DNA of 64,000 bases from the human T2T-CHM13v2.0 reference genome, Homo sapiens, in NCBI RefSeq assembly GCF_009914755.1, contig NC_060941.1; one strand, 5' to 3'. The notes under the pieces are model-generated. The model searched no databases. It saw only the letters and a program-made list of their open reading frames with translations, and was not told where the DNA came from. Shown piece after piece: positions 1 through 64,000 of this stretch (positions are counted from its first letter, which is position 1; each line of letters starts with the position of its first letter). The translations under genes were made by a program, and so were the position numbers.

Positions 1-726
<726 letters not shown>

Positions 727-1202
727 TAGTTGCAGTTCTACAAGAGTTCTCCCTGCAATGTTGTCCCCTGGCCATTTCTTCCCAGAGAGATCAGTGTGTC
801 CCCCTCTGTCCACACTCCTAGAGGGCTCCCTCCCCACAGTGGGCTGTGACCTATGACCTCAAGTCAAAGAGAAAAGCTGATTGCTCTCCAGCATCATGCC
901 CCTTTCCCACATGAGGGCTTCCCCAAACCAAAGGTGCTCTCCTAGCCCTAATGTGTTACAGGAAAAGGGCCAGCCTGGCAGGGCCAGACCAATTGACAAG
1001 GGTAAAAGGATAACAGACACTCTGGCCCGGGCACGTGTCAGCACCCCGGTCAGAACGTTTGGTCTGACAAAGTGCAAGGCAGAAGCCAGGTCAGCTCCAC
1101 CTCCACCTTCACCCTCCATCCCCTCATTTCACATTCTGTCCAGTGGAGCTAAAGTCCGCGGTTGCTGTGGGTGATAAATAAATAATCACAATGAGGAAGT
1201 AC

Positions 1203-1359
1203 CTTTGAAATATACAGCTGACAGATCATATCCTCCCCTGGTTTGATTTCTTTCACTGTCCGGGTGATGAATATACCTTTCCCTTGGCAGCCCGAATCCG
1301 GCTTACAAATGTATGTCTTATTTTTTCTTGACCTGCTGTAGGTCTGCAAATCTCCCCAG
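1203..1359 (-). CDS. TTLL6: TTLL6 coding exon 6 (WGDLQTYSRSRKNKTYICKPDSGCQGKGIFITRTVKEIKPGEDMICQLYISK), 157 nt; gene continues off the left edge
   Basis: Acceptor ctctggtag|C, donor AAG|GTACTT; ATP-grasp KP..GCQG.GI motif of TTLL glutamylases. Confidence 0.96.
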
Positions 1360-2853
1360 CTACCAGAGCAGGGAGGGAACAAGATACATCTTTAGCTGGG
1401 GAGCAATGAAAAGGAAGGCTAGCCCTTTATGAAGAAAAGAAAGAAAAGCTGTCTAATGTGACAAATCCCTGGCACTGACAGATGCCCAGAGGTCCAGCAA
1501 TGGGAGAGAGTAGAGCACACGCAGTGGGGAGTGTGGGCTTCAGAGGGAATTCAGGCCTGGGTTGAAGCCCAAGCAACACCACTTACCAGTGGTGCAACCC
1601 TTTGCAAGGACTTGACCTCTCTAAACCTCAACTTCATCATCTATACAGTGAGGATAATAACGACACCCACCTCCTGTGGTGCCTAGTTGCATGACATAAT
1701 GCAGGCACAGTGCTGCATGTCCCATCAAGGTGACCATGGCACAGGTAGTTTTGTTTTCTGGGTTTGCAGGTAGGAGCTTTGGAGTTCTGGACCTGGCTCA
1801 AGCCCTGACAAGTGATGTGATTTTGGATCCGTCAGTCTCTCACCCCATGCTGGGCTTCAGTGTTTCGTCTGTGACACCTCCATTTCAGCCAGAGTATGGG
1901 AGAGCAAATCATATATTTGAACATATTTTGAGGAAAGTATATTCAGAAGAAAGAAAGAAACTAAATTAATGGATTCGGTCTATCAGTCTCGCTATACTTC
2001 TGTGTTTTAACTCAAAGGAAACTTGTAACCAGGAAGTCACTTAACTGCAATGTTCCTCAGTAACCATGAAATCTGGAGCTCCTGTTGACCTGATGGCAAA
2101 TACATTTCCTTCTAATTTTCTGCTAAGCCCTGAAACTTGTTCCAGACAAGCCAAGGAAAGTCTGAGAACCCTGGTGCTCTTGGTTTTGGAAAGCACTGGG
2201 TGGAGAGGGGAGGGTAGAATTCCTCTGATACCCTTGCCATGTGAGTATAATCTGATGGTGACAGTGTTCTACCCCTCTGCCCTGTCTCAGCCACCAGATT
2301 GCACCCTAGGTCATGGATGTCATCTCACATTTCTCCTGTTCCTCGGTGGTGTGGTCCAGAGTACTTTACACACCAGGAACTGATGTTGTTTTGAAATGGA
2401 TATAAAGAGAGCAGAGAAGGGGAAGTGCTGACTGCTATCCATAGCATTGCATGGGACAGAGGTCAGGCATCCCTCCCTGCTCCTAACCGGGGTGCTAACC
2501 ACTAGCACACTCTCTCCAGAGGTGCTCATGGTCCTTAAAGATTCAGAAACTGCACAGTTACGTGGTTGGAATTAGTTCAAAACCAACAGCTTTCAGGGTC
2601 AGAACAAACTCTCACCCCAACTGCACGTACAGGCTCCAGGGCACCCAGCCCCTAAATGTCATCTAATTTTACAGGCAGAGCCTTGTGTTTTCTCAACCTT
2701 GGACACACCCTTTATCCCTTCTCTTCCTGAAAAGTAGCCAGAGAGATGGGAGTTCATATGGGCAGGGAAAGTGGCAACCAGGGAATCGGGGGCAAGAGGA
2801 AATGTAAATGGGGAGGGGAGTGGAGAAGGAAGTACAGGGCGGGGGGCACTCAC

Positions 2854-2984
2854 TCAGCAGGGAGACACCAGGTCCTAGGGAAAAAGCGGAAATCTTTAGG
2901 GAACATCTTTAACATGCGGCTCATGTTCCTGGCCAGCAAGTCCTTCCGGCAGATTTCACTCATCCCGGGGAAGTGATTGATCTT
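2854..2984 (-). CDS. TTLL6: TTLL6 coding exon 5 (KINHFPGMSEICRKDLLARNMSRMLKMFPKDFRFFPRTWCLPA-D), 131 nt
   Basis: Acceptor ccttccag|AAG, donor GA|GTGAGT; diagnostic TTL-family NHFPG..ICRKD.L and F.P.TW.LP motifs. Confidence 0.96.
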
Positions 2985-3123
2985 CTGGAAGGGAAGCCGG
3001 AATTCATGAGCAATCGAGGGACATGGGAGTACTACAAGATCTCCTCGGGAGACAGGTGTAAAAATGGGGCCCCGCCGGGTAAGATGGCACACTTAAACCA
3101 AGGACCATCACTAGCCCAAATAC

Positions 3124-3242
3124 CTGGTAACTTTTCATTTCCATCACCCGCTCCAGTGACACTGAGTAATCTGTCCAATAGAGAGTCCAGTCATCGTCTT
3201 CCCCTCCCTCTCTAAAGCCGTACTGTTGGGCAGCCCTGCGCA
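3124..3242 (-). CDS. TTLL6: TTLL6 coding exon 4 (VRRAAQQYGFREGGEDDDWTLYWTDYSVSLERVMEMKSYQ), 119 nt
   Basis: Acceptor ttcaatag|TG, donor CAG|GTATTT; WxLYWxD motif of the TTLL family; ORF-track 3004..3243. Confidence 0.95.
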
Positions 3243-3646
3243 CTATTGAAGAAAGAAAGGCCTATTAGCCCAGGAAGTGGGGGAGGAGTATGGGGTGGGG
3301 AGATTCCATTACTAGGTGCTCCCAGACCAAGTACTGAAGCAAAAAATCTCGGCTCCTCGAGACTGGAAGCCATCTTGCCCTCTCTGGATGCAAGAATGGA
3401 GAGTCAAACACTGTCACTGCATCACTTGAGCCCAGGAGTTCAAGACCAGCCTGGCCAACATGGCAAAACCCCACCTCTACTAAAAATACAAAAAATTATC
3501 TGGGTGTGGTGGGGTGCGCCTGTAATCCCAGCTACTCAAGAGGCTGAGGGGGAGAATAACCTGAGCCCTGGAAGTCGAGGCTGCAGTGAGCCGTGATCAT
3601 GCCACTGCACTTGAGCCTGGGCAACAGGAGACCCTGTCAAAAAAAA

Positions 3647-3678
3647 AAGAAAGAAAGAAAAGAAAAGAAAGAAAGAAA

Positions 3679-3746
<68 letters not shown>

Positions 3747-3747
3747 A
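3647..3747 (+). repeat. (GAAA)n tetranucleotide repeat derived from the tail of a 5'-truncated AluJ (3420-3650)
   Basis: Read directly. Confidence 0.95.
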
Positions 3748-4170
3748 AATAAAGGAACATGGAGAGTTGAAAACTACTGAAGAATCCAGCCTGTGCTCAA
3801 TGATCCCCGTAGAAGGTTATCTGAGGTGAATGATTTCCCTGTTCTGGCTTCCCTTTGCCAGAAAGCAAGCTTCTGGCTTTCCTCCAAACACCAAGCTCTG
3901 AATGTTCAGGGAATATAAACTAATCCTTAACATTAGCCAGAGCCAAGCTTAATTAGTATATGGTATATTAAGCATGCATTTTTTTAAGTACACACTGGAT
4001 TTCAAAACCACATTTGTGATGTCATATCCTTCTTTCTGTTCCTGTCAGGATTAATAAGTAGGAGCTGACTCCAACACAAACTCAAATGCCTTCAAGGGCC
4101 TAGAATGGGAGAAGTGCCTGCAGTAACCGGGACAGGACAAGACTACCCTAAAGCATTCAATTCTAATTTA

Positions 4171-5227
<1,057 letters not shown>

Positions 5228-5485
5228 TTACAAGTAGATCCCCAAATCACTATATATAAGAATTACAGATAGTTGAAGTACACACCATTGTGGTGAAAAC
5301 CCATGACTCTTGGAATAGGATTCCCAACCTCTTTAATTAAATAGTTCATTGAGCTAGGAGAACTGAAGGACAGGATTTGAAGATACGCCCTTTCATCCTC
5401 ACAAATATACAAGAGTGACTCTTCCCAACCCTTTGGGAGAATCCAGTGGGTCCCCATTATAGATCTCCTGAATGTAGATGCTCAC

Positions 5486-5526
5486 CACTCTCATACCGGC
5501 AGCTGGATAGATTGATCACCAATCAT
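5486..5526 (-). CDS. TTLL6: TTLL6 coding exon 3 (R-*-LVINLSSCRYES-V), 41 nt, containing an in-frame TGA at 5525-5523
   Basis: Acceptor ttttctcttttccag|A at 5527, donor GTG|GTGAGC at 5485; LVINLSSCRYESV is the TTLL6-type start of the TTL domain; phases match exons 2 and 4. Confidence 0.88.
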
Positions 5527-6365
5527 CTGGAAAAGAGAAAAAGGAAAGCAGCAAGACAGAGACACACTTGCCAGAACAAGTGACTGTATCCAGAAACATC
5601 CTGTCCCAGGTGGAGCTGTCTGAAATCTAGCCTGCCATGCTAAGCCTGGTTTGACCGTCCCTGTTGCTGAGGACACGAGTCCAAGGGGGTACAGCATGGT
5701 GGAAAACATGGCATCAGGGTACTATTACTCTACCCAGAAGGTAGAAATTCTGTATTGCAATTACAGCTGATCTTGCTTGCAGCTTCTCACTAACATCATT
5801 GCCTCAAGCCTTTTACTCCACTGGCTCATCAGGGACAGGAATTGAAAATATTTTTGGCCAAAATACTTGTCTCCTTCCTCTTCCCCCCATTAAGGGAAGC
5901 TATGAATAAGAAAGTGGACAAGCTTTCCTTCATCAATCAGTCTGAATGGAGCAAGGCATGGTGAAATATTAAACAAGAACCGGAATGCACAAGCTGCAGT
6001 TGGATCCTGATAAGTCAGTATGGTGCTATCATACTGAAGGCGTACTAAATTTCCAGGACAAATCAGCGCCTTCTTAAAACAAGGAAATCTTCTTTTCCTG
6101 CTATTTTTTAAAGGCATCCTAAACACAAATAGAATGAAAATTAGGACAAGGCATGGTTTTTTAGATTACACACACAATCATTTGATTCTATAAAACAGAT
6201 CATCGAAGTAGATTCTTTTTATATGAACCAAAAGTGGTGAGATGTTGACAGTCTCAGCACACAGTTTCTCCTTTACTCTCTCATCATCAGCCAAGACCCC
6301 CTTCCCTCCAAGTCCTTCCTGTTATTACCAACATGGCTCCCCATTCCCCAGCTTTCAATCCTAAC

Positions 6366-6585
6366 CTCTTTTTCTTCCTCTTCTTCTTGCCTTGCTGCTG
6401 GGCATTCTGAAGTCCGTTTTGTGCCCCTGGGTTCTCTCTCACAAAAGCCAGCGCGACGGTTTCTTTTGGATCTTCTTTGGAACTGTCCCCCTTCTCTTCG
6501 GAGTTTTCCCCTTCCTGGCTTTCCAAAGTCGGGCACTGTGGCATCTCCCTGGCCTGGGAGGAGGCTCTGGGGAAATACCAGGCCC
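6366..6585 (-). CDS. TTLL6: TTLL6 coding exon 2 (AWYFPRASSQAREMPQCPTLES...QGKKKRKKK-R), 220 nt
   Basis: Acceptor ctctctctag|G at 6586, donor AG|GTTAGG at 6365; ORF-track 6287..6544 matches; ends in the basic KKKRKKKR stretch preceding the TTL domain. Confidence 0.93.
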
Positions 6586-7285
6586 CTAGAGAGAGGGCAG
6601 AGGGAGCCGCAGTTACAGAGATCCACCTGCAGGGGGACCCCCTCCCTCGCTCATGTGGGTAGAGACCCAGGGTTCTAATTCAACGCAACAGGTTGCAGTT
6701 TATAAAATGCCACCCGGCCTCCGCGGTTTGATGCAAGCTCAGGGAGGGAGCTGATTCCACCTTTTGCCATTGGCTGTGACCTTGGAGACTCACTCAGCCA
6801 ACGCTAGCCTTGGTTTTTCCCTCCTGGGATTTTCAGGAGAAGCCTGAGATGCTGTGCATGGCACCACCTGGTAAACAATCTTATTAAAGTGAGTGAGTGT
6901 CTGGAGACAGCGAAGCCCCAAGCCTTCCTAGCTGAGAGAGTTAGTCCTAGAGGGTGCAGGTGGAGGTGCTTTGAGGAGGTCTGTTAACTGTTTCAGCACT
7001 GCACTGAACCTCCACACAGCAATATGCTGGCCTGAAAATAAATGCAACTGCCGCTCGTGGAGTACAAGACTAATGTGTAGCTGATTGAACAATAAGATTC
7101 AAGCCCAGGGCCAGATGCAGACCTTCAGAGACACCAACCACAGAGAAGGCTGTGTCTCTCCCACCATCCATTCCAAAATAAAAACAAGATCAAATTATAA
7201 AATACATGTAAGGAAGTCCAGTAAAGATCTCATCCTCCCTGGCCCCATGAGATTTCGTTCATGTTTACTCAAAATGTCAAATATC

Positions 7286-7880
<595 letters not shown>

Positions 7881-8342
7881 AAATGTCAAATATCAACTAT
7901 TTTTAATGGATGTGAATGCCCCTGCTTCACTCCTCCTTAAGAACATGCTTAGTTTGCCTTTGGGTAACCCAGAACTGCCAGGCCCAATTAATGGATTCAT
8001 ATTCCCTCACATCCAAGGCACCTATGACCACAGAGCCAATTTTCTGGTGCTTTCCCTTCCTCTCTTCACCTCCGAAAATCCTGCAAACCTCCTCACATTT
8101 CAACCCCTCTCCTCCGATGTCCACAGTCCCCTTGCTACTTATTACCTGTTCCTCCCTCACAAATTCTTTGGATTTAAAAAAAGATAATAATACATTACAA
8201 TGTATTATCATTGAAAGAATATAACATTAAAGGAGGCTTAGAAAATGAGGTAGGATGAGAAATCACCTGTAGCTTTCCTACTCTATCATAGTCACTTTAA
8301 ACTGTCTATGAATTCACTTTTATTCTTAATTTCTAAGCATAA

Positions 8343-9728
<1,386 letters not shown>

Positions 9729-9935
9729 ATTTCTAGTTTTTAATGGCTGTATGTATTCCATTGAAAGAATGCATCTGAGTGTATGTAACCAATCATTGTC
9801 CTATTGTTGGAAATGTAAGCTGCTGCCAATTTTAATATTATACAAATAGCTCTAAAATGCATTATCGCAGGTGAAGAAGGCCTTTTACTTACTTGGGGTT
9901 ATTTTCTTAATATCCTGATATTACAGGGCTAATGA

Positions 9936-10606
<671 letters not shown>

Positions 10607-11173
10607 TAATATAATTATAAGCTTTTATGTGGGGATAGTTCTCTGGGCTTTTCAAAGAATTTTCATATTCATGCTCCCATTGAATGCTTACAATGAGAGG
10701 GATGGCAGAATTGTTACGTCAGCCAAGGATTGCCACTTGTTTTTTCTCTTTCTGAAGAGGGCTGCCACTTATAGGCAAGACCCTTTATGGTGACACCAGA
10801 GCAGGGGGAGGAAGAGATGTGCTCAGGACAGATAAAACCTGGGTCTTGTGAGTCAATTGTTCCCAGTGAACAGGCACATTCTTGGCAAAGTTCAGGGGAA
10901 CTAAGGTACTTGAAATCTTGACCTTGGACTACTTCCTTCCTTGAAGGTAAACGGCTAGCTCCACTCCCCTAGCCCTCCGCAACGGCTCCTATGTACCAAG
11001 CCCTCAAGGAGGAGTGGCTCTGTTTACCTAAAGGTTAATGTTAACTTGGGGAGAGAAAACTGACCCTGAGTTTGACCTCTAGAAGTGCGGGTTCTCTTTG
11101 CTCATTTTTGAGTCCTTGCCTGAGTGGTAAGAACAAGTCATGGCTCCTTCTATGTGTCTGCCTCAAAGAGTAA

Positions 11174-13592
<2,419 letters not shown>

Positions 13593-13949
13593 TAAGAATT
13601 AAATCTGACCCAGGTGATGCTGGGACCCCCCCCCCCCCGACCCCCCGCTCAGACTTTTCAGATGTGGACTTTATTTGGTTCTACAAGACTTCTCTTAACA
13701 GTCTTAGCAACCACTCCCTGCTCACCTGGTAGTTCCCACCTATTGTCTTGCGTAACAATTTTGTTGGTGCCAACACCAAAAGCAGTCTTGTAGCCTTGAG
13801 GAATAAAAGGAGGAAAGGCAAAAGACATGGCCTAAGGAGAATACAAAGGAGTGAGGGGAGCTGCTGGTGGCATCCTGAAATATACATACATCATGGTGTA
13901 AGGGCCTCTGCTGTCAGCTACAGGTGACTAAGCCACTTATTAAGAGGCA

Positions 13950-14720
13950 GCTGCAGTGTAGTAGCTAAGAACTCAGATTTCGAAGTCTCTGTCTGGATTT
14001 AAATCCCAGCTCTGCCACTTCCTAGTTGTCTGAACTCAGGCAGTTTATTTAACCTCCTGCCTTAGTTTCCTCATCTGTAAAGTGGCTTCTCCCAGTTATG
14101 GAGATTAAATGAGTTTACTCATTTGACTTAATGCAACACAAAGTTCTTAGAACAGTGCCTGGCACATAGAAGGTACCCACAAAGTGCTCTCTACCATTAC
14201 CAGCTGTGTAACCCTGGACTGTGAACTTCCTGATGGAAGAGGCTGTGTCTCTGCATTCTCAGCTCCTAGCAGTGTCTAGAAAAGATACTAAAAATGAGAT
14301 GTTCATATGCTCCTTGAATTAATGGGCTGGAAGAATGAATAAATGCATGAACTAATTAAGCTTCTCCAAGGTTCATTTTCCTTAGCTATATAACAGAAGT
14401 GTTGTTGTGAGCATTAGGTAAGTAACATTTGTTATTTACATTGTTAAAACATCAACCTTGGGTCCTTCTCATATAGCTGGCACTTAAAATGCTTGTTTCA
14501 TTCACTTACAATAGACTATTGAAAACCCACTTACCAAGTAGCAGACATTACACTAAAGCATTTATAAACATAATGTCTCATCCTCATAATAACCTATCAT
14601 GGATACTCTTTCCTCTATTACAGATGAGAAGACTGAGACAGAGAGACTAAGGTAAGAGGCACAGCTGGGGTTGGAAGACATGTCCATCTGACCCCACAGC
14701 CTGTCTCTCCATGCTCCCCT
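13950..14720. mobile_element. MIR/L2 fragments
   Basis: MIR core AAATCCCAGCTCTGCCACTT..AGTTTCCTCATCTGTAAA..AGAACAGTGCCTGGCACATAG, plus an antisense TTACAGATGAGAAGACTGAG. Confidence 0.7.
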
Positions 14721-14837
14721 CACTGCCTTTTCCTCTCGGCAGGCCATCCATAAATAGTGTGACCATAAACTAAAGTAACTGATCTCCTAACTCCCAAAAG
14801 CAATCTTAGTGACTTTAGTCCCTTAAGAGTCAGTTGG

Positions 14838-16641
<1,804 letters not shown>

Positions 16642-17499
16642 AGTTTAGTGATTTCTTTTGCAAAACTGAATGAACACGGGCATCCTATAAATGATAGAAA
16701 ACAATAATTTGGTGGTTGACTAAGAGAACCCTGGGAGAACATATTTCAAGTTGTAGCCAAGTTTTTTCATCTCTGACCTTCATCACCTGGACTTTTTTTC
16801 TAGTCTATAGGAATATATAGAGCACTGAAAGTTTCGCCTATTGTGTCTGTCTGTGAAGTCCCTCTCTTTCACCAGATAATAGGTTTTCCTTCACGTACCT
16901 CCTTTTCATCTTTTGGTCCTCATTTCCCTACTGGAAGCATCCCTCTGAAGGCCTCCAGTGGTTCTTGGAAAATGTCAAATTGGATGGGGGAAGAAAAGAT
17001 GTGGAGGTAAGACCTCTGGATCTTGCTTTCAGCTTTGCCCCTCCAACTCAGTATGTCATAAAAATCCAAGCAATTATTTCCTCTCCCACTCCCTATCTTC
17101 TCTATAATTACAGGACCACTAGGAGGATAAAAGCTTCACATCTAGAAAAGTGCTTTGAGCTTTGATTCAGACAGGATAAAATAAGATGTTTTTTGTGGTC
17201 TTTTGACTTTTCGTTTTAGTCACACTTTGAATTTCAGCCCGGGGCCTGAAAGGGTCCTAAGCAAAATGTGAACTAACAAGGGAGGGATGGGGCACCCAAT
17301 TGCTCAAGGGCTTTGCCAATAAGAAGTGTTGAGAATGACAAGTCACCTGTAGTGGGAACAATAAGAATCTTGCTGACTTAGATGCCATCTTTTATTCTTC
17401 TAGAAACTGAGAAATTCTGCAAGATTGGAAGATGCAATATTCAGATCAGGCTCATGCCTAGTCATTTTCTCCACAATATTCAGGGCATTGCTAACAAAG

Positions 17500-17940
<441 letters not shown>

Positions 17941-18299
17941 TCAAAACGTTAGCTCCCTTCCCACTTCATCCCCCAATGTGATATTTTTCCTAGAGTTCAA
18001 ATCCCAAAGGAGAACTTTCTGCAAAGCCAGAAGAGTATTTTTTCAGGAGGGGTGAGAAATAACAACTGGAAATGAAAGAACACCAGGCTGGAAGGCGGTA
18101 GGGGCATCAGCAGAGGACTATGCCGGCCATGAAAAATGGGAAGTGTCTTGCTGGAAGGTTTCTCCAGACAAAGGAAGAACAGTGATGAAGAAAATGACCC
18201 AATGATGGGGATGAAGGGGATGAAGAGAGTTGTGTGAGTCCCAGGGATCGCTGGTGTCTAAGCGACAGCTCCTTGGTGGACTGTGGTTTAGGAAATCGG

Positions 18300-19060
18300 G
18301 GGAGGGCGGGAAATGAACGTTAATAAGAGGGACTGAGAAGGGGGGAGCCCCGGAGCCGAGGGACCGTGAGGGTGAGTGCCTGGCGCCATGGAACGCCACC
18401 AGGGAGGGCAGCGGGCTACCCTGGGGACCTGGGTCCCGTGTGGGTTTAAGGAGACGTGTCTAGCCAGGTTTTCAGGGGACAGGCACCAGGAGGCTGCGGT
18501 CTGGAGCCAGCACCGGGCTTTGGGGCGCTCTTACCCGCAATTCCTACTCCCCCGTCTCGCCCCGCTGGGCTGCTAGTCCAGCTTGCAACCACACCTGCCG
18601 GCCCCCTCCTCGAAGGATGAAGGAGTAACGCTCCCATTGGCTGCCAGACAGCCCCAACCCCAACCCGCGCTCGCCCTAACTTTGGGTCCGCCCGGCCCTC
18701 ATATTTGCATACGGGGCCTTCTAGGCCTTCGATTGGCCCCTGCAGTAGCTGCCATGCCCCCTCCCTCCCGAATCCAATTAACCGCCCAGGCGCTAGGGGT
18801 GGGGCGCGCCCACGGTTGTCCCGGGAGACGCGGAGGACGCGCGCACCGCGCACCCGGGCGCCAGGGGCTGGACCGCCGCTCGCTCCCGCAGCCCTACCCT
18901 TGCCCAGCGAGCCAAGCCGCAGTCCCAGCCCATCCGCGCCGGTGCCGTCGGGCGCCGTGCGCGGGCGCGGCCAGAACGTCTGGCTCCAGAGGTCCAGCTG
19001 CGCGGGGCTGCGGTGAGGGAGGGGGGCACCTTGAATTTAGGCCTTCGGGAGAGGGCAAAC
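18300..19060. promoter_or_regulatory. CpG island / TTLL6 promoter with octamer ATTTGCAT (18703-18710), CCAAT boxes, GC boxes and an X-box-like site (18815-18829)
   Basis: High GC and unsuppressed CpG around the TTLL6 start codon; motifs read directly from the sequence. Confidence 0.85.
18535..18637 (-). CDS. TTLL6: TTLL6 coding exon 1 (MGALLLHPSRRGPAGVVASWTSSPAGRDGGVGIA-G), 103 nt
   Basis: ATG at 18637-18635 inside the CpG island; donor GCGG|GTAAGA at 18534; phase 1 joins exon 2 in frame (G+GG=Gly); matches the recalled TTLL6 N-terminus. Confidence 0.9.
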
Positions 19061-20796
19061 CTGAAGCAGGAGGCACTGTGGGAAAACACTGGTTGGAGAC
19101 TTAAATCAGCATCTCAGGCATATTAGTGCCTGTGTCACCTTGGGCAGGCCACGTTACCTCTGTGAGGCTTAGCTTCTTCAACAGGAAAATGGGTGTTGCA
19201 AACCTGTGATGACCGCTCAGGCGTATTGAACCCTGACCTCACCTCCAGAGTGTGGGGGTCATGGCCTCCAGTGAACTGATCAGTAAGAGAGGGCCGCCTA
19301 GACCGACTGAAGAGTCAGTGAGACTTAAGGGGTTAGGGGTCTGGGCTTCTCAGAGCAACCATTTGGTCTCAGGTGGAGAATCTGTAGTAGTGACTGGATT
19401 CAAATCATTGAAGATGGTCGGGCGCGGTGGCTCACGCCTGTAATCCCAGCACTTTGGGAGGCCTAGGTGGGTGGATCGCTTGAGCTCAGAAGTTCAACAC
19501 CAGCTGGACAACATGGCGAAACCTCCTCTCTACTAAAAATACAAAAATTAACCGAGCGCGGTGCGCGTACCTGTGGTCCCAGCTATCGGGAGGCTGAGGC
19601 GGGAGGATCGCTTGAACACAGGAGGCAGAGGTTGCATTAAGCTGAGATCGCGCCACTGCACTCCAGCCTGGGCAACAGAGGGAAACTCTGTCTCAAATAA
19701 ATAAATAAACATTGTTCATTTGGGCCTGAGTTGGTAACCTAAGTTCCTCCCAACCCAGATCCCCTTCACCTGCTGATGTGCACAGGCAGAACACCAGAGG
19801 CAAGGGTGTAGCTTAGCCTCAAGCCGACCCTGGAAGCCTACTACGTGGTGCTTACAGTCACCCCGGAGTGAACAGAAGGCCCAAAGTGGAACCAGTGGCC
19901 CATCTGCTGCTCTTTCAGAAACCTCTCTGCCATCCAGTCAGCACTCTTCCCTTTTCCCCCCGCAGGTGGCCCCGTGCTGTGGTGCCCCTCCCCGACAGGC
20001 CCTAAGGGGCCAAGTGACCATCATTAACTGGTCACCCAGCAGATGCTTCCCTAAGACCAACTGTCCCAGCCTGGTCCCCTCCCCCATCCCACTGTTGTCT
20101 TTCCCCAGCGTCCTACCAATCTGCTCTGCCTAGCTCCTGTTTGGTCTCCGGTCCCTCAGGAGTGATATTGTGATGGAAATGAGGGAGAGGATACAGGAGA
20201 GAGCAGCAAAGATTTACGGCTTTCAGAGAGTTTCCACTAAAATCCCTGACAACTGGTTATTTATGAGATGTTGCAACGGGAGCTTATAGGCCAGAGCCTG
20301 GCACTACTGTCCTTTCAGGGCTGATGTCAGGAGCAAACACAGGGTGAACACGGTGAACAGTGGAGCTGCCCTCACTGTAGAGCAAAGCAAGCTTCAACCC
20401 GAGTGACAGCCAGGAAAGCAGAGAATATCAGTGATTTGTGCCTGGCAAACCCTAAACAGACAAATCCACAAGGTAAACACTGAGGGACTTACTCGGCCTG
20501 GGCATGAAAAACTGAAGCAGAATGATGGAGGGTCCTAATTGTCAAAAAATTTGGACCATGTCCTAGAAGCTGTCAGAGGCAAGAGTGTGTGGAAAAATCC
20601 AGGTCCAACCCTGTTGTTTTCACTGCTGTTTTGTTCCTAAGGCACCCACCTGACTAAATAGATAAATAGTAAAACAACAGTAAAATCCCCGTAAGGTTGT
20701 TTGCTCTGCACTTCACACACAGCGTTTTTTCTCAGTTTGGAGTTCTTCCTTTAAGTAGTTAATGAAACAAACAGAGATCCTGCTTCTGCTCCCTGA

Positions 20797-21071
<275 letters not shown>

Positions 21072-21787
21072 TGATCCGCCCACCTCGGCATCCCAAAGTG
21101 GTGGGATTACAGGCGTGATCCACTGCACCCGGCCAAAATAATTTTATTTTGTTTTTTTCGAGATGGAGTCTTGCTCTGTCGTCCAGGCTGGAGTACAGTG
21201 GCACGGTCATGACTCATTGAAGCCTCAAACTCCTGGGCTCAAGCAACGCTCCTGAGTAGCTAGGATTACAGGCTCCTACCACCATGCCTGACTAATTTTT
21301 TAAAAAAACAATTTTGTAGAGACGGGATCTTGTTTTGTTGCCTCTCAAAATGTTGGGATCACAGGTGTTAGCCACCGTGCCCAGCCAAAATAAAGTCTTG
21401 ATATGTGTACCAGGAATGATGTAAGGAGTGGGAATGAGGCAAGGATGCTTAGATAAAATTTTGCATACCCCAGATTTTTTTTGCTTTAAGTCTGCAATGC
21501 ATGAGAGAATGTTGTAGAAGTGTATATAATCACAGAATTGGGCTTCTTTTAAATCAGAAGAGTTCTTAGAGACCTCCATGGCATTTGTCCTGTTTTCAGA
21601 TGAGGAAACTGAGGCCCAGGAAAGTGGGATGGCTTTGCTCAAGGCTTGCAGTGGGGTCATAGAGTCCATTACCCCTTCCTCCACATGCTCTGATATTAGT
21701 GAAATAGAAATAGCAATAGAAACTGCTGCCAAGCACCTCTTCTGAATCCTCTCCATTTTGATGTGTAACTGTATCTGATGGGGCTGA

Positions 21788-21988
<201 letters not shown>

Positions 21989-23139
21989 TGAGTAGCTGGG
22001 ACTACAGGCACCTGCCATCACGCCTGGCTAATTTTTGTATTTTTAGTAGAGACGGGGTTTCGCCATGTTGGCCAGGCTGGTTTTGAACTCTTGACCTCAG
22101 GTGATCCACCCACCTCAGCCTCCCAAAGTGCTAGAATTATAGGCGTGAGCCACTGCACTCAGATAATTTTTTTTTATTTTTAGTAAAGATGGGGGTTTCG
22201 CCATGTAGGCCAGGCTGGTCTCGAACTGCTGACTTCAGGTGATCTGCCCGCCTCTGCATGCCAAAGTGCTGGGATTACAGGCAGGTTTCTGTTTTTATTT
22301 TGCCTTTCTTCTTCATCCTCCTCCACTTTCTGGGAAAACAAACTTCCCTGTTCATAGATGTTGGGTTTTTTTTTTCTTTTTGCCCTGTAAGGAAACAACA
22401 TGGCTGTTTTTAAAGCATCCTTGTCTTGGTGTAGATGGCCCTCAGACAAGTTCCATAGACAGTGCCCTGATTAGCTGGGCGCAGGGGCTCATGCCTGTAA
22501 TCCCAGCACTTTGGGAGGCCGAGGGGGGCGGATTACTTGAGGTCAGGAGTTTGAGACCAGCTTGGCCAACATGGTGAAACCTCGTCTCTACTAAAAAAAC
22601 AAAAATTAGCCTGGCATGGTGGCAGGCACCTGTTAATCCCAGGTACTCAGGAAGCTGAGGCAGGAGAATCACCTGAACCCAGGAGGCAGAGGTTGGCAGT
22701 GAGCCAAGATCTTGCCACTGCACTCCAGGCTGGATGACAGAGTGAGACTCCGTCTCAAAAAAAAAAAATTATTTGGGCACCGTGGCTCATGCCTGTAATC
22801 CCAGCACTTGGGAGGTCAAGGAGAGCAGATTGCTTGAGTCCAGGAGTTCAAGACCAGCTTGGGCAATATGGAGAAACCCCGTCTCTACTAAAAATACAAA
22901 ACTCAGCTGGGTGTAGTGGTGCACACCTGGAGCCCCAGCTACTTGGAGGCTAAGGGAGGAGGATTGCTTGAGTCTGGGAGGTGGAGGCTGCAGTGAGCCA
23001 AGATCATGCCACTGCACTCCAGCCTGGGCGACAGAATGGGACCATGGATCAAAAAAATAAAATTGGGCCCGGTGCGGTGGCTCACACCTATAAAGCGCAG
23101 CACTTTGGGAAGCGAAGGCAGGCGGATCACCTGAGGTCA

Positions 23140-23343
<204 letters not shown>

Positions 23344-23649
23344 TCAAAAAAAAAAATTTTTTTTTAATAAACAGCTTAAATATTCAATTGTTAGAAAATG
23401 GTTAAGTAAATTATGGTAGAATCAATTATATTACAGCAAAAAAGAAACTAACATATATGAAGTTTCATTGCACCAAGGAAGTTTTTTACTTAATAAAAGT
23501 AGTGAGTGAAAAAAATATAAAGGCTATGACTATGTCAAACATGTATTTACATATTAAAAAAACTGGAAAAAAAGAGAGAATTTTCTTAATAAAGATAAAA
23601 CCAGGACTCTCATATAGATATAAAAACGAACACATGTTAAGGATTTTAC

Positions 23650-23722
23650 AGCTGACCCTTGAACCATGCAGGGGTTAGGAGCATCAACCCCCTAGGCAGT
23701 TGAAAATCTGCAGATAACTTTT
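23650..23722 (+). mobile_element. Tigger2/MER8-like terminal fragment
   Basis: CAGCTGACCCTTGAAC terminal-repeat-like start followed by GGGGTTAGG..GAAAATCTG..TAACTTTT. Confidence 0.5.
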
Positions 23723-23905
23723 TTCTTTTTTTGTCAGACCTGGTGAACCAGAAGTTTTGGGTTGTTTTTTGGTTTGTTTGTTTTGTTTTGTTTTTGTTTT
23801 TGTTTTTGTTTTTGAGATGAAGTCTTACTATGATGCCCAGGGTAGTCTCTAACTCATGGGTTTAAGTGACCCTCCCACCTCAGCCTCCCAAGTAGCTAGG
23901 ATTAA

Positions 23906-25215
<1,310 letters not shown>

Positions 25216-26168
25216 TCTTTCCTATGAAGCCTTCCTGCTTGCCCCTAGGAAAAATTGATTCTGTGCTCTCTTAGCACTGTGTAAAAATTCCTTTTCTAAA
25301 GCCAATATCTTGGCCGGGTGCAGTGGCTCACGCCTGTAATCCCAGCATCTTGGGAGGCTGAGGCAGGCAGACTACCTGAGGCCAGGAGTTCTAGACCCAC
25401 CTAGCTAACATGGCGAAACCCCATCTCTACTAAAAAACATAAAAATTAGCTGGACATGATGACATGCGCCTGTAATCCCAGCTACTCAGGAGGCTGAGAG
25501 GCAGGGAGAATTGCTTGAACCCTGGAGGCAGAGGTTGCAGCGAGTGAGCTGAGATCGCACCACTGGACTCCAGCCTGGGCAACAGAGTGAGACTACATCT
25601 CAAAAAAATAAATAAATAAAACCAATATCTTGTGGTATTATAGTCATTTATGTGTTTGTCTTCCCTTATAGCTTGCTGAATTCTTCATTAAAAACATAAT
25701 GAGGACAGTGGTTAAGAATGGGGCCAGGCGAGGTGGCTCACACCTGTATCCTAGCACTTTGGGAGGCCGAGGCAGAAGGATTACCTGAGGCCAGGAGTTC
25801 GAGACCCACCTGGCCAACATAATGTGAGATCCCATCTCTAGATAAAATAAAAAAATTAGCCAGCTACATCGGGTGCGGTGGCTCACGCCTGTAATCCCAG
25901 CACTTTGGGAGGCTGAGGTGGGCGGATTACGAGGTCAGGAGTTCGAGACCAGCCTGACCAACATGGTGAAACCCCATCTCTACTAAAAATACAAAAATTA
26001 GCTGGGCCTGGTGGTGTGCACCTGTAATCCCAGCTACTCAGGAGGCTGAGACAGGATAATTGCTTGAACCTGGGAGGTGGAGGTTGCAGGAGCCGAGATC
26101 ACACCATTGCACTCCAGCCTGGGCAACAGAATAAGACTGTCTCAAAAAAAAAAAAAATTAGCCCGTTA

Positions 26169-26279
<111 letters not shown>

Positions 26280-26302
26280 CTAGTGACAGAGTGAGATCCT
26301 GT

Positions 26303-27553
<1,251 letters not shown>

Positions 27554-27945
27554 CTGACTCTTTAAAAAAAAAAAAAAGTGAAGGGTACAGTACTGGAGTC
27601 AGAATGCTTTGCTCAAATTCTTCTGATGGCACTTATTAGCTATGTGAGCATGGGAAAATAATTTTATGTCTCTAAGCCTTGCTTTTCTCATCTATAAAAT
27701 GCGAATAATAAAAATACTTCCCTTAGAAGAATGAAATGAGATAATCTACTGTGTCATGCACAGAGTAACCACATACCGCCTCAATCTTTTTTTTTTTTTT
27801 TTTTTTTTTTGCCCTGAGACTTAGCAGTTGAAGATAGAAGTGAAAGATTTTCTCTGTAGGTCTGAATATAAATTCCTATTCCTTCCATATCCAGTTATAA
27901 AGGGTTGCAGCTACAGCCCTCCCACGACATTTCTATTAGAAATAA

Positions 27946-28588
<643 letters not shown>

Positions 28589-28591
28589 CTA

Positions 28592-29142
<551 letters not shown>

Positions 29143-29388
29143 TCAACAAAATAACCTGTTGATAAAACAAAGTCTAGTTTATCCTTACTGCAGTGAGAAG
29201 AGCACTACTTTGACAGAGTTGTGGAGGCTCAAAGTAGGGAGCACATAGTGGTATATACTGAGTCTTTGAAATTTGGTTTAAGTGTAGGCTCTTTCAATGC
29301 GGGTTGGGGGTTGATTAGGATGGGGTAAGGATCATGATACAATCATTTAGGACTGGTAGACACAACAGAGTATTTTGAGGCCAGCGGT

Positions 29389-29941
29389 TGTATAAACACC
29401 CAACGAGTTCTTGTCCACTGCTCAGAGAGAGCCAATTTATCAAGACAGGGGAATTGTAATAGGGAAAGAGTTTAATACCCATAGAGCCAGCTAAATGAGA
29501 GAGCAGAATTTTATTATTATTCAAATCAGTCTTTCTGAAAATTTGGAGGCTGGGTTTTTTAAAGATAGTTTGGCAGGCAGGGGGCTAGGGAATGGATGCT
29601 GCTAATTGGTTGGGGATGCAATCACAGGGGTATGGAAAATATTTCTTGTGTGCTAAGTCTGTTTCTGGGTGGGGAGTCACAGGACCAGTTAAGAGTCCTG
29701 GGTTCTGGTGGAGCCATCTGATTGTCAGAAATGCCAAAGTCTGAAAGGATCTATCAAGAGGCCAATCTTAGGTTCTACAATAGTGATGTTATTTATGGGA
29801 GTAATTGGGAAAGTTGTAAATCTTGTGACCTCCAGAATAATGGCTGGTAATCATTTAACTATGCCAACACGTTAGCAGAATTCAGGCCCCTCTCATAATT
29901 CTAAATCTGTGGCCTTTTATTAGTTTTATAAAGGCAAGTTT
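29389..29941 (-). mobile_element. MER4-group ERV1 LTR (LTR8/LTR49-like; exact family uncertain)
   Basis: Minus strand carries ATTCCCCTGTCTTGATAAATTGGCTCT near the 3' end and GGAGGTCACAAGATTT, typical of this LTR group. Confidence 0.6.
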
Positions 29942-30051
29942 GGTTTTTTTTATTTTTTTCTTTCTGAGACAAGGTCTCGCTCTGTTGCCAAGGCTCGAGT
30001 GCAGTGTGCAATCACTGCTCATTGCAAACTCAAACTCCTGGGCTCAAGTGA

Positions 30052-30348
<297 letters not shown>

Positions 30349-30858
30349 TGAGCCGCCATGCCCGGCCAGCCTTCATTTTTAATTTACTGAAATAGTTATC
30401 ATGTTAATGTAGACAATAAGCTGTGTGGGTGCAGATGGTTTTCATTCTCAGTGCTTTTAGAAAATCTAATAAGTAAAATTAAGGGAAATGTATCCAGGAT
30501 ACTGAGGGCACTTGTCCCTGCAGACCGAGTTTAAAATGGAAGATATTATTTTGGTAACTCAGAAGGTGATTTGAACTTTAGACGGATGACCCACTTCCTG
30601 GCTTACTCATCATTTCCCACCATCCGTTCATCTCAGTTGAATGCCACCAGTCTTGTGAGGAAGCAGATTAGGAATGCTCATTCCCGCTGGGTGTGGTGGC
30701 TCATGCCTGTAATCCCAGCACTTTGGAAGGCTGAGGCTGGTGGATCACAAGGTCAGGAATTCAAGACCAGCCTGGCCAATATGGTGAAACCCCGTCTTTA
30801 CTGAAAATACAAAAATTAGCCGGGCGTGGTGGCGGGCGCCTGTAGTCCCAGCTACTCA

Positions 30859-31378
<520 letters not shown>

Positions 31379-31679
31379 TTCTTACTGAGTTTATTCTTTT
31401 TTTTTTTTTTTTTTTTTTTTTTTGAGACAGGGTCTCGCTCTGTCTCCCAGACTGGAGTGCAGTGGTGTGATCATGGCTTATGGCAGCCTCCACCTCCCAG
31501 GCTCAAGTGATCCTACCACCTCAGCCTCCTGAGTAGCTGGGACTACAGGGGCCCACCGCCACACCCGGCTAATTTTTTTATTTTTTGTGGAGACAGGGTC
31601 TCCCTATCTTGTCCAGGATGATCTGAAATTTCTGGGCTCAAGAGATCTCCCACCTCGGCCACCCAAAATGTTGGGATTA

Positions 31680-32012
<333 letters not shown>

Positions 32013-32459
32013 TTAATGGCCCTTCAAATGTATAAAGCTTTCTCATTCAGGGAAGAAAGACATAAAGATGTAGCCCAGGCGCGATGACTCAGGTCTGTAA
32101 TCCCAACACTTTGGGAGGCCGAGGCAGCTGGACCTCTTGAGCCCAGGAGTTCAAGACCAGCCTAGGCAACATGGCAAAACCCCATCTCTACTAAAAATAC
32201 AAAAATTAGCCTGGCGTGGTGGCGGGCGCCGTATGGGCACCATGGTTGTCCCAGCTACTCAGGAGGCTGAAGTGGGAGGATCACCTGAGCCCGGGAGGTC
32301 GGGGCTGCAGTAAGCCGTGTTCGCACCATGGCACTCTAGCCTGGACGACAGAAAAAGAAAAAAGAAATAAAGGTATAAAAGAAAAAAAAGAAAAGTAAAC
32401 AGCTTCTTCCAGGGGATGAAGTAGGTTTATTTCGGTGAGATTGCTGCTCAGGACTTAGG

Positions 32460-33240
32460 AGAGCCATCAAAGGCAGAAGACCGCTCCTGGGGCCCGGTCA
32501 CCTGAACACTACAAGTCCCAGCAAGCGCCGCGCGGGGGCGGGGCTTGCTGACCGTTGTGACGTGTGGGCGGGGCAGGCGGGACGGGCTCTCCCTTGGGTG
32601 CTTAGCCCCGCCCCCGTCCCACTCTGCCCTGTTGCTGTCGCGCCGCTGCTGGTTGCTGTCCCTGGTGAGTGCCTCAAGTGGAAAGGGGCAGTTAGGCCCT
32701 CGGGGTGCCCACATTCAGACTTGCAGTCCTGAGAAGGGGCCACGGGGGTAGAGGTGTGGCAAGTTTCGGTTCTCACCGCAGTTCACCCTCTGGGGTGATA
32801 GTGGGAGTGGTGTTCTGAAGGCCCTGGAGCCCCTCCCGCGGCCCGGGAGGGTTGCGGGGCAGTTTTGTCTTGCGGAGGGCAGCGCTGCAGTGCTGTGTGG
32901 CAGGGTGGGAGGCTCCTCGGGAAGAAGTGACACCCCTGGCGGCGGCGAGGGTCTTGAGGCGGCGGCTGCCGCCCCACGGGTCGTGGCGTCCCGTCCCCTC
33001 CCGCGGGCCCAGGCTGTGGTGGTTCCGTAATCCCTCGCCTGGATGTCATCGCCGTTGGCTTCGAGGCGGAGGTGGAGCCTTGTTGCGTCACCCTGAGCAA
33101 GTTACTTTCTTTTTGGGCCTCAGTGTCCCCCTTTACGAGTAGGTTTGATCCCTGAAGCGCCTTGCCTTTTGCATGCTGCAGCTGTCGGAGAAGACGTTCT
33201 AGGCAGGAGGAAAGACGGTGTCGTGACCTGCCTCTACAGT
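32460..33240. promoter_or_regulatory. CpG island / CALCOCO2 promoter: ZNF143-THAP11-type ACTACAAGTCCCAGCA (32508-32523), GC boxes (e.g. 32535-32544), TGACGTG (32558-32564), Inr-like CCACTCT around 32621
   Basis: CpG-rich stretch spanning exon 1; motifs read directly; TATA-less housekeeping-type architecture. Confidence 0.85.
32621..32664 (+). other. CALCOCO2: CALCOCO2 non-coding exon 1 (5' end approximate)
   Basis: Strong donor CTG|GTGAGT at 32665 inside the CpG island; splices to cag|GACCCCTACCATG at 43270; TSS inferred from the Inr-like site. Confidence 0.8.
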
Positions 33241-33729
33241 TAATCCATTGCCCCTCCACCACTGACCCAGCTTAGTTTGGGAGCTAATGTTCCCACTCGT
33301 ATATTATTTCAACCCCACTGGACGTGTTAACTCTTTTCTATCACTTGGATTCTTGCTTCACATGCAAGCCAACAAGTGACCATGGTTGGAGCTGAGTAAA
33401 ATATGGATAATATAACTTATTCTATTATTGGAAACACCATTGCAAGTAAAGGACTTTATGTGGTAGGTCTTTGTAGCTTGTGGAGAATACATGATTAAGG
33501 AATATCCAGATGGCTCAGTTTCCCAGGTATTTTCAAGGGACCTGGAAACTCTATCCTTTGGCAGACATGACAGCTGTGGAATGGAAAGGGCCTTGAAAAA
33601 GGTAGTCGATAATCCTGAGTTACCTGGCACTAACAGGTCATATTGTCTTTCGAGTCAGATAGTACATCTGTGGCTCTTTAAAAATTTAATTTGGCTGACT
33701 AGGCGCAGTGGCTCACGCCTGTAATCTCA

Positions 33730-34029
<300 letters not shown>

Positions 34030-36545
34030 TCATGTATCCTTAATTATTTTTAGATGAAAAGAGAGTTAAATGAACTCTTTCACTTCTTTTTTCCTTCACT
34101 TAGGATCATCATTATATCAGGCAAGGTCCTTGAAGATTTTCTAGCCTTAGCCATGCATTTTGCTGATGAGGAAACAGGCCAGAAAAGGGTACTGTGACTT
34201 GGCCAAGCTCTCAGAGTGGCAGAACTAAGATAGGAACCCAGCTCCCTTGGCTGTTAGCCTAGTCCCCTTTCCACCACACTTCAAACACTGTCACTGCCCA
34301 TGTCACAGGGACATGGCATGTTAGAATCACCCCTGTCAAGGGAAAAGTGGATGGTCTCAGTAAAATGGAGATTAGTACACAGCTTTGAGCCTTTCAGAGT
34401 TTCCAGTTGCCCGCACCTGATGTCCCAGAACTATTTTTTCCATCTTCCCCTAGAACTGGCGCCAGCACTATGGTGGTGTGGATGTGAGATGAGGGCCTGT
34501 TTAGAAAAAGCTGGACAGCAAATTCAAACAATTGTTAATGAGTAGTAATAAAGGCCTCCTGGGGTGTAAAATTTTTGTAAGACACTCTGAAACATTTTCA
34601 TATTTTAGGTAAGGGTCTAGAATTAACTTGGAAATTTTGGGCTAGAGCAAATGGCTCGATAATTTGAAGACCAGTGATTGTGTCTTTGCTTTTGCTACCT
34701 GTTTCAGGGCCATCTACACACACCCATAGTATCCACTGCTGGTATTCTTTAAGGCTGGTTATGTGTAAGCATTTCTGCCATGGCCAGGGAGAAACGGGAT
34801 TCAAATCAATTCATCCATTTTTGCTAATTGCTAATCGTTTAGAAAGAAAAGTAAGCAGAAGGCCGGGCACAGTGGCTCACGCCTGTAATCCCAGCACTTT
34901 GGGAGGCCAAGGTGGGTGGATCACGAGGTCAGGAGTTAGAGACCAACTTGGCCAACATAGTGAAACCCCGTCTCTACTAAAAATACAAAAATTAACCGGA
35001 CATGGTGGCACATGCATGTAGTCTTGGGAGGCTGAGGCAGGAGAATCACTTGAACCCAGGAGACAGAGGTTGTGGTGAGCTGAGATCACACCACTGCACT
35101 CCACCCTGGGCAACAGAGAGAGACTCTGTCTCAAAAAAAAAAAAAAAGAAAGAAAAAAAGTAAGCAGAAAGATAAAGGAATCCAATTAAATTGGGTTTGA
35201 CTTTTATCTTTGTTTTTACTGTTCTCAAATGAAGAATTGATTTGCATGTCTTTCTTGCCTGTAGAAGCATTTGATTTCCTTCTGTGAACTAATCTGTAGT
35301 CTTCATTTCTCTTGAAATATATGCCCACTGGTATAAAAAAGGCTAATGTAAACATGTTGGCCATTTAAAAAATTTTCTGCTAAAAAACCTATCAGTGTAG
35401 TTTGCAGATGCAGTTAGAAAGAGCAGAAGTAGGCTGGGCACGGTAGCTCATGCATGTAATCCCAGCACTTTGGGAGGCCGAGGCAGATGGATCGCCTGAG
35501 TCCAGGAGTTCAAGACCAGCCTGGGCAACATGGTGAAACCCTGTCTCTACAAAAATACAAAAATTAGCCAGGCACATGCCTAGGGTCCCAGCTACTCCAA
35601 CTGAGGTGAGAGGATTGCTTGAGCCAGGGATGTCAAGGCTGCAGTGAGCCACATTCATGCCATTGCACTCCAGCCTGCAAGACCCTATGTCAAAAAAAAA
35701 AAAAAAAAAAAAAAAGCAAGAGCAGAAGTAGAACAGGCTGCTGTTCCTTTTCTTCAGGAAGACATAAGAGGATCTATGTCCTCATGGAACAGCCCTGGGA
35801 GTAGTATATTAGGCTTGAAAAGCTCATTAGATGAAGATGTGTCAGGTTTTCTTGGAAGCTAGGAGACAGTTCAGGGGACTCATTTAAAAATACTTTCCCA
35901 TTATTGCCTGCTCCTCTGAGGGCCCTAATCCTTTTGGAAACTGAGCTGAAAAAAGGTAATGACTATGTCAGAGGCCAAATAAAGTTGCCTCTGACAGTTT
36001 GTGGAATTTGTGCATTATTTTACCCATGCTTGATAGTTTTGTTTTTGAAAATCCCTATTTGTTTTCTCTGTTCATTCCTTATGTGGCCAATCTTTGATTT
36101 GAGGGTTGGAATAAGGAATTAGGTAAAATACCACTTTATAATTTCTAGGGGACCTAGCTCGTCCCACTAATTTTTCATAACTCAGCAGTTCTCTGGGCTT
36201 CTAAATTTAACTTTTGCTCTTATATTTCTTCTCTTTTCTTTACCTCTATGAATTGCTGCCAAGTTAGAAATGGATGGTAGACAGGTTCTATAGTGGGAAA
36301 GGTGGTTAAAGGAGGGGAAGTTGATGCTTAAGTCATTTTAATTTTCATGGGCCAGGTGTAGTGACTCACGCCTGTAATCCCAGCACTTTGGGAGGCCAAT
36401 GCGGGAGGATTGCTTGAGTCCAGGAATTCAAGACCAGCCTGGGCAACATAGGGAGACCCTATCCCTACAAAAATACAAACATTAGGTGGGCATGGTGGCG
36501 CATACCTATAGTTCCAGCTACTTGGGAGGTTGAGGTGGAGGGTCA

Positions 36546-36683
<138 letters not shown>

Positions 36684-37290
36684 TCATTTCTAGACTACTT
36701 TGTCAGAAAGGTAATTTCCCAAGCCATTGTTGGAGCCCATTTCTCCCAGGAATTTTATCACTGGGAGGAAGGGAAGACTAAAGATTACTGACCTGAAAAC
36801 TCAGTAGATGCCCTCCCTCCAGGAAAAGCTGGAATACTTCCTCACTGACCAAGTTCGGGTTGGCATGGTTATGTTCTAGTTTACTCATGGCCCTTTGTGT
36901 CCACAGCTTGGTAAAAAGGAGAGAAGAGAAGCCACTGCTGTTCTCATCTACTTGCCTCCTCAAACCCTTCCCCAGCCTTGGCAGAGGAGAATTTTAACCT
37001 TATTTCAAGAATGATTGAGTTCTCAATACCTCACATGCCATTGGATGCCCTCTGAGTCCCTTCTGGGAAGGTGATGAGATTTCTGAAATGGGAAACTCCA
37101 TGGGGTCTTTTGCATTTTTGATAAGCAAGGAACCAAAGCTGTTCACTTTTCCAGACAGATTATTAGGTTTTCAGGTGAATGAAAATAGCTAGAATTTCCT
37201 TTGACTATACACTCAAGCCTCAGAACATGAGCTCTTTCGTGTTGTCTATATATGTGCTGTCCTTTCTTAAGCGTTCTGCTTATGAGCTAA

Positions 37291-37503
<213 letters not shown>

Positions 37504-38192
37504 TAGTAGAGACAGGGTTTCACCATGTTGGCTAGGCTGGCCTCGAACTCCTTACCTCAAGTGATCCACCCACCTCAGCCTCCCAAAGTTCTGGGATTAC
37601 AGGTGTGAGCCACGGCACACGGCCAGATTGGTTGTTTTTCTGGTAATGAAAGAGAAACTATACCAAGCTACCCCATGCCCTTAGCTGGTCTTGCCTTTCA
37701 GAGTAGCATCCATTTTCACAACAGCTTGCCAGAGTTTGAGTGTGTGTAAGGTAGGTAATGGAGTGTGAATTTGATGGGTTCTTAAGGAAATCAAATCTGT
37801 TCCTTTTGGTTTTTTGGCACCATGCCACTTGAACCAGCCATGCCAGCTGAACCAGCCATACCAAGAAGTGACTTAGCACTTGGAGATTATCATCTCCTCA
37901 CCCTATTTTAGAAAAGAGAAAGCTGAGAAACAGCAGTTTCTCCAAGGGTCAACAACAAATTAAGAGGGCTTAAAAAAATAAAACATACACACTCTTAGCC
38001 CCAGAGTCACCCTTACCATTGTTTACCTACAAAGCCCCTTCCTTTTTTACTTTTTGATGAATGATGTGCATATCTTGTTAGTTCATTTATCCAACAAATA
38101 CTTAATCAGTGATTACTACACCTTAGGCATTGTGTTATGTATACAATGGTGATAGTGTTGTGAAGGAAAAGAAATGGGGATAAGGTACTTGG

Positions 38193-38862
38193 TACCTGTG
38201 TACAATGAGGGTTTCTCTTGGATGCTATGGGAGAATGGGCAGGGAGGTTTCTCAGCTTGCAGACCCTTTATTTCCAAGTGGTCTACTGACATATGGAGGC
38301 CAGCGTATGAGGGGCAGTCCCGGAAGTCACTCTTTTTTTTTTTTTTTTTTTTGGAGATAGAGTTTTGCTCTTATTGCCCAAGCTGGAGTGCAGTGGTGCG
38401 ATCTCAGCTCACTGCAACCTCCGCCTCCCAGGTTCAAGCTATTCTGCCTCAGCCTTCTGAGTAGCTGGAATTACAGATGCATGCCACCACACCCAGCTAA
38501 TTTTTTGTATTTTTAGTAGAAATGGGGTTTCACCATGTTAGCCAGCCTGCTCTTGAACTCCTGACCTCAGGTGATCTGCCTGCCTTGGCCTCCCAGTGCT
38601 GGGATTACAGGCATGAGCTACCACACGCAGCACTCAGAAGAACACTCAGAACACTCTTATCTGAGTGTTCTTCATGATCCGCAAAGGACAAGTTAAGTAA
38701 TTTTACACGCACAGATAAATTGGTGCTCCAGGCTTAGGACAGAGGGATATGCTGGCCTCCATATGACGGTAGACCACTTGGAAATAAAGGGTCTGCAAGC
38801 TGAGAAACCTCCCTGCCCACTCTCTCATAGCATCCAAGAGAAACCCTCATTGTACACAGGTA
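38193..38862. repeat. 116-bp inverted repeat (38193-38308 / 38747-38862), about 5 mismatches
   Basis: Manual reverse-complement alignment. Confidence 0.93.
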
Positions 38863-38873
38863 ACAGTTTATTA

Positions 38874-39216
<343 letters not shown>

Positions 39217-39562
39217 CTAAAAAAAAAAAATGGAAAGAAAAACTTTTGAGGTTTGAGGTTGAGGATGTGGCTAAACTGTGTCACAAACCAGAAAGTCAAT
39301 GCATTTTTTAGTTCCTTAACTCAATTTCAAGAATAGACAGTTTAGTGCTCCAAAGTCCTGTTGCCTTCTTTATGAAAAAACTGACTTCTGGGGAGTTGGA
39401 AGAGCAGGCCTGGTTGCTTAGACTTCAAAGTAAAACCAGTAAATAGATAGGATGGGGCTAGAATAAGTATTATGGTTGTTTGGGAGGTCTTGTTTTTTTG
39501 GTTATTGTACTTACTTATTTTTAAAAATTATATGTGTGCCAGCCGGGCGCGGTGGCTTACAT

Positions 39563-40024
39563 TGAAGCAGGAAGAGCCACAGACAAAACTCCTCAGACAC
39601 CGAGTTAACGAAGGATGGGGTTTATTAGGCCGGGGGCATCAGCAAGACTCCTGTCTCAAGAGCTGAGCTCCCCGAGTGAGCAATTCCTGTCCCTTTTAAG
39701 GGCTAACAACTCTAAGGGGGTATGCGTGAGAGGGTCGTGATCAATTGAGCAAGCAGGGGGTACATGACTGGGGGCTGCATGTGTCGGTAATTAGATCGTC
39801 ACAAAACAGGATAGGGATTTTCACAGTGCTTTTCTATACAATGTCTGTAATCTATAGATAACATAACCAATTAGGTCAGGGGTCGATCTTTAACTACCAG
39901 GCCCAGGGTGTGGCGCCGGGCTGTCTGCTTGTGGATTTCATTTCTGCCTTTTAGTTTTTACTTTTTTTTTCTTTGGAGACAGAAATTGGGCATAAGACAA
40001 CATGAGGGGTGGTCTCCTCCCTTA
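39563..40024 (-). mobile_element. LTR2 (HERV-E/Harlequin) solo LTR inserted near the 5' end of an AluY (39542-40290)
   Basis: Minus strand begins TAAGGGAGGAGACCACCCCTCATGTTGTCTTATGCCCAATTTCTG; internal AATAAA at 39626-39621; the Alu resumes at 40025. Confidence 0.88.
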
Positions 40025-40133
40025 ATGTCTGTAATCCTAGCACTTTGGGAGGCCGAGGTGGGCTCATCACGAGGTTAGGAGATCGAGACCATCCTTTCTA
40101 ACACGGTGAAACCCTGTGTCTACTAAAAATTCA

Positions 40134-40376
<243 letters not shown>

Positions 40377-40940
40377 TTATATAGTATTTGCATGTGTATA
40401 GCTCTTTCTTCATCTTCTGTGTACAACTGAAATATTTTTTTCATGTCCTAGTAAAACCCTAAATTGAGAATTACGGACTCACTAAATGTTAGACCAGCTA
40501 GTCATTTAGAAAACAGTGCATGTGATTTGTTTAAGGGGCAGGAAGTATTAGGTGTCAACAATTAAAATCACTTTGTTTCTTTTTTTTTTTTGAGACGGAG
40601 TCTCACTCTGTGTCCCAGGCTGGAGTGCAGTGGCGCAATCTGGCAATCTTGGCTCACTGCAAACTCGGCCTCCCGGGTTCCTGCCATTCTCCTGCCTCAG
40701 CCTCCTGAGTAGCTGGGACTACAGGCACCCGCCACCACGCCCGGCTAATTTTTTGTGTTTTTAGTAGAGACGGGGTTTCACCATGTTAGCCAGGATGGTC
40801 TCAATCTCCTGACATCATGATCCACCCACCTCTGCCTCCCAAAGTGCTGGGATTACAGGCATGAGCCACTGTGCCCGGCCCACTTTGTTTCCTTTATGTA
40901 CTGTTTTTGACTCCAAAATGGTTTCTCTTTTTTTTTTTGA

Positions 40941-41153
<213 letters not shown>

Positions 41154-41236
41154 TGATCCACCTGCCTCAGCCTCCCAAAGTGTTGAGATTACAGGTGTAA
41201 GCCACAGTGCCTGGCCTTTTTTCTTTGCTTTGCTTT

Positions 41237-41269
<33 letters not shown>

Positions 41270-41644
41270 CGGAGTTTCACTCTTCTTGCCCAGGCTAGAG
41301 TGCAGTGGCATGATCTTGGCTCACTGAGACCTCCGCTCCCAGGTTCAAGCAATTTTCCTGCCTCAGCCTCCCAAGTAGCTGGGATTGCAGGCATGTGCCA
41401 CCACGCCCAGCTAATTTTGTATTTTTAGTAGAGATGGGGTTTCTCCATCTTGGTCAAGCTGGTCTCGAATTCCTAAACTCAGGTGATCCACCTGCCTCAG
41501 CTTCCCAAAGTGCTGGGATTACAGGTGTGAGCCACCATGCCTGGCTTTTTTTGCTTGTTTGTTTTAATAGAGACAGTCTCACTATATTGCCCAGGCTGGA
41601 CTTGAACTCCTGGCTCAAGCAATCCTCTCACCTCAGCCTCCTGA

Positions 41645-41845
<201 letters not shown>

Positions 41846-41877
41846 TGAGCACCACCACGCCCAGCTAATTTTTGTAG

Positions 41878-42018
<141 letters not shown>

Positions 42019-42419
42019 TGATCACATTTTATCTGTACTATAACCTAGAAAGGTGAAACACAGTGTATTATCCCCATTTATAGCTAGGGATCCAAACTTG
42101 TTTGCTGTCTTCCAAATGTGGGTTGCATTTTTCTGTTTCTTTGTTGTTACTCATGCTGTTTCCTTCACCTAGAATGCCCTCACTCAAAAACTCACTTGTC
42201 GAAATCCTAATCCTCTTTGAGGGCTAATCTAAGATTCTTCTCATTCCTTGAAGTTTTCTTTATTTTCCTAACCAGTTGCATCTCTCCCTGTTTTGAACCC
42301 GAGAGCATTTTGCACTTCTTATTCGATTCATTTGGCAGTCATTTGTATACTCCTCTATCCTCTCTATTGGATTGGGACCCTTTTTAAGGTTGTACCAGGA
42401 AAAAAAAACCCACAACTAC

Positions 42420-42760
42420 AACAGTAATAACTATATAACTAACTATAACTAACGTCTCTTAAACCCTTTATGCAGACTCTGTGCTAAGTACTTTGTCATT
42501 CAACATGCATCAACTTTGTGTGAAGTGCCTACAATGGCAGACACTGATTTAAGGGCTGGACATCTTACATTATTTCACTTATGCCTCACAAAAAACTAAA
42601 TGGGGTAGATGTTATTTTTAGCCCCAATTTACAGATAAGGAAACAGGCACAGAGCCAGCAGATTATATAAATTGCCCAATGCCACAAATTTAATAGGTGG
42701 TGAAGCTGGAATTTGAACGCCACCATTCTAATTTAGAACCCATGCTTGTCACTACTGCAT
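42420..42760 (-). mobile_element. MIR/L2 fragments
   Basis: CCCCAATTTACAGATAAGGAAACAGGCACAGAG..GCTGGAATTTGAAC. Confidence 0.65.
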
Positions 42761-43279
42761 GTCAAATAATTTTCTCTCATTCCCATCCCCAGGTCCTAGC
42801 AGAGTATCTTATGTATGGAAGGTCCTGATAATTATAGGATAAATGGGATTGAATATAGAAGATGAAATCCAGAGAGATGGACTTTCCTAAAGTCATAGGG
42901 CTTGTTGGGATGAAAAATCTAGAATTTAACAGTTCCCAGCTCAGGCTATTTTATCTAGGCTGCCTTGCTTATTTAAGTCATTTAGAGAAAGGGGAACTAA
43001 AGTAGCTATAAGCCTCTGTTCATGTGAGGGTTGTGGTGCCTGTGGTGAAGAAGTTAAAGATATTGTCAGAAAATTCTCGTAGCATAGGAAGTTGTGACTG
43101 AGATGGCTCGAAGTGAAACAGAAAGCAAGTTGTGTAATCTCAGTATTTGTCAGGATTTTGCTTTTCCTGACTTGCTTTGCACAGAATGTTCCCTGGATGA
43201 AAGCCCAGAAATCACCAACATTTCAGACAATGCTTTCTGAGCCTTACTCTGTTCCACATTTCATAACAGGACCCCTACC

Positions 43280-43459
43280 ATGGAGGAGACCATCAAAGAT
43301 CCCCCCACATCAGCTGTCTTGCTGGATCACTGTCATTTCTCTCAGGTCATCTTTAACAGTGTGGAGAAGTTCTACATCCCTGGAGGGGACGTCACATGTC
43401 ATTATACCTTCACCCAGCATTTCATCCCTCGTCGAAAGGATTGGATTGGCATCTTTAGA
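43280..43459 (+). CDS. CALCOCO2: CALCOCO2 exon 2 coding part (MEETIKDPPTS...KDWIGIFR; SKICH domain N-half); exon starts at 43270
   Basis: Kozak ACCATGG; acceptor cataacag|G at 43269; donor AGA|GTAAGT; SKICH DWIGIF motif. Confidence 0.97.
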
Positions 43460-44238
43460 GTAAGTGGTTAATTCAGTACCAAGTGATCAGGAACTAGAGG
43501 TGATTCTTAGTTACCTAACTGTGTGACTCTCTGTGTATTATAAGCATTTTGTATAATATGTGTTGGCAGTTTTTAAATTCTAGCCAAGCTCCACAGCACT
43601 TCTCTCTTCACACATTAATGTGTGCTGTGGGACTCAAATTTTCATTTCAGTGTCAAGCTAAAATAAGATGGCAAATCATATAATCCTCAAATTTTGTTAT
43701 GCTTTTTTTTTTGCTTTTTTCTTTTCTTTTTTTTTTTTTTTTTTTTGAAATAGAGTCTTGCTCTGTCACCTAGGCTGGAGTGCAATGGCACGATTTGTCT
43801 CACTGCTACCTCCACCTCCCGGGTTCAAGCAGTTCTCCTGCCTCAGCATCCCGAGTAGCTGAGATTACAGGTAGCTGCCACCACATCTGGCTAATTTTTG
43901 TATTTTTAGTAAAGACGAGGTTTCACCATGTTGGCCAGGCTGGTCTCAAACTCCTGATCTCAGGTGATCTGCCTGCCTCAGCCTCCCAAAGTGCTGGAAT
44001 TACAGGCGTGACCCACCACGCCTGTCCTTATTATGCTGTCAAAAACCAAATATAAATACTTGCTTCTTGTTGTTGAGATAGAGTCTTGCTCTGTCTCTCA
44101 GAGTGGAGTGTAGTTCACTGCAGCCTCAACCTCCTCCCAGGCTCAGTGATCCTCCCACCTCAGCCTTTTCAGTAGCTGGGACTACAGGTATGCAGAACAA
44201 TGCCTAACTGATTTCTTTCTTTTTTTTTTTTTCTTTGA

Positions 44239-44448
<210 letters not shown>

Positions 44449-45324
44449 TGATCTGCCCGCCTCAGCCTCCCAAATTAAATGCTTTTTACATGATCCTATT
44501 TTGAAATATTTATGTATGACTTGACTGAGATGGCTGACCTCATATGTCATTTCTGAGACTAAACATTACTTCCTTACTTGGTATGATGTTTAGTTTGTTT
44601 TGATACAAATACCTCAAATCTGGAAAGGATATTGAGGATATTGACATCCTGTATCCAAAAAGTTTATTCCTGAATAAGTGCGTCTGACTACTTTATAATG
44701 ATTTCCAAGGACTGAAAGTTTATGAGCTCTCTTAGTGACCTCTTCCAGTGTCTGATCACCCCGTCAGTTCAAGTACAGAATGGTATTTTTAAATTTTAAT
44801 TAGCTTACTCTCTATGTCCCCTTTGCCCTCCCATCCGTGTCTTTCCCTCTTATACATCTCACATACACCATAATGACAAATCTTCTTATTTCCAGAGACA
44901 AGAAATAAAGGTCAAATTTAATTAATTTACACTGCCAACTCCCAACGTCAGTGACCTTTGGTTTGACACCTCAGTATGTCATGTGCCTATTTGCCAGTGC
45001 TATTCATCCTGAAATCAGACACCATTCTCAACTGCACTGTGAAGGAGCTGTTGCTTATTTATATCCTTCATTGAATTCCTTTTCCATAATTGTTTGGAAC
45101 ATCAAGCTTATTGATGAGCAACGGAAGCTGGAGGTAACAAGACTGGTGTTTGGAGATAGGGATTGTGGCCAACCAGCAGGACACTGGCAAGTATCATGAC
45201 AGCTGTTGAGACTGCAAGGTGTTGAATCATCAGACTAAAAGGCGTGCCAACCCACCAGAGTGTTTTCTGTCTTAGAAAGAAGATGGTAGTTGTTTTTCTT
45301 CCTCATATGTAGCAAAGCGTATAG

Positions 45325-45842
<518 letters not shown>

Positions 45843-46046
45843 TACAGATCATGAAAAAGAGAATGATTCAAAAATTACTTACCAGACTTTAAAACGTAGT
45901 TTATAACGTCTTTTTTTTTTCTTTTTGGAACATCGTTATATTTCTATTTTGCTTAGACTGGTTGTATTCCCCCAAGCGCTTAGCAACCACCAGTAAAGAC
46001 TTCACCATATATCATATGAAAATCTTGGGCGTTTTTCTTTTTTTAA

Positions 46047-46418
<372 letters not shown>

Positions 46419-46507
46419 TAAAAATATTTTGTCCAGGTGCGGTGGCTCACGCCTGTAATCCCAGGAGGGAGGCCAAGGCAGATGGATCACTTAAGGTCAG
46501 GAGTTCA

Positions 46508-46798
<291 letters not shown>

Positions 46799-46890
46799 TT
46801 AATCTGAAGAAGGGCTTCTAATGTCCCTTGTCCATAAAGCTATTGACTTGAATACCTACCCTGAGGACACACTATGCTAGGCCTATGTTG

Positions 46891-46893
<3 letters not shown>

Positions 46894-46925
<32 letters not shown>

Positions 46926-46942
46926 TGCCTAATTAAATCCTC

Positions 46943-46993
<51 letters not shown>

Positions 46994-47012
46994 TGCCTAA
47001 TTAAATCCTCAC
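46894..47012. repeat. Two copies of [(TG)n + TATTGCCTAATTAAATCCTCAC]
   Basis: 22-nt unique spacer repeated exactly at 46923-46944 and 46991-47012. Confidence 0.92.
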
Positions 47013-47057
47013 AGTGGGCCAGGTGCTGTGGCTCATGCCTGTAATCCCAGCACTTTA

Positions 47058-47528
<471 letters not shown>

Positions 47529-47604
47529 TTAGAGAATGAAGAGTTGGCTGTAAAGTTTCGTCCTTTGCAGCTCACCTCAAATGCTCTCCCCAGTGTTCTT
47601 TCAG

Positions 47605-47834
<230 letters not shown>

Positions 47835-48013
47835 TAACTGGGATTATAGGCATGCACCACTGTGCCCAGTCAGTAAATATTTTTAATACATACAAATATG
47901 TTACATCTTCTCTATAGTGAAAGCCACCACCAATGATGGAGCCTAAAGCAGGAAGCAGTCTGCTTTCCTTCCCTCAGTGTATAATCCTATGCTTCATACT
48001 CTCCTTGACTTAG

Positions 48014-48085
48014 GCATTTAAATGTTTCCAAGACAAATTGGAACAAGAACTACTCAAATGGAGGAGCCAAGGACAGAAATTGCAG
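48014..48085 (+). CDS. CALCOCO2: CALCOCO2 alternative cassette exon (AFKCFQDKLEQELLKWRSQGQKLQ), 72 nt, phase 0/0
   Basis: Acceptor ctccttgacttag|, donor CAG|GTGGCT, stop-free; +24 aa fits a recalled 470-aa isoform. Confidence 0.65.
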
Positions 48086-49169
48086 GTGGCTAGAAGTTGT
48101 TTCCCTGTTCCAAGGCAGCAATAATTCTTAGGCCTTCCCAATGATATTTTGGTCACAGTGCATTAAGAAACTCCAGGATGTGAATGAGGACTCCATAAAA
48201 TTCCTGCTTCCTGTACCACCGCAGGCTGCAGTGGCTCTGAGATGCTTACAGCAATGGGGTGTGTATTAATGAGACTCTAAAACATGCCCTAGGATGTTCT
48301 GATGAGTTTTTGGTATAGACTTTTCAACCCTGCTTTGATTCCTTAATATATAAAAATGGAATTTATTTTTAGTTCTCTTCTTACTGAGCTCAGACAGGGT
48401 CAAAATATGGCAATAAATGTAATTTTGCTTCTCATTTGCTGAGTGTTGTCCCCTTGAAGACACAATAGCTTCCTTTCTATTCTCTGGTGTGCTTTTATTT
48501 TCTAGATAAGATTTGAGCAATCTTTTACCCCCTTCACATTTGTGAGAATATTTTCCACTTAGCCAGCTTTCTGCTCTGAGGCGTGTTTTGCTGCATCCTT
48601 ATGTCTTATGATTTATTGTATTCAATACCTAGAAGAGGCCTTTACGACTACCAGATTGTTGTTAATATCTTTATTACCAAAAAGCCATCATTAAGCATGC
48701 ATGAAGAAAAAAAATTATATAGACCTGGAATCTCTTATCTGGTGCCTCATAATCTAAGAACCCTGTTCTCCCTCTGCCCCCAACACAGACATTATGAAAA
48801 ATAATGGGTTTTTTTTTAATGCAGTAGTATATCCAGGTTGGTATATGACAAGGCTTAATTGGACACAATAGAGGACACACCAATAGAGAGGGCAGGTCAG
48901 AAGTGATTTCTGATTTAGAAGTCCAAAGAATGCCATTGTAAGAGGATCAGGGTTCATATTCCCGCAACTTTCCCCTTAAATCAGTCTCAGCTCTATCTCT
49001 GACTTGTAGATAGAATTTTTGGAGCTTTTTTCCTGGGTGGTGAGGAGCTAGTTTTCAAATCCTTCTAAGACTTGTATTTTGAGCTGTGTATGTGCACCCC
49101 AATTTTTGGTTGTATCAGACATTTTCCCATATGTATTTGTCATAAGTGAAAAATAAAATAAAAAATTAA

Positions 49170-49553
<384 letters not shown>

Positions 49554-49634
49554 TGATTTTAAGAAGATGTAGCCCAATTAGGATTTTCCCCAGTCCCCTT
49601 TCAGGTACTAAATAAGAACTTCTTGTCATTGCAG

Positions 49635-49737
49635 GTGGGGTGGAAGACAACCCGTGAGTATTACACCTTCATGTGGGTTACTTTGCCCATTGACCTAAAC
49701 AACAAATCAGCTAAACAGCAGGAAGTCCAATTCAAAG
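49635..49737 (+). CDS. CALCOCO2: CALCOCO2 exon 3 (VGWKTTREYYTFMWVTLPIDLNNKSAKQQEVQFK), 103 nt
   Basis: ttgcag|GTG acceptor, AAG|GTGAGA donor; SKICH VGW..YYTF.W motif. Confidence 0.97.
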
Positions 49738-49892
49738 GTGAGAAAAATACTGGATCAAAGGTGTTGAAGACAGTAGCCAAGACTAATTAATTCCCTTCAG
49801 CTTGAGCTTTCTGGGGCAGATAAAAAGATTTCCAGAATTTTACTTTTCTGAATAGATCTTATTTTGGATGAAAAATTATGTTGTGTTTTCAG

Positions 49893-50026
49893 CTTACTAC
49901 CTGCCCAAGGATGATGAGTATTACCAGTTCTGCTATGTGGATGAGGATGGTGTGGTCCGGGGAGCAAGTATTCCTTTCCAATTCCGTCCAGAAAATGAGG
50001 AAGACATCCTGGTTGTTACCACTCAG
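49893..50026 (+). CDS. CALCOCO2: CALCOCO2 exon 4 (AYYLPKDDEYYQFCYVDEDGVVRGASIPFQFRPENEEDILVVTTQ), 134 nt; contains the LC3C-binding CLIR LVV at 50009-50017
   Basis: ttttcag|CT acceptor, CAG|GTTTGT donor; end of SKICH (YQFCY..GAS.PF.F). Confidence 0.97.
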
Positions 50027-50822
50027 GTTTGTAAAACTTCTCACCTCAATCCCTTACTGCCATTACGGGTAGCAATATAGGATAGGATGGAATTTGAGTT
50101 AATAAGGCTTTATTGAATATCTAACGGGTATCATTGGAAAAAATGTATGTAGTACTCACACAGACTCACTCAGGAATGACTTCGGAATGTTAACAAGACT
50201 CATAACAATAAGTGGTTTCTTCTTTTCTAAAACTTCTTTAACTCAGCTGGCATTCAGTTATTCTTTTAACTTTCCAATTGCTTAATTTTTGTCATCTACA
50301 CATCTTATCACAATGGTAAATGTAAAAGCTCCTTTGAGGAGAGAAGCACCAAATATTCTTATCTCTTTCAGTTCTGGCCTACAGCCTGTCTGTCATACGT
50401 GAGTATTAGATTCATTTTCTTACTTCATCATTTAACAGGACACCTACTTTTCATCCAGCACTATGGTAGGCACTGGGAACACAATGAAGAATCAGTTAAA
50501 ACACTGTCCTTGGCCTCAAGGAGCTAAGTCCATTGGGAGAGACAAACAATACTAAGCGTCTGCAAGAAGAAGCTACATTCTTATATCATTGTTCCTTTTA
50601 ATTTTAATGGATATAATTTTTGCTTGCCTTTCTTGGTATTGCTGCAATTATAAAGACATACCTCTGTTATACCCTTACCTAGGTATTAAGGAGCAGCCCC
50701 CATCTGGGATACATAGGTGTCACTGCAGTGAATGGGAATCAGCCAGTCCCTCACCATCCTAACCTATGGGAATTTTCTGCTAGAGGGACTTGGAATATAG
50801 TTTATGGAATGTTCTTTTGTAG

Positions 50823-51311
<489 letters not shown>

Positions 51312-51374
51312 TGATCCACTCGCCTGAGCTTCCCAAAGTGCTGGGATTATAGGCATGAGCCACCGTCCCTGTCT

Positions 51375-52170
<796 letters not shown>

Positions 52171-52280
52171 CTAGGAAAAGGGCAGTTCTGTCTATTTTGT
52201 CCACTGTTGTGTCTGCAATGCAAGAACAGTGTCTAGTGTGGAATAGGCTCTCAGTAAATATTTGTTTAATGAACAAATTA

Positions 52281-52517
<237 letters not shown>

Positions 52518-52659
52518 TTATTTGAGTATTTCATTTACTGCTGTGTCATGCTATGCCTGACATATAGTAAGTGCTCAATAAATATTTGTTGCCTGCCTAA
52601 GATACTCATTCAAAAGTCATAGAACTAGTCTGTCCCTTTGATGTTGTTTCAATCTATAG

Positions 52660-52748
52660 GAGGAGCTAGAAACCCTACAGAGCATCAATAAGAAGTTGGA
52701 ACTGAAAGTGAAAGAACAGAAGGACTATTGGGAGACAGAGCTGCTTCA
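52660..52748 (+). CDS. CALCOCO2: CALCOCO2 exon 6 (EELETLQSINKKLELKVKEQKDYWETELL-Q), 89 nt
   Basis: tctatag|GAG acceptor, CA|GTGAGT donor. Confidence 0.95.
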
Positions 52749-53129
52749 GTGAGTGCATCCCATAATTCTGGGAGGGGAAGAGCTGCTGTACCATCAGTAC
52801 CCTTAAGTACAGTCAGATTAGATTTCTGGAATTTGTGAGAAAACACTGTTATGACATTGATGATGTGATTCTCCACCCTTTGAATCATGAATTAGAAAAT
52901 TGGTATCAGAATAGTCAGGAAAAATGATCTGATTTCAAATATTAACTTTAGGGATTGAATACTTGCAGTTTTTTGGAGTCAGGAAGCCAAAACAGGACTG
53001 CAATGGAGACTAGTAGATTTTTAAATAATTCTGCAGGCTTAGGGCCAAGCCAGCCTTAAATCACTTAAGGCCAGGGGTAGCTGACCTGGAATCAGTGAAT
53101 TTTTCACATAGTTATCTCCACCTCTACAG

Positions 53130-53199
53130 ACTGAAAGAACAAAACCAGAAGATGTCCTCAGAAAATGAGAAGATGGGAATCAGAGTGGATCAGCTTCAG
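53130..53199 (+). CDS. CALCOCO2: CALCOCO2 exon 7 (LKEQNQKMSSENEKMGIRVDQLQ), 70 nt
   Basis: ctctacag|A acceptor, CAG|GTAGGT donor; phase 2 entry matches exon 6. Confidence 0.95.
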
Positions 53200-53327
53200 G
53201 TAGGTAATGCCATATGTTTGTCAAAGGATATTTTCTTAGCCTTACCACTGCTCCAATTTGGTGGCCTAGAAAGATGTATTTCATTGCAGTGAGTGCCTAA
53301 TGGCATACTTTTCAAAGTATCACACTA

Positions 53328-53480
<153 letters not shown>

Positions 53481-53569
53481 TCACCTGAGGTCAGGAGTTC
53501 GAGATCAGCCTGGCCAATATGGCAAAACCCCGTCTCTACTAAAAATACAAAAATTAGCTGGGCGTGCTA

Positions 53570-53728
<159 letters not shown>

Positions 53729-54076
53729 TCATGATTCACAAGGAACTTAGTGATTTGTTCATGTATTACTAAGGTAGTTTACCATGAGCTCTTAATATAG
53801 ATGACAATCATCTATATCAATAATCAAACTTTAATCTTTTCAAGCAAAATCGTACTCAAAAGTCTGGAATATAGAGCAGATAGCAGAACTGCTCTCATTT
53901 TTAGGAAGCTATGCCTTAAAGAGGTGCTTTAAAGAGTGATTTGTCTAATTTTACTCAGTTGGCAGTTGGGAGTTGCTAGGGAAACACATCTCTTTGTTAT
54001 TGTACGTTAAAAAGCATTGTTCCTGTTTTGTTTTCCTTCTTTTATATCTTGGTTATGTTCACTATTTTTGTTTTAG

Positions 54077-54199
54077 GCCCAGCTGTCAACTCAAGAGAAA
54101 GAAATGGAGAAGCTTGTTCAGGGAGATCAAGATAAGACAGAGCAGTTAGAGCAGCTGAAAAAGGAAAATGACCACCTCTTTCTCAGTTTAACTGAACAG
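54077..54199 (+). CDS. CALCOCO2: CALCOCO2 exon 8 (AQLSTQEKEMEKLVQG...LSLTEQ), 123 nt
   Basis: gttttag|GCC acceptor, CAG|GTAGAG donor. Confidence 0.95.
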
Positions 54200-54496
54200 G
54201 TAGAGTCATGAGAGAAAACAACACTTTTAGGCATTTGCAAGAAAATATACGTTGTTCTTTGTATAAAGAACATTTTAATGTTCTTTAATATACCTGGATG
54301 TCACTGGCTTTAGGAAAGGGCTCAGAGGAAGCTATCTGAAATGAGATAGCTCATGGCTTTCTTCAGAAACTGACGAGAGAAGACTTGCCTCTCCCTATGC
54401 ATCCTGCTTGCTCATTAGCTTAGCAGGCCCTTCCATGGTGTGTGTGTGCATGTGTGTGTTTTCCCAGCAATGGTACTGAAATCTCTTTTTGTGCAG

Positions 54497-54583
54497 AGGA
54501 AGGACCAGAAGAAGCTCGAGCAGACAGTGGAGCAAATGAAGCAGAATGAAACTACTGCAATGAAGAAACAACAGGAATTAATG
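54497..54583 (+). CDS. CALCOCO2: CALCOCO2 exon 9 (RKDQKKLEQTVEQMKQNETTAMKKQQELM), 87 nt, followed by a GC donor
   Basis: ttgtgcag|AGG acceptor; the recalled protein continues QQELM-DENFD, placing the donor at ATG|GCATGT. Confidence 0.9.
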
Positions 54584-55249
54584 GCATGTCTGTCTTTGGA
54601 TGGTTATGTGGGAGGGAGCCTATAGGGATGTAGAAGAAAAGGATATGGGCCTATTTTCCGGTTGATGGACAGGATAAATAAGAGAGTGTTCACCTCTAGA
54701 TGTTTTGCTTTCTAGCCAAAAGGACAGAGAATCTGCCATTTATAAAATGTTTAGAAGTGGGCATTTCTAATATGTGATAAGTAATAAAGGAATATTGCAA
54801 GTTAAACTTCATGACAAGATGTAGTTAACTAGATCCTTGGACTAGGGCTCACACAGAATAACCCCTACCCTCTTCTTACAGAGTTACAATAGGGGCAGAC
54901 AAATGAATGGTTATAAAGGGCTCTACGACAGGAAAATATACCACCCAAAGCAAATCTTGTTATAATTAATATATTAGCAATTATCATCATTATCAATTAT
55001 GTAGGAATGAAAGGCTAATTGACTAATAATTTCCTGTAATATATTGTTGAAAAAGAGTCCCCATGGCGTTGACAGGTGCCTGGAAGCCCCGTTTACTTAG
55101 TTGATCCAAGGACATGAGTAATCCTGATGTCTGAGGGATATCCAGTCATCTGATTATAATTCACATCATATATGCATCATCCAGTCAACCATTGAGTACC
55201 TACTGTATCTAAGATACTGTATGCTTTAGCATGATATAGGAAAGAGTAG

Positions 55250-55565
55250 AACAAAGTTTGCAAATCAGCAGATCATAGGTCAAGGTCAGACCACAGAAAT
55301 GTTTTAGAAAGTAGTTACCAACATTTAAAAATAGGAATATTTCCCATAAAAATTTGTATTTCCAACTTCCTTTGGGAAATGAAAGGACCTAGCAACATTG
55401 AGCCCACATTCCTGTGCAGCAGCAATAGCTAGAGCTGAGTAGCTGCTGTCCCTATAGATTCTCCATCTAGCTGCAGTCTGCACTGTTTTATTGCATTCAA
55501 TTCCTTCGTTTGATTACATTTCTTGCCTGCTCTCTATAGGCACATTCCAGTTTGTGACCTCTGAT
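55250..55565 (-). mobile_element. MER102-like hAT-Charlie DNA transposon remnant
   Basis: CCAACATTTAAAAAT, CTAGCAACATTGAGCCCACATTCC, GAGCTGAGTAGCTGCTG, GTTTGTGACCTCTG. Confidence 0.55.
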
Positions 55566-55605
55566 GTAGCAAATAAATTACTGTTTTAAATGATCTATAG
55601 TCCCG

Positions 55606-56306
<701 letters not shown>

Positions 56307-56433
56307 AATTTTCTTAGTTTTCATGGAATATTTTTCAAGACCTAGGGGCTCCCCACCTGGCTGATAGCAATCCTAATTCCTCATACATCCTAAAAGGCCG
56401 CTAAATATGAGTACTGTGTATCTTATGCTTCAG

Positions 56434-56598
56434 GAGCCTAGGAACAAGAAAGCGGCACTAACTGTGGAGGAGCAGTTAGCACAAGAGGTGGAACGCCTTA
56501 AGGCAAAGGTAGAGGCCAGGAAAGCCTATTTCTTAGGGAAGTACAAAGAGTGTCAATGACTTCACAAACAGATCAGCCAACTCGGGGCGGCTGCACTG
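56434..56598 (+). pseudogene. Pseudo-exon (decayed ancestral coiled-coil exon) in CALCOCO2 intron 9: EPRNKKAALTVEEQLAQEVERLKAKVEARKAYFLGKYKECQ*LHKQISQLGAAAL
   Basis: Acceptor cttatgcttcag|G, donor CTG|GTAGGT, 165 nt = 55 codons phase 0/0, single TGA at 56557-56559; similarity to a recalled TAX1BP1 segment. Confidence 0.75.
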
Positions 56599-57692
56599 GT
56601 AGGTGACAGAGATAAGGGGGCCCAGGAAAGCAAGAGGTGCAAAGGTTAGTGGTTCTTAGACCAAGTCCAGAAAATGGTACACCCTTGTTAAGGTGAGAAA
56701 GTTATCTTTGCACTAAAAAGAGGGATGTAGTGTATGGCCAGAAACTAGCATGGGGGTCCCTGGAAATACTGGCCCCAACTTAGCCACAGGTCTCAGGGAA
56801 GGTTTTTGTAACTATCAAGCAGGTTTCTGTGCAGACTCAGAGAGCCCTTTCTTATTTCTGCCTTTTGAGGAAGTGAAGCAGGACTAGAAGAGCCATCAGG
56901 AGCCAACGGGGATGGGAAGCAAGGAGCCTGCAGTCAGCATTGTCACTGGGTAGCCCCCTCTGGCATTACTACCTCAGGGTCGGCTAGACATGCACAGCAG
57001 TTTGGGCACCAGCATTCAAATAAAAAATCTTGGATGAAAAACCACAACTAGTAGGCTTAGCTTAAGTGTGTTTGTGAGGTATGCACATGTGTATGTATGC
57101 AGGTAGAAGATGGGAAGCTCTGAAGCATGAAACCAGTTAGGTCAACCCATCACACTGGGTTGCTTATGGCCCCAGTCTGAGCTCCTTGTATCCTTGGACA
57201 AATGCCTTCCTGTGTTCCCTCTTCCTTCATGTAACTTGAGCCGAGATGCCTATTCTCACACTGTAGGAAGGAATCACACCAACCCAAACCTAAGTGCTTC
57301 AGGCTTCGCTGAGTGAGACGTTTATTCAAAACAAAGATTATTGTTTTCATGGTTAGGTGGGATTCAACAAGGTTTCATTTATCCCTAATTCTGATAAGTC
57401 AGTCTTGAGATTTTCCCCAAGGTTGCTTTTTCCCTCCTTGGTCACTTATACCCTCAGCTAAACCAAAAAAAAAAAAAAAAAAATTGGCATCTTGATGCCA
57501 GCTCAGGCCTTCAGGTGTCTTTTTAAGTCACTTTAATTTAGCACCCTGCCCATAGTACCATTTCTTCCTCCCAGTTGCGTTCTCCTCCATCTCAGTCTCC
57601 CCGCTTTGCAATGCCAGATTCTCTACAATTTCTCACCTTGTACCCAGACTGCAATATGTGATCCTAATCCTAATTTTTTTTATTGTTGACAG

Positions 57693-57788
57693 GATGAAAA
57701 CTTTGACCTGTCAAAAAGACTGAGTGAGAACGAAATTATATGTAATGCTCTGCAGAGACAGAAAGAGAGATTGGAAGGAGAAAATGAT
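57693..57788 (+). CDS. CALCOCO2: CALCOCO2 exon 10 (DENFDLSKRLSENEIICNALQRQKERLEGEND), 96 nt
   Basis: ttgttgacag|GAT acceptor with CTAAT branch candidates upstream, GAT|GTAAGT donor. Confidence 0.95.
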
Positions 57789-58414
57789 GTAAGTGTGTGA
57801 AAGAGGGTATAAAACCCCAAGGTTTTAAGGGGAAGGATCAGGGTGGCCCAGAGATGTAGTGAAAAAAATAAAAAGTTAAGGGCCCTTTCTGGGACAGTGG
57901 GTGAAACAGTTGTTCCTAAACGAAGAGTAAATTTAATCTAATTTCCTAATCTACCACAAAACCCTGTCTTTATTCTACAACTGAAATTTGTTTGGCATGG
58001 CAATAGTCACCTTGAAAGAAGCCACACTGATGAAGACCTAACTTATTTTTGCTTTTAACTTCACAGCTAATATATGTTGCCTTGGGGGATAGGGGAATAA
58101 CGTCCTACATAACTTTATGCTAGTGGGGAACTCCTTTTCTTCAGCACAACTTTTTCCTTTTTCTCTGCTGCCAAACCAGGAGCAGAAGTGGTGGTCTGTA
58201 CCAGTGCTGGACCCATGGTAGGCCCCTAATAAATGCTGTGCATTCATTCATTCATTCATTCATTCATTGGTTCATTCATTCATCCAACCAACATTTATTA
58301 TTGATTGAAGATGATATGGCAAAAAATAAAGTGGTTGTACTTGAAGTCAAGGTCATTCTCATGTTCTTTCTTTTCTTTTTTTTTTTTTTCTTTTTTTGTT
58401 GTTGTTGTTTTTGA

Positions 58415-59025
<611 letters not shown>

Positions 59026-59090
59026 TGAGGTGATCCACCCGCCTTGGCCTCCCAAAGTGCTGGGATTACAGGCGTGAGCCACTGCACCCG

Positions 59091-59125
<35 letters not shown>

Positions 59126-59254
59126 AGACGGAGTCTCACTCTGTTGCCCAGCCTGGAGTGCAGTGGCATGATCGTGACTCACTACAACCTCCACCTCCTG
59201 ATCTTTACCCTCTATAATCCTTCTGGCCTATGCCTCCTAGTGATCATTTTTACT

Positions 59255-59945
<691 letters not shown>

Positions 59946-60081
59946 TTTTGATTATATCATTTATGCCAATGTGTTTCATAATTGCAGAAGGCTTTTTGGG
60001 TTCTCTTTCTAGTCTTGTTATTCCCATTCTCTCTTTTTTGTTTTGTTTTGCTTTTGTTTTGTTTGTTTGTTTGTTTTTTAG

Positions 60082-60180
<99 letters not shown>

Positions 60181-60183
60181 TGA

Positions 60184-60405
<222 letters not shown>

Positions 60406-60771
60406 TGAGTTAGTTTGATTGTGGGGGGGGGCAGGTGCACACACAGTTTGCAAAACAAAGGGAAAGATTTGGTATTTGGAAGCTTTGTTAAGAACTGTAG
60501 GCCGGGTGCTGTGGCTCACGCCTGTAATCCCAGCACTTTGGGAGGCCGAGGCGGGTGGATCACGAGGTCAGGAGTTCAAGACCAGCCTGGTGAAACCTCA
60601 TCTCTACTAAAAATACAAAAAAGTAGCCAGGTGTGGTGGTGCATGCCTGTAATCCCAGCTACTCAGGAGGCTGAGGCAGGAGAATCGCTTGAACCCGGGA
60701 AGTGGAAGGTTGCAGTGAGCTGAGATCGCACCACTACACTCCAGCCTGGGCGACAGAGCAAGACTCTGTCT

Positions 60772-60810
<39 letters not shown>

Positions 60811-61682
60811 TAGTAAAGCCCTCTTAAGATGATAAGGGAATTTTGCTTATTTTCTTTTTCCTAAGAACTTGAAATGCTGTCTGTGCCACTTTTAGTAATT
60901 TTTTTCTCTTTTTCATTACCTCCCTCCCACCCTGTCTTCTTACTCATTCTCTGTGTTGATATATCCATTTGAATGGGATAAGACATGAAGAAGGAAAAAT
61001 TATTTTAGGTGAATATTTGCATTGTGTAAGAAATTATTCTAGGAAAGAAACTGAAAAAATATTCTGCTCTCAATAATATACAACACTGGGAGGCCAAGGC
61101 AGGAAGGTCACTTGAAGCCAGGAGTTTGAAACCAGCCTGGGCAACAAAGCAAGAGCCTTTCATCTCTACAAAAAATTTAAAAATCAGCCAGGCACGGTGT
61201 CGTGTGCCTGTAGTCCCAGCTACTAAGGAGGCTGAGGTGGGAGGGTTGCTTGAGCCCATGAGTTCAAGGCTGCAGTAAGCTATGATCTCACCCCGCACTC
61301 CAGCCTGGGTGACCAAGCAAGACCCTGTCTCTAAAAAAAACAAATTTAACAACAACAATAATAATATACAATAGTTTCAACGTTAATATACCTATCAGAA
61401 TAGTTGCAGTGTTAATATAGCTCCTGCCACTTTCATATATCTACATATTTGTTCCTCCCTGTAGTTGGCATGTATTTAGAGATTTAAAACTTTTTTGTAT
61501 TAATATAAACAAAATGTAGTAAATATATTTAAATTCAGGTATAGGCTGGGCACAGTGGCTCACACCTGTAATCTCGACACTTTGGGAGGCCAAGGCGGGC
61601 GGATCACTTGTGGTCAGGAGTTCGAGACCAGCCCGGCCAACATGGTGAAACCCGTCTCTACTAAAAATACAGAAATTAGCTA

Positions 61683-61919
<237 letters not shown>

Positions 61920-62044
61920 TTATTGAGTTTCTCCAGTGCCACATTGCTAATTGAGAACTACCTGGGAGGGGCATCTCCTAGCCAGTTCCTGGTGGCCATT
62001 CTTGGTATTGTCTTTCAACATGTCTATAAATCCTCTATCCTTAG

Positions 62045-62180
62045 CTTTTGAAGAGGGAGAACAGCAGATTGCTCAGTTACATGGGTCTGGATTTTAATTC
62101 TTTGCCGTATCAAGTACCTACTTCAGATGAAGGAGGCGCAAGACAAAATCCAGGACTTGCCTATGGAAACCCATATTCTG
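62045..62180 (+). CDS. CALCOCO2: CALCOCO2 exon 11 (LLKRENSRLLSYMG...PGLAYGNPYS-G), 136 nt, includes the galectin-8-binding YGNPY region; zinc-finger exons lie beyond the window
   Basis: atccttag|CTT acceptor, CTG|GTAAGA donor; ORF-track 62048..62254. Confidence 0.95.
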
Positions 62181-63354
62181 GTAAGACAACTTTCCCATTC
62201 CAACTGGAAGGACCCTGCCTGCATCCCTTTCCCCTACTAAATTTTTGTTTCTGAGGTGCTAATTAAGACCAGTCTCATTGTTAAGACTTGCTGGGCAGAA
62301 GCTGAGGACCCAGTAGAAAGATTGCCAGGCGAGAAGTGTTAATTGAGAAATAAATCTGAATCCAGAAGACACAAATCAGATCATTCGCCTAGAGGCAGCA
62401 GACACAAATTGAGTCCCGTGGCTATATTCCAAATGTGTAAATCAGAGAAATGTCTTTATGTAGAAGATATACACATACAAAGCTGAGGAAGCTAATTAAG
62501 GTTTTGAAATGGTAGCAAGAGAGGCAAGTTATGCCGCCCAGGAACTAGCAGTTACAGCAGCCACCCTGATGGCTAACCAAGGATGACAGAAACGTGCTCC
62601 ACAGAGACTCCTCGATGGTAGGACAGGAAATGGGGGTGAAAAGGACTTGGGGTAACATGTCCTTGCCAAACAGGGAGCTTTTCTCATTTGTCTCCAAAAG
62701 CAATATGAGATCTCATTTACTTTTTGGGACAGTTAAAGCAGCAGTATTATCTTTAGAGTTACAACCAGATGTTTATAACAGGCAACAAGTTTATTTTTCC
62801 TTTAAAATAAGTTTGTGGCCGTGCGCGGTGGCTCACACCTGTAATCCCAGCACTGTGGGAGGCCGAGGCGGGCAGATCACCTGAGGTCAGGAGTTCGAGA
62901 CAAGCGTGGCTAACGTGGTGAAACCCTGTCTCTACTAAAAATACAAAAATTAGCTGGGCATAGTAGTGGACTTGGCTCACTGCAACCTCCGTCTCCTGGG
63001 CTCAACCGATCCTCTCACCTCAGTGCAACCTCCGCCTCCTGGGCTCACCTGATCCTCTCACCTCAGCCTACCAAGTAGCAGAGACTAAGGCGCCAGCCAC
63101 CACACCCAGCTAATTTTTGTATTTTATGTAGAGATGGGGTTTTGCCATGTTGCCCAGGCCGGTTTCGAACTCCTGAGCTTAAGCAGTCCACCCACCTCAG
63201 CCTCCCAAAGTGCTGGGATATGTGAGCCATCGTACCTGACTGTGGATACAGTCTTAAAACCTATTCTCAGATAGTCATTAAATTGTTACTGTTTTTATTA
63301 AAATCTCATTTTCCCCACTCTGAAAATAGCTTTGTTGTTTTTTTCTGACTGTAT

Positions 63355-63438
63355 AACATATATATATATGTATATATATATATGTGTGTGTATATATATA
63401 TATATATATAAAGCCTGTGTGTGTGTGTGTGTGTGTGT
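63355..63438. repeat. Compound (TA)n/(TG)n microsatellite
   Basis: Read directly. Confidence 0.9.
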
Positions 63439-64000
63439 GAAATGAAAATACAATTTTCATTTGTAATTTTATTTTGAAATAATGAAAATACAATTTCAGG
63501 CTGGGTGTCGTGGCTCACTCCTGTAATCCCAGCACTTTGAGAGGCCGAGGCAGGCGGATCACTTGAGGTCAGGAGTTTGAGACCAGCCTGGCCAACATGG
63601 AGAAACCCTGTCTCTACTAAAACTACCAAAAATTAGCCAGGCATGGTGGTAGGCACCTGTAATCCCAGCTACTCAGGAGGCTGAGGCAGGAGAATTGCTT
63701 GAACCCAGGAGACAGAGGCTGCAGTGAGCTGAGATCACACTAGTGCACTCCAGCCTAGGCGACAAAGCGAGACTCTGTCTCAAAAAAAAAAAAAAATACG
63801 ATTTCATTATTTATGTTTTCTTTTCACCTTATCATTGACCTAGATCCCCTCTATCAGAAGTAACGGTATATATATGAGAGAGAAAGAATCAGAGGCATTG
63901 AGGAGAAAGGGAACAATGAAAGTTACAGGAAATATCTGCCAGAACACAGTTGGAGAAGCTAGGGATGGTATTTTCTCATTGAATGAGATCTTTTTTATTC

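What the first reader, a model, noticed from the sequence alone, without database searches (positions are those of the whole stretch)
56434..56598. Fossil TAX1BP1-like coiled-coil exon hidden in CALCOCO2 intron 9 (possible poison exon)
Seen: intact acceptor (cttatgcttcag|GAG) and donor (CTG|GTAGGT), 165 nt, phase 0/0 exactly fitting between exons 9 and 10. It translates to EPRNKKAALTVEEQLAQEVERLKAKVEARKAYFLGKYKECQ*LHKQISQLGAAAL with heptad character and a single TGA (56557-56559). It is below the ORF-track cutoff and not part of the 446-aa protein. From recall, the paralogue TAX1BP1 contains TLEHELRREVEDLKLRLQMAADHYKEKFKECQRLQKQINKL, which aligns without gaps at 18/41 identity; the stop sits on the Arg, consistent with a CGA>TGA CpG mutation. 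Inference: NDP52 ancestrally carried this interaction module (in TAX1BP1 the region overlaps what I recall as the NBR1-binding segment) and lost it in the lineage leading to this genome. The retained splice sites mean inclusion now gives a PTC at codon 346, a potential AS-NMD switch on an autophagy receptor.
Basis: partly seen in the sequence, partly recalled or inferred. Interest (0 to 1): 0.85.

Follow-up and report, generated by a model that had tools for sequence, protein, structure and literature searches.

The report
Decayed TAX1BP1-like alternative exon in CALCOCO2
Intron 9 of the human autophagy-receptor gene CALCOCO2 (NDP52) holds a broken copy of an optional exon that monkeys, a lemur, rabbit, a rodent and cattle still keep open, and that resembles the piece of the sister protein TAX1BP1 which binds NBR1.

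Summary
Window 56434-56598 is a 165-nt, phase 0/0 stretch with good splice sites and a single TGA. It fits between CALCOCO2 exons 9 and 10.

It is a true homologue of one TAX1BP1 exon. That exon encodes aa 422-470, the core of the NBR1-binding N domain, and holds L442 and Y449. The two exons are reciprocal best hits (E about 1e-8), and 0 of 3000 shuffles reach the observed score.

Twelve of 125 retrieved placental CALCOCO2 proteins carry this exon, always directly after exon 9. They come from macaques, Rhinopithecus, capuchins, marmoset, mouse lemur, rabbit, kangaroo rat, cattle and goat. It is open in all 12, with Arg in 11 of them where human has TGA.

It is an alternative exon, which I call 9a. 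Eighty-eight of the 125 proteins join exon 9 directly to exon 10.

It carries a TAG in human.

Human differs from macaque at 11 of 82 codons in 9a plus 9b, and macaque equals capuchin at all 11. The decay therefore happened on the ape/human lineage.

The poison-exon idea and NBR1 binding remain untested.

The parts
56434..56598 (+). Exon 9a: 165-nt, phase 0/0 decayed alternative exon of CALCOCO2, homologous to the TAX1BP1 exon that encodes aa 422-470 (N-domain core)
   Evidence: The orthologous open exon sits directly after exon 9 in 12 of 125 placental CALCOCO2 proteins.
56557..56559 (+). TGA, codon 42 of exon 9a (codon 346 if the exon is included)
   Evidence: This position is Arg in 11 of 12 orthologues, Gly in marmoset and Arg in TAX1BP1.
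56414..56433 (+). Pyrimidine-rich tract and AG acceptor of exon 9a
   Evidence: The score of 3.9 is higher than 11 of 12 annotated CALCOCO2 acceptors.
56599..56604 (+). Donor gtaggt of exon 9a
   Evidence: The score of 4.6 is higher than 6 of 11 scored annotated donors.
56870..56949 (+). Exon 9b: 80-nt second alternative exon (phase 0 to 2, shifts the frame into exon 10). It is open in macaque, Rhinopithecus, Sapajus, mouse lemur, rabbit, kangaroo rat and Bos, and broken in human.
   Evidence: The human splice sites are weak (acceptor 1.3, donor -2.4).
56885..56887 (+). TAG in exon 9b, where most orthologues have Gln (rabbit has Arg)
54497..54583 (+). Constitutive exon 9. It ends in phase 0 at codon 304 and is followed by a GC (not GT) donor.
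57693..57788 (+). Constitutive exon 10, which starts in phase 0. Read one base out of frame after 9b, it stops after 9 codons in human.

Best explanation
Intron 9 of CALCOCO2 holds two alternative exons, 9a (165 nt) and 9b (80 nt). Both are conserved and open in non-ape placental mammals. Exon 9a is the NDP52 counterpart of the TAX1BP1 exon encoding aa 422-470. That segment is the helical, heptad-patterned core of the N domain, through which TAX1BP1 docks on the LIR1 region of NBR1. The exon is therefore inherited from the common ancestor of the two paralogues. In other mammals it is spliced in after exon 9, mostly together with 9b. The resulting isoform ends soon after this module and lacks the galectin-8-binding and zinc-finger end. 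On the lineage from the catarrhine ancestor to human, constraint on both exons was lost. Eleven amino-acid-changing substitutions accumulated, including one nonsense codon in each exon. In the human reference the pair is a decaying relic. The splice sites of 9a are still good, so occasional inclusion is possible. Inclusion would give a stop at codon 346, and hence an NMD substrate or a 345-aa truncated protein. Shown: homology, position, open orthologues, asymmetric decay. Inferred: ancestral origin, timing, and what inclusion does today.
For: Homology: tblastn of the exon (X at the stop) against the TAX1BP1 and CALCOCO1 genes gives E 2.7e-8. The reverse search of the TAX1BP1 exon against the whole window gives E 3.9e-8, or 6e-7 with default statistics, and the next hit is 0.23 on low-complexity sequence. 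No shuffle of 3000 reaches the observed score. When 588 reconstructed TAX1BP1 residues were searched against the whole CALCOCO2 locus, only three SKICH-exon regions and this exon scored below E 1e-3. No functional NDP52 coiled-coil exon did.

Position: the order is collinear in both genes: SKICH exons, then this exon, then the GNPY-containing exon, then the zinc-finger exon. Both exons are phase 0/0.

TAX1BP1 numbering: eight phase-consistent exons sum to 421 codons before this exon. Residues 114, 442 and 449 are then A, L and Y, as the papers state. The published L442A and Y449A primers match this exon's DNA apart from the mutated codon.

Orthologues: 12 of 125 proteins carry the exon right after exon 9, open in all 12. 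Over 15 species pairs, mean identity is 88.0% for 9a, against 83.0% for constitutive coiled-coil exons 5-9 and 80.3% for exons 8-9.

Decay in human: 11 of 82 codons differ from macaque, and macaque equals Sapajus at all 11 (11 changes against 0, binomial p 0.001). The canonical protein differs at 23 of 446 residues (Fisher p 0.011). Three of the human changes (R>Q, E>G, R>stop) fall where macaque and TAX1BP1 agree: identity to TAX1BP1 is 21/41 in monkeys and 18/41 in human.

Helix: heptad a/d positions are enriched in hydrophobic residues (0.50 against 0.15). The AlphaFold2 model of the macaque isoform has a helix at 309-369 after a break at 305-308, but overall confidence is low (mean pLDDT 62).
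Against: The exon-bearing proteins are automatic gene models (Gnomon 'X' isoforms, UniRef). I did not see their RNA support. The protein search only admitted proteins of 152-483 aa, so full-length in-frame isoforms of about 500 aa were invisible. Only 120 of 546 hits were listed. No ape protein with the exon was seen, so the stops cannot be placed within the ape lineage. No marsupial, bird, reptile or fish protein was seen, so the ancestral state rests on paralogy alone. No CALCOCO1 counterpart was found; the best hit (E 0.23) falls on the homologue of the neighbouring TAX1BP1 exon. Eleven changes is somewhat more than I estimate for neutral drift since the split from Old World monkeys (about 5.5-6.5 expected, Poisson p 0.03-0.07; the expected rates are from general knowledge). 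That excess could reflect hypermutable CpG codons, or something other than simple relaxation. The well-preserved 9a splice sites are not explained by pure decay. The sequence is one haplotype.
Confidence: 0.82

Rival explanations
1. The exon is a working poison exon in humans. Regulated inclusion introduces the stop at codon 346 and lowers NDP52 output through nonsense-mediated decay. The splice sites are kept by selection for that role.
For: The splice sites of 9a score as well as or better than most constitutive CALCOCO2 sites. The stop lies 300 nt upstream of the last exon junction if 9a is spliced on to exons 10-13, so the 50-55 nt rule is met. Exon 9 has a GC donor, a class I recall as often linked to alternative splicing. 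Even in other mammals, most annotated 9a isoforms end prematurely through the frame-shifting exon 9b.
Against: I saw no transcript evidence of any kind. RefSeq annotates no such transcript. Full-text searches for CALCOCO2 with 'poison exon', or with 'nonsense-mediated decay' plus 'exon inclusion', found only one unrelated study; supplements were not viewable. The amino-acid sequence is conserved across orders more strongly than neighbouring constitutive exons. That points to a protein-level role in other species rather than a purely regulatory one. On the human lineage the exon changed fast (11 changes against 0), which is unlike a conserved regulatory element. The human 9b donor is weak (-2.4).
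Confidence: 0.12
2. Humans still make a shortened protein from 9a-containing transcripts: 345 aa, made of SKICH, the coiled coil and the first 41 residues of the module. This would be a dominant or specialised isoform, comparable to the naturally truncated mouse NDP52.
For: The TGA lies only 39 nt upstream of the 9a 3' junction. A transcript that ends soon after 9a or 9b would therefore escape the 50-55 nt rule. Models of this kind exist in monkeys, ending by read-through after 9a or 9b (378 and 386 aa). The first 41 codons keep the positions that align with TAX1BP1 L442 and Y449. Truncated NDP52 is tolerated in mouse (PMC4599966, passages read).
Against: There is no transcript or protein evidence. 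Five further missense changes fall in the first 41 codons or close to them, two of them at sites where macaque and TAX1BP1 agree. Exon 9b is broken as well.
Confidence: 0.06
3. The two stop codons are private to, or rare outside, the CHM13 haplotype, and most people carry an open exon.
For: Only one haplotype was examined. I had no variant data.
Against: Two independent nonsense codons and nine missense changes sit in 245 nt relative to macaque. That fits long-term decay rather than a single recent variant. RefSeq annotates no human isoform with the exon.
Confidence: 0.03
4. The resemblance to TAX1BP1 is only chance similarity between coiled-coil-like sequences, and the splice sites are accidental.
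For: Coiled-coil composition inflates similarity scores. A whole-genome six-frame search with the 41-aa piece returned only itself.
Against: No shuffle of 3000 reaches the score. The two exons are reciprocal best hits. Real NDP52 coiled-coil windows score at most 33, against 93. Twelve orthologous proteins use exactly these boundaries.
Confidence: 0.01

Closest known systems
TAX1BP1 N domain (aa 420-506), the NBR1-binding half of coiled-coil 2 (Ohnstad et al. 2020, PMC7737610; Bauer et al. 2024, PMC11611905)
   Same: Exon 9a aligns without gaps to aa 426-466: 18/41 identical in human and 21/41 in monkeys. Both exons are phase 0/0, both are collinear in their genes, and both are helical with a heptad pattern.
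   Different: Leu442 and Tyr449, which are essential for NBR1 binding in TAX1BP1, are Val and Phe in human 9a and in the ten well-conserved orthologues. The exon is 55 or 53 codons long instead of 49. It is alternative rather than constitutive. It is broken in human. Human NDP52 was reported absent from the NBR1-TAX1BP1-p62 complex (PMC7737610).
Lineage-specific death of an exon (a unitary pseudo-exon) in an otherwise intact gene
   Same: The orthologous exon is open in outgroups. The focal lineage carries nonsense mutations and excess amino-acid change. The exon is absent from the annotated human transcripts.
   Different: The lost piece is recognisably the counterpart of an experimentally defined interaction domain of a paralogue. 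Two adjacent alternative exons decayed together.
Poison exons coupled to NMD (for example SCN1A 20N, or the EZH2 poison exon mentioned in 10.1101/2023.06.25.546449)
   Same: Inclusion would place a premature stop well upstream of the last exon junction. The frame-shifting exon 9b does the same in other mammals.
   Different: I saw no evidence of inclusion or NMD sensitivity. Conservation is at the protein level in other species and is lost in human.
Naturally truncated mouse NDP52, which lacks the galectin-8- and ubiquitin-binding end (Tumbarello et al. 2015, PMC4599966)
   Same: The 9a+9b isoforms of monkeys, rabbit, kangaroo rat and cattle also end before the C-terminal binding domains.
   Different: I did not see the mouse protein. 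The hamster model I did see (P0006, 276 aa) ends in an unrelated tail, not in 9a.

Membership tests
TAX1BP1 N-domain module (NBR1-binding coiled-coil segment) | Significant sequence homology to TAX1BP1 aa 420-506 | tested here: met
   E 2.7e-8 and 3.9e-8 in the two directions. No shuffle of 3000 reaches the score. Monkey exon against the TAX1BP1 exon gives E 5.9e-10 in the 125-protein set.
TAX1BP1 N-domain module (NBR1-binding coiled-coil segment) | Same place in the gene: collinear order and same intron phases | tested here: met
   Both exons are phase 0/0. Both lie after the SKICH and first coiled-coil exons and before the GNPY and zinc-finger exons. One-to-one homology of the directly flanking coiled-coil exons could not be shown (E above 0.01).
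TAX1BP1 N-domain module (NBR1-binding coiled-coil segment) | Leu442 and Tyr449, shown to be essential for NBR1 binding | tested here: not met
   The aligned residues are Val and Phe in human and in the ten well-conserved orthologues. These are conservative replacements. The published tests used Ala.
TAX1BP1 N-domain module (NBR1-binding coiled-coil segment) | Binds the LIR1 region of NBR1 | not testable with these tools
   The two-protein predictor is off. This needs a pulldown with a natural 9a-bearing isoform.
Poison exon (AS-NMD) | Inclusion places a stop more than 50-55 nt upstream of the last exon junction | tested here: met
   The distance is 300 nt for the 9a-10-11-12-13 path. It is only 39 nt to the exon's own 3' junction.
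Poison exon (AS-NMD) | The exon is actually spliced into transcripts that rise when NMD is blocked | not testable with these tools
   Reads are not available. There is no RefSeq transcript. No paper was found. Supplements are closed.
Poison exon (AS-NMD) | Sequence conservation consistent with a regulatory role in the focal species | tested here: not met
   There are 11 changes on the human lineage against 0 on the macaque lineage.
Lineage-specific dead exon | Open, used orthologous exon in outgroup species | tested here: met
   12 of 125 proteins, from 12 species in 4 orders, carry it, always directly after exon 9. These are automatic gene models.
Lineage-specific dead exon | Disabling mutations and relaxed constraint in the focal lineage | tested here: met
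   A TGA in 9a, a TAG in 9b, and 11 of 82 codons changed against 23 of 446 in the canonical protein.

The most novel reading that the evidence does not exclude
Non-ape mammals make an NDP52 isoform whose end is a working N-domain-like module. That module docks NDP52 on NBR1/p62 condensates, or on another LIR-type partner, without the ubiquitin- and galectin-8-binding end. Apes lost this isoform, leaving TAX1BP1 as the only CALCOCO protein coupled to NBR1. This would explain why human NDP52 is absent from the NBR1 complex. It would also mean that monkey, rabbit and cattle cells differ from human cells in how autophagy receptors are wired together.
Probability: 0.2. Interest if true: 0.7.

Novelty: new member of a known kind. 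Interest (0 to 1): 0.5.

Why it matters
NDP52 and TAX1BP1 are treated as close functional relatives, yet only TAX1BP1 joins the NBR1-p62 aggrephagy complex. This finding shows that the NDP52 gene still holds the counterpart of the exact TAX1BP1 exon that mediates that link. Many mammals keep it as a strongly conserved optional exon, and the human copy is broken. That yields a concrete test: does a macaque or bovine 9a-bearing NDP52 isoform bind NBR1? It is also a caution for extrapolating between human cells and animal models of selective autophagy. In four full-text searches naming NDP52 or CALCOCO2 together with TAX1BP1, the N domain or poison/NMD exons, I found no paper describing this homology or the human loss. 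The exon itself is already present in automatic annotations of other species.

Tried and rejected
Searches that gave nothing useful:
- A whole-genome six-frame search with the 41-aa piece found only itself. It is too insensitive for a 41-aa match at 44% identity, so I fetched the paralogue genes and searched them locally instead.
- PDB sequence searches with the human piece and with the TAX1BP1 exon gave only unrelated helical proteins. No solved structure covers this TAX1BP1 segment.
- Pfam scans of single exons gave nothing specific.
- The Atlas search with the 41-aa piece gave no usable hit.
- The protein word search with the 60-aa open frame around the exon (region 20-60) found no candidate. 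Its length window was 33-105 aa.
- No processed copy of CALCOCO2 exists that could have recorded an older transcript structure. The exon 2 search hit only the three paralogues, and the gene table lists no pseudogene.
- No CALCOCO1 counterpart of the exon was found.
- No further fossil TAX1BP1-like exon was found elsewhere in the CALCOCO2 locus.

Gene modelling: my unconstrained exon-chaining model for TAX1BP1 over-predicted small exons (41 exons). It also mis-built the 3' half. I kept only the eight high-scoring upstream exons, whose sum (421 codons) and residues 114, 442 and 449 match the literature.

Literature: three searches were badly designed and uninformative. Papers seen only as search listings are not used as evidence. 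Supplementary tables of RNA-seq or NMD studies may list CALCOCO2 junctions; I could not see them and did not ask for them.

One script error was corrected. An alignment-based junction count misfiled one protein and was replaced by the motif-based count.

Full report
1. What is in the sequence.
Window 56434-56598 is 165 nt. It is flanked by cttatgcttcag on the 5' side and gtaggt on the 3' side. It translates into 55 codons with one stop, TGA at 56557-56559. In the RefSeq select transcript NM_005831.5, exon 9 (54497-54583) ends in phase 0 after codon 304. Exon 10 (57693-57788) begins in phase 0. The stretch would therefore fit in frame, and the stop would be codon 346. It is not repeat-masked and is single-copy in the genome. 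No competing ORF lies on either strand.

I scored splice sites with a crude weight matrix whose weights I recalled rather than took from a curated source.
- The acceptor scores 3.9, higher than 11 of 12 annotated CALCOCO2 acceptors.
- The donor scores 4.6, higher than 6 of 11 scored annotated donors.
- Among all AG and GT dinucleotides of intron 9, they fall in the top 1.7% of 237 and the top 1.3% of 153.

2. Homology to TAX1BP1.
I fetched the TAX1BP1 and CALCOCO1 genes from the same genome.
- With X at the stop, the exon matches one place in TAX1BP1 without gaps. There are 18 of 41 identities and 29 positives, E 2.7e-8 in a 110-kb search space.
- The first 41-aa piece alone gives E 2e-5.
- The match lies inside a TAX1BP1 exon of 147 nt, also phase 0/0.
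- In the reverse direction, that TAX1BP1 exon finds the candidate as by far the best hit in the whole 64-kb window. E is 3.9e-8, or 6e-7 with default composition statistics. The next hit is 0.23 on low-complexity sequence.
- The ungapped score of 93 was reached by 0 of 3000 shuffles (maximum 48). Real NDP52 coiled-coil windows reach at most 33.
- I searched 588 reconstructed TAX1BP1 residues against the full CALCOCO2 locus. Only three SKICH-exon regions and this exon scored below E 1e-3. None of the functional NDP52 coiled-coil exons did.
- Gene order is collinear. In both genes the exon lies after the SKICH and first coiled-coil exons, and before the exon holding the GNPY motif and the zinc-finger exon.

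3. What the TAX1BP1 exon is.
An exon-chaining script over-predicted exons. Its eight high-scoring, phase-consistent exons upstream sum to exactly 421 codons. In that reconstruction, residues 114, 442 and 449 are A, L and Y. These are the residues named in the literature:
- A114 in PMC7737610 (passages read);
- L442 and Y449 in bioRxiv 10.1101/2024.05.17.594671 (passages and section 8 read), and in its published form PMC11611905 (passages read).

The mutagenesis primers printed in PMC11611905 match the genomic exon sequence apart from the mutated codon. The exon therefore encodes aa 422-470.

Ohnstad et al. define aa 420-506 as the N domain required for NBR1 binding. They report that NDP52 is absent from the NBR1-TAX1BP1-p62 complex. 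Bauer et al. modelled aa 430-468 with the LIR1 region of NBR1 and found L442 and Y449 essential. In the CALCOCO2 exon the aligned residues are Val and Phe.

4. Orthologues.
The protein word search admits only proteins of 0.55-1.75 times the query length, so single exons cannot reach full-length proteins. A first search around the exon was blank.

I then used a natural 163-aa stop-free frame that starts with exon 5, scored on residues 1-42. It returned six CALCOCO2 fragments. An alignment of the two longest returned 546 hits among 869 candidates. The best 120 were listed, all placental CALCOCO2 proteins of 152-483 aa.

A local search of all 125 stored proteins found the exon in 12:
- Macaca thibetana, M. 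nemestrina and M. fascicularis;
- Rhinopithecus;
- Cebus, Sapajus and Callithrix;
- Microcebus;
- Oryctolagus;
- Dipodomys merriami;
- Bos javanicus and Capra hircus.

In all 12 it starts directly after exon 9 and is open. Where human has TGA, 11 have Arg and marmoset has Gly.

A motif-based classification of the 125 proteins gave the following:
- 12 with the exon after exon 9;
- 88 with exon 10 directly after exon 9;
- 11 other, of which 8 read through the exon 9 donor and 3 skip exon 10;
- 14 without a recognisable end of exon 9.

The usual protein is 446-450 aa in every order listed. The exon is therefore alternative in placentals. I call it 9a.

In 8 of the 12 proteins, 9a is followed by a further 27 residues. 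After these comes either a stop or exon 10 read out of frame. This gives products of 384-409 aa. One further protein (Cebus X3, 378 aa) reads through the 9a donor into the intron. Only the goat and marmoset models join 9a in frame to exon 10.

The extra residues map to window 56870-56949. This is an 80-nt exon, 9b, with phase 0 to 2 and weak splice sites in human (acceptor 1.3, donor -2.4). The human copy has a TAG at 56885-56887 where most orthologues have Gln.

6. Constraint elsewhere, decay here.
I compared six species in 15 pairs (macaque, Sapajus, mouse lemur, rabbit, kangaroo rat, Bos). Mean identities were:
- 90.8% for the N-terminal part up to exon 4;
- 83.0% for coiled-coil exons 5-9;
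- 80.3% for exons 8-9;
- 88.0% for 9a;
- 80.5% for 9b.

So 9a is conserved more strongly than the constitutive exons next to it.

Human differs from macaque at 7 of 55 codons in 9a: codons 17, 29, 32, 35, 42, 48 and 51. It differs at 4 of 27 codons in 9b: codons 6, 9, 13 and 24. Macaque is identical to Sapajus at all 11 sites. By parsimony, all 11 changes lie on the lineage to human after the split from Old World monkeys. That is 11 changes against 0 (binomial p 0.001). The canonical protein differs at 23 of 446 residues (Fisher p 0.011).

Three human changes fall where macaque and TAX1BP1 agree. Identity to TAX1BP1 is 21/41 in monkeys and 18/41 in human.

From general knowledge of primate substitution rates, I expect about 5.5-6.5 amino-acid-changing substitutions in 245 neutral bases over that time. 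The observed 11 is at or a little above this (Poisson p 0.03-0.07). This suggests that constraint was lost early in ape evolution. I saw no ape sequence with the exon, so this is inference.

Marmoset 9a is much more diverged than capuchin 9a and has a 3-codon deletion. This hints at a separate relaxation in that lineage.

7. Structure.
The heptad a/d positions are enriched in hydrophobic residues: 0.50 against 0.15 in human and 0.57 against 0.11 in TAX1BP1. I ran an AlphaFold2 model of the 386-aa macaque isoform from an 11-sequence alignment. It is of low overall confidence (mean pLDDT 62, pTM 0.38). It shows a helix at 309-369, separated from the exon 9 helix by a break at 305-308. Block pLDDT across 9a ranges from 54 to 86. 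This is only weak support for a helical module.

8. What inclusion would do in human.
The TGA is 39 nt upstream of the 9a 3' junction. It is 300 nt upstream of the last junction if 9a is spliced on to exons 10-13. By the 50-55 nt rule (established knowledge), such a transcript should be an NMD target. A transcript ending soon after 9a or 9b might escape and give a 345-aa protein.

I could not test whether the exon is included at all. RefSeq has no such transcript and reads are not available. Full-text searches found nothing relevant. Supplements were not viewable.

9. Verdict.
The homology claim, the Arg-to-stop placement and the loss on the human lineage are supported. The exon is better described as one of two conserved alternative exons that decayed together on the ape/human lineage. 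The AS-NMD switch and NBR1 binding remain open, and the Leu/Tyr pair is not conserved.

The kind of event, lineage-specific death of an alternative exon, is known. The exon itself is in automatic annotations of other species. [quoted passage not shown]

Background: the three CALCOCO paralogues arose by duplication at the base of vertebrates, and NDP52 is truncated in mouse and lost in Xenopus (PMC4599966, passages read). The review PMC9582228 (passages read) summarises the NBR1-TAX1BP1 link.

Noticed in passing
window 54584-54589: Constitutive exon 9 of CALCOCO2 is followed by a GC donor (ATG|gcatgt), not GT. Eight of the 125 retrieved database proteins, mostly 'hypothetical protein' models, read through this donor into the intron.
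   Followed up: partly
P0078 (Callithrix jacchus isoform X2), residues 305-356: Marmoset exon 9a is far more diverged than that of the capuchins. It has many substitutions, a 3-codon deletion, and Gly at the Arg/stop position, yet it is still open and joined in frame to exon 10. This may be an independent relaxation.
   Followed up: no
window 50823-51311: The frame of exon 5 stays open for 163 codons into intron 5, partly through Alu-like sequence. This is a chance open frame. I used it only to widen the length window of the protein search.
   Followed up: yes
L007:4995-5141 (TAX1BP1) and window 56434-56598: The TAX1BP1 exon is exactly 49 codons (seven heptads). Exon 9a is 55 codons in primates and 53 in mouse lemur, rabbit, kangaroo rat and bovids. 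Inclusion of 9a would therefore shift the heptad register by one or three residues.
   Followed up: no
window 3600-3770 (TTLL6 intron, + strand frames): A purine-rich low-complexity stretch translates to runs of Lys, Glu and Arg. It gave the only other weak hits to coiled-coil queries.
   Followed up: no
P0006 (Phodopus roborovskii, 276 aa) and P0005 (Thomomys bottae, 254 aa): These rodent CALCOCO2 models are truncated in different ways. The hamster model ends in an unrelated tail after about residue 211. The gopher model ends by read-through of the exon 9 donor. Neither ends in exon 9a.
   Followed up: no
L012-L013 (CALCOCO1 gene), minus strand around 7300-7420: CALCOCO1 keeps a clear counterpart of the TAX1BP1 exon just before the N-domain exon (a shared RDRT-type motif). 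No counterpart of the N-domain exon itself was detected.
   Followed up: partly
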